A stretch of 64,000 nucleotides of DNA from Eukaryota sp. GEM-RC1 (taxonomy: Eukaryota). The notes under the pieces were generated by a model. That model was not told the DNA's origin. It was given only the letters and a program-made list of their open reading frames with translations, and searched no databases. Shown in pieces: positions 1 through 64,000 of the stretch (position 1 is its first letter; the number at the start of each line of letters is the position of its first letter). The stretch lies in NCBI GenBank assembly GCA_040285855.1, contig JAUFOQ010000005.1, positions 868,001-932,000 of the forward strand, given 5' to 3'. The position numbers and the translations under genes were made by a program.

Positions 1-1305
1 ACGAAGTATTTGGAAACAATAAGAGCATAAGTCTCTTTCATTCTAGAATTTTTAAATTTGTACCTTATTGAAGTTTTACTTGAGAGCCTGAATAATTCAT
101 TTAGTCCGAAATTCCCAAAGGCGTGATCATCAAAAATAATTAAAAGAAGTGCAAAATTTGTCTGTAAAGACTCGGTAAGGACGCAAACTTCTTCACAAGA
201 AGATAAACCAATATAAAGAACTTGCAGGGTGGTGTTGATGGAAAGTGCTTGGGAAAACTTCACCAAATCATCAAAATCAAAAGTAATTCCACTCAAATTT
301 AACGAACAAATATTGGTATTGTGCTCCACTAATTCAATCAAGGGGCAAAAACCATTCCTAAAAAAGGCATCGTTAAGATAATCATCGATGTAATGGGAGT
401 TGCAATTGGCAATGCTGACGTCACGTATACAGGTATTAAACTGAAAGGATTTGACAATTGAAGGACCGGTAAAAGAGGAGTTCCACTATAATAGCTGAAA
501 AACAAAATTCATCAAGAATTAAAATTTTCATTGTCAGATGTGCGAATAAATTATCAATGGTCAATGTTTCATATTGCATTTCATCACAGACAATCACTGT
601 AGACGATAATTCAACAGAACCTGGTTTGAGACGATCAATCAAATCGATAAATGAGTGCAAAGTCTTGAGCATAAGAGTAGAATTAGAAATTGTGATATAT
701 TTTAAACTACTTGTTTTCAGTGTCTTGAAAACATCAGAAAACTCATTGTCATGAAAAATAGCTTTAAGTGTCAGTCGTTCAATATTTGTTGTTTCAAAAA
801 GTCGCTGCAAACCAGAAATAAATTCTTCATCAACATCATCAGCACACATCTCGGAGAAATCCAGAGTAAGATCGTAAAGATTTAGTGCGGAGAGAACAGA
901 GATGAATGAGTCAAAGAAGTCCAGAACTAAATCTAGGTCAACCGTGACATGGGAAAGGTGAAAAAGTGGAAGTATTTGAGATTTGGACTGAACCATGGGA
1001 GTCAAGTCTTGATTGTATTGGATGATGAGATGAGTTGGAATACAGTTGAGATTGAAATGAGCTGCCAATCGTTCGAGGTCATGTTTTGTGTCAAGACATC
1101 TAACGACATGGATTTGAGAGGCAAGAAACACACGGAAGGCATTCTTGGCAATGTTGAAGAAAAGTTGAGATACAAAACCAAAAGATTCAATGAATATATA
1201 ATAGCACAAATGAAGAGGGTTATACGAGGGATGAATATTCCTTAGGAGGTGTAGAGATATACATGAGATGAGAGTCTGGGGAAGTCTAACTGGTTTGCGA
1301 GGCAT
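1..1305 (-). CDS. Divergent leucine-rich-repeat (RI-like) protein, 5' part; frameshift near 436; runs off the window start
   Basis: The 289-aa ORF begins with the family N-terminal motif QTLISCISLHLLR (compare QQSLLVLVHLHLLR in the neighbours). Below 436 another frame continues with LRR-like text (NTNICSLNLSG, SINTTLQVLYIG). Confidence 0.6.
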
Positions 1306-1585
1306 TAACTAAAAGTTAACAACAAATCACTGTACAGCAGTTTGTTTTAGGCAATAGAAGATCATTGTGCGTCATGAAGTTTTACTGGATCACTACAGTT
1401 CCAAGAGCAGCAACATTCGGGATGAAGTATAGATTCTGAGAACATTTTCCAAGAACTTGGCCATAACAATATGATAACACCTTCATTATTAAAAAAAGAC
1501 GTGGATCTGTTACGTGGAATTTTGTGAGTCTTGTAAACAAATGTACTAATGTAGTACCTGGAAAGGACATTTAGCACGTTTTAAT

Positions 1586-1700
1586 TAGAGCTGTCAACGG
1601 CTTGAGCCGAATGGTTCGGCTTGTAAAATTCCAAACTGGCTTGGCTTTGGCTTGAGCCATTTGAGTAAGCCGAACCAAAGTGACAAGTCGACTTGTCAGT
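1586..1700. mobile_element. Possible solitary hAT-type element end
   Basis: TAGAGCTGTCAA followed by clustered GGCTT/GAGCC/AAGCC motifs and a perfect 18-bp palindrome TGACAAGTCGACTTGTCA (1681-1698). No partner TIR found. Confidence 0.3.
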
Positions 1701-2186
1701 TTAGTTTTACCAATATTAGTTTTAATCTGATTAATTTGATACAGTTAATGCTCCGATAAATGCTAGTAATTGAACAACTTTGTGTAATTTTACTGCTCTT
1801 AAGATACGTGCTTCGTCTTTTGAAAACTCAGTTGTGTATAGTCATTAAGTCTTTGACTAGAAACAGGGGAGTGAAAAAGCAGAATTCCTATTGTCCACTA
1901 CTATGTGTTCAAGTAAAGTCTCATCACAAACACCATGTCGACAAACAATTAAAATAACTGTTCAACAATTGATGGACTATTCTGCTGGTCGATAGATAGA
2001 TATCAAATGTCGTACACATTTCTAAAATCACAACTGAGACATACTACATGTACAATGTGTTAAAGAAACATGAGTGAATTCAACAACAAAATTCCATTTT
2101 TATTTATAAGTTTTATGTTGAACATCGACTGTTCTGGACAGAAAATAGAAGATGACTCTTAAATCGTTCCAAACTAAAAAAAAAGA

Positions 2187-4431
2187 TTAAATCCGTAAAA
2201 GAACACGATCATTAAATAAATCTTTTAGCCAACAAAATGTTGTAGATCCAACACAATCCATGGAGATTGTAATGGTAACAAAGAAATTGACTTGTAAAGC
2301 AGCAGTCAAACCCTCAGCTCCAGTTTTTCCAATGGGATTTCTACCCAAATCTACTGATGTAAGTGAAGAATTGGTTATTAAAGCATTAGCAATTGCAACA
2401 GCACCTTCAGGACCGATGGAATTACCATAGAGAGAAATTTCAGTAATTGAAGAATTTTCTTTTAAGGCATCGCCCAAAGCAATAACACCTTTGCCCCAAT
2501 GGAATTGTTACTTAGGTCTAACTTAGTAAGTGACGTGTTGATTGTGAGAGCTTCTGCAATCACAGAACCAAATCCTGAGCCAATGTTACAGTTATTCAGA
2601 CTGAGTTTGGAAACAGAACAATTAACTTTCAAAGCATTGCCCATTTCAATTGCACCTTTAGTTCCAATGGAGTTGTAACCAAGATTAAGTGAATTAACAG
2701 ATGAGTTTTCCTTTAAAGCTAATGCGATTTCAATTACTCCATCTAAGCCAATATCGTTATCTGCAATGTTAACCTCAGAAAGGGTAGAATTCTCTTTCAA
2801 AGAGTGTGCCAGAAATATTGCTCCTTTAGTCCCGATAGTATTATGACCTAGATCAAGAACAGTAATGGTGCAGTTATCAATTAAAGAATTTGCAAGTGAC
2901 GTGGCACCTTCGAAACCAATGTCGTTACATTTGAGATTAAGCTCAGTGATTGATGAATTGACCTTCAAACTGGCGGAAATAGAGATCATCCCTTCGTTTC
3001 CAAGTCCATTGTCAGTAAGATTTAATACAGTGATTGAAGAATTGACCTTCAGGAAATCAGCAACTGTCATTGCTCCCTCAGGTCCAAAATCAACTGATTG
3101 TAAATCTAATTTAGTAAGCGAGGAATTCAACTTCAAACCATTAGCAATTGCAATGACTCCGTGAACTCCAATGGGAGTAAATCCCAAGTATAATTCAGTA
3201 AGAACATTATTGACTTTTAATGTTTCTGCAATCGCAATAGCTCCATCTCGTCCAAAATGATTGGACTGTAAATCAAGAATGGCAATCGATGAGTTTGATT
3301 CAAGAGCATTAGCCAAGTCAATAACGTCATCAGTTTCAATTGCGTTGTTGCCCAAGAATAATTCTACTAGTGTTGAATTAATAGTTAACGCTTCTGCGAT
3401 AGCAATAGCAGCTTCTTGACCAATATTATTTCCTGTCAAGTCAATTCTAAAAATAGAGGAGTTAATTTTTAAAGTCTCAGCAATTGCAATAGCTCCTGTT
3501 GGCCCAATAGAGTTGTTACGAAGCGAAATGATTTTAACTGAAGAATTCTTCGTTAAACCATGAGCAATGGCAACGGCTCCATCATCACCAATAGAATTGT
3601 AATTCAAATCAATTTCAATAAGAAATGAATTCAATTTCAGAACTTTTGCAATTAAATCAGCTCCATTAACATCTATTAAATTGTTGTTTAAAATGATTTT
3701 AGTAACAGAAGAATTCACCTTTAGAGAATTACAGACATCTTCGAAACCTTTCTTAGTCATTGAACTGTTAGAAAGGTCAACTTCAGTCAAACAGGGAAGG
3801 AAAGCATTGGCTGAAGGATGAAGAGAGTCAACATTAAAGGAATCAAAAGAAGACACACGAATAGAGTAAACATTCATAGGGGTAAAAGGAACATGATCCC
3901 AATCGATAGAACTAAGTTGACAACTCAAATGAACACGGTGTAGTCGTGAGTCTAAATAGTTGCAAAGAGAAGAGATTTGGGACAGACTTGAAAAGAAATA
4001 TCAACAAGATGAGATGAAAGAAACATTTTGACAACAGTTCTGGTTTTCGTAAAGAAAGACAAACTGACAAAGCCTATTGTGTTATAGAAATTACGAATAT
4101 CACGATATAGTTTGGAAACAGTAATTCCAGCAAGATGGTGTTTGCAACCGGACAGTTTCATGAATAACTTATACAGAACTAAAATGACTGAGCTTTCAGG
4201 TAATGAGAGAGAGGAACAAGAGGATTGTATACAGCTGGCATCATCAGTGGCCTGTGAGCTCAGTTGAACAAGATCAGTAGGAGTAAGAGAGCTTGAACCC
4301 AATGAATGAGTAAATGAAGGGTTTGAAAGGATGGAATCATGATGGTGACCAATGGATTCGTCATTGACAGAAGAATGATTCGTGACAGTATTTACAAGTG
4401 AATTGTGCACGGTGTGAGAAGCAGTTGTCAT
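2187..4431 (-). CDS. RI/NLRC3-type leucine-rich-repeat protein, split into three ORFs by two frameshifts
   Basis: ORFs 3952-4431, 2462-3928 and 2187-2477 are contiguous. They carry many 28-aa repeats of the form LKxNSSLTxLDLxxNxIGxxGAxAIAxA after a Ser-rich N-terminus. Confidence 0.85.
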
Positions 4432-4539
4432 TGAAGCTAACTAGTGATTGAATTACATAGGATTGATATAATGTTGTTTGCCCTACTTGAGTTTTACTCA
4501 CTGCTAGGGGCTACAACACTCAAAATAACACTGTTTTAT

Positions 4540-4558
4540 GGTGTGTGTGTGTGTGTGT
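4540..4558. repeat. (GT)n microsatellite
   Basis: Perfect GT run. Confidence 0.9.
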
Positions 4559-5249
4559 ACTGGCGACGTAAAAGATTTGGGACTAATAGCTGAATTGATC
4601 GCATTCAGTACAATACCAGTTGCCTAATACCGACCGCAAAATACTTTGTGAGACTCTCAAAAAGGCTACAAGCACCTTTGCTTGGGAAATTTGTGATATA
4701 AACCTACTCTATATGACTTAACTTTTAATTTTGTACTTGCTTTAGTTAATGATGTTATCCACAGGTGTTAGTGAAGTGTTACTAGTACGTATAATTGTAG
4801 TTATAAATCCCTCTACGTTTTTATGTATGTACGATCGTGTGTCATTTTTTGAGAATGCTTCCCACTTCTATCACAACAAATCTGGTTGTGAAATAGCAAA
4901 CCTTTTAGTTCTGGTAATCTATTATTTCCTGTTGATATCAAAGCATCATGTTGGAACATTCCTTGGACTTGACTTTTGAGATGCTTTCAAATTTTGTTTT
5001 AATTACTTTTCAAAGTTCAAAGTATACAGTTCGTCTTAGCTTAATCAGAAAACAATCCAGTTTTCACGGATTATTCAATTGATGTACAGGAGAGTCCTGT
5101 TAGAGCGTACAATAATCCAATCCCACTTAGTTGAGGTCTACTATTAACTGATTGTCTGTAAACTATAATAGTGAGGTAAATTTTTGCATTTGTGTTTACA
5201 AATAACCCGTCATATATCAAAACTACAATTAAGTTAATTACTACTGTAA

Positions 5250-6776
5250 TTAACAACAACTCAGCTCACTTACTCCCACTATTTCAACTCTATGATTAAC
5301 TTTCAACGCATCTGCTAATGCTTTTGCACCTTCAGCTTCAATAGAGTTACTCTCCAAAACAATACTTGTAACGGAAGTATTAACTTTCAACGCCTCCGCC
5401 AAAGCTTTTGCACCTTCATCTCCAATAGAATTGATACTTAGATTAATACTTGTAACGGAAGTATTGACTTTCAACGCCTCCGCCAAAGCTCTTGCACCTT
5501 CAACTCTGATATAGTTGAGAGTTAGATCAACACTTGTAATTGAAGCATTAACTTTCAATGCCTCCGCCAAAGCTCTTGCACCTTCAGCTCCGATAGAATT
5601 GTAACTGACATCAACAATTGAAACTGAAGCGTTAAGTTTCAAAGCATCTGTCAAAGCTCTGGCACCTTCATCTCCGATAGAATTGCGCTCCAGATCAACA
5701 CTTGTAACTGAAGCATTAAGTTTCAAAGCATCTGCCAAAGCTCTGGCACCTTCATTTCCGATAGAATTTCGACCTAGATTAATACTTGTAACTGTAACAT
5801 TAACTTTCAAGGTATCTGCTAGAGCTCTGGCACCTTCAGCTCCAATATTGTTTTTATGCAGATTAAGTTTGGTAACTGTATTATTCACTTTTAAAGCATC
5901 TGCCAATGATTTAGCACCTTCAGCTCCAATAGAGTTTCCACCTAGATGAACACTGGAAACTGTAGCATTAACTTTCAACGCTTCTGCTAAAGCTCTGGCG
6001 CCTTCAGCTCCTATATTGTTTTGATGTAAATTAAGAGTAGTAACTGTATTATTGACTTTCAACGCATCTGCCAACGATTTAGCACCTTCAGCTCCAATAG
6101 AGTTGCTCAACATAGAAACACCAGTAACTGAAGTATTAACTTTTAACGCCGCTGCCAAAGCTCTGGCACTTTGATCACCCATAGAGTAGAAGCCCAGGTC
6201 AATACTTGTAACTGAATTATTGGTTTTCAAAGCTTCAATCAATAACATAGAAACAGAGCGGCGTCGTACAACCACTTCTAGTTGCTTAAGAAATGTAAAT
6301 GATGAAGAAGCATTGTTTAGAAACTCTATATCAGAAGGTTCTCGTAGTAAGATCCTCAATCCTGTAACTAAATCAGAATAATTGAGATATTTCGCAATTT
6401 CCAAGGTTCCGTAAGTGTGCAAGAAAACAGACTCTAGATCTGCTCCACAGAAAGAAGCAAGTGAAATTAGTTTGGGAAAGTGTTTGAGATCAGCGTGAAA
6501 TGTGTGTAATTGAAAATTAACTTTAACTGCTTGGAGTGAAGAATCAAGGAAGTGATTACTTACATAGCCAACTTGTCCAAAGAATACAGGTAAAACTGTT
6601 TTCAAAGCAGTGAGTTGACGATTAGTTAGATTAGGAATCTTGTTGATAGTGTGACTAAGAAGCCGTCTCAGCAAGTGGAGGTGGACCAGAACCAACAAAG
6701 ACTGCTGAACATGGACACGTTTAGAAAGAGGGCGTGCGAATGAAGATGATGTAGACAGTTCGCCACAGTTAGACAT
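5250..6776 (-). CDS. RI/NLRC3-type leucine-rich-repeat protein (intact ORF)
   Basis: About 11-12 near-identical 28-aa repeats (ALKVNxSVTSxxLxxNSIGxEGAxALAx). First ATG is at 6776; the ORF track starts at a TTG at 6821. Confidence 0.9.
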   Translation of the reverse strand: MSNCGELSTSSSFARPLSKRVHVQQSLLVLVHLHLLRRLLSHTINKIPNLTNRQLTALKTVLPVFFGQVGYVSNHFLDSSLQAVKVNFQLHTFHADLKHFPKLISLASFCGADLESVFLHTYGTLEIAKYLNYSDLVTGLRILLREPSDIEFLNNASSSFTFLKQLEVVVRRRSVSMLLIEALKTNNSVTSIDLGFYSMGDQSARALAAALKVNTSVTGVSMLSNSIGAEGAKSLADALKVNNTVTTLNLHQNNIGAEGARALAEALKVNATVSSVHLGGNSIGAEGAKSLADALKVNNTVTKLNLHKNNIGAEGARALADTLKVNVTVTSINLGRNSIGNEGARALADALKLNASVTSVDLERNSIGDEGARALTDALKLNASVSIVDVSYNSIGAEGARALAEALKVNASITSVDLTLNYIRVEGARALAEALKVNTSVTSINLSINSIGDEGAKALAEALKVNTSVTSIVLESNSIEAEGAKALADALKVNHRVEIVGVSELSCC

Positions 6777-7031
6777 CACAAAGGAGATACTAGAAATGGA
6801 TGAATGACTCTTATTGAACAAATGAAATCAGTAGTTTGAGAAATGAGGACTTCACTAGGAGTCACCTCCAACACCTGTTGGCCCAATCCGTGTCGAATAC
6901 TACTATATCATTCTTCTGTATCACTTCAATGAATGTGTGTAAATTTCCACTGTTCTTGATAAAACTATATTGAATCTGCAAATGCATTATTTAACTGATT
7001 AATCATAAACCACGTTTTTGTATTGAATAAG

Positions 7032-7825
7032 CTGGGGTACTCAAAATTGAATTGGCAATTAATTGGTCCTCAAATGATGTAAACAATTAATATTGCTATT
7101 ATTGCAATTAATTGGCAATTAAATGACCAATTAATCAGTTATTGATTTATGAAAACCAAATCGGAAATTATCATACTGAATTCCAACTACAATCAACTAC
7201 CGCAAACCAATTTGCTTCACAAATCTTCGTTAAGACTTTTCATTCCCACGGAGGCTTGCTGCGCTTCAAAAACAGTTCCGAATTGAGAGTTCTGTCAGTC
7301 TAAGCCTATCCGCGCAACCAAAAATTTAGCCATAGAAAATAGTCGTTCAATCACCAAAATGGTTGCACTAATCAAACTCATGGAAATACATGGATTTTGT
7401 GCTCCCCTTCTATTCTCCTTCAGAGAATATCTTCTGGTAGAAATCGATCGCTTTCCGCCTGCCTCACCAATATCACCATTACTGTCCATATGAAGTGTTC
7501 GACACTTTAACCACTAAAACAATTTGCCTTATGTTGGTGCACTATGGACTTGAAATACATAAATCTAAGAAGATTTCATTTATGAATCAACTAATGTAGA
7601 ACAGACTATGGGACCTTGGGATAGAGAAGTTTTTGTTCACAAATTATTGTAGAGCTTTTTTTACGATTTCAATCACCTGCTCCTTATTCATAATAAATTG
7701 ATTAGACCAATAACTGGATAAGTGTACAATTAATTGCCAATTAATTGGTGGGGTCTAACGATCGACCAATTTATATTAATTGATTGGTAATAACTGAATT
7801 GTCAATTCAATTTTGAGTATCCCTG
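7032..7825. mobile_element. Non-autonomous hAT deletion derivative (794 bp)
   Basis: 29-bp TIRs with 3 mismatches (left CTGGGGTACTCAAAATTGAATTGGCAATT; right, read inward, CAGGGATACTCAAAATTGAATTGACAATT). 8-bp TSD TGAATAAG/TGAATGAG (7/8). CAATT/AATTG subterminal repeats. Internal minus-strand peptide SATILVIERLFSMAK resembles the hAT C-terminal dimerisation motif (compare ATSNVVERLFSKA in the intact transposase). Confidence 0.8.
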
Positions 7826-8503
7826 TGAATGAGTGTAGAAAATTCAAGTTCACAACAAAGTTTACTTAAATGTGGGAATTCTTGATGAGCTTTTCATGTT
7901 ATCAGTTCTGGAATTATTAGAAATCAGTTCCATTTTAGCAACTTAGTCTTGGTTTGGCTGTAACACGAGTGAAAAATAGATTAGATTCCGTTGGTTAACA
8001 TGGGACACAATCCGTATTAAGTCTAAATACATGATCGCCATTGTGAACGTAATATTCACTCTAACAAAAGTACACATCATTATTAACAAACAATTTATAC
8101 TTAATCAAACAACTTTCGAACGCGCAAGAACTAAATGCCCACGAGTATACTTAACTATCATAATCCACATGGTGCAATTTTCAACTACCTTATCTTCATA
8201 ACGTCTTCAAGAGGTAATGAAGATTGAGAGAACGAATCCACCATACCTTTGAAGATGGCAATCATAAGATATTGATTGTATTTTCCTAAAATCTGAGATC
8301 AAACATTCTAGATGTGTTTTCTCTAAAATCTTGACAAAGATCTCAAGTAATGATATCAGGTAAACTAAGGGAACCGTACAACGAAACTACAAATGTGTAC
8401 AAGTAGTTCAAGTGTTAAGCCGGATTCAATAATTTCAATTTGGTATAAGAAACGCAGAATTTGAACACTTGACAAAAAAGAACTCCCAAAAAAAACTATA
8501 AAT

Positions 8504-10441
8504 TTAACGTAATCTATTTAAATTAATTCCCGTAACTTTACCTGTATCAAGTAATTCTCTTGCTTGATTAGCTTCAAAAGAGTTATTACCCAGATTAATA
8601 CTGGTTATTATAGTATTAACTTTTAACGCTTGTACTAATGCCCTAGCACCTTCAGTTCCAATAGAATTTCCACAAAGATCAACATCTGTCAAAGTAACAT
8701 TGACTATAAACGCCTCTGCCAAAGCTGTAGCACCTGCATCTCCAATAGCATTCCAACTCAGATCAAGAGTTGTAACTGTAGAATTAATTTTAAATGCATC
8801 TGCCAATGCGAAAATGCCTTGAGATCCCATACAGTTGTTTCCAAGATTGATACTTGTTACTACATCATTGACTTTGAACGCATCTGCTAATGCTATAGCA
8901 CCTTCCATTCCAATAGAGTTTTCATTCAACTCAACATCGGTTACAGTAGTATTTACCTTTAAAGCTTCTGCAACAGCTCTAGCACCTTCATTTCCGATTC
9001 CATTTGCTCCCAAATCAATACTTGTCAGTGTGGTATTAACTGTTAGAGCAATTGCCAAAATTACAGCACCGTGAGCTCCAATGGAGTTGGACAATAAACC
9101 AATGGTTCTTACACCAGAATTAACCCTCAACGCATCTGCTAAAGCTCTACCACCTTCAGCTCCAATAGAATTCTGACTGAGATTTACACTTGTTAATGTA
9201 TCATTGATGATTAACGCTTCTGCCAATGCTATAGCACCGTCATCTTCGATAGCATTATCCCCCAAATCAATTCTGTTTAATGAAGTATTTACTTGCAAAG
9301 CATTGGACAAAGCTATGGATCCTTCAATTCCAATTGAGTTCACAATCAGAACAATACTTTTGAGAGTTTCATTAATTTTCAATGCCTCTGCCAATGCTTT
9401 AGCACCTTCATCTCTGATAGAGTTATACCTGAGATCGAGATCTGTCAATGTCTTATTAACTTTCAACGCCTCTGCCAATGCTTTAGCACCTTCATCTCTG
9501 ATGGAGTTATACCTGAGATCGAGATCTGTCAATGTGTTATTAACTTTCAACGCCTCTGCCAATACTTTAGCACCTTCAGCTCCGACAGAATTTCCACTCA
9601 GACAGATAATTGAAACTGAAGCATTAACTTTCAACGCATCTGCCAATGCTTTAGCACCTTCAGCTCGAATGAAGTTTCCGCCTAAATTAATTCTTCTAAT
9701 CGTGGAATTTATTTTTACTGCATCTGATAAAGCCACAATACTGTCATCTCCAATAGAATTGTACCTCAAATCAAGATCGGTCACTGTATTATTAACTTTT
9801 AGCAACTTTGAAAATGCCACAGCACCTTCAGCTCCGATAGATCGTCCACAGAGATTAATAGAAAGTTGCTTAAGATGTGGAAAACTCAAAGAAATACGGT
9901 CCAGAAGCTCCATATCATTGTGAAGCTCTAGTTTTACCTCAAATCCTTCAATGATATGAGAATAGTGAAGAAACTCACCAACTTTAGACACCCCATTTAC
10001 ATGCAAGAAAACAAACTGCACATCTGCTTTAAAGAGAGAAACAAAAGAGAAGAGTTGAGGAAGGTCCTCTGGATTAACAGGAAACGTGTTTGATTGAACA
10101 AAACCCCTAACTGCTAAAAGAGCAGAGTCAAAGAAGTGACGGCTTAAATATGCAAATTTCTTGAAGAAAGAAGGCAGTACTTGCTTCAAACTGGGGAGAG
10201 ATCGGATGGATTCAGTATGATTTACCTCCCAAACAGGTGTTAAGAAACGTTTTAGAACGTGTAGATGAATTAAAACCAACAAGGACTGCTGGAAGCGTAA
10301 AGTAGAAGAGCGGAGGATGAGTGGTTGTGACGAAGACAGAACGTCAGAGTTAGGTTTTAGGGAGGCTTGAGAAGCATCATTGACAGTAGTTTGTTGATTC
10401 AGTGAAAGAAAACTCGTTAGTGGAGGATTGGGACGAGTCAT
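8504..10441 (-). CDS. RI/NLRC3-type leucine-rich-repeat protein (intact, 645 aa)
   Basis: Family N-terminal motif QQSLLVLIHLHVLKR followed by about 15 28-aa LRRs. Confidence 0.9.
   Translation of the reverse strand: MTRPNPPLTSFLSLNQQTTVNDASQASLKPNSDVLSSSQPLILRSSTLRFQQSLLVLIHLHVLKRFLTPVWEVNHTESIRSLPSLKQVLPSFFKKFAYLSRHFFDSALLAVRGFVQSNTFPVNPEDLPQLFSFVSLFKADVQFVFLHVNGVSKVGEFLHYSHIIEGFEVKLELHNDMELLDRISLSFPHLKQLSINLCGRSIGAEGAVAFSKLLKVNNTVTDLDLRYNSIGDDSIVALSDAVKINSTIRRINLGGNFIRAEGAKALADALKVNASVSIICLSGNSVGAEGAKVLAEALKVNNTLTDLDLRYNSIRDEGAKALAEALKVNKTLTDLDLRYNSIRDEGAKALAEALKINETLKSIVLIVNSIGIEGSIALSNALQVNTSLNRIDLGDNAIEDDGAIALAEALIINDTLTSVNLSQNSIGAEGGRALADALRVNSGVRTIGLLSNSIGAHGAVILAIALTVNTTLTSIDLGANGIGNEGARAVAEALKVNTTVTDVELNENSIGMEGAIALADAFKVNDVVTSINLGNNCMGSQGIFALADAFKINSTVTTLDLSWNAIGDAGATALAEAFIVNVTLTDVDLCGNSIGTEGARALVQALKVNTIITSINLGNNSFEANQARELLDTGKVTGINLNRLR
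9384..9563. repeat. Recent 84-bp tandem duplication of one LRR unit
   Basis: Units starting at 9384 and 9468 are nearly identical at nucleotide level (TLTDLDLRYNSIRDEGAKALAEALK twice). Confidence 0.85.
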
Positions 10442-11659
10442 AATAGTTGATACTGTGAATTTCTTTTCGGGTGCTTAACACCATTTTCGCTCCAGACTCC
10501 TAAAACGTTGTTCACTGTCATTCTTTCTCCTCCTGTGTCATCTGTTTCGATCTTGTTATGCCTTACGGTAACCTTCCTCAACCTCCTAGTTCAATTGCTG
10601 TCATGGAAAACTCGATTGGTTTGATTTGAATTCTTTGAGGTATCATACTTCTTTATATACACTTGTTCGTAGATTTCGCTATACGGTTGCTGTGATTTCC
10701 TATCACAAAAATAGACACTTCGACTCTCTGACCAGTTTCAGAAAGGTATCCGCCTCTTCTGATTCAATGTCAGCCAGATCCATAGACATAACAACTTCCT
10801 CAACAGGCACTTGGCTACTCTGAGCGGAACTCATCACACATATCATTCGTTCAGGTAGAAACGGTATCAACTCTTTTGGTTAACGAAAAGGATGTTACAT
10901 ATAGTTGTTTGGATTGAGGGATTCTCTTCAATTTGTCTTATTTTTTGTAGTTGTTGAAAAACTGTCAGAACGTGTGAACATGAATACCCATTCTTTAAGG
11001 GATTAAGATGAACATGATAGGATCTATACATAATAAGAAGTTTTTCAAAAATACAGTGTATTAAAACGTTGTAATATTCGATCGAAAAAATACATAATGA
11101 GCTCATTATTAATAACACTCTAGACAAATTGATTAACATAGAATCAAAGCGAACATTTACTATACACAACGCTGTCAACTTGATGATTGAGCAAAGAACG
11201 AATTCTTAAGTTGAATCTTATGAGATTCAATCCAAAGGGACTTCTTCGTCTGGATGGATTAGTTGTTGAAGGAGAAGCGAAGTTTGGATAGAATGTCTTC
11301 TCATTAGTAAGTGATTTCCTCATTGGAGAGCCCTAGGCAAAGACTTGAACATCACAAGGGGAAGCAGAGCTAAAGAAACTGTAAGGGAGATGCTAAGAAA
11401 CAAGAAGTGGGATGACTAGCAGGAAGTGGTGGGTGTATGGAAGGAATCTAGAAGGGAAGATGGCAATAGGATACCGAGAGCAAGTGATGTAGGACTAAGA
11501 GAGTCAGAGCATTGCAGATACATAGGATGAGAGGACCTAGGACTAGCAAATGACCGTGTAAGACAAGGCTTCAAATTATAAAGGTGTGACTATAACAGGG
11601 GTGGGAAACTCAATATGATGAAAGGAAAGTGATTATGGTTGACCGGAAACTTCGACACC

Positions 11660-13606
11660 ATGGCACAGCCACGTAAGTGTTTCACTCGGTCGTGTGCTCT
11701 GAACTCGTTTCTTATACCTTCAGCAGTTCACCAGATTCGGTCTGACATTCCTCATGTCACCGAAGTCTGCCATGAAGCTTCTTTGCTTCTTCATTCTTTC
11801 CTTGTCACTTTCCCTATAGCGGCCAGAGCTATTGCGGAACAGGATGTCTGGTATCTCTTTATGACCGTCATCAACAAAAGTAGCTTTCCTGCTCCTCAAA
11901 CTTCGAAAGGACAAAGGCTTTTGTTGAATGTTTTCTATGATGGTTTTCTTCCAGAGTCCCCTGCTTCTTTTGTTCCTCCTTTTACTTTGGAATACCAAAA
12001 CTTTTTAATTTTTGAGTGGAATTCTGATATACTCACTTATGGGTTACTCCTTCAGAATTTCTTCAACTCCTGGCTAGCCACACAGACCTTTTCTGTGGTG
12101 AATAGCCCTAATCTTTCGCAGTGGTTTACTTGCCGTTCTCGTCAGTTGGCAGCTAATGTTAAGTCTTCTCTGCCCAAAATATCCAGAGCTTGGATTAAAA
12201 ATTTTCTATATGCCCATTGTCGGGTCATTGAGACACCTCGTCAATTTTCTTCGCATCTTCTTTATCTCTTTTATAATCTTCCATTTAATGCTCCTTCTTT
12301 TGTTAATGTTTCCATTGACAATCAGTCTGAAAAAATCTTTTTACTTAACGCTGTCTACTTTATTTTCCATCTTTTCGATCGTTTTCCTGTCTCGGAAGGA
12401 CTTTTATCTTCTGCTGACCACATGAATGTTTCTCCTAAAGAAATTCGTGAATTGTTTATTTTTAACCTATCAATTGCACAAGTCTTAGAAACAAATTTAA
12501 CTAATTTTTCCCATTGTTGGAGACGGCTCCGACTGATCCCTCTAGCTTCTCACAAAGGGTCAAAACTGTTGGATGTACCTCCAAACATCTTCAGAAGCAA
12601 TGGAAGATTCCCTTCAGCTATAGGCACTAAGGCTAATCGATTTTTTATTTTGAACCAGAATTTGAAGAAAATTTTCAAAAATTGTCCACATGAAAAATTC
12701 AAAATGTGGAAGAAAAGTTATAAAAGAAACTACAGAAAGTTAGCTCTCAAATCAAATGGAAATGAGCTTTTGATCACATTTGAACGGACTGAGCCAACAT
12801 TGGAGAAAGAAGGAGAGCCGCCAAAAAAGAAAAAAAGGCGGACAAAACTTGAGATGCAGCAAGATCCTAAAGCCAACTGCATCAAATCCATCAATTTAAA
12901 AGGATCGAAGAAGCAGCCTCGCCGTCGCCCTCCAACTTCTCAGGAGATTATCCCTGAAGGCCCATTAGTGGGTGTGGATCTTGGTCAGTCACGTCTTTGT
13001 GGTTACTATTTGAATGAAGAAAACCACGGACTGATCAAGTGTCCTACAGGCCGCCAGTTTCGAACAAACCCTTCTCCTCTCAAAATGTCACCGAACCAAT
13101 ATTCCGTGCAAAATATTCACCTATATTTGAATCACTGGAATTTGGTAAGAAAACAGGTGTATAAAGAGAGTAACCGGTCGAAGTGGAAGTCGATTAAGTT
13201 CGACAATCGAAGACGCAGAGAACGACGTTTTCGTGAAGCTCTGAATACTTTTCAAGAGATTTCTGGTCATCCAGATGAACTGTATCTGGCTGTTGGCTCA
13301 GCAAACTTTCCTTCCCATTTCAGGAAAGTTAAAAGATATGGATCAGCTCGATGCTTTCGGAAATGGCTGAATCACCAAAAAGGAGTAAAGCACTTTCCCA
13401 CCAGTGAATTCAACACTAGCAAACTGTCAAGCTGCTGTATGTCACTAAACGAAGCAACCAGATGGTGGCAAATGAGAGTCTGTGCCAACTGCCATCAAGT
13501 ATATGACAGAGATGTTTCCGCTGCTAAAAATATTCAGACTAGGAAGAAAGCAGAGTTGTGGCCTGGAAGATATGTCTGTCCTGAGGTAATGTCGAGGAGA
13601 GTCTAA
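11660..13606 (+). CDS. Fanzor (Fanzor1-like) TnpB-derived RNA-guided endonuclease, 648 aa
   Basis: RuvC-I LVGVDLG (D440, codon 12977); LAVGSANF; RuvC-II SEFNTSK (E583, codon 13406) directly before a Zn ribbon (SSCC...CANC); RuvC-III YDRDVSAAKNI (D618, codon 13511). Arg-rich bridge-helix-like segment DNRRRRERRFRE and NLS-like PPKKKKRR. First ATG at 11660 in context CACCATGG; uninterrupted ORF. Confidence 0.9.
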   Translation: MAQPRKCFTRSCALNSFLIPSAVHQIRSDIPHVTEVCHEASLLLHSFLVTFPIAARAIAEQDVWYLFMTVINKSSFPAPQTSKGQRLLLNVFYDGFLPESPASFVPPFTLEYQNFLIFEWNSDILTYGLLLQNFFNSWLATQTFSVVNSPNLSQWFTCRSRQLAANVKSSLPKISRAWIKNFLYAHCRVIETPRQFSSHLLYLFYNLPFNAPSFVNVSIDNQSEKIFLLNAVYFIFHLFDRFPVSEGLLSSADHMNVSPKEIRELFIFNLSIAQVLETNLTNFSHCWRRLRLIPLASHKGSKLLDVPPNIFRSNGRFPSAIGTKANRFFILNQNLKKIFKNCPHEKFKMWKKSYKRNYRKLALKSNGNELLITFERTEPTLEKEGEPPKKKKRRTKLEMQQDPKANCIKSINLKGSKKQPRRRPPTSQEIIPEGPLVGVDLGQSRLCGYYLNEENHGLIKCPTGRQFRTNPSPLKMSPNQYSVQNIHLYLNHWNLVRKQVYKESNRSKWKSIKFDNRRRRERRFREALNTFQEISGHPDELYLAVGSANFPSHFRKVKRYGSARCFRKWLNHQKGVKHFPTSEFNTSKLSSCCMSLNEATRWWQMRVCANCHQVYDRDVSAAKNIQTRKKAELWPGRYVCPEVMSRRV

Positions 13607-13963
13607 TGGAGAGATAGGTAGAAATGATAAACAAAACCACTTTGAGACCGATCTGGGGAAGTATCTATCCCGGTAGATATGTTTGTCAGATCCATTTAGA
13701 TAGATTAAGTCTAAGAAACTTTGTTCTGTGTAATCAGTGTAAGCTGTGTAAGCAGTCGGTCTATCTAAGTGATGTAGCCCGTTGATGAAGATCATGATTG
13801 TCTTTGTCAGATGACGCTATATGTCTCTTACAGCCTGTGAAAACAGGAGTGAATTTCATAATTGGGAGTAAGCAGTTGTAATGAAATTCACAGTAGATAA
13901 TCGTAGTGTAAAGAGTAAAGTGTAAGGCCTAGGCTGAGGAACACACCCTTCTTAACCACCTTT
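13607..13963 (+). ncRNA. Putative Fanzor omegaRNA (scaffold; boundaries approximate)
   Basis: Four consecutive hairpins directly 3' of the Fanzor stop. 13650-13692: GATCTG/CAGATC enclosing GTATCTAT/GTAGATAT. 13693-13706 pairs with 13758-13771 (14 bp, 3 G-U). 13834-13847: CCTGT-GAAA-ACAGG. 13849-13859 pairs with 13881-13891 (perfect 11 bp). Confidence 0.65.
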
Positions 13964-14016
13964 TGTTTAATGTTCTATGATGCCTTCCGATACTAATTAA
14001 GTCAAAGAAGTTAGTA

Positions 14017-15018
14017 CAGTCTTCCCCCGGTTTATGTCCAATTCGGTTTATGTCCAAACTCGGTTTATGTCCAAACTCGGTTTATGTCCGAAATTTTCCT
14101 GTCCGACTTATGTCGATCGATCTTCTTCTCCGTGGATCGTTCATCGACCGATCTCTTTTCTATCGACATATGCAATAAACACGCTTACATTCTATAGTCT
14201 TTGACTTCACATTTGGAGCTCAACTCCAACCTTTCTTCTCTTCACACACTTTCCTCCAGAAGATGTTGTACAAAGAGTCTTCTGTGTTATTTAGACACAC
14301 TTTACACCAGATCACACCACAAATGTCTCACTTCCTTTCTTCTTTTGTTCTCGTCCTCTGTTTTGATGTATATAAGGGTAGGATTGGATGCAGACACAAT
14401 TTGATCTCAAATGGAATATTTTCTGCCGTGACCGGACTATGTCTTTAGTAGAGACGTTTTGCTGGAGGAGGAAGGCACCAAGAACATTAAATGAGCTCAT
14501 ATACCCTCTTAGGGGTTAGAATATCCTTCCTTTTGAACTCAACCACATGATCCTCCTCACCTTTGATGGATTTCGCTGGTATATTTCCGTTTTCATTCCT
14601 TCCACAGCTTTCTACACAACGTTCTCATCTGATTTCCGCTTTCAAATTCGTCCTTTTGGGGAAGATTTTGTCTTCTCCAAGCCTTCTCTTTTGTTATGAT
14701 GCTCCTTCAGTTATCTCAGATGTACTTGCTGTCTTGTGTTATCATAGCTAGATCTTCTTTGTTTGATATAACATCATGAATCATGTCAAATTTGTCAATG
14801 TGTCACTGCCTTATCTTTGAACCCCCTTCTCTCCCGTCTTACTGAGAACGGGAACCCAACAGTATCATCAGTAGAATGGCCCGCATTTTAGCTTTTATTT
14901 CTCATTACAATGAAGACCCATATATATCTGTTCACTCTGCACCGAATCAACCCTCGGTTTATGTCCAAATTCGGTTTATGTCCAGTCCAAGAGGTGGACA
15001 TAAACCGGGGGAAGACTG
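14017..15018. mobile_element. Non-autonomous Tc1/mariner-superfamily (pogo-like) element, 1002 bp
   Basis: Perfect 24-bp TIRs CAGTCTTCCCCCGGTTTATGTCCA (14017-14040 and 14995-15018) with TA on both sides (14015-16, 15019-20). Motif CGGTTTATGTCC reiterated at 14028, 14044, 14061, 14078, 14955 and 14972. No long ORF inside. Confidence 0.9.
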
Positions 15019-15223
15019 TAGATGAACATACAATGTTAGATAATAAAAAAACGGATTTATGTGTGGAGAAAAATACACAACAAGAGAACAACAAATAAAT
15101 ATGTTGGAAAATTGAAATTTATGTCAAAGCGTCTTATAGAATTGAGGACAAAATTAAAGAAACTGACGAAACGTTGACAACTTGCAGTACAACACTAAAA
15201 CCAGCAAGTTTCACTAATTCTAT

Positions 15224-17244
15224 TTAATGAAACTGAAACGAGCTAAGGAAATCCATTAGCTTCAATATAGTACAATGATATAGACAAAGAAGTATCACAG
15301 TGTTACCAAACACCTTATACAATCTACTTCTTCTTTTTCTTCCCTTTCCTTTCCCCTTACCCTTTCCCTTCTTCTCTTTCTTCTTCACCCCAGCACTCAT
15401 CAACCTACTCCCAGGACTAGGCAGGGAAACCAAACATTCAGAGTAACTTCTATCCTCTGGAAACAACAATACACGTTCCAGAGACCTCTGAGCGATAGGG
15501 GAAGATCGGTTTAAATCATTAATCTTATCAATAACTTTCATTGTTTTTGTATTAACTTGGGATGAAGGCGGTGGTCTTGTTGGTAATGCTGGTAGTGCAG
15601 ACTTAATAAAGGCAGTTACATCAAAGGAATCTTCTTCTGGTTCTTCTTCTACTGGTGGAGCTTTCTTCTTGTCGTTCTTCTTGCCTGCTGATGGTTTTGC
15701 TGACGGTTTAGATCCCCCAGCTGATTTCAAGGACTTTCGTTGAGTTGAGACTAATTCTACTAGATCAGGGGTTTTAGGAAGTTCTGTTTGAGAAAGATCG
15801 TTTTTAGAAACAAATCCAGGTCTAGGAGTTATTAACCCCTTCAATTTGATTGATTGCATCATAGGAGCAGCAGCCTTCTGAGTCTTACCACCCTTTTTAG
15901 CTGGAGCAGGAGCCTTGCCGCCTTTTTTACCGTCTTTCTTTCCTCCCTTACCTCCTCCTTGTTCCATTTGAGAAGGAGCAGTCACTGGTCTTGCTACTAT
16001 ATCTACCTCGTGTTCATGAGGAAGGTTACTGAACAAACCCATGTCGTGGAGAGTTGCCTTGGACCTGGCAGTAAAGAGAAACAATCACTGTCAATTGATT
16101 GATTGACCCCCATGACAGTCGCATACGGGGACAAAAACAAATGACCCTCTTTCCTAAACTGTTTTGGCTGAGGAAGCAACTGATTCTCAAGTGAATTCGT
16201 ACTCACATCACGTGACATTTCGTTTTTATCACTCTCTTTCACGTCATCAATATCCTCTTGCTTCACAGTCTGATACCTACTAATCTCAGTGGACAATGGC
16301 CCTCTAATCAGCCCAATGCTGTCCTCAGCAGGTCTACCTTGAACATCCAAAGTAATTGGAGCTCTGGTTAAACCCATACTAGATCTTCTGTGAGAGAACT
16401 CTGCTTGGGGAGGAACTGAAGGGATGTGGGAGTATGACGTGATCAGGGGGTTGTATGATTCAGGTTTGTTGTAGAGAGAGTGACTTTTTCTAATGAATCG
16501 GCTGGAGGTGAACTCTTCTACTTTCGAATCAATGTCTTGATCACGTGTTAGACGGTCAAAATCAATCTGTCGTTGATTGATGATTGAATCTTCAATATCT
16601 TGGTCAATCAATTTTGATTTATCTCCAGTAGTCTGATGATTCGGTCCATAAAGAGAGTTTTGAAACGCAGTTAATCCCAAGTATATACTCTTACTACCAA
16701 GAAACAGTGCTGTTTGATCGTCCTTCTTCTCTTGCTTCTTCCTAAACTGTTCCTCACTACCAGGACCTCTTAGGACATTCTCGATGCGTCCTCTGCTAGT
16801 AACAATGTCACGGAGACGTTCTTCTTTGAGAGCAGCTGTGCGTTCGGGGAATTTACTGAATAGGTCTTTAGTACGGTATCCTTGGAGTTCAGGAGGGGGA
16901 GAGTCAGCTTTGGGTTCAAGTTCAGGAGGGAGCTGAGGAGTGCGAAGTTGTTGTAGTGAAGGTAGGGAGGTGACAAAGGAGCGAGTTTCAGCAAGGGAAG
17001 AAGACGGACGTGGGGGAGTTTGAGAGCGATTAGAGAAGTGAGATGGAGAACGGCTGTGAACAGCAACGGATTTGGTTTGACTAAGTTCATGACTTATACG
17101 ATTAGGTGATGGAGGAGCTTTGGTATTGGCTTTGATTGGAGTGGAAACAGGAGCTTTGGAAGAGAGTTGTTGATATCGATGTCTACGTTCAATTTTTGCC
17201 TTTTCTTCAGGGAATGCAGAGCCCTCCAGAGTCAACTGTTCCAT
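15224..17244 (-). CDS. Hypothetical protein with Ser/Pro-rich N-terminus and Lys/Gly-rich C-terminus; frameshift near 16085
   Basis: Overlapping ORFs 16003-17310 and 15224-16084. Likely ATG at 17244 (CTCAAATG). The true end may be KKKK-stop at 15324-15326 after a second indel. Family not recognised. Confidence 0.65.
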
Positions 17245-17571
17245 TTGAGATGAGGAGGTGTTGAATTGAATAAATTGACAAAAATTATGATGCGGTGTGA
17301 TCTGTTCCACACTTTATCCAATGGCATTGAACGTCTGTGCTGTGTTTATGTTGGATTAAAGGTTTGTGGACTATTGCTTTGTTAGGTTCTACTTCAACTT
17401 CTTCCTCTATTCAAATAGATTATTAAACAGATTCAGTTGATAATATATAATAGAACCAAACAACAGACTATATTGTTTAAACTAGACTAAACACCGGCGA
17501 CATTCTTGGTTTAAACAAGGCCATCAGTGTAATAAATAAAAAACTATGAAATGAAACATCAGAAAACACGA

Positions 17572-19001
17572 CTAAAATCCAAGAATTTCGGATTCTTGAA
17601 AGCTGATCTTTGAACTCTTACTAGTGTATAAGTAATTGATGGACTTCTGCTTGAAAGTTAGTAATCGCTGAAAATGTTGGTTTTTGAAAAACTTGTACTC
17701 ATGACTGTACACCAAACCACATAATAGAGTACAAAGAATTAAAACCACGGGTGTTGTAAACATACTTACGTTCATCAACCTTTGGTCTTGAAAGGTACCA
17801 CAAGGAAACTTGACAACCAAAGAAATAAAGAAAAAAACGAACACGAACATAGATGAAACAATTGCTGAACGTATACTAAAGGAAGTGAAACTAAACCAAA
17901 AGTTGGAACATAAAATTGGGCTGTGAAACTCAAAATATGGTAGTAAAAGACTTGAGCTTGACTCAGAGGTAAGTCAAACAAAGGCTTTTCAAATGATTTC
18001 CTTGAATACCTAAACTTATACCAAAAGAAAGGAAAAATAACATCACAAAAGAATGTTAATAGAAATAACTGAAAAATATAAAGTGCAAAATCGGTGACAA
18101 AACAGACAGAACCAAAGGCAAACGCTAAAATAGGGACAGAAAAGAAATACAATTTTAAAATAAGAAGCATCCAGAGTCTAAACGAGTCTCTTTCAGTAGC
18201 TGGTAAATCAGTAGAAATATGATACAGACAGTTTTTCCCAATAATATCAAACATACAAACAAGGAATGGAACTACGAAGTATCTAAAAGAATTTCTTGAA
18301 GACGAGAAGTCGAGAACAAAAACTAAGTGTACAAAAATAGGCATACTAACGGTCAAAAGGATGGACATCATTATCAAGCCAAACCAATCAAGGTCTGTTT
18401 GATGTATATGCTTTTGCTTAAAAGAGTAAGTCTGTTGATCCAAGCCAAATAAGTTTTTTAGCTTGTTCACAATCTTGTTTTGAATAAACTCAACATCTCT
18501 CTTGGCAATGTAATTCCATCTGTAGCTAAAAATAGCATCAAATGACTCGAAACAAGTTGTACCGTTAATTGTGTTGGAAACATCTTCATTATAGACATAA
18601 GAATAACAGTGTGCTATAGGCATGAAGAAACACACGAAGGAATAGAATAACAAGAATGCAACATTTAATAAACCTAGAGTAGAAAAAGGGAGATAGTTGG
18701 CAAGAACGTAGTCAAGACCTCCACTAGGATGAACAAAGTCTAGTACTATGAGGGTGAACAAAGCCAGGGGAACAAGACTGACAGTGACAAGGTTGAGATG
18801 ATGAAACAAAAGTCCAAAGGAATTTCCAACACTTGCATAATGAAAAGCATACACAAAAGGATGGAAACGATGATCTAAGGAATCTGAAACATTAGAAATG
18901 TAGGGAACGTTGGAGAGAGACGATATAGATTGACTGTGAGATTGATGTGTTGATGTGAAACGGTTGATCGTATGTGGCTGAGGGGACGAATAGGAATGCA
19001 T
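17572..19001 (-). CDS. TMC-domain membrane protein, copy 1 (frameshift near 17850)
   Basis: Motifs IFSYRWNY, CFVTDF, FEKPLFDLP...FYVPTF and PCGTFQ align with TMC-family motifs (VFxxWDY, CWETxVG, KPEFDI...FFxP, CGPF). This copy lacks about 25-30 codons after FYVPTFGLVSLPLVY relative to paralogs. Confidence 0.7.
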
Positions 19002-19942
19002 CTAGACAAACTCAGATGGAGAGTTGTAGAGGGAGAGTTGTACAAAAAGCCACTTGTACGATATGAATCGAATACGTATATGGGAAACAAAAGCTAAGCC
19101 GCAAAACGTTGAAATACAATCCATATAACTAACACAATCCACACAAATTTGGACTTTTCAGAGTACAGTTTACACACAATGAAAGAAATTGTCAGTTGAA
19201 GGAGAAATTCCAGCATATGATTGAACAAAGCAGTAGGATGAGGTGTATTGTATGAATTAAAGTTACGTGGATGTCTTGACAATTAAGGACGAGCAATACG
19301 TTCAAAAAATTGATCATACGCTAATGACATAGGAAAATTAAGGAGTTTTGTCTCCTATTGACGTTGGATCAAAAAGTTTGATCTGTGAGTATTATTAATT
19401 GCGTCATTATGAGACAAGCCCAATTAGTGTTAAAAATATAATGTATTTCGAATTGAAATTATTAACACCAACAACACTTGATTGCAATATGACAACCCAA
19501 TAAACTATGTATTATCAATTCAAATCCATCCAAAAATTATGGTACTATATTTCTTTTACTAAAGTTAGAGATCAGGAAGGGTAAGTTCATTAAGAGTCAC
19601 AACTCTTTGATAACTTCGGAGAAAACATGTTAAACAATGTACACCTTCCGACTTCGAAAGAGAATGTTGTCAAACAATAGGAATTTAAAGATGACGGGAT
19701 TACAGAGATAAGAAGAGTGTGAGAAGGTGTGCTATAAGTGGATCAGAAGAATAAACTGTCATAACGGCTTGTAAAAAACCATCATCTCCGAGGTCATTTA
19801 TTATGTGTTAACAATGTAGTGTTGTCCAAATGGTATAATTAAATGTTGATGGGAGTATGGGTTCGACAAGTTCATGGTACTTTTGCACCACTAATAATCT
19901 CAACTTTGACACTCTCAAGATTGCGATCGTATCATTCTTTAG

Positions 19943-21389
19943 ATGTCTTCAAATCCATCTTCTCGGCCATCAACAGTTGACGATTCCTTTTCAACTCAGT
20001 CTCAAATTGAATCTTCCGCCCACATAGATTCTGTGACTACATATGATCCCTCTTTTCCCGATGAACTCGAGCATTTAAGTCTAAAACCTCTGTTCCGTCA
20101 TTTCTTCCAGATCGTCCTCACACTGACACCTGTGTTTTGCATTTCTCTGATCACACTCGTTGAGACTGATTCTCTACCACTTAATCTTGCGGTTACAATA
20201 GTAGTTTGTTTCGTACCATCTTTTGGTGTTATTTCTTTTGTTCACTCATATGTTAACTGTGAAGATGTCGCCAACAAAGCAAACAATTTGGATTCTTTAC
20301 AATATTTAAATGCTGTTTTTAGTTACAGGTGGGACTATGTGACTGAACTTGATGCGAAGTTTATTCAAAGCAAAATTTTAAATCAACTTAAGGAATTTTT
20401 AGAGCCTGAGAAAGCGTCTAAATCATCTGACGAGGATGTTACTGATCCTAGAAAAGATATGAGGTTTGATGTATATTGGTTTTTCTTTTATTCATTGATT
20501 TTGTCATCAGTACAGCTTTTGCCATTTGTACTCTTAGACGAGTTTTTTCCCTCAAATCATTTCTCTCTTATGGTAATCCACTTATTTTCTTAGTTATTTC
20601 TCTTTGGGTTTGTCTATTCAATGTTTTTGGAAGAAAAATGATTTACGGCGGTACTTCTCATTTTAGTTATCGCCTTCCTGAGAGAGATTCTCTTAGAATG
20701 TGGTTTCTGATTTTTCTAAAATTGTTATTCTTTTCTATCCCTATACTGATTTTACTTAAGGACTCTACTTGCTTTCCTACTGATTTTGGTTTCTATGTCT
20801 CAAGTTTATTTGTATTAACGTTCTTATTTGATGTTATTTTTCCTTTCTTTCGGTACAAGTTTATATCCTCAAAAAGTCATTTGAAAAGCCTTTGTTTGAC
20901 TTACCTCTGACTCAAGCTAAACTCTTTTACTACAATGTTTTGAGTTTCACAGCTCAATTTTATGTTCCAACTTTTGGGTTAGTTTCACTTCCTTTAATGA
21001 TCATTTTTTCCATTCACTTGTCTCACAGTATAACTCATTGTTCACGTTCACCTTCAGCTACTTACACTTTGGATCAATGGAAAAGTTGTTATCTTGTATC
21101 TGGTCTAATTTCTTTCTCCTATTTGTTCATCTTTTTCTTTATTTCTTTAGTGGTGAAATTTCAGTGTGGTCCTTTTAAAGAACAAAGGTTGATGAACGTT
21201 AGTGTATTTACAAATCCTGTTTGGTTGGTTCTTGGTGCTGTTGTTTGGTCATGGTTGGCTCAAACCGAAGGAAAACAATCATATGATAAACAAATCAACA
21301 AAATTCTGAAGTTCCGTCATGGGTCAACGAGTATATTGTATGAAGCTTCTAAGAGAAGTTATGCGAAATCGAAATTTCATGGTAGCTAG
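19943..21389 (+). CDS. TMC-domain membrane protein, copy 2 (two frameshifts)
   Basis: Three overlapping ORFs: VFSYRWDY, CFPTDFG, FDLPLTQAK, QCGPFK; ends SKFHGS. Confidence 0.75.
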
Positions 21390-21710
21390 TCGTGGTACTG
21401 ATGTGTATGTCGGTAGTGCTTCAATTTAATAGATCTGTTTCTATAGTTTGATCAATTGTTGTTATTGTCTAGTTATCGACTATTTTACAAATTTTAATTA
21501 GCACTGTTTCCAGGAAGTTATGAACAACCATTCTAAATTTGTGAATCATATACAGTTATTCTTCACTACCTTGTACATTATTGTCCTAAAGCAGAATGTA
21601 GAACACCAAGTTGTTGCTTGATCCGCGCTGATTCATTATGGTTACGATGTAATCTTAATGAAAATTTTTATGAACCATAATTGTGAATAACAACGACAAT
21701 GTGATTAGGT

Positions 21711-21750
21711 CAGGGACTGTAAAAAATGTATTGCAATATATTGCAAGCCC
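21711..21750. mobile_element. Solitary degenerate TIR of the hAT family at 49900
   Basis: CAGGGACTGTAAAAAATGTATTGCAATATATTGCA versus CAGGGACTGTCAAAAATATATTGCAATATATTGCA (33/35). No partner end seen. Confidence 0.75.
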
Positions 21751-22106
21751 AATTGGACCGCCATCCTTGATTGTACTGACATTCATTTTGAGTATACCAT
21801 TCAGACACAATTAGTCTAGTGTATTAGCACATCACAGTGAAAATACAGTAGCAACCGATAAAGATAGTCTTGACTCCAATTAGTACAGTTCATAATTTTG
21901 AATAATTTGAAACAGTTGTCGCTTGTAAATAGCCACATTGAAAAAACTTGGCAGGTCTGGCAGTTGTGGCGGTCCTGATAAATTGGGTTGAGAAAAATCG
22001 TGATGCCGTGTTTGATCTGTGCCACATTGCAAAGGTGTGGTTGAGATGCTTGCTTAATTGATTAAAAACGTTTTAAACGTATTTTGGAAAAACACGACGT
22101 TCTTTA

Positions 22107-22149
22107 TGATGCCAGTTATAGCAAAGATAGGTTTATGTAACCAAGAAAA
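22107..22149 (+). repeat. 43-bp dispersed exact repeat, copy 1
   Basis: TGATGCCAGTTATAGCAAAGATAGGTTTATGTAACCAAGAAAA is identical to 45865-45907. Confidence 0.85.
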
Positions 22150-23478
22150 TCATTGTCAACGTTTTGTATATATTCTAGATTGAAACATAAAGCACAACTT
22201 TCTACTTTACTTTGTCCTGATTTGACAGGTGTTATTTCATATACGTTGTTTCTGATCAAACAAGACTGAAACAAGGCAATATGAATTGATGCTGACGACA
22301 TAATATGCTATATCGTTCGGTATTTGAACGAAATGACCCTAACGTACATCAGCAAATTGTCCGTTTCGTACGGACCATGTTGTACCATTCTTTGTGAACG
22401 TTTTTTATTAAAGTCGAAAAAATCGATGTCGTGTATTCTTGCACAAAGTTTTTTACCAATAACATTGAACACCAGTCCCCTGCGTTGGTTTTATTATTGG
22501 AGCTTTGTTGACTACAAGCTTTACAGGTACATTAATTTCTTCCTTTCTCTTCACTTAGCTTCTTACAAGATTCGGTATGACAATATACTATATCCACCAA
22601 ACAACAAACTGTTTTGTTTGAACTAGACTAAACAATTAGCTTCAAATAAGCACATTGAATTACTTGTATAATTATTTAGAACTCATGACTAATGATGACG
22701 CTATTGCTCATCCAGGTAAATGAAATAGCAACACTCTTAGACATATGGAAAAAGAATTCAGAAGGTCCATCACTACAAAAATCAATTTTGAAAGCAGTGA
22801 CCTCGGCACTATTAGTTTTAGTCACGGTAATACGATTTAAAAACCAAGAGTTCAAACCATACTAGACCACACTGCTTTTGTCACTGTGATTACAACCACA
22901 ATCACAAATTGTGATCACAATACTGTTTATTTCCAAAAATATAGAACATAAATTGTACTTATACTGTAAAAATCGATAACGATAACATTACTTCGTATAT
23001 TTGAAAGAAACAGGTTCTATTTCACTGTCTAGGTCCTGACACCGATAGACATATTGGCTTCTTCAAATGAAATGATTCATCATTATATTATCCAAATGAT
23101 CGTCTGTGATCTTTATTCTTTTCTTTCGCAACTGTAATCAAATGATAACCAATTTCTTCCGGATGGAGACGCTGATTCAGTATTACATGTCTGTCTTTTG
23201 AGCTATTTGACTTAACAACGCATATTGATCATTATCAACAGAATACCACCATTGCTGGGAGATAGCCAAATCAATGATTTCAGAAACACTGAGTTAGGTG
23301 CCCACTGATCAGTATTATGCTGTTTAAACCCTACAAAACTTGTAAAGAGGTTATACACATACTTTGGGGAATTAGAGTTGTTGTCCAAATATACTTACTT
23401 TGTTTTGTCCGAATATAGGTTCTCCTACGACTACTACACCAACAAGTCGCAAGACTGAGCTCACATCATTTTATTTAG

Positions 23479-24927
23479 ATGTCTTCTCATCCGTTGTCAC
23501 TGCAAACATATGACGATTCCTCATCAACTCAGACTCAAGGTATCACTTTATCTTCCGATCCCATAGATTCTCAAGATTCTGTGGTTACAAACAATCCATC
23601 TTTTTTGGATGAACTGGGTCATATAAGTCTAAAACCATTGTTCCGTCATTCCTTCTGTCTCGTCATAACGATGATACCGGTACTTGTCATTTCTCTGATC
23701 ACACTCGTTGACGCTGGTTTTCTTCTACTTAATCACGCCATCATAACATTCATATATACGATCCCATCTTTTCATCTTATTTTCTACACTCACTCTTATG
23801 TTAACCGTGATGATATCGCCAACAAGGTCAACGATTTGGATTCTTTACAACATTTTAATGTCATTTTTAGTTACAGGTGGGACTATCTTTCTGAAATTGA
23901 TACGAAGTACTTCCAGAAGAAGATTGCGAATCAGCTTAACAAATCAATAGATCCTGTAAAACAACCTAAATCATATGACAAAAATGCTTTTGCTGAAGAT
24001 CCGAAGTTTAACTTCGTTTCGTTCTTCTTTGTTGCATTGTTTTTGTCTTCGGTGCTTTTGTTGCCACTCAAACTGCTTGCAGGGTCTTTTTCCCTCAAAT
24101 CTGTTCTCTCTCCTAGTAATCCACTTGTTTACTTAGATGTTTCCCTTTTGGTTTGTTTATTTAATGTTTATGGTAGAAAGCTGTTGTATCGCTTGACCTC
24201 TTCATTACCGATTCCTGAGAGAGATTCTTCTAGAATGTGGTTCCTTGTTTCTTTAAAATTGTTATTCTTTTCCATCCCTATACTGATTTTATTTGATGAA
24301 TCTAGTTGTTATCATACTGATTTTGGGTTCTATGTAGCAGGTTTGTTTATATTGACATTCTTTTTTGATGTTATTTTTCCTTTCTTTTGGTACAAGTTTA
24401 GGTCTTTAAATTATCCATTTGAAAAGTATTTGTTTGACTTACCTCTGAGTCAAGCTAAAGTCTTTTACTACTATGTGTTGAGTTTCACAGCTCAATTCTA
24501 TGTTCCAACTTTTGCTATCATTTCATTTCCGTTAGTGTATCTTTATGGTAAGTATTTGTCTTACAGTTTAAGAAAGTGTTCACGTTTACCTTCAGTTACT
24601 TACAATATGGATCAATGGAAAAGTTGTTATTTGATGTCTGGTCTAATTTCTTCCTCCTATTTGTTCATCTTTTTCTTTATTTCTTTAGTTGTCAAGATTC
24701 CGTGTGGTACTTTTAAAGACCAAAGGTTGATGAACGTCAGTATGTTTACAACTCCCGTGTGGTTAGCTGTTGGTGTTGTTTTAATTGGATGGGCGACGCA
24801 GACGGACGGAATGCATGCTTCCTATAAGCAACTCAACAAAATCCTGAAATTCCGTAAAGATTCAACCAATGTATTGTATCAATCTTCTAAAAGAGGTCAT
24901 AAAGAATCGAAATTACATGGAAGCTAG
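23479..24927 (+). CDS. TMC-domain membrane protein, copy 3 (intact, 482 aa)
   Basis: Single ORF with multiple hydrophobic segments: IFSYRWDY, CYHTDFG, FEKYLFDLP, FYVPTF, PCGTFK; ends SKLHGS. Confidence 0.85.
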   Translation: MSSHPLSLQTYDDSSSTQTQGITLSSDPIDSQDSVVTNNPSFLDELGHISLKPLFRHSFCLVITMIPVLVISLITLVDAGFLLLNHAIITFIYTIPSFHLIFYTHSYVNRDDIANKVNDLDSLQHFNVIFSYRWDYLSEIDTKYFQKKIANQLNKSIDPVKQPKSYDKNAFAEDPKFNFVSFFFVALFLSSVLLLPLKLLAGSFSLKSVLSPSNPLVYLDVSLLVCLFNVYGRKLLYRLTSSLPIPERDSSRMWFLVSLKLLFFSIPILILFDESSCYHTDFGFYVAGLFILTFFFDVIFPFFWYKFRSLNYPFEKYLFDLPLSQAKVFYYYVLSFTAQFYVPTFAIISFPLVYLYGKYLSYSLRKCSRLPSVTYNMDQWKSCYLMSGLISSSYLFIFFFISLVVKIPCGTFKDQRLMNVSMFTTPVWLAVGVVLIGWATQTDGMHASYKQLNKILKFRKDSTNVLYQSSKRGHKESKLHGS

Positions 24928-25959
24928 TCATGATACGTTTTTTAGCACTGTTTTCTTTATTTCCCTTATTTGTAATTTTGGTTTATTAGTTTATGTTTTT
25001 ATAATATGCTTCTCCAGTGACTCTTCATTAAAGAAAAATCATTTTTCTGGAACAATTTTGTACTGCTAAGTGGTTACTTGGAAACAGTCTTCTTCCATAT
25101 AGACTATCAAATTAATGAAACAATTGATTCGATATAGACTCTACCACCACAGATCACTAAAGAGTATTTGATTTTGAATATCGCTAGTAACCTTGCTGTT
25201 TGCAGTTGATTGTGTTTCACGCTGACTTTGAATGTTTGGCGAACTATTCAGTTTTCAGTTAAAATTTTAAATTTTTGAGGAAGGTACTACTGAGCGCCGT
25301 GTTTCTGAAATTCTTTGCCTTAACCATATACATAGTATTGAGGTTCAACAAAACATCTATTAGGGCACACAATGACTTCATTGTCAAAAAATCGGTACTT
25401 AATCACATTGCCTGTGAACATACTAGTAGGATTTTCCATTTTTGCTGCCACTTACAAGAAAGGTTAGCCTTTGTAAAATGAGTACTTGATGATCCAAATA
25501 CAACGAATCCAAGTACACCTTTTCTGACGCATGAGTTGTATTTGAAGTTTGTTTATTTGGTTGCAAGTTGTTGGGTGATTTTACTAGAACCATTTGAAAT
25601 AGCCATTTACAGTAAACACATGGCAAGTACAACTGATGATTCGCTTTTTCCATGATCTCATTTCCATTCTTCTTCTAAATCTTTGGTGTAGAAAATGTAA
25701 TTAAAGTTATGGTGAGAGATTCGGATTCAGTAAGACAAATGAAGAATAGGATGAAATAGAATTTTTAGTGGAAAAATAGCCAGTTGAGAGGTTAAGTTTA
25801 TAATGGGTGTAGAAGACAGGACCTATCATAAGATAATTTAAAAGTGTCAAAAATTAATGTAAATGTAAATAAATCTAAATAAATAAACTTAATATGTATT
25901 TATGAAAATCCCTGATAACAGAATACAAAACCTTTAATACCCATTACTAGTCAAATGAT

Positions 25960-27460
25960 CTAGATTCCATGTAAATTTCCTTCTTTGTAACTTCTCTTCG
26001 AACATTTATACAAGAAATTAGTTGAGTTTTGACGGAATTCTAGTACCTTGTTAATTTGCTTGTCATAATCTCCCTTTATAGACAATTGTCCTATCCATGC
26101 CCAAGAACAAACACAAAAAACCAGAAACACTGGAGTTGTAAACATACTAATGTCCATCAACCTTTTGTCTTTAAAAGCACCACATGGAAACTTGACAACT
26201 AAAGAAATAAAGAAAAAGACGAACAAATAGGAGGACGAAATTAGAACAGATAACATATAACAACTTTTCCATTGATCAATATTGTAAGTAGATGAAGGTG
26301 AACGTGAACAACAAGTTGAGCTGTAACAAAACAAATAGAAGAAATAGATAAATACCAAAGGAAATGAAACTAAAGCAAAATCATAAACATAAAATTGAGC
26401 TGTGAAACTCATTACATGATAGTAAAAGACTTTAGCATGACTCAGAGGTAAGTCAAACAAAGGCTTTTCAAATGGTGTACTTAAAGACCTAAACATGTGA
26501 CAAACCAAAGGAAAAACTACATCCAAAAAGATGGTCAATCTGAATAAAGTGGACACATAATCAAAAAAATCATTTGGAAAACAAGCAGATTCGATAACAA
26601 AAAATAGTATAGGAGCAGTAAAGAAACACAATTTTAAAAAAATAAGGAACCACAATCGAGTCGAATCTCTCTCGGGAATAGATAAAGATGGAACAAAACG
26701 GGTGGAGATAAAGCCATAAATCATCTTTCTTCCAACAACATTGAATAACCAAACAAAAGACAAACATCTAAATACACAAGTGAACTATCATCAGAAAGAA
26801 CAGATTCGAGGGAGAAAGACCCTCTTAGCAATACTAGTATATGAACAATGAAGAACAAGAAGAAAAAACAAAACAATAGTAATTCCAAACGGCCAAAAGA
26901 GATCAGACAATATAATTTTACCGGAATCCCTACTAGGAGATTCTTTATCAAACGGTTTATATTGGTTAGGAAAATCTAATGCATCTTTAAGCTGGTTCGC
27001 AATCTTGTTTTGAACGTATTCCACATTTACTTCAGCAGTGCAATCCCATCGGAAACAAAAAATAGCACTCAAAACTTGTAAGGACTCCAAGTCATTGACT
27101 TCTTGGATGAGACTTTCGCAGTTAACTTGGGAGTAAACCATCATAATGGTGACAAAAGAAGGTATGAAAGACATAAGGGATACAATGAAAAAATGGATGT
27201 TTTTAAGTCAGGAAACAGCGATGACATCAGAGAGAACAAAAGAGAAGAAATAGTAGTCCTAATAACATAGAGAAATGGTGTATCAAAGGTTGAAGACTTA
27301 AATCATCCCACATGTCGTCAAACGGAGATTCATCATTTCTTGACATTGAACCACTGCAAACTACGGGAACAGAAGATAAAGTTTGTAATTGAGATTCTGC
27401 TGAGGAGGAATCGTCCACTTTTTCCGGTGAAGAGAACTGAGAAGACGGATGTGAGGACAT
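25960..27460 (-). CDS. TMC-domain membrane protein, copy 4 (several frameshifts)
   Basis: ORFs 27227-27541 (ATG at 27460), 26791-27174, 26721-26951 and 25960-26763 carry consecutive parts of the family sequence; ends GNLHGI. Confidence 0.7.
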
Positions 27461-27559
27461 CCTATAGTAGTGTAAGAAACACGGACAATCAGAAAACCTT
27501 TTCTTCAGTTCTGTCTGATGTTCAACCAGGACTACTTCCAAATGTTGACTATACCATTG

Positions 27560-28850
27560 TTACAGTTCATCAAGTGTACTTCATCTACTGTTTCGATCGG
27601 TTACGTGATAACCACACTGTTCCACCAGGTTCTTAAGAACTTTAAACACGTGTTCCTTCATGTCACCTACTAGTAACTCACCGTGATTCTACTACATCTT
27701 TGTTTTAGTGTCTCTATTGTTACTCTTTACCTGATGTGCGCACTGATGGGATATGAAATGTCTTCTGGTGTGTTTCTGAACAATATGAATGTGGCTTTCT
27801 TAGTACACTAAATTCCTTTTCCATTACGTTATTTATTTTCCAACTCTGTTAATTTTAACAAAGAGTTTATTGACAAAGTCAACGATTTGGATTCATTACA
27901 ATCTTAGATGCTTGGATCTGTTACAGATGGTCTTTTGTTGCTAAAGTAGGTGCTCTACACATACACAAGATCACTTCACAAGATTGTGAAGCAGCTGAAG
28001 GCGTCAGTCGAACATGTCAACCGAATTAAATCTTCAAGAGAGAAAACTATTGCTCATTCAAGGAAAATGGACTCCTTTGACATACTTATCTTCTTTTTTC
28101 TAACTATTATCATGGTTATTGTCTTGCTTTTGATTACAGCTGTAGTGTTACCACTCAAGTATTCGTTTGTTTATCCCATTTGATTCTTAGTAGTTGCATT
28201 TGGTGTTTTTCTGGTGGACGAAACTTCTTCTACCTTGTGGCTTTTAATTTTCCTTCTCCTGTGAGAGATTCTTAGGCTGTGGTACATTCTTTTTTTAAAA
28301 TTGTGCATCTTCTCCACTCCATCACTTTTGTTAGTTGACGGTTCAAATTGTTTCCTACCCATTGTGGTGTTTGTATTATCATTCTGTTGTATTTTTCTCA
28401 CCACTCTTCTTCTTTTTTTTATGAAAAATGGTGAGTCGTTTGTTAACCATGGAGATCTTTTCAACAACAATTTGGAGTTCGTAGAGGTAGTTAGTACTAT
28501 ATTCAGTCACAGATGGCATGTTAGTGCCAATGTAGTCGTTCAAAACAGGATTTTTCAACAGCTTAAAGACTTATTAAGACATGAAGACCGGACGAAGTCG
28601 TCTAAAATCTGACATATGTTTTTGAAGTGTCCTTTTGTTTTGGAGTTTTATGTCTCAATTTTATTTCTCTTAACAATCTTTTCTGCTGTTAATTTTCCTT
28701 TCTTTTGGTACAAATTTCGGTCTTTAAGTACATCATTTGAAAAACCTTTGTTTGACTTACTACTATGCTTTGAGTTTCACAGCTCATTTCTATGTGCCAA
28801 CTATCGCTTTAGTTTCATTTCTTTTAGTGTATCTTTTTGACAGAACAACC
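27560..28850 (+). pseudogene. Degraded TMC-family copy or copies
   Basis: Fragments in several frames with stops and deletions: DKVNDLDSLQ, RDSxRLWYILFLKLCIFS, STIFSHRWH, FPFFWYKFRSLSTSFEKPLFDL. The pre-TMC segment appears twice. Confidence 0.65.
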
Positions 28851-29190
28851 TGACAGACATTAATTCTCTCAGACCGGAATATATAGACACTCTGTTCAAC
28901 TCTAAGTGTTTGATGACAATCAGATTTATTCAAATGTTGCAAATTTGAAATTGAAATTTCTATAGACAATTGGTGTACTACATGAACCGGAAACATTCAC
29001 TTAAAATAAGGCATTATAGATGATTTTTAGAACGAAAAAGATTCTAGAACCAAATACATGTAGTGTATGAGTAACAGTGAGTTAGAAGGTTGTAGAGTTG
29101 GATGGTTTTAAAGTTGTAATGACTGTAACCACCTATGGGCTGATGCTGAGTTCCAATTTTTACAGTTACTGTTGGGACAGTCGAATACTA

Positions 29191-30710
29191 CTAAACTCCA
29201 TGCAATTTTGTTCCTTTAAATCTTCCATTGGCACATCCATACAAAACATTGACTGATTTTCGGTGTAACTTCAGTACGTTTTTAAGCTGATGATCAGCAG
29301 ATTTCTCCACCTCGTCATGGGAAATAACTGCGCCAAGTGATGCAAATATAATTAAAAACGCACATAGCACACTATAGAGCACCAATCTTTCTCCTTTAAA
29401 AGAACCACAAGAAAACTTGACAAAGAATGATATTACGTAAAAGCTGCTGACATAGAGACCAGAAATTTTGCACGCAATGGTGACACAATTTTTCACTTGG
29501 TCCTGATTGTAAGTAGCTGAAGGTAAACGTGAACACTTTCTTAAACTGTAAGACAAATACTTACCATAAAGATATATTAAAGGAAGTGAAATGAGAGCAA
29601 AAGTTGGAACATAAAAATTAGCTGCAAAAGTCAAAACATAATAATAACAGAGCTTGGCTTGACTCAGAGGTAAGTCAAACAAAGGCTTAATAAAAGATTT
29701 ACTTAAAGATCTACATTTGTACCAAAAGAAAGGAAAAATAACGTCAAAAAAGAATGTTAAAAGAAATAAACAGAAGACATAAAAACCAAAATCAGTATGA
29801 AAACAACTAGATTCAGCATCTAAAAAATATAGAATGGGAACCGAAAAGAAACACAGTTTGATAAGAAGGACGTACCACAATCTAAAAGAGTCTCTCTCGG
29901 GAGCAGGTAAATCAGATGTAAAGAAATACGTCAACTTTCTTCCAATTGCATCAAATAAACAAACAACCAAAGAAGTTTCCAAAAATCTTAGAGAATTGGA
30001 CTTAGTAAACCTGGACAAGATACCAGTGTCTAGAGAAACCAGGACGAGTAAAAACAAAAACAAAAACAACAAAAAAGAAATTGAATAGAGAGAAGCTTTT
30101 GAAGAACGCCTAGAACTGTTTTTTGAGACCTTTTTTTGGGACAAAGGAAACGGTTGGTCATGCTTAATGATATGTTGAAATTGTTCCGATAACCTTGTTT
30201 GAAAGTACTTCACATCCATGATCCCAGTGTAATGCCATTTGTAACTAAAAATAGCATTAAGAGACTTACAGCAGTCTAAGTCGTGAAATTTGTTGTAAGT
30301 ACTATCCCGTTTATCAGCTGATTGAACTTGAACCAGCAGGAAAAAATGGGAAACAAAAAAACAATTGAACAATGCATAACACTCAAAAAGTTCATCGAGT
30401 TGTATTCATCTGATAGATCAGTTGCAAGGAAATCTTGAATATCAAAGAAATTAAGGGTAGGTGAGGTGATAAGGAAGACAGTCATCACCACAGATATTAT
30501 CAATGGAAACGTCATTACTAAGAGGAGAGCTCTGGAAAAGGAGAAGATATATTCAAACATTTGTCCAACTGTAGTCCTAAAGTTCAAGGCGTCATCATAC
30601 AAAGGACTGAACCGGATGGAGATTTCGGTGTCTAAAGGAGAATTGGAATCTTCTGATGTGTCTGTATCACTAGAATCTTCTAATACAGAAGAGAAATGTT
30701 GAGATTGCAT
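29191..30710 (-). CDS. TMC-domain membrane protein, copy 6 (frameshift near 30350)
   Basis: ORFs 30276-30734 (ATG at 30710) and 29191-30372: IFSYKWHY, CFHTDFG, KPLFDLP, SCGSFK; ends TKLHGV. Confidence 0.75.
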
Positions 30711-30831
30711 TATCTTTTCAGATGAAGAGAACAAATCAACATTCTAGATTTTTCTTTTTCCAATTGAGAAACCGTAAACGGTCTACCTGACTGTTTTAGT
30801 AGTTAGTTGTTCGTTCTTTGTTGCATCATCG

Positions 30832-31191
30832 ATGTTACTCCATTGTGAAAACAAGCAAGTTCTTTATAAAGACGGATATGTCCTCTTTAAGTATCCCAAC
30901 AATATTTACGCTCTTACTCTAAGTCCTGAAGATCCCATACTTAACAACACTATAACTAACATCCAAATTGAACGTAGTCTCTCTATCTCTGGCAAGAAGA
31001 AGTCAGGTTCAATTCGAGTGGCTCCTGATACCAAGTTGATCACCATCACTACACCTGATGGTGAACACATCATCCGTTGTCATCTTACTGGTGTCCTTAT
31101 CCAAGTCAACGAAAGGCTAGTACAAGAGCCGGAACTTCTCTACAATCCGCTCTCCACTTTCATTGCTGTCTTTTACAATGTATCGAGTTAG
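30832..31191 (+). CDS. ABITRAM: ABITRAM/Simiate (FAM206A)-like protein
   Basis: ISGKKKSG...IRCHLTGVLIQVNERLVQEPELL...TFIAV matches the remembered pattern of this small glycine-cleavage-H-like family. Confidence 0.75.
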   Translation: MLLHCENKQVLYKDGYVLFKYPNNIYALTLSPEDPILNNTITNIQIERSLSISGKKKSGSIRVAPDTKLITITTPDGEHIIRCHLTGVLIQVNERLVQEPELLYNPLSTFIAVFYNVSS

Positions 31192-31556
31192 ATGTGTTGT
31201 ATTGTTTGCTTCTTAATTATCTTTCAATACAAATGTGGCATTTGAATCGAGTGCAAAACATTATGTCTCTTTTGTAGAAACTTTACTTGTTGGATATCGA
31301 CGTCAGAGCAGTACAACGTATATCTTTGTTTTTCTTAGCGAAGAGATTATGGTTCTGAGTCTCGACCCATTATTGTATTTAATAAACCATCTGATAAGTC
31401 AAACTGTGGGATGAGAATGACATCATACTAGTCTGACAGATTACGAAAGAGCAACAATATGAGTGAAGCCAATGCTTCTAGTACAGTAGTACAGTAGTGT
31501 AATGGCGAATTTCCCTGCACTTTTCTTCTTCATCAGACATCAATCATTGACATCAA

Positions 31557-31820
31557 ATGGGTTCCTATATGACGCCGCAAGAATATCGCGAGTATAAGCA
31601 AGAAGCTCGTGCCCACAATGCTCAGGTTGCTGATCGCCTCCGTCAAGTCTCCAACTACAGTTCAAACAGTTATGGCGCAGCTCAGCTTCAACGCAACGCA
31701 GATGTTATACAAAACACAAGACACATGGTGTCATGTTCTACTGATGTTGCTCACGTTCCTGGTTTCGGTACTCACACCATGAAAGTTGTTGATCAAGTGA
31801 ACAGCCGCTCTCACAAGTAG
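31557..31820 (+). CDS. Small hypothetical protein (87 aa)
   Basis: ATG in CATCAAATG context, higher GC than flanks, hydrophilic composition. No recognised motif. Confidence 0.55.
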   Translation: MGSYMTPQEYREYKQEARAHNAQVADRLRQVSNYSSNSYGAAQLQRNADVIQNTRHMVSCSTDVAHVPGFGTHTMKVVDQVNSRSHK

Positions 31821-32022
31821 ACTTCTTTGAACAGTTCCTGCATTAAACATCAACACGAGGTTCTTTCTCTTTGCACATAGAAACGAATCTATGTTGTCCC
31901 TACATTTTACTTGAATCTATAAATTAACATACTCTCAAATCAACCGAAACCAAGTGCCTACCCCAAAGAATATCAGAACATAACAGACACAAATCTATAA
32001 TACAATAATTTATACTACAAAA

Positions 32023-35002
32023 TTAAACCTCTGAAACAGAATAAAACTGTGTCAGTGATGGATCATTCTTTAAAATAACAGATAAAGCCTTCTCTACAGC
32101 CAAATCAGCCTCGTCATCATCAGCATCACTCTTCAATAACAAATCCCGAACAACATTAAATGAATCTCTATAAATGATTTTACTCCAAGGTTGAGTAAGA
32201 AAACTCAAAAGATTAAAACTTCCTTCAGTAAATCTGTTCAATATTTGATTGAGATAGTTAGAGTTTAGACCAACCAGTTTAATAAAGTCAAAGAGAAGAA
32301 TATTTCTAAAGGATTCCGTGACTGAAGCAAATAAACCCACAATTTCATCATATGAATTGAAAATTATACAAATATTTCCAAATTCATTCTCAGTTTGAAT
32401 AGTTTTGCCAATCGGACAATCATTTTGGTAATAGTTGAAAGCAATTAGAACAGTCGTATCTGAATTATTGACTTCCAAATTGGAAAAGAAACCAGATAAT
32501 TGAAATTTTGAACATAATTCAGGGAGTTCCACGTCAACATTGGTATGTGGTAAAGAAACAGAAGCATCTAACGACAGACCATCATTTTTGATTGAAGGAT
32601 CATAACAAGCCAGTAACACGTCAGCTAGGTACTTCCCTAAAATTTTTGGTTCAAAATTGTCAAAATCAAATGAATTTTTAATATCTAACTGTGCAAAAGT
32701 AGACAAGCTTGAGGGTGGACCAATGGAGAATATCACAGCATCATTAGTATGTAAACGTTGGTCCACTAGAAGTTTTCCCTCTCTCAAAACAACATCCATA
32801 ACATTTCCAAAATTCTGTAAATAATCCATATTTAATTTGGGTTGATCGAAAATCCAACAGGCAGTGTGATAATTATTATCCAAACTAGAAAAGAAATCAA
32901 GAGATACAAACTCGACTTTAACATTGACTTGTTCAAATACTTCCAAGAAATGTTGGACACATCGATGTAGAAGAGTTGCTGAAACTGTTGATTGTTTGGA
33001 ATTATTCAAATTTTCGCTAAGTTTTAAACTTATTGAACTTGGAGAAACTCCTTTTGTAAAAGTAAGTTTACAGTAGCAAATCCGGTCAGTAATGGAGAAA
33101 TCTCTGGCCAAACTCCAGTTTCATTGGTTTCTTTGATTGCAATCAAAAATGATTGTTCATCATCTGGTTCTTCTAAACAAAGATCAATAGAATCACCAAG
33201 AGCACCACTATCATAGAGATTTTGAAAAACATTAGAATTAGTTTGACTTTCGTCTAAAGAAGGGGTTAAAATCAAACAATCAAAATTGACTGCCATCACA
33301 TCATTCGTGTCAAAAACTTCGACGTTAATGACCCTAGTGACGGTGTTGATACTAACAACAGAGCCAGGAATGACTGCAATGCTGTTGTAAGTCAATCGAT
33401 CCAGCTCATAAAGATCAAAAATCAACGATTTAGGAAACTGTGAATAAGGATCAGTCATCATTGAGATACAATCACTAGCCCTCGTTTTGATTGAAGAATC
33501 AATAATCGTAATTGATTGAAAACTACACGAGTTATCAACAATCAACGAGTGAATAACAGACAAAGTCCATGAATTAAGTCCAATAAAGCATAACGATACC
33601 GGATAAAGCTTGGGTAAGTCTAACGACAAATGATGAGAGAAGAATCTAATGGGGGAGAGTAATAGCTCATTATTGGAGTCGTTTAATTCAAATACATCAG
33701 AACTTAAATGGGTTGGAGGAATCGACTGGAAATATTTTAATAATTGAGAATTTGAAATAGGATCGTGATTCGAATCCTTTGAGAAGATCAATTTTGATCC
33801 GGTTTGAATTTGGATAAAATTTAAAATACATGGAATTACTGAATGAAGTGACTGTGGGCACTTGAATTCCTCAATTTCTACAGCAGTACCGATTTTGTTA
33901 CAAATATTAAAATATTGTTCAATAAATCGAGTTTCTTTCAAAACTCTAGGCATGCACTCATTAATTCTAAAAAGACGATACATTTCATTAACACAAGTCT
34001 CATCTTTTCACTAAAGAAAACATGAATACCCGTACAATCACTTTCAATCTCATTATTAGTAACAGTCAACCAATCAAAAATGATTGCATTCCTATCAATG
34101 AACTGCAAACGTGACTCAGGCAACAGTACGACTAAATCACAGAGAGAATGACCAGGAATTGAGATTAAGTTAGTATCAGAAGTAAAGAACTCGTCTAAAA
34201 TCAGTACATCAATAGGTAACTTAGAGAATACTTCTTGAATTAATTCACCAGCCATAACTGAGTACTCCGAACTAACAAGGGAAAAGGCCTTTAAAAGACC
34301 AAACCGAGTGTTTTGAGATGTGTCGGAAGAGCTGTTTTCACGGTATAGAACAACGTCTAATTCGGAATTATTTAAATTTGATAAAAGACAATCGGAGAAA
34401 ACACACGCAGAAATAAAAGCAACGATTTCAGAGTTATGAAAGACACAGAAACAAAGGTTATTAACTGGGTCTCTTTCAGAATCCTCAATCATTGCCACCA
34501 GGTCATCAGAGGGAGGGAGAATGGAAGTGGAGGAAGAAAAGGAAGCGATGAGATCATCGTATAGTTCTAGGTAGATTGGCGAGAGCATGAGGTCATCGTT
34601 GAAAAGGACGTAGTTGCGAGTAAAGAAAGAGAGAGAAGAAGAGAGTGGTTCAAGGGGGATTGATGGAAGAGGAGAAGAGGTAAGGACGTGGGTGATGGTA
34701 GGATGAGATGTGAAGAAGTGGTGGAGGATGGAGGTGAGACAGGTAGCAGATTGAGTGGATGAAAGATGAAGAGTGATGCAACGGGTGGATGAAACTGAAG
34801 GAGAATGTTCTGATAACAAGGAAAACTGATCACGTGAAGGTAGATAGAAAGAGCAGAAGCCAATTAGGGTGTTATCATCATCGAAAGCAACTAAGCAAAC
34901 AACTGAGTCGAGAACTTCATTGAACAATTCATAAGATGAGAGATGTGGAAGAAGTGCAGTAACTTGGTTCACATCTGAAGCGGTGATAGGATGAACGGAC
35001 AT
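32023..35002 (-). CDS. CFAP61: CFAP61-like cilia- and flagella-associated protein (two frameshifts)
   Basis: Three overlapping ORFs. N-terminal acetyltransferase-like region, a pyridine-nucleotide-oxidoreductase-like middle (SITIID, GSVVSINTVTRVINV, FDCLILT), and C-terminal LVGLNSNYLNQILNRFTEG...LLSFLTQPWSKIIYRDSF resembling the CFAP61 C-terminus. Confidence 0.7.
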
Positions 35003-35046
35003 TTGAATGAGATTGCCACAATCTAGAATCTGTTTTTGGTGTAAAA

Positions 35047-36044
35047 CCTAGTTCAGATATACACGGGTTTGATTTTTCATATACTGTATATACAAAATAT
35101 ACATATACATTTGTATATACTGTGATATACACTAAGTAACAATTGTATATACAGTTCATACACACATACATCAACAAATACATGTATATAAAATACTTTA
35201 TTGAACAAGAAGTCTAATCATCAGCCACAAAGCGTTTAACAGTCATTTTTGTAATCTTTCTTTTTTTTACACCTGCATCTTTGGATACAGATGCCATAAT
35301 CACGTCCCCCTCCATTTCCGAGCAGAAACCAGAGTCCATCATCATAACTTATCGTAATTTCTTCACTTTCATCTTCAACATTGATTTTTGGCACCTCTAC
35401 AAACACTTCGTTTAAGTCAAATAAATATTTACAAGAATTGAGGTTAATAAGTGACATATCATTTGGAAATCGATTAACAAATTCAAAAATGAAATTTTTT
35501 CCGCTCCCTAAAGAAAGCAGGTTTACAAAGCATTGACGATTTGGTAAAATCAATACCACCAAAATGAGCAGAAGTAAACAAGTGACTTCTAAGTAACGTT
35601 AATCAAGTTCTAACAATGAAGCAAAAAAATTAATCCTCAACTCGTTAAAAGATCTAGAGAAATTCAGAGCGATTGAAGGAGCTGTAGATCTAAAAAGAGG
35701 TGTGATTTTTCCGGAGTATCAAATTTGTAAAATATAAAACTTAATATGTTGTTCTATGTCATATGAAAAAATTTAGTTGAGTTCTGGGGGTATTTAACCC
35801 GTCCCATTTCAATTGGTCATTACTTATTTGCTTAATGACCTGACTCTTTGTCCTTGACAATGGACTAACGCAGTCTGATCATCCATTAGACCCTGACAAG
35901 TTCACAAACCCTTGTGTAACATGTAACTGAACTCATATACAAATATACACCGTTAACCAACATCTTGGGCATTTTTATATACACTGTATATACAGATTTT
36001 CTGTATATACAGTATATACAGTGTATATGTACATCTGAACTATG
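35047..36044. mobile_element. Non-autonomous hAT element (998 bp)
   Basis: 17-bp TIRs with 2 mismatches (left CCTAGTTCAGATATACA; right, read inward, CATAGTTCAGATGTACA). Perfect 8-bp TSD GTGTAAAA (35039-46, 36045-52). GTATATAC subterminal repeats at both ends. Confidence 0.88.
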
Positions 36045-36070
36045 GTGTAAAACATCATCTAGATTCATTA

Positions 36071-37585
36071 ATGCAACATCAATCTCAAAGCCAGGCCACT
36101 ACTGCTGTGTCTGATTGTAGTGATTCGGATACACAGGACCCTTCTATTACTCAATTTGACTATGATTTAAAAACTCGTTTTACACCTTTCCTTACTGATG
36201 TCTTATCATGTAGCATTAGATGTGGTGATGGGTTTGCTCTTCTCTTCTCTTATTTGTCAGATTGTACTTTGTTCATGATCATCCTTCTAATTCCCTCTGT
36301 GTTCTCTCTCAGTATCATCCTTGACGAAGCTCCTCGATCCTCGACTGGGTTTCTCCAGTTTCTTCTTGGTACAGACCTTCCTAGTGAATTAAGGTTTGTC
36401 ACTATTTTGAGTTGTACTATCTGTTCCCTTGCGTTCACCCTCCCTGCTTTTTCTTTTGAACTTTGATGTATTATCATTGACCGAGCCCAATGATAAATAC
36501 AACAAAGTCCATGCACTCAAAAGTTTACATTCACTTAACGCTATTTTTAGCTACAGATGGCATCAGTTTGCTAAAATTGATGTTGAATTCATACAAACTA
36601 AGATAGCTTCAGAATTGATGGAATCACTAAACACTCAGACTAGTCCATCTAAAAAGCAGAGTATTAATGATCAGAAATTTACTTGGTCTTTTGTTAATAT
36701 TCTTACTCTTCTTTTGGTACTAAGTATTGCGATCCCTGTTTTGTTTTCTATTGATTCGGGTATCATTGTTCCTTCTAATCATTTCAGATACATTGAAGTT
36801 GCTTTTGTTGTGTGCTTATTTAATGTTATTGGAAGAATGATTTTGTATTATTTTACTTCTCCATTACCAGCTCCTAACAGAGATTCTATTAGGTTGTGGT
36901 ACCTTTTTTTGTTAAAGTTGTGTTTATTTTCGGTTCCTGTGGGGCTTATAGTTCCACTATCAGAATGTTTTCCTACTGATTTTGGAAATTATGTATGTTA
37001 CTTATTTCTCTTAACATTCTTTTTTGATGTTATTTTTCCTTTCTTTTACTACAAGTTTAGGTCTTTAAGTAAGTCATTTGAAAATCCTTTGTTTGACTTA
37101 CCTCTGAGTCAAGCTAAAGTCTTTTACTACCATGTTTTGAGCATCACAGCCCAATTCTATGTTCCAACTTTTGGTTTAGTTTCATTTCCTTTAGTATATC
37201 TTTATGGTAAGTATTTGTCTTACAGTTTAAGAAAGTGTTCACATTTACCTTCAGCTACTTACAATTACGACCAAATGAAAAGTATATATCTCAAATCAGG
37301 TATCATTTATTGTTTATATCTGTTTCTGTTTTTCTTTATTTCTTTGGTTATCAAGTTTCCGTGTGGTACTTTTAAAGATCAAAGGTTGATGAACGTCAGT
37401 ATGTTCACAACTCCAGTGTTTTTGATTCTTTGTGGTCTACATTGGGGATTTATCTTTTGTTACAATAGAAAAGTAGTCAATGAAAAAAGCTCAAGAAACT
37501 ACTAAAGTTTCGTGAAAAGACAATTGATTCGTTGTATGAAAACTCTAAGAGCAACAGTCGAAACGCAGTTTTACATGGAGTTTAG
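36071..37585 (+). CDS. TMC-domain membrane protein, copy 7 (two frameshifts)
   Basis: IFSYRWH, CFPTDFG, PLFDLP, PCGTFK. After an indel near the A-run at about 37485 the frame ends AVLHGV-stop at 37585. Confidence 0.75.
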
Positions 37586-38183
37586 TTGAGTCAACGGTCT
37601 TCATTGTGAATTGATCATTATTATTTTTACAATCGGAGTTTAATGGGCCCTGTCTTCAAGATTACAGTGTCTAAATTTTTGTTTCTTTGATGGCCATTGT
37701 CATAGATTTCAATCGCTGGTCAACAAGAAGTCTTCGGGCATCGTATTTCCAGAAATTCTTTGTGGTAACGATGGAGTTACTGATTTTTTAAAACAATCTT
37801 ACAGCAGTAAAATTCCTCACGTTTCACATCAATAAACTGTATCGTTGAAATACCTCCTTAAATATACTTTTCTTCAACATTTACTTGTGTCTGTGCTGGT
37901 TAAATATGATATCTGATTACAGTTCTGCTAAGCTCAAATTAACGGAATTATTCTTTCTTTTTAAAATCGTCACATGATTTATGGCAGGGATAGTACGCTT
38001 TACAAAATAGATTGTCTAATTTGTCATCTTAAATTATGTATTTGCAAAAATGAGTTTAAATTTGGTTTGCTACACTGGTACATATGATGGGAGAGATCCT
38101 TAAAATCGAAAGATTCTCCTTTCAAAGAAATTCTCCGATAATTGTTGGATTCTGAGCCAATATATTATATGTATTTCCTGCAC

Positions 38184-38275
38184 CTTACCTCAAATATCAC
38201 ACATATCACAAAGTGGATGTGATATGTGTGATTACATGTATCACAAAATGCAAAAAAGTGTGATACCCGAGTATG
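38184..38275. mobile_element. Possible tiny degenerate hAT-type relic with internal hairpin
   Basis: Perfect 15-bp inverted repeat ATCACACATATCACA (38196-38210) / 38218-38232. Right end reads CATACTCGGGTATCACAC inward. Flanks TCCTGCAC/TACTGAAC (6/8). Confidence 0.35.
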
Positions 38276-39137
38276 TACTGAACATTATTGATATTCACAT
38301 TATTCACATTATTTTTGAAAAAATACACGGTTTTTGATCAGTCAGTGAAATAATTGCCTTTGCCAAAAAAATACTAACAGACACTAACTAAAGTATCTGA
38401 ACTACACTAATGATATTGTACTTGCAAAGTAACACCTGGATTGATCTTGACAGTGATAAATGATTTCTTTTGTGAGAACAATACTAGTGATGCAGAGTCC
38501 GTACCTGTATCTTTTACTTACATCTATTGTTTCACTTCTTACTGTTAAAAATTTACTAGGCGTTGTGCAGTTTGTGATAATATAGAGACACTTTAAATCG
38601 AAAAATTAAAACCTATCACACAACTACTAGTACATTCACTGTGTCTCCATTATCCATGTATGACAAATTGAGATTAAACAGAAAATGAAATATAAATGCT
38701 TCTCATGTAACGTCGGTGACTTTTCCATCAATGTAGGAACTATCTGAATAAACAACTTGATATAATACATTAACCAACAACACAACAATCTAATTTTTTC
38801 TTAACAGAAGCTACAAACTTGATTCATCAATCGCTATCGGAGATAAAAATATATATTGAGAATTTGTAGTGGAGAAAGGAAATTAGGCTTGATAGTGAGA
38901 ATGAGATCAAATTGTCTTCACCCTCCCGTATAAAGTTTTCTAAGAGAAGCGAAAGAGGTTGAGGTTCAATCATGTAATGTAAAGGAAGATTTTGTATAAG
39001 CTAGTTATTATTTGAATACAGGTTATTATTAAGGTGCGTAATAAATACAAGCAACCAGGTTTACTTGTTTGTATTAGGACACCTACGACACTGTATTTGT
39101 TTTGTTTGGTTTCAAAATTGATAGTTTATGCACTCAA

Positions 39138-40758
39138 ATGGCTTCTTCCCAGCCTTTGTTGTTACACTTAGATGATGATAACACTTCTTCAATGCAATCT
39201 CAATCTCACAGACAGTTTTCCTCCTATCTCCAAACTCCAGCTGAATCAGACCCACCAGTTCATTCATCCCCCGCTTTCGAAAACGATCTTCTCAATCCCT
39301 TCCTTCCCTTCACTGCTGACGTATGTCGTGCTAAGGTCACCTATGGAGAATTCTTTGGTCCATTCTTTCTTCATCTCTTCACGATCCATGTTAGTTTAAT
39401 TGTCCTGACATATGGCTCTGTACTGGCAATTTCTGATATCATGACGCAATCTTCTTTCTCTGGTATCTTTTCTTTTTTTCACTTCTTTCTTTCCACAAAT
39501 GACGTTACCGACTCAACCTATGTCATGACCTGTGTTTTCTGCATTTTCTTTAGTTTTATGATGCCGTGTTCATTAATGGGAATGGATAATCCCTTGGTAC
39601 AACGCTGGGGACCAACTATCGGATATTTTAAATTTATTGATTTGAAATGTTTAAAGTCGTTTGATGCTATTTTTAGTTATAATTGGAATTACCTTGCTAA
39701 AAGAGACGTTAATTACATTCGAACAAAGGTATCTCAAGCACTTAAAGAATCAATTCCACGTCATCACTTGCCTAATTCATCTTTTGATAGATTTGCGAAA
39801 GTTCAGTGGACCTCTTTAATTTTATTTACTGCGTTATTAACAATGTTTCTATACTTTCCTGTTATTCATTCATTTGATGGAGGTTTATTTGTCCCTTCTG
39901 AACGTTCTTTCTTCTACCCAGATTCACCTCCACTTTCTTCTGTTAAATTGGCTTCTTTTAGATATTTAGAACTTGGACTTTTGGTGTGTGTATTTAATTA
40001 TTTTGGACGAAAGTTGGTTTATTATTTTACTTCTCCAGCCCCAGCTCCTGAGAAAGATTCTACTCGATTGTGGTACCTTATTTTTCTAAAATTGGTTTTA
40101 TTTTCGGTTCCGATTTCTATTTTTGTTGTAGAATCCAGCTGTTTTCCCACTGATTTTGGTTTTTATGTTTTCAGTCTGTTTATATTAACATCTTTGTTTG
40201 ATGTTATTTTTCCTTTCTTTTACTACAAGTTAAGGTCTTTAAGTAAATCATTTGAAAAGCCTTTGTTTGACTTACCTGGAAGTCAAGCTAAAGTCTTTAC
40301 TACCACGTGTTGATCATCACAGCTCAATTTTATGTTCCAACTTTTGCTTTCGTTTCATTTCCTTTAGTATATCTTTATGGTAAGTATTTGTCTTACAGTT
40401 TAAGAAAGTGTTCACGTTTGCCTTCAGCTACTTACAATAGAGATCAAATGAAAAGTTGTTTTCTCAAATCAGGTATTATTCTTTTGTTTATTTGTTCGTT
40501 TTTTTATTTGTTTCTATGATTATCAAATTTCCTTGTGGAATCTTTAAAAACCAAAGATTGGTAAACGTCAGCATGTACACAACTCCTATTTTTATGGTAT
40601 TTTGTGTTATGTTATGCGGTTTCTCAATTCATACTTCAATTCTCATCAGCACCAACGATCAATTAAAAAAATTACTAGTATTTCGTCGAATGTCGACAGA
40701 TTTCTTTTATGAATGTTCCAAGAAAAGTTGTGTAATCGGACGATTAACTGGTGTGTAG
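39138..40758 (+). CDS. TMC-domain membrane protein, copy 8 (two frameshifts)
   Basis: IFSYNWNY, CFPTDFG, FEKPLFDLP, PCGIFK; ends GRLTGV. GTCTTTACTAC near 40295 versus GTCTTTTACTAC in paralogs. Confidence 0.75.
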
Positions 40759-41089
40759 TTCTAACAGAATTATTGTATTTGTTCTAATTATTTATATATT
40801 CTCAATTGTGCTGCCACTGTTTTGTATGTTTGTCCAACGGTGTCTTCGGCTCTTGAAAAGGGAAATCTTCCATTCTTAACTTAATATATTGAATTGTTGA
40901 ATGTTAACTAGTCCGCTTGTTTCAATGGACAATTAGCGGAGAATTTGTTTAGTTTTGATCCGAAAGATGATTTTACTGATCTTTATTTGACTTCTGTTAA
41001 TCCAGCTCAATGTTTTGGACTGTCCACGTGATCAGTTATTAGTTTTAGAAACTCTTTGGGATTGTGTTTGTTTTTTGTATACTTACGTT

Positions 41090-42058
41090 CATAGTTGCAA
41101 AATACAAAATACAGTATTTTTTGTATTCTGTATTTTTTCTGTATTATGTATTGTATTTTTTTCTGGAAAAGTGTATTATGTATTTGTATTTTTTGTATTT
41201 ATTTATCAGCCCGAAAATCCCTTCAATTGACGAATATGACTCAAATCAATGAGAGCAACACTCGACAGCGGATCTTTCTGATCAATTGTACTATTGTTTG
41301 GTACAATTGGGCCATGTATTATTTTCACTCGCAGAAATACTAGTACAATTGTCTGCTGAATTTTCGGAACGTTCCAGTACAGTACGTCAACGGCGTGTGC
41401 TAGATGACTAAAAAGTGAAACACCGATCAAGTCAAGTAACAAAAATTTGGAAACGCTTAATAACGTTCATTCCAAAGAATCGAAAAGTACCAAACCATGT
41501 GAAGTTGTGCAATCTAGTTTCACTACTGTCAGTCAGTGATGAAGATCTAAATCCCTGATGAGACGAGCTACACGACACTCAGATTGATCCTGTTTTGAAG
41601 ATCTACTTGTTGTCTTTGGAGACTATGATTTCGAGTTTATACATTTTTACCTACAATCGATATATTAAGACGATTTACAACTAATGTACAAGACAAAAAG
41701 TGTGCAAAGTCACATTGAATAACTGTATAACTCCACGACAGTTCTTTCCGTGGACCAAATGAACATTTGAACCCTCGGTGCATTTCAGAATCGAAATAAC
41801 AATTGGGTTGATAAATGAAAAGAAGTTCAAGAGTGCGTACCGAAGACGTGAACCATGATAACCCTGATGATCAATCACGTTTGCAGTCGTTGGACTCAAT
41901 ACACTTGGTTTAATACTTGCAATTACTAGAAAAAGAAATACAATTAATACAGTATTCTGTATTGTATTTGTATTCTGTATCTGTATTGTATTTTTGTATT
42001 CTGTATTTTTTGTATTCTGTATTGTATTATTTTTTTGTCCGTGTATTTTGCAACTATG
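41090..42058. mobile_element. Non-autonomous hAT element (969 bp)
   Basis: Perfect 17-bp TIRs CATAGTTGCAAAATACA (41090-41106, 42042-42058), perfect 8-bp TSD CTTACGTT (41082-89, 42059-66), TGTATT subterminal arrays. Confidence 0.92.
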
Positions 42059-42288
42059 CTTACGTTTATTGTGGATGCTAAAAGAATAAATTCCACATCT
42101 TCAATCAGTCAACATGAGTCTATTATCAACAATCATAGTCAAATGTTGAATTAATGATTTTGATCATAGTTTAAGTCTTGTTCAGTTCAATTGCTGGTAC
42201 AAACACATAACATAAGCTATTTGTTGGATGAATTCTTCATCATCAAAACAAACCACTTCAATCAACACAAACATACCAACGAAAGCCA

Positions 42289-43784
42289 ATGTCTTCTACT
42301 CTATCCTCATACAACGATTCAGAAACCCCTGTTCATTCATCTATTCTTCAAAACGGTCACATCAATCGATTTATTCCTCTTGCTTGCAACTACTACGAGT
42401 CTAAACTACTGTATGGCAATGTCTTTGGACCACCATTTCTTCACCTCCTTTTGATCATGGTTACTCTACTACCTCTTCTCGTTACCTCAGGTGTAGCTCT
42501 TGTAGATCTCACAATCAAATCTTCTTCCCTTACATTCAAAAGCTTTCTCTCACTGTTTCTTTCTACAAATGATGTCAACGATATCGTTTTCATCACCAGT
42601 TGTGCTCTTTGCTTGTTCCTCTGCTTTACGCTTCCTTGTTTCTTAATGGGTATAGGCAGTCCTGTGATTGATACTGAGGATGTCCATCACAAATTAAATC
42701 ATATCAAGTGTTTGCAGTCATTTGATGCTATGTTTTATTTTAATTGGAACAATATTGCAAAAAGAGACGTTGTTTCAAGTAAATGTCATATTTCAACTTT
42801 GCTTCAATCATCTTTGGAACGTGGTCAGTCCCCTGATCACGACATTGATCCAACTCAACCAGACAATGTTGGTTCCATGGAAGGAAAGGTTTTGAATTTA
42901 CTAAGTTTCCTGTTAATTTTGATCATCTCCATTGTTTCTTATTTCTTTTTTAGTGGTTCCTTTGTCTTATTTGATAGTTACCTCAACCACCTGACGATTC
43001 CTCTGTTGGTATGTTTGTTTAATGTTTTGGATCGAAAGTTGTTATACTATTTGACTTCTGTTGTACCGGTACTTAAAAGAGATTCTCGACGAGTATTTCA
43101 TCTTGTTTTCTTCCAGTTGTGTTTCCTTTTTATTCCAATGTTGGCTTTGAATTCTGTTTCTGAGTGTTTTATCACTGATGTTGGCTATTATATCTTCTAT
43201 TTAGTTCTTTTAACATTCTTTTTTGATGCTATTTTTCCTTTCGTTTGGTACAAGCTTAGGTCTTTAAGTAAATCATTTGAAAAGCCTTTGTTTGATTTAC
43301 CTCTGAGTCAAGCTAAAGTCTTTTACTACCATGTTTTGAGTTTCACAGCCCAATTCTATGTTCCAACTTTTGCTATCATTTCATTTCCTTTAGTATATCT
43401 TTATGGCAAGTATTTATCTTACAGTTTAAGAAAGTGTTCACGTTTACCTTCATCTACTTATACCATGGATCACATGAATGTTTGTTTCATCAAATCCGGT
43501 ACTATATCATTTCTTTGCCTTTTAGTTTTCTTTTACATGTCTTTGGTCAACTCTTCTTCTTGTAGTACCTTTCACAGTAACAGTTTGACCAACTTCAGTA
43601 TATTCACAACTCCAATGGTGTTGTTTACGAGTCTTTACTTTGGCTTGGCCTTTTACTTAGTGTCTTTGTTGGGAGAATTAACCAACAGTTGAAGAAAAAT
43701 GTAAAGTTCCGTCAAAGTTCAACTAATATCTTGTATGAATGTTCTAAAAGAAGTTACAAAGAATCACGTTTACATGGAATCTAG
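42289..43784 (+). CDS. TMC-domain membrane protein, copy 9 (frameshift near 3' end)
   Basis: 467-aa ORF with MFYFNWN, CFITDVG and FEKPLFDLP. The alternative frame ends SRLHGI-stop at 43784. Confidence 0.75.
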
Positions 43785-44802
43785 TTCCGATCATAGTACT
43801 GGTGAACATGATAGTTCAGTCGTAGCTCTTTTATCCGTACACACTTTGTTGGGAAGGTTTACTGCCACTCAATTGGTGATCTCCACTTGTGATATCTTGC
43901 CTCTAAAGAGTGGTCTTTGATTATTAGTTCATTCCTGTATTCTTTTAGCGATCAGGAACTGATTGTCATCGCTTGAAAAATCATGGGTCAAGGTTTGAGA
44001 AGTTTCTCTTTCATGGCATAGAACCTTATGTGAGCCTTTACAATGAAAACGGCTCGTTAGTAAGGTTTTCAACTGATTTGACATTCTTAATTTACAATTT
44101 TTAACACTGATGGTATCTTGAAAGAACGTTGGGTGTCCAGAACATCATTCGAAATAACACCTTGATTTCAGGATATCTGTACGATCATCGATGTATATGT
44201 ACTACACGTAGTAAGCCGTTACTTAACTTCACGAAAAGTGCAGTAAAAGCAGCAATTCAGTGTAAATAAAGAAGTGTTGAAAGGTACATTCATGACATAC
44301 ATACATTGTAGTTACGCAAAGATTTCACTCAACACTGATGTTCCTCATAGCAACAAATATCTGCTGGGTAAAACTTCTCCACAAATAAATATGGTGCACT
44401 AGAAATAATGTTAAAATTCTATCACTGTGTGTGAGTCAGAGTCAGTGTGATCATCAGAAACACTTGTAATTTTAAAACTTAAACGAATGACTGTGACTGA
44501 TAACTTCACACAGCATCAGATTTCATTCAAACAACCAGAAGAAACTACAAAAGGTGTTAGATTCATTGACTTTTGCTTTAAACTGTCAATCAATAGAGTA
44601 AGAACGACTGGACAAATCAAAAGTCGGCAAACATCAAACTTACTGCTTACTTCCAAAACACACCGTAATTACAAAAACGACCAATAATGATCGTGTGTTC
44701 CTATTTGTGACCACACTCCCAAATTTCAATGTGATTTGTGAATCACAGTCTGGTATTAGATCATGTACATGAATCAGTATTTTGAAAAAATACTATTTTC
44801 AG

Positions 44803-46239
44803 CATAGATGGGAAATACAGAATACATGTATTCTGTGTATTTTGTATTTTGTATTTGTATTTGTATTAATACAGAGCCATTATTTGTATTTTTTTGGTAT
44901 TTTTAGTATCATTATTTCTTATTTAGTTTTATTCATTCTAATTATTTGCATATTCAATGCAGATTCATGTGACAAAAATACTGTTTGAGTACCAAATACA
45001 ATGTTTCTTCTGCAAAAGTACGTACAATTGTAGTGTGAAGTTGTGTGTGAACAGGAGAGTCCAATTCATCAATTATGTTATGACTTCTACTGATTCAAAA
45101 ACACTTGCATCCTCTCCCACTATGATGTTTACAGCTCAAGACCTTAGAAGTTGAATCTACCAGTAGATGAAGTTCTATACTTTTTAATTCATAATTATCT
45201 TGAGTGTTGACCCACTCTCTATCATAATATTGATTTTTGGTCAGTTTCTATCAGGGAGGACTAATAAATAGTTAAATAAAAATGATATTGTGATTGGATG
45301 AAAATACATATTTATTCAGATTCCATATTTTGCAATAAATATGAACCTTAGTTGTGATGCCATTTTGTAAGACAACAATACAAATTGAAACAAACTTAAC
45401 TCATCAACATCAATGTCTACGACTTCACCATCATCGCCTTTATCTCTTCTTGTGTTAACGCTGTATTTAACTAAAGGTAAAGTCCCAATACTCACGGTTT
45501 TCAAGGAGATACAGATGATTATAAAGACTTTGTGGCTTAACAGAAGGACGACGATTGGTTTCTAAGGTCAGTTCAGCTGTACTGCACAGTAATGTCGCTG
45601 TCATAGGTTCATGGAAAGATTTACCGAAGTACGGTCGAGATACTTGTTATTTTACCTTACTTTTTATTGACTTTGGCTGACAGCAATGTGATATCGAAAC
45701 AATTGATAAATAAGGAACAACCTAATGTCGATGAACAGCTGCATTTCAGGACAATTTTGTATGTATTGTACTCTCAGCTGAATGTGTGACTTCAAATCAT
45801 ATATATTTAAATAATGTCAGCCAATAAATGATGCACCTCTGAAATAGTCCAATACATATGTACTTGATGCCAGTTATAGCAAAGATAGGTTTATGTAACC
45901 AAGAAAAGGTTAGGTCAAAATGAAACTAAAGCTACTTATAACACGTGTTTCTCATAACATACTCATTAGCGTTCCCTGCTAGTGGTTTCTATAGTGGAAA
46001 ACCACAGTTCAACTACTTTCGGCGTGAAAACGAAGAAACGTAGAAAGTTTTTCGCAATACCACTTCATTGTATAGTTGATTATTTAAATGGTCTTATCAA
46101 AGTAACACATATGTTTCCACCTGAAATACAATTGAAATACACTCACGTGATAGAAATAGTGTATTTGTATTCGTCGTATTTGTATTTGTATTTGTATTTG
46201 TATTAATACAGAGGCATCAAGTTGTATTTCCCATCTATG
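44803..46239. mobile_element. Non-autonomous hAT-type element or composite (1437 bp)
   Basis: Perfect 17-bp TIRs CATAGATGGGAAATACA (44803-44819, 46223-46239) and TTTGTA subterminal arrays. Flanks ATTTTCAG/GTTTTAAC match only 5/8. Confidence 0.75.
45865..45907 (+). repeat. 43-bp dispersed exact repeat, copy 2
   Basis: Identical to 22107-22149. Confidence 0.85.
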
Positions 46240-49200
46240 GTTTTAACAATGTGCAAGATTTGTCAAAATTCATTTGGTGATGACATTCGTCAACAGCATA
46301 AGAGTCTAGTACCACGATTTCTGCAAAATATTGGATAGTTTGGAAATTAAATTCAACATATTGATCAGCGAACTCTAACGCAACTTGATGATGGGAGAAA
46401 CTGAATATAGAACTAGTTGAAAATGCTAAACTATTCCGAAATAATTCAAAATTAGTAAAACTAAAGGAAGAAGATACAACTGATAAATTACCAGTACATT
46501 CGACAATAAACCCAATAAAGTCTACACAGATTACTGGTAAAGAAATATTAAATGTATAAGAGTATATTTCCAGATATTCCTGAACAAATACCAATTCAAC
46601 AGCTTTACCAGGGGTGAAAGTAATAGTAAATGGAGCTTGAGAATGGAAACAATTAGGTGAAATTAGATACATCGAATAAGAGAGATGAGGTGCAGTAATA
46701 AGATGAGAAGTCATTGAGATTGAGTTTTTAAATTGTTCAATATTAGTTTATGTCTCATTCCCCAACTTTAATTGAATAGTTTCTTCAATTTCTTCTCCCA
46801 ATGATGTAATTCCTTTGTTAATATCAACAAGAGTTAGACAAGTATATGACTGATAACCGTAAAACTCCAACTCTAAAAGAAACACGTCATGTCGAGGAAT
46901 TAAAACAATTTCATTTACTTCTGGAATAACATTATCTATTCCACACATCAAAGCAAAGGAAAATCCACTGGGAATTTGTTTACAAGAAAAAGATGGGGAA
47001 AGACTTTGATTGTTGACCATCAGTTCAAAAGGTAGATCAAAATCAAAATCTCCACAACTGGAATTTGTCGTGATTACAACGTGAAAAATGTCAACAGAAG
47101 TATTAAATTGGACTGAAATATTTTGGCTAGATTTCCAAAACTCTGAGCAAAATGACACGTCAACATTGCAGCAGCGAGATCCATCAAAGACCAGATCATT
47201 CAAAATATTTGTAGTATATCGTGAATTTTGAATTAGAGGATGATGAGAGTCGAGTAAGAAACACATCTCCTCAAGAAAGGCTTCTCCTTGGACAGAAAAA
47301 GAGTTGATGAACAAATCATTGGAATAGACATTGACTGGAACAATGACCTGAAAAGTAGAAATAATTAAATTTTTGCAAATAATTGTGGAATTTGAAACTG
47401 ATGCAAAAAATGAATTATCACCAACGACACACTTAAACTGAGAGATTAGAGGTCCACTGAAGTCAGCATGAATATCACGATGTTCATAAACACTGACGTG
47501 ATTTGAGCTTGTGAAGTCGGTATTGAATATTTTAATATCACCAATAATTTGATTTTTAAATCCAACATGTTTCCAAGTCCATTGCAAATCGCTCTCACCT
47601 AATGAGAATCTAAATGAAGAAATGTTAAATGCATAAGTATATGAAAACGGAAATACCGCAAATTCATTGAACGCAAAAGTAATTTGATCGTAAAAAACCA
47701 AAGAATTGGTTATTTGAAATTCAGAAAATAAAGGACACTGAGCAAGAATGGAAATCCGGACAATCACATCATCAACTGTTGAAAACAACAAAGATGAAGC
47801 AAAGTCAAATGTAGGTGGAAACACATTCTGACGAATTAACTCAAAAAAAAGGCAGTTTCTAAATATTGAACTAAAAATTGAAAGACCAACTCTCCTTGAT
47901 TCGAACTATAGAAGCTGAAATTGAGAGATCCTAGTAGTGATCCATGGTCTAAAATTTCACAATTAGAAATACACTCAACATCAAGATAATAATCAATTTG
48001 ATTGAAGTCGATACTAAAGAAATGATAAAGATCAATTTCAAAATGGTCCGGTAACTGACCGGCAATCAAATCAGTAATAAAACTGACATTCATTAACTGA
48101 GTTGATTGATGTAACGTGATAAAGGAATCATCATCGAATAACTGAAGAACATTAGAACCTGTTGTTAGCTTCAAAGATTGTCTTCCATGAGAGACGAAAA
48201 CATTTGAAATTGGCTGTAAAAGAAAAAATTCCATTCATGAATCAAATTGTACGATTGGGGGAATCATGAGATAATTTCCCACTTCAAATTCCAAATTCAA
48301 GTAGAAAGTTGAAGCTTGTGTATCTATTCCTAGACTTGCAAAGGAGCCATTAGAAATTATTAAAATTTCAAAAATTACGATATTGTCGTGAACTTCACAA
48401 AATTGAGAAGTTAATTCTCCAAATATAAAACTACTTTCAATAGCTGAGTACTCGTAGAAATGAATTCCTTCAACTTCCAGCGAAATTTCATGAACAAAAC
48501 TAGACTCAAACCACTGAATAAATCGAGGAGAAATTGAATTGGGTAAGACAATAAAAGGTAAGTTAAAGATAGGATAACAGCCGGCATCACTACATAATTC
48601 TAAATCATCAGGATATCCAGCTAATATAGAAATAAACTCAATGTGAGCAAGAGACGGAGATGCTTGAAAATTGTAAATTTGAATAGAATTTGGAAGACTG
48701 GGAGTGATTTGGAAGTCATCCATTGAAACCTCACCATTTAGACTATAAACATATATTCCACAGCGCTGGTCGACAAAACAGACTGATGAAGTATTATGAG
48801 CTTCTAATGACGTGATTGGAATTGATAGAATAAGAGAAATCCCAGAAGTAAATTGCACTTCAGTAATAAATTGACTAAGACCAGCTATTGTACCAGTAGA
48901 AATAGTAAGTTCGTCAGTCGTTACTTGCTCCAATTGAGATGCATAACCAGACATTTGAATAGTAGAATTGCCAAAACAGTCAAACATTTTGCCAAAATTT
49001 GTCCCAAATAATCTTAAAATATTTCCAGCTGGTGAAAGTACAAATGGGAAAAAGTTATGTCTTGGAGCTGCTAAATGAAGTTGAAAAACATTACTGGTTT
49101 GATTTCCAATTATTACATAAACATTGAAAATATTACTCTCAACTGAACAAACGTAAGGAATATAATGACCAATTTCTTCATGAGAATGATTTGCCACACG

Positions 49201-49899
49201 TGTTGAAGAAATATCAGAAACTAAAGATGAAAACTCGAAACTTGTTGAAAAATCCTGACCAATGATTGAAAGCTCTCCGTTCAAAAAGAATGGATAAGGA
49301 GAAACAAAAGAAATGAAAGGCTTTTTGAAGCAGTAAGTAAAGGAAATTATTGAAGAATCTGTGGATCTAGATATCACCATTTCATGACAACCTTGACCTT
49401 CAAAAAAGTATAGATTTGAACTATTATGATTGTTTGAAGAATATTCAAGACTTTGATTGATCAATGCAGTTGAATGATGAATAACAATAGGATCTAACCC
49501 AAGATTAAAAGCAAACAGAGGTACAAATCCACCTCTAGTTGGAGGTTCTAGACTAACAAACTCAATAGGACAAATAGGAATGAATAAGTGATGAAATGAA
49601 AAGATTTTAGGAATAGTTAAATTGAAGTATATTGAATTGTTCTGTGGATTGAAAGAAATAATATCACTCAAAAAGAATTCCAGAGAATTCAATCGGAATT
49701 TGTGAGAAAAATGATTCCTATTAGAGACTGATAGATTCAAAAATTCTGACAGATGTCCGACATTTTTAAATAGTACAGAGACGTGACAAAGAGACGTATT
49801 ACAGCAGAGGTTGGATGGAGAAATTGAAATATTTAACAATATTTCAGAAAGATCTAGGAATGGGTCGTTCCCATGAAGAAAGTGCCGGTTAATTGAAGC
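46235..49899 (-). pseudogene. 3' part of giant surface-protein gene (IPT/TIG-like and beta-sandwich segments)
   Basis: ORFs 48235-49839, 47836-48234, 46748-47824 and 46235-46714 are contiguous. IPT/TIG-like motifs (PPTRGG, KPFISFVSP, LSIIGQDF, LRLFGTNFG). In frame with the part beyond the hAT insertion. Confidence 0.65.
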
Positions 49900-52102
49900 C
49901 AGGGACTGTCAAAAATATATTGCAATATATTGCAGGGCCAAAAAGATTTGCAATACAGTATTGCAATACTGCAATATATTGCAATAATTGGAAGCAATAT
50001 AAATAATGTTGAGTAAATTATTTATTGTACTCATTCCATCAATAACTCATAACATCATCACTAGGCATCATCCAAGTTGACTAGTTTCTGATTAACCATC
50101 TTGCGAACCAAACTAATGTCCCAAAACTCTCTGTTCACAGAAAGAAATAGTTGATTGGCCAGTCTTCGATCAGATAAGTTGTGTCGTGACAACCCTTGCG
50201 CCATTCGAGCTTTACTGAACAGTCGTTCTACAACATTTGAAGTTGCTGGGATGAACTTTAAATTGCAGTAACCTACTGTTTCACCTCTCATTCGAGTAAA
50301 GACATCTTGAACAGAGGAAACAGGTCCAGGTCGTTCGTCAATTTCTTCCTCTCCATCATCATCACTATCACTACTCACATTATTTACGATTACTTCACCA
50401 TCTAAAGATGACGACAATCGAGATTGACCAGCAACTGTTTCAATTTCATGTTCTTTAAAACACTTAACCATAATTTCTTCCTCATCTGAAAGACTCAACC
50501 CTTCATTCTTCAAGATTTTCAGCACTGCTGATTCGAAGATGAATTGATTGGGTGGACATCGTGGAGCATCTACTGCGGGATACACAAGCTGATTTTTCAT
50601 CTCTTGATTTGCATTATATTGGCAAAATACGAGCATTGCTGATTTAAACAAATGCTCAGCATCCAATAAATTAGAATTCTCCTTTTGCAATTGAAGACTG
50701 ACAAATTGTAATTCCTTCATATGATACATTAATTGAATAATCCTCGTTTCTTCAGCGAAACTTGGAAGTAAATCAATCAGTTCATCGTCTTCAACCTCAT
50801 TGAGCATCTGACCGATGGGTAATTTAAGTTCTAAGAATCTTTTTAACATGTCATGAGTTGAATACCATCTAGTAACATTACGTTGCTTTGGAGCTAACTT
50901 TGTGTAATTACGGAAAATGGTAATTCGCTTCGGTTCTCTGAGAAGTTTCATCACACTGTTTACCCGATCCAATAAAGCATCCAAAGGCCGAATGAAGGCA
51001 GTCACAGCCAACTGAAATCTGTGTGAGGCACAACCTACGAATCCACAGTTTAGAAGTTTTGACAGTGCCTTCATTGTAGAACAATTATCAGCGACAATAA
51101 ATATAATATTTTTTCTTTCTTTGCTATATTCCAGAAGCAGTTCATCTACTATTCTGGCAATGTCTTCAGCTCCAAACAATACACTGTTAACTGATCGCCC
51201 TTCTTCTGCACTGAATGGTACAAATTTCAATAAAACAGGTTTTTCTAGTTGTTCACATGAACCAAAAATGCCCAAGAATTGTAGTTTTGAATTTGGGTGT
51301 TGCCAAGAGTCTATCACTAACCCAAAACAGGATCCAAGTTTTACAGAGATTTCAGCCACTAATACGGCTTTCATGTTGTCAAAGCATTGCATAAAAGTGT
51401 TGTACGCAATCGGTTTTAACTTTGTGTATTCAAGAGTACAGTCATTTTGAACAAATGAAAACGGCAAACCGTCAGTAATGACCCAGTCAAGCCAAGAGAA
51501 ATATCTACGACACTTTTCGGATGTGTAAACTCTGTCTATGGGCAAGTTTTGCTCCTTTTGGCGAAGCAGGGTCCATGTTTCAATCATGTAATCCGTGTGC
51601 TGCCCAGGAACGTGAGATGCGAGATTAGTCCAACCCGAGTTGGGCTGCTTTGTTCGCAGAACTCCGCAGACACATTTCCAAAGTTGTGCTGTTTCAGGAT
51701 TTTTGATCTTAGAGTTTTGAAAGAATTCCACTGATTGAGTTGAGTCCCGGGAGATAGGAGTAAAGTAGGCTTTCGCCATCTGTTCTCGAGTGGGACGAGA
51801 AGGAAGAGCCATGTAAGATGATGTGACGAATGATATCAGATTTACATTTGTTTGTCAGATCTAGACAGATGCTACATTGTACTAGTAGTAAGGACTTCAA
51901 ATTGTACAGCAACAAAAAAACCACTATACTGTGTTAAATTCCTTTCAAGTAACAGAGAAAAAATTGGTTTAAAAATATTGTTCAAAATTGAAATTATTGC
52001 AATATATTGCAATACAAAATGAGGCTGCAATACAGTATTGCAATACACAATACACAGTATTGCAATTATTGCAAAAGTGCAATATATTTTTGACAGTCCC
52101 TG
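49900..52102 (-). mobile_element. Complete autonomous hAT transposon (2203 bp)
   Basis: Perfect 25-bp TIRs CAGGGACTGTCAAAAATATATTGCA (49900-49924, 52078-52102), perfect 8-bp TSD ATTGAAGC (49892-99, 52103-10), TATTGCAATA subterminal palindromes, intact transposase. Confidence 0.96.
50061..51812 (-). CDS. hAT-family DDE transposase, 583 aa
   Basis: BED-like WKCVC...TNLASHVPGQH, LPFSFV, LVIDSW, VADNCS, CASH (CxxH), TRWYS, ATSNVVERLFSKA. Confidence 0.95.
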   Translation of the reverse strand: MALPSRPTREQMAKAYFTPISRDSTQSVEFFQNSKIKNPETAQLWKCVCGVLRTKQPNSGWTNLASHVPGQHTDYMIETWTLLRQKEQNLPIDRVYTSEKCRRYFSWLDWVITDGLPFSFVQNDCTLEYTKLKPIAYNTFMQCFDNMKAVLVAEISVKLGSCFGLVIDSWQHPNSKLQFLGIFGSCEQLEKPVLLKFVPFSAEEGRSVNSVLFGAEDIARIVDELLLEYSKERKNIIFIVADNCSTMKALSKLLNCGFVGCASHRFQLAVTAFIRPLDALLDRVNSVMKLLREPKRITIFRNYTKLAPKQRNVTRWYSTHDMLKRFLELKLPIGQMLNEVEDDELIDLLPSFAEETRIIQLMYHMKELQFVSLQLQKENSNLLDAEHLFKSAMLVFCQYNANQEMKNQLVYPAVDAPRCPPNQFIFESAVLKILKNEGLSLSDEEEIMVKCFKEHEIETVAGQSRLSSSLDGEVIVNNVSSDSDDDGEEEIDERPGPVSSVQDVFTRMRGETVGYCNLKFIPATSNVVERLFSKARMAQGLSRHNLSDRRLANQLFLSVNREFWDISLVRKMVNQKLVNLDDA

Positions 52103-55100
52103 ATTGAAGCAAATTTTGAAATAATTGGATATCCAAAAGAGAATGTAATTGAGGAATTTTGAGCTGTTAGAGAGGATAAGAATAGAACTTCTGTTGAATT
52201 AGTCAGGATAACAGATGAGTTAGTGATTTCAAAGTCTGATTTAAAAACTGTTTGGTAGGAGCAACCAGAAAATTGGAAATTATTAAATTCCAACGCAGCA
52301 TTAATAATAATGAAGTAAGACTCAAATTCATCAGAAGTAGAAAGTGCCTTACAAGTTTGAACAGAAATTTCGTCAAAATTAACATGAGAATTAGAAATAT
52401 GAATAAAGATACAGATTCAAAGAAATTAACAGATAATTGGGAAATAGAAAGATAACAATCAGATACTTCAAACAGTGTTAATGACTCAATATCTTGAATA
52501 GTCCAAAGGTGAAGTGAACAAGAAGAATTATAGAGCGCTAAAAAAGAGTCAATCAGAGTTAAACTTTCAAATAGTGAGTTATCTGACGTGAAAACAGTAT
52601 CACTGAGGTTGAATGCACAATACAAAACAATATTGGAAAATGTACCATTGCTAAACGTCATATTTGAATTAAATGAATGAATTAAATGATGAGTTACGAG
52701 ATTATTGAAAACAAAACCAGAAGCAGTGACATTTGATGAAATAAAATGAAATAAATTGAAATTTCCAGAAGTAGACTTCTCATCAATAGAAGGGTGAGTA
52801 TATTCAGTTGATCTAGCTAATCTAACATCTTGAATAATCACGTCACTGTTGAAGGAATAAAGAACTCCACTTGAAATAATGGAAAAGTTACCATTAGATA
52901 GAGTAAAACTTGAAGAAATTAAGTCAAACAGTATATCAGATGAAGAGAGCGCAATTTGAAAATTCAAAAGGAAATCTCACTATCACGTGCTGTGATGATC
53001 GGAAGATTGATGACGTCAGCGTAGAAGTTTGTCAGTAAAAATTGGGAACCATAAATGTTGAATACGTAATAAATTATTGGTTGAGAGAATGAATTGTTTA
53101 AAATTTCTACATAGTTCAATTCAATTGAACTGTATGAAGCTTGAAAAAGAACACTTAAATTACAATTAGTAAAACTTAAAGAAGTTGAATTCATTGAAGA
53201 ATTTGCTATGGCGGCAAATTCAGTATTGATAATAGTGGTTTCAACGGCAAACATAGACAACGCAATAATAGAATCCTTAGATACGAGAACCGAATTGGTG
53301 GTTGCTCTTGATATAATAAATTCATAACAGTAAAGCTCAGATAAATCTAACGTGATGACACTCGTGACGTTAGCATTTATAGTAGTCACGTTTTCAAATC
53401 TGAAGACAGAGGATGCGAGACTAATAAAGGTGTCACTTGAATTAACAAATTGAATAACTGAATCAGAAATTGATCCATTAGAATTATTGAAGAACATGAA
53501 GTTGGTACTCCTGATACGATCCAAAAGTAACAAATGGACTGTAAGAGTTGACGACGTCACAGATACTGTTGAAGTATCAGACTGTGAATGGAAATTAGAG
53601 ATAATAAGATTTGAAAAGGTTGAATTGGTAGAATTAATCGAAATCAAACAACCAGCGTTGAAATTCAGGATGCTCAGTACATTAAAATTAATAGATGATT
53701 CGCAGGAGATAAGAAATGGAGATGTTAGTTGATCAACATTGAACTGTGTGGCCTTAAGAGTGGAACCAAGAACTTTAATTAAAGAATTATTGGTATCAAA
53801 AGGACCAGAAATATCAATACCGTGAACACTAACAGTACTATAAGACATATTGAACAAGGAGTTTGTTAGGCAATTGGATGAGCCAAGCTCAACAGAAAAG
53901 AGATCAAAACGTGATCCGATAATCTGGAAAAATTCAAATATTTGTGAATCAGTCACATTTAAGTTGTCTACTTGTATCACAGTCTCCACGGATTTAACCA
54001 ATATATTCGAAATTGTTGAGTTATGTACGTCCATAGTACCTATATCGATATCTGACATTGCCGTCATCAGAAATGATTGAGTGAAAATATCGGATATTTT
54101 AGTATTGATTAGATTCAAAGTTGAGTTGTTGGAGTATATAGTACCGTCAGTAATAACATTGAAGACGAGTGAGAAATCAATTGAACATGAACTTGAATCT
54201 GATAAATTAAGAATTGCGAAAGAATAAATATTAGTGAAAGAACATGAATTAAAGGTTACTTCAGTAGTTTTTGCATCAATAAGCGACACAGCTTTAATAG
54301 TATCAAACTCAACATCGTCAAAGCTAGCAGAAGAATTAACAAATAAAATCATATCTAAATCAACAGTGAAACTAGAAAAAATAGAACTTCTGAGGAATAA
54401 AGAAGAATCAAAGATAAAACCAATTGAAGGAGAATTAATACTATCAAACGAAGTATTAGAAAGATAAACTTCAGTGTAAATGAATTCAAAAAGAGTACAA
54501 TTAAGAAACTCGAAGACAAGAAGATCACCCTCTAATTTAGAATTACTTAAAGTAATTAACGGAAACTCATTAGGGGTTAACAAATGAAGGAATTTCACAT
54601 CACGGAAAACAACTTCTGATACGTAACCAATCAAAAATGAATTAAACAAAGTGATGTTGGAGGCGAAACTTAAATCAATCAAAGTAAATTTCGAATCGTT
54701 TAAATAACAAACGGTTTCAAACAATACGTCTGCAACTTCAATCGTTTTGACTGTGATTTCAGAACTGTCAGCTTTAAATAGTGATTGAGACGAATCCACT
54801 CTATCAAAAGAACTATTTTGTAAGGAAAATGAAGAAGCAATTGAAATAATGAAGTGTTGGAGGTTAACATTGCTGAAAAGGGAATGTGAGATAATAAATG
54901 ATGGATTATTGATAACGAAAAGAGAATTTGCAGAAATCAAAGAAAACACTGACCTTTCAATTGTTACATTAGATAGAATATCTGCAGAGACTAGTATTTG
55001 GGCATCAATAGAATGGAAACTGCTATCTAAGATAAGTAAATTAGAATTAGAAATGTTGAAAGACACATTTGCATTTGACAATGAAAATTCGGACACGACC

Positions 55101-58100
55101 GCTGACGAATCAGTTAGAGAAAATGACGAACACTCAATCGCGGATAAATAGAGATCAACAGCTGACAATTCTGAGTGATTGAATACAAACAAATGATCAG
55201 AGGCAACACGTACATTAGTAATAATGATTGAGCTCAATCTAACTGTGCTAAGTTCTGAATACATATATAACTTATCAATTCTCAAGGTATCATCGTTCAA
55301 GTGGGAAACGGTAAAATTACTATTAAAGATCTCAAAAACTGAAAAAGCATTAACCTTAGTCAGGGAAGTAGCATTAAATCTCATAGACACATCGTCTATA
55401 TAAAAGAGTGAAGTAAACGAAGAGTTTTCAATAACCAAATTGTCCACAGAACCATTACAATGCAGACATGTTAAGAGTAAGTCCATACTGCAGTGAGTTA
55501 GTATAAATGAAGAAAGATCTAAATGAGAATCAAAAGCATTGAAGAGGGAAGAACCAAAGATATTTGAAATATCAACCGCTTGTATTATCGTACACGTAGA
55601 CTCAATAAAGAATACATTGTGATAGATTTCCCCTAACTTCAAGTCATTTAAAACAAAAATTCCTCCAACTATGTTGAATAAATAGCCATCACTTGGAAGT
55701 ATTTGAATCTTCATTAATTTGGTAAAGATTTAAAACGTGAAGGGTGGAATTAGTACACGTAGTAAGCATAAATCCAGTAGTTAAAATTGAATCAAAAACT
55801 GTAATAGTATGAAGCTCTAGAGTGGAGTCAGAAAGATCAAAAACACGTTGTGTAATCAAATTTGACATAATGACCTCATGTACATGAATGACTGAAGTAG
55901 AACCATCAAGAACTGATGAACTATTCAGACCAACAGAATGAAAAGAAGAAACAAACAGGTGGACGTTTGTTGTTTGGAAAAGAACTTTGAAACTGGAAAG
56001 TACTACAGAAATATTAAATAATGAAATATTGGAATTGATAACAAGAAGACCCATCTCTGCTTTAATATAAGACAGATCAATATCTTTAATGATGGAACTT
56101 TCCACTTCTTTTAAGAGAAACACTGGTCCTGATAAATCTGAAATATTTAAATTTGTGGACACAAGAGATCCCCCTGATAAATTGAAGAATCCAGATACAC
56201 TGTCAAATTGAGTTGAATTGCATGAAAATGAAGCAATACTTATAGAGGAATCAGTTGAGGAGAGAAAGGTATAAATGATTGTCATTCGCTCCAAAATAAA
56301 AATCATACAGTTCGACGACTGAATTGTAAACGTGAAACACACGTGATATGGTCATGTTAGACAAAATGAAGTCTGAGAACAATAATTCATCTTCAGTCAA
56401 CGTAAACACTTGAGTAACAGTGGCACTCTCGAAGAACAGCCGTTGAAATGTTCCAACAGATTGCATTGAGTGTAGAAATTTATCAACAGTGGAGTGGTAA
56501 ACTGTAAAATCGTTGCACTCTAAAGTTGTCTTCTGGGCTAGAATCACAGTCTCTAAATAACTGTCATACATATCTAAAAAATTGACAGTGAAGACATCTA
56601 CTTCGATCAACTGAAAAATAGTTTCAGATGCATCGAAGATGTCCAAAAACTGTACAGAAAAATTACCTTTGAGAATATCAAAACAAGTGTCACAAGTTAC
56701 ATTGGAAAGGGTCATTTCCTTCAACTCAATTAGACTATTTACTGATTCAAGCAATGACTTACAATTGATATCTTGAAAGACCGATTTCTGAAAATCAATC
56801 TTTGAATTTGAGACAAAAAAGACAGAGTTTAAGGAATTGAAACTAAGTAGATTGAAATCATTTAACATTATTTCAGCAGTTTCAGCTAATAGAAACTGAT
56901 CAAAACTGATTGATGACGGAATTATGAAATGATTCATAATAAATACGCTTGATTTGATTGAAAAGATGATTGAAGTGGCCACAGACTCAAAAGACAGTCC
57001 ATTTTGACTTATTTCACTTTCAGTCAGATCAAAAACAGCAAAGGTAAAGTTAGAATTTGAACAAAATGAATGAAATAAAGTGATGTCAGACTTTCTTAAC
57101 TGGAATAAAGATGATGACTCAATATTTGAAAAAGTGTTGTAAGCAACATCCAACTGATTCTTCTCTAGAATAAAAACGGAATCCTGAAAAGAGCCAGAAA
57201 CACTAACATTTTCTAAAACTAATTGAGAATTACTAGACCTTAATAAACTGGATGAATTCGACTCGAAGCTACAATTTGATAGAAAAACTGTAGATGTATC
57301 AACCAGTAATGTATCATCACCAACTTCATGATAGATATTTGAATGAATTAATTCGAAAGTTGAGTCAACAACAGAAAAACAAAGGGGAGCACTACAAAGA
57401 ACATCAACGTTTGAAAGAGAAAGGTTGGAGCGTACAATTTCAAATAAAGTAGCATCCATTCCTTCAATGATGACGTCACCCATACCAATCACTTCCCAAT
57501 CAACATATTTTAATTTCCCCAATTCTTGATGAAATAAATAATTACCTTGATGTAAATAAACCTTCCCTTTCGGTCCCATTCTTTTTAAAATTCCTTTAAA
57601 AGAAGCACAAGGGCAATTAAAACTTCCACAACAAGGATCATCATAACCAGTGGTAGAAATGTAAGAAACGCGGTTTAAGTTCGCAATAAAATCATTTACA
57701 GAGACAATCAGGGAAGTTTTTGAATAAACAGTAGTAATAAGAGAAGCACACGGATTAATAATTGTACTGAATCTTCCATTAATTTGACCAGATTCTACAA
57801 GTGTATAATTACTACCAGTTGAATCATACTGTGTATCAAAATCTATCACTAATATTCCATCTAAATAAGCAGTTGAACCAACAATTAGTTGAGTCGAACT
57901 ATCATTTTTGATTTGAAGAGAGACGATAGAAAAAGGAGCAAGAGAAAGATTGTCGTTAAAAGTGAAGGTTGATGAAGGATGAATTATTCCAGAGTTTTCA
58001 AAATTGGTATCAATAGTACCAAATCGGGTTAGATTTTGAAAATCAAATAATTTAAAAAGATTTTCTGAAAGAAAAGTTGCATCAACAAAAATCAATTTGT

Positions 58101-61100
58101 CATTGAAAATGAGAGTTACATCTGATAAGTGTACATCATTTCTCATCACAACATCGGCATGACACCTAATAGACCCACTAGAAGAAGATTGGAACTGTGA
58201 AACTGACACGTCATCAAGAATCACGTGACTGAAACAATCAAAAGATTGCGTTAATTGCACTGAGCCGCTGATTGAGAAATTACTTAATGATTCTTGACCA
58301 GCCAAAGAAGATGAGAAATTGCCGGAATTAATTTGAGCATGAGTTTCGATTGACAGCGGCGAATTTCCGAGTATTTGACAATGAAAACAAGAGAAATAAC
58401 CAACAATTATTTGAGTATCAGATGGTGATTCAAAAGTTGAAAAAGATAAATCTAAGACGTCTATATTATCAAAGTCAAAATCGTTCTGAAAACGACTGTT
58501 GACAGCAATCAATCTAATTGTCGAGGATGAGATGCTAGTTGAATCGTCGTAATAGAGCTCACTTGAGTTTAAAGTTAAGGTTAAATAATCGGAAAGAATT
58601 TCAGAGTTTTGACTTAAGGTCATTATTGACTCACTGTGAAGTGCGACGTTCTTTAAATTTTTAAAAATAACGTTATTTGACTGTAGAGTCGATGAAAGTA
58701 AGGAAAGTGAACTAATGTAAAATTGAGATGATCTAAACTCCACGTTTGAATCAACAAATGAAAGGTGTCCTTGTCCCAAAATACCTTGATCAATATCAAA
58801 ATTTAATTGTTCAATTTCGTCAAGAGTAAGAGTTTTGGTAAAGAACTGAACTGCACGAATTCTTCCTTTGAACCTACTAGAAGATCCTTCAATTTCTGAA
58901 AGAGGGAAGTAAGAGGGAATATCATTAAAGCATTCATAAGGAGAAGTCCTTCGTAAAAAAGAGTCGTAATTACCATCAACATAAACATGAGCTGTTGACT
59001 GATCAAAAGTAATGACCAAGTGGAACCATTCTTCAAGCGGAAGGGAAATACGAGTAGAACCGACACCACCCCACAGAAGAGAAGTTGTTGTTATATAAAA
59101 AGCACAGGAATTATCCAAATCAAAGCCAATTCCACCTTCTTCAAAGTAGATCCACAGAGAAATTGAAGCCTCTCTCCATCCAAACTCTCCAGGAATATTT
59201 GGAATATGGAGAGTTAAATCCGGTTGGACGTCTAAATAACCACCAATATCGTCAGTTTTCCACTTTGGTCCATCAATTATAATATCACTAGAATCGTGGT
59301 TTCCAGAAAGGTCAATTCGATTAGATGACGTAACCCAGTTATAATACAAAAATAAGTCTGGATGTAAGTAAAGATCAGACTCTTCAATTTGAGTAGTACT
59401 ATTTTTCAGAACCAACTCACCATGAACAAGAATGACAGTCATATTAATTGTACTTGAGTTTTTGAAAAGTCTCATTATCGAATCTTTTTCGACAGCAATA
59501 ATACCAGTACTTTGAACTGGTAACAATGACGTAAGAGAACAGTGAGAAGTTAACTGCAGTTGACTGGGAACTTCAAGTAAACTTTCATCAATAGATGATG
59601 AATCAATAATAAGTTCTGAACCAGGAAAACAAGTAGCAGAAACAGTAAGTAAACTGAGATGAGTAAGTGAAAAGTGAGAGAATTATTGAAATACATTTCT
59701 TTTCAATAATTAGATATTCCAAAGGCCAAGTTTTAGAATCTCCATAGAGAAATAGACCCTTCAAAGTAAGGATTTCAGGAGAAAACAAATCGCCATCAAA
59801 CCAATGAAAGTTACTTACAACGAGAGATGCATTAGTAATAATAGATGAAGTATTTGTAAGATAAAGAGAATCAACGACAAGTTTAGATTCAGAACCAGAC
59901 GCGGTATAGTAAAGCTCACTCACATAAAGCTCAATTGATTTTTAATTCAGTAGACCAATGATCCAAGTAAATGGTTGATGAAACCAGTGAAATCTTTTGA
60001 ACTCCAAAGGTATGAGAAGAAATCATCATTTCCAAGTTGACTAAAGAGAGTTTTCCTTGACCCCAGATACGAGCATGAAGATCAAACGTTAATAAATTGA
60101 TTTCAAAAGTTGTTAAAGTCTTGGTGAAAAGCTGAACTGCGCGAATCCTTCCTTGAAAAATATCATACTGTGAATCGTGTTCTGAAAGCCAAAAAAAAAG
60201 AGTTAGGGGCACTATCACATCTATATCTTCTGAGCAATTCAGGAGTAAAAGAACCATGGTATTTACCATCAACATAAACACGTGCTTCTGCGTGATCAAA
60301 AGTAATGACCAAGTGGAACCATTTGTGAAGAGGGAGTGTTGAAATAAGTACCCATCCTTGACCCCAGCTTAAACTACCTGAATGTATATGGAACCTACAA
60401 GTAAAATCTTCCCCATTAAACCCAATAATTCCCGTTTCCCAGTAAATCCAAACAGAAATAGAGGCACCTACCCAACCTTGAGTTCCAGGAATATTTGGAA
60501 TATGGAGAGTATCACCGAGTTTGATTTCTAAATAACCACCAATATCGTCAGTTTTCCACTCTGGTCCATGAATTAGAATATCACTAGAATCGTGGTTTCC
60601 AGAAAGGTCAATTCGATTAGATGACGTAACCCAATTATAATACAAAAATAAGTCTGGATGTAAGTAAAGATCAGACTCTTCAAAAGTAATATTACTGTGC
60701 CTTAGTTCTAACTCGCCTTTTGGGAAAACGATGGTCTTATTAGTGGTACTAAAGTCTTTGTAAAGAGTCATGACAGAGTCATTTGCAACAATAATAATCC
60801 CTGTACTTTGCACTGGTAAGAGTGAAGTAAGTGAACAATTAGAAGTTAAATGAATCTGATACTCAATATCAAGTAAACCTTTATCAAAAGATGATGAATC
60901 AATAACAAGTTCTGAACCAGGAAAACAAGTAGCAGAAACAGCAAGTAAATTGAGATGAGTAAGTGAAAAAGTGAGAGAATTATTGAAATACATTTCTTTT
61001 CAATAATTAGATATTCCAAAGGCCAAGTTTTAGAATCTCCATAGAGAAATAGACCCTTCAAAGTAAGGATTTCAGGAGAGAACAAATCGCCATCAAACCA

Positions 61101-64000
61101 ATGAAAGTTACTTACAACGAGAGATGCATTAGTAATAATAGATGAAGTATTTGTAAGATAAAGAGAATCAACGACAAGTTTAGATTCAGAACCAGACGCG
61201 GTATAGTAAAGCTCACTAACATAAAGCTCAATTGATTTTAATTCAGTAGACCAATGATCCAAGTAAATGGTTGATGAAACCAGTGAAATCTTTTGAACTC
61301 CAAAGATATGAGAAGAAATCATCATTTCCAAGTTGACTAAAGAGAGTTTTCCTTGACCCCAGATACGAGCATGAAGATCAAACGTTAATAAATTGATTTC
61401 AAAAGTTGTTAAAGTCTTGGTGAAAAGCTGAACTGCGCGAATCCTTCCTTGAAAAATATCATACTGTGAATCGTGTTCTGAAAGCCAAAAAAAAAGAGTT
61501 AGGGGCACTATCACATCTATATCTTCTGAGCAATTCAGGAGTAAAAGAACCATGGTATTTACCATCAACATAAACACGTGCTTCTGCGTGATCAAAAGTA
61601 ATGACCAAGTGGAACCATTTGTGAAGAGGGAGTGTTGAAATAAGTACCCATCCTTGACCCCAGCTTAAACTACCTGAATGTATATGGAACCTACAAGTAA
61701 AATCTTCCCCATTAAACCCAATAATTCCCGTTTCCCAGTAAATCCAAACAGAAATAGAGGCACCTACCCAACCTTGAGTTCCAGGAATATTTGGAATATG
61801 GAGAGTATCACCGAGTTTGATTTCTAAATATGAATTAGAATATCACTAGAATCGTGATTTCCAGAAAGGTCAATTCGATTAAATGACGTAACCCAATTAT
61901 AATACAAAAATAAGTCTGGATGTAAGTAAAGATCAGACTCTTCAAAAGTAATATTACTGTGCCTTAGTTCTAACTCGCCTTTTGGGAAAACGATGGTCTT
62001 ATTAGTGGTACTAAAGTCTTTGTAAAGAGTCATGACAGAGTCATTTGCAACAATAATAATCCCTGTACTTTGCACTGGTAAGAGTGAAGTAAGTGAACAA
62101 TTAGAAGTTAAATGAATCTGATACTCAATATCAAGTAAACCTTTATCAAAAGATGATGAATCAATAACAAGTTCTGAACCAGGAAAACAAGTAGCAGAAA
62201 CAGCAAGTAAATTGAGATGAGTAAGTGAAAAAGTGAGAGAATTATTGAAATACATTTCTTTTTCAATAATTAGATATTCCAAAGGCCAAGTTTTAGAATC
62301 TCCATAGAGAAATAGACCCTTCAAAGTAAGGATTTCAGGAGAGAACAAATCGCCATCAAACCAATGAAAGTTACTTACAACGAGAGATGCATTAGTAATA
62401 ATAGATGAAGTATTTGTAAGATAAAGAGAATCAACGACAAGTTTAGATTCAGAACCAGACGCGGTATAGTAAAGCTCACTAACATAAAGCTCAATTGATT
62501 TTAATTCAGTAGACCAATGATCCAAGTAAATGGTTGATGAAACCAGTGAAATCTTTTGAACTCCAAAGGTATGAGAAGAAATCATCATTTCCAAGTTGAC
62601 TAAAGAGAGTTTTCCTTGACCCCATATACGAGCATGATGGTCAAACGTTAATTGATTGATTTCTAAAAATGTTAGAGTCTTGGTAAAAATCTGAACTGCA
62701 CGAACTCTTCCTCGAAACCGAATATCAGACCCACCAATCGCTGAAAGAGAAAACTGGGAGGGGACGTCTCTTGCTCGAGCACATTTGTAAGGAGTAGTGG
62801 GTTTAACAGAACCCTCATAAGTACTATCAACATAGATATGTGCTTCTATTTGATCAAGTGTAATGACTAAGTTAAACCATTTGTTAAGAGGGAAAAAAAT
62901 AACACGAAAAGTGTCACCCCAATGAACTTCGTTTTCTCGTATGATAAACCTACAAGGGGACATACTCCAACCAAAACCCATTCCACCTTCTTCAAAGTAG
63001 ATCCACAAAGAAATTGAAGCACCTCTCCAACCAAACTCTCCAGGAACATTTGGAATATCTAGCCTGTTCCAATTTGTGATTTCTAAATAACCACCAATAC
63101 GATCAGTTTTCCACGTAGGTCCACTGATAGTTATTTTATTGGATTCGTGATTCCCAGAAAGATCAATTTGATTAGATGACGTGACCCAATTATAAAACAG
63201 AAATAAGTCTGGATGTAAGTAAAGACCAGATTCTCCAAATTTAATATTACTATTCATTAGTGCTAACTCACCTTTAGGAAGAATCACAAACATACCAGTT
63301 GTACTAAAGTCTTTGAAAAGAGTCATTACTGAGTCATTTGCAACAGTAATAAAACCAGTACTTTGAACTGGTAATAGTGAAGTAAGAGCACAATTAGAAG
63401 TTAATTGAAGCTGCTTCTTGACTTCAAGTAAACTTTCATCAATAGATGATGAATCAATAATAAGTTCTGAACCAGGATAACAAGTAACAGAAACAGTAAT
63501 TAAACTGAGCTGAGAAATTGAAAAAGTAAGAGAGTTATTGAAATAGAGTTCCGTCTCGATTTCCAGAGAGTTTTGAGGCCAAATTTTAGCATCTTCATAA
63601 AGAAATAGTCCTTTAAACTCCAGGACATCCAAAAACGATAACTTTCCATGGATCCAATGAAGTTGATTTAAATTTAAGATAATTGAACTATCAACTCTAA
63701 AGTTTGAGCTCCAAACAAACAAAGCATGAATAGACAGTCTCTCAGTAGATGAAGGGACTTTAAAGACAGTGTTACTAAGAGTGAGATTGTACAACTTTAA
63801 TTCAATAGCTGAGTGGACAAGAGTTGAGTTGTCTAAATGGATATGAGAATGGTTCAAGTAAGAAGATTGTACATTTTTGAGATTGACTTCAGATTCATTG
63901 AAGGCATATATACCCTGATCAAAAAAGAAAGTATATCCATTCAAGTAGAGAACTGAAGACTGAAGTATCAACTTAGAGAAACTTAACGAGGAGCAACCAG
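52103..64000 (-). pseudogene. 5'/central part of giant surface-protein gene: four LamG/concanavalin-A-like domains plus a long Ser/Phe/Asn-rich beta-helix-like region; runs off the window end
   Basis: Chain of contiguous ORFs (61824-63971, 60846-61595, 60163-60993, 59931-60299, 59603-59923, 56251-59526, 55689-56342, 52964-55714, 52203-52967, 52066-52293). LamG-like SISLWIY...WFHLVITFD...VYVDG...FxGRIRAVQxFTKTLT occurs four times. YISTTGYDDPCCGSFNCPCASF precedes the beta-helix-like repeats. Confidence 0.75.
59480..63700. repeat. Tandem ~1.3-kb intragenic repeat units, each with one LamG domain
   Basis: Marker ATTCAGTAGACCAATGA recurs at 59945, 61241 and 62504 (spacing 1296 and 1263 bp). The middle copies are near-identical, with a 34-nt deletion at 61830 relative to 60535-60568. 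Confidence 0.88.

Follow-up and report, generated by a model that had tools for sequence, protein, structure and literature searches.

The 64-kb stretch of DNA from Eukaryota sp. GEM-RC1 analyzed here (the window) probably holds an intact Fanzor1-lineage gene, P0001, in a TA-flanked element without a recognisable transposase, a system for omega-RNA-guided cutting of empty sites. The argument starts from direct observations: an open frame with a D-E-D triad and a RuvC fold, inverted ends with TA, sense-strand folding potential, copy number and two versions of one protein cassette. The features are as follows, in window coordinates.

10447..10452, plus strand: left flank ending in TA, with a predicted TAM of about GATA (role by analogy with Spu-1) and the left copy of the TA duplication at 10451-10452
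10453..10486, plus strand: left imperfect terminal inverted repeat (34 bp), from complementarity to the right end and shuffles
10487..11659, no strand: left internal region with no recognisable gene, from ORFs, tblastn and the EXO1 profile
11660..13606, plus strand: Fanzor1-lineage ORF P0001, 648 aa, a single uninterrupted frame
12590..12787, plus strand: variable WED cassette, residues 311-376, with two versions among copies, ending at SNG/TNG, the counterpart of the Fanzor1 TDG
12818..12847, plus strand: basic stretch PPKKKKRRTK, residues 387-396, a likely nuclear localisation signal, from sequence
12977..12979, plus strand: RuvC-I D440, within DLG, from sequence and subfamily alignment
13406..13408, plus strand: RuvC-II E583, at the Fanzor "alternative" position just ahead of the zinc finger, from sequence and alignment
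13427..13492, plus strand: zinc-finger/TNB segment SSCC...CANC, with C592, C593, C608 and C611 and Ser at the first canonical Cys
13511..13513, plus strand: RuvC-III D618, from sequence and alignment
13607..13895, plus strand: candidate omega-RNA scaffold with five predicted hairpins, the 289 nt after the stop codon, from folding z-scores
13860..13893, plus strand: right imperfect terminal inverted repeat, followed by TA at 13894-13895, from complementarity and shuffles
13896..13915, plus strand: right flank, predicted guide of about 15-20 nt (role by analogy with the Fanzors in the accessible parts of PMC10432273 and PMC10711439)
14015..15020, no strand: neighbouring non-coding TA-flanked element, 119 bp downstream, with 26-bp perfect inverted ends and 17-bp subterminal repeats

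An earlier sequence-only reading of this DNA had described an unbroken 648-aa ORF with D440, E583 and D618, and all of these were confirmed in one frame, 11660-13606 on the plus strand. The motifs GVDLG (D440), LAVGSANF and SEFNTSK (E583) start at residues 438, 543 and 582, followed by SSCC at 590, CANC at 608 and DRDVSAAKNI (D618) at 616. The D-E-D triad is accompanied by a C-terminal zinc finger whose four cysteines are arranged as SSCC...CANC, and Cas12f1-like_TNB (PF07282) matched residues 574-625 with an E-value of 1.4e-6, past the Pfam cut-off. Between E583 and the first-Cys position there are six residues, the spacing of the alternative glutamate, which the accessible text of PMC10711439 places about six residues before the zinc finger in Fanzors. 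The same text describes DPG at RuvC-I as occurring "near exclusively" in Fanzors and D-hydrophobic-G as the usual RuvC-I motif of TnpBs. The RuvC-I motif of P0001 is DLG and the DPG fingerprint is absent, so we filed P0001 as a Fanzor1-lineage variant and not as a textbook member. DLG is common to the listed copies of two species. Because the sister subfamilies that group with P0001 (94/97) carry DPG or DPN at this position, we read DLG as a presumably derived change. Retention of the triad across subfamilies merely 25-57% identical points to long selection on catalysis. Of the earlier proposal that P0001 is a candidate active nuclease, the intact triad stands, while DLG in place of DPG counts against it; catalytic activity appears somewhat more probable than its absence. 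The stretch PPKKKKRRTK presumably resembles a classical nuclear localisation signal.

The genes around P0001 are eukaryotic, as had been claimed, and include LRR genes (Pfam) and a CFAP61-domain gene. The latter (window 32026-35047, minus strand) is broken into three overlapping frames, and at its one clearly readable frameshift junction, near 33950, an A-run appears to lack one base, possibly through an assembly error. Since broken neighbours may be assembly errors, they say little about the activity of P0001, and the earlier argument that frameshifted neighbours set off an active gene needs correction. The Fanzor element lies 11 bp from the first ATG (10441) of an LRR gene, and P0005, a GEM-RC1 gene model, joins a Fanzor fragment (P0001 residues 349-422) to an LRR gene; this proximity may point to a preference for such targets, or LRR genes may just be abundant.

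To place P0001 among its relatives, 1.84 billion representatives were searched at E-values up to 0.001. This gave 29 hits, 25 at 5e-10 or better and four at 1.4e-4 to 9e-4. All strong hits that were looked up are named Eukaryota sp. GEM-RC1, TZLM1-RC or TZLM3-RCL at NCBI, and by the names of the looked-up hits nothing outside these three skoliomonad genomes was better than 1.4e-4. The accessible text of PMC11316075 gives GEM-RC and TZLM3-RCL as strain names of skoliomonad metamonads and describes their isolation from alkaline hypersaline lakes. The 90% cluster of P0001 has 11 members, ten of them named GEM-RC1, and only P0001 and P0041 are full length. Of the TZLM1-RC cluster, which comprises 82 proteins, those listed share about 56-60% identity with P0001, and TZLM3-RCL contributes three subfamilies that are 25-37% identical, one of them with a length of 592 aa in seven of ten members. 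In all three genomes the relatives sit on megabase eukaryotic contigs. From the cluster counts, NCBI names and strain names, the P0001 family is a multi-copy mobile family in three skoliomonad genomes, and the host is likely a skoliomonad, an anaerobic protist. P0002 and P0036 end at the same A-run position, and some truncated copies such as these may be assembly errors. In TZLM3-RCL, the P0028/P0068 subfamily forms a third family of Fanzor1-like proteins in skoliomonads, more distant than the others; it carries DPN, and its seven 592-aa copies suggest recent spread.

We assign P0001 to the Fanzor1 lineage, as a divergent member, with high confidence. Solved structures were searched with a profile of 21 sequences, 17 from skoliomonads and four from distant relatives. 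The top match was SpuFz1 (E 1.3e-19, profile positions 226-573 of 576), followed by GtFz1 (1.8e-10), mimivirus Fanzor2 (2.8e-10) and ISDra2 TnpB (1.1e-6), and this ranking, drawn from sequence profiles, appears to favour Fanzor1. The skoliomonad-only profile reached no solved Fanzor in the PDB by sequence, and SpuFz1 surfaced once the distant relatives were added; in single-sequence and skoliomonad-only PDB searches, the zinc-finger end of P0001 was matched and nothing more. The same skoliomonad-only profile matched 26 mostly giant-virus proteins over residues 360-647 (prob. 99.3%, E 8.9e-21), and this set in turn matches PpFz1, SpuFz1 and GtFz1 at 6e-68 to 4e-48. With SpuFz1 as the best solved match and a best non-skoliomonad hit no better than 1.4e-4, the description of the protein as Fanzor1-like and divergent agrees with our results.

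The statement that the N-terminal ~380 aa match nothing, by contrast, has to be revised. This half aligns in order, though weakly, with the Fanzor1 REC/WED; taken alone in hhalign it gave a weak match (prob. 0.5%, E 0.12), with a score of 21.5, whereas none of 20 column shuffles scored above 17.3. The Atlas model of P0001 matched a cluster of ~700-aa TNB/DUF8286 proteins with a TM of 0.61 over 497 residues spanning 2-648. By its alignment, the N-terminal half is, as we read it, a divergent REC/WED half, and the 648 aa of P0001 together with the whole-length Atlas match correspond to the size of Fanzor1 (600-700 aa, enlarged REC/WED). In the structure comparison, the RuvC lobe of our own low-confidence model matched SpuFz1 with a Z of 11.5 (rmsd 3.9, 174 residues); this model, from a 21-row alignment, was poor (pLDDT 50.6, pTM 0.36), and Cas12 RuvC lobes scored as high against it as Fanzors. 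At this pLDDT, the model shows helices at 483-503 and 517-535, which may or may not correspond to the kinked REC2 helix pair of Fanzor1. The counterpart of TDG is SNG in P0001 and TNG in most relatives, aligned to the viral and SpuFz1 TDG. In a 29-row RuvC tree, which has long branches and was built without a named reference Fanzor1, GEM-RC1 and TZLM1-RC join the DPG-bearing TZLM3-RCL subfamilies at 94/97, just below the starred bar, and all skoliomonad rows stand together at 90/89, separate from the giant-virus Fanzor1-like proteins. Viral scans queried with P0001, P0032 and P0030 gave no match, and a viral scan with alignment A2 gave 43 loci; no relative was among the pattern hits of two metagenome scans, which numbered 43 and 586.

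Two versions of a WED cassette were found among the copies. Between P0001 and P0041, the 66 positions of residues 311-376 show 25 differences, whereas the 310 positions preceding them show 9 and the 272 following them show 2 (11/582 elsewhere). Out of 12 other copies aligned, all named GEM-RC1, P0038, P0002, P0246 and P0042 share the window's version, P0041, P0034, P0035 and P0037 carry the alternative, and four do not cover residues 311-376; the TZLM1-RC copies compared have a single version. By a hand count on the alignment, anchored at D383, SpuFz1 R291 maps to about residue 320 of P0001, where the second cassette version has a two-residue deletion. In accessible parts of the literature, R291 is a TAM contact of SpuFz1 (PMC10432273), the WED part is described as variable and TAM-reading (PMC11423790), and a WED helix is placed against the terminal stem of the RNA (PMC10711439). 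By analogy, the cassette likely reads the target motif, and we infer from the aligned copies an exchange of modules that would give two TAMs or two RNA ends.

The simplest reading of the element ends, and very likely the correct one, is an element of 3,441 bp (3.44 kb) at 10453-13893 with a TA duplication. Positions 10451-10486 and 13860-13895 are complementary at 27 of 36 positions including TA, and the outer 13 are perfect. We compared TA-anchored 36-mers, taken from 3 kb on the upstream side and 400 nt on the downstream side, with 500 dinucleotide shuffles; 27/36 was reached in none of the 500 and a 13-base run in one. Real control placements in the window also reach 27/36 in 12 of 199 cases, most of them among inverted paralogous genes. 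The ends, which begin CTGTG, are drawn from one copy, and a GA duplication with ends two bases longer also fits the letters; no second copy of the end motifs was found in the 64-kb window. The longest stop-to-stop frame wholly within the 1.2-kb left arm is 112 aa, and neither tblastn with 77 proteins nor the EXO1 profile on six frames found a match in 10487-11659. No transposase gene was recognisable in 10453-13893, and no TnpA or serine recombinase was seen in the element, whose left arm has no frame above 112 aa. In this one copy, TA and terminal inverted repeats are as in Tc1/mariner-type non-autonomous elements. As in Fanzor1, the gene lies in a likely eukaryotic transposon, and the candidate scaffold takes in the repeat and the duplication.

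Other mobile or repeated sequences were seen in the window. The element at 14015-15020, likely a Tc1/pogo-type MITE, was considered as the right end of the Fanzor element. This was rejected because it possesses a complete pair of ends, which differ from those of the Fanzor element. At about 49900-52100 lies an apparently intact transposon, which we take to be hAT-like from its anatomy and motifs, with 15-bp inverted ends, an 8-bp duplication and a 597-aa ORF (50064-51854, minus strand) that gave no Pfam hit at E 0.01. The stretch 35410-35685 (minus strand) matches an insert in TZLM1-RC P0077 (residues 76-167, E 3e-12) and is possibly a retroelement remnant. About ten dispersed paralogues of an unannotated membrane-protein-like gene, on both strands and with 70-86% DNA identity, occupy 17700-43800; Pfam gave no hit for the two that were searched.

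An omega-RNA most likely comes from the region behind the stop codon. The fold from the stop codon to the right end had a z-score of -4.3, with 0 of 100 shuffles reaching it, and in the comparison of strands the sense strand gave -4.9 and the antisense -1.8, with G-U in 16 of 98 pairs. None of 64 equal-length control stretches lay at or below -4 (lowest -3.1). The last hairpin, 13849-13891, pairs the right terminal repeat with an internal copy, an arrangement also reported for Fanzor1 RNAs, and the last 90 nt alone gave -4.3. In a 150-nt sliding scan the 3' region does not stand out (best -2.1), as the signal needs whole hairpins. Rfam gave two chance-level hits, none within the candidate RNA, and a 7-bp first stem like that of solved Fz1 RNAs was not identified in the scaffold, whose length is uncertain, from about 80 to 290 nt. 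For Fanzor1, the accessible text of PMC10711439 places the repeat and the duplication inside the RNA scaffold. The right flank, as predicted guide, stays single-stranded in the 309-nt fold and becomes paired in shorter folds, and no second target with three or fewer mismatches was found in the window. For Spu-1, the accessible text of PMC10432273 gives CATA as the TAM, with CA upstream of the left repeat.

Past this anatomy, every step of the mechanism is modelled on characterised Fanzors. P0001 would load an RNA made behind its stop codon and running 15-20 nt into the right flank, which would act as the guide. Its target would be the left-flank TAM (ending in TA) followed by the right-flank sequence, that is, the pre-insertion site, and the Fanzor would cut there. 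Homologous recombination repair from the occupied chromosome or chromatid would then restore or copy the element. New insertions would be made in trans by a TA-targeting DDE transposase encoded elsewhere, and the two WED cassettes would read different TAMs or different RNA ends.

Three other explanations were weighed against omega-RNA-guided cutting by P0001 within a TA-flanked element. P0001 might bind RNA and DNA and cut poorly or not at all, as a decaying copy or an RNA-guided binder. DLG instead of DPG, the shifted zinc cysteine and the full length of just two of the 11 members of its 90% cluster would fit such a protein; yet the three acidic residues are intact, the RuvC half differs from that of P0041 at only 2 of 272 positions, and the shared A-run stop of P0002 and P0036 means that some truncations may be assembly errors. 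DLG itself, present in the listed copies of two species, appears old and fixed, and D-hydrophobic-G is usual in TnpBs. This explanation is unlikely. A bacterial TnpB, present through contamination or recent transfer, is already largely refuted and highly improbable: the DLG motif and the TNB domain are shared with TnpB, whereas the alternative glutamate, the 648-aa length, the NLS-like basic stretch, the eukaryotic neighbours, the relatives on megabase eukaryotic contigs of three genomes and the two metagenome scans without a relative all speak against it.

The remaining explanation keeps an active Fanzor in an element that does not move by DDE cut-and-paste: the element would descend from an EXO1-Fanzor unit that cuts, resects and copies, and the window copy would have lost the exonuclease. 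Two sister subfamilies with an in-frame EXO1-like domain and an element without a detected transposase lend it some weight. It is nevertheless improbable, as a TA duplication beside inverted ends normally marks a DDE element (accessible text of PMC3627910), an EXO1 remnant was sought in 10453-11659 and not found, and the distant 592-aa subfamily lacks EXO1.

The EXO1-Fanzor fusion itself is known from gene models. In TZLM3-RCL, P0062 (1323 aa) has XPG_N and XPG_I ahead of a full Fanzor with an intact triad, and over residues 99-380 it matches human EXO1 (PDB 3qea; E 3e-38), with conserved acidic motifs of the active site. Two further models, P0060 and P0057, show the same in-frame junction (three of nine cluster members), and P0058 consists of just the EXO1 part. 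A second subfamily includes P0024, which aligns across the junction to P0062 residues 340-834 at 29%, and its near copy P0220. Two sister subfamilies therefore carry an in-frame EXO1-like domain, and since the more distant 592-aa subfamily is without EXO1, a single lineage may have gained the fusion. No TNB domain was found among the best 120 of 134 EXO1 hits. Directly before the EXO1 start, the gene models P0062, P0060 and P0058 have a 2A-like motif, RDLTxDGDVEPNPG, followed by M where the skipping consensus, D(V/I)ExNPG-P, has P. The motif may serve to release a peptide encoded ahead of the EXO1-Fanzor protein, or may be a relic.

In openly searchable full text we found no description of Fanzors in metamonads, including Trichomonas, of a Fanzor1 with EXO1, or of a Fanzor with XPG/FEN1. 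Metamonad names and XPG are absent from the supplements of three Fanzor surveys (one picture-only file lay outside the search), and "Metamonada" was not found in the accessible parts of PMC10530073 and PMC10711439. P0001 itself belongs to a known system, of which it is a divergent variant; the WED cassette with its two versions and the EXO1-fused sister protein, as they appear in the sequences, would raise its family above a routine new Fanzor member. Speculatively, this Fanzor lineage might change the motif it targets through exchange of a 66-residue WED cassette among copies that are nearly identical elsewhere, and its sister might be a single-chain EXO1-Fanzor, an RNA-guided homing machine in which an RNA-programmed cut would be followed by end resection and homologous repair would be forced. 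If true, this would offer a model from nature for editors whose TAM can be swapped and which steer repair. The use of Fanzors, compact programmable nucleases of eukaryotes, is limited by TAM range, and with P0001 and P0041 differing almost only in the likely TAM-reading segment, the question of TAM specificity becomes directly testable. The locus yields concrete predictions for RNA, guide and TAM, the origin of the hosts in alkaline hypersaline lakes makes salt or pH tolerance of interest, and a multi-copy EXO1-Fanzor protein bears on how Fanzors help their elements spread.

Compared with known systems, P0001 shares RuvC and the zinc finger with Fanzor2 (ApmFz2, PDB 9b0l) and the IS200/605 TnpB ISDra2, and the alternative glutamate is common to Fanzor2; unlike them, P0001 is larger and has a candidate TDG-type motif (SNG), and the matches are weaker and shorter. 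An IS607 Fanzor2 or bacterial TnpB would have a TnpA partner and fewer than about 520 aa, whereas P0001 has 648 aa and the left-arm frames reach at most 112 aa. Human exonuclease 1 (PDB 3qea) is a relevant comparison for the sister protein P0062 only, at residues 99-380; P0062 differs from it in being fused to a Fanzor, in multi-copy gene models, and the window element has no counterpart of it. Giant-virus Fanzor1-like proteins (IMG/VR L008 and others; Atlas clusters with PF26935 and PF07282) share the RuvC half and the TDG region (prob. 99%) and match the predicted structure of P0001 over its whole length (TM 0.61), but they are only ~15-17% identical and form a separate clade in the tree.

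According to the accessible text of PMC3627910, PUl-4 and ESv-1 are likewise Fanzor1-only elements with inverted ends and a TA duplication, and P0001 has the spacing of the motif D-X(125-275)-TS-XX-zinc finger-X(5-50)-RD given there; the window element differs in ends that start CTGTG and in having no confirmed Mariner partner that shares them. SpuFz1, from Spu-1 of Spizellomyces punctatus (PDB 8gkh), is only ~16% identical to P0001 in the aligned RuvC lobe and has DPN where P0001 has DLG, and the SSCC zinc finger and the two WED cassettes are on the P0001 side. The window element also differs from Spu-1 in its imperfect ends, its 1.2-kb non-coding left arm and a stop-to-end distance of 287 nt against ~80 nt. 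In what is accessible of PMC10432273, Spu-1 nevertheless resembles it in a single ~640-aa ORF, ~30-nt inverted ends, the lack of an internal transposase, a TA junction, many copies, a D-E(alt)-D triad and an RNA that runs through the right end, where the window element has its candidate RNA.
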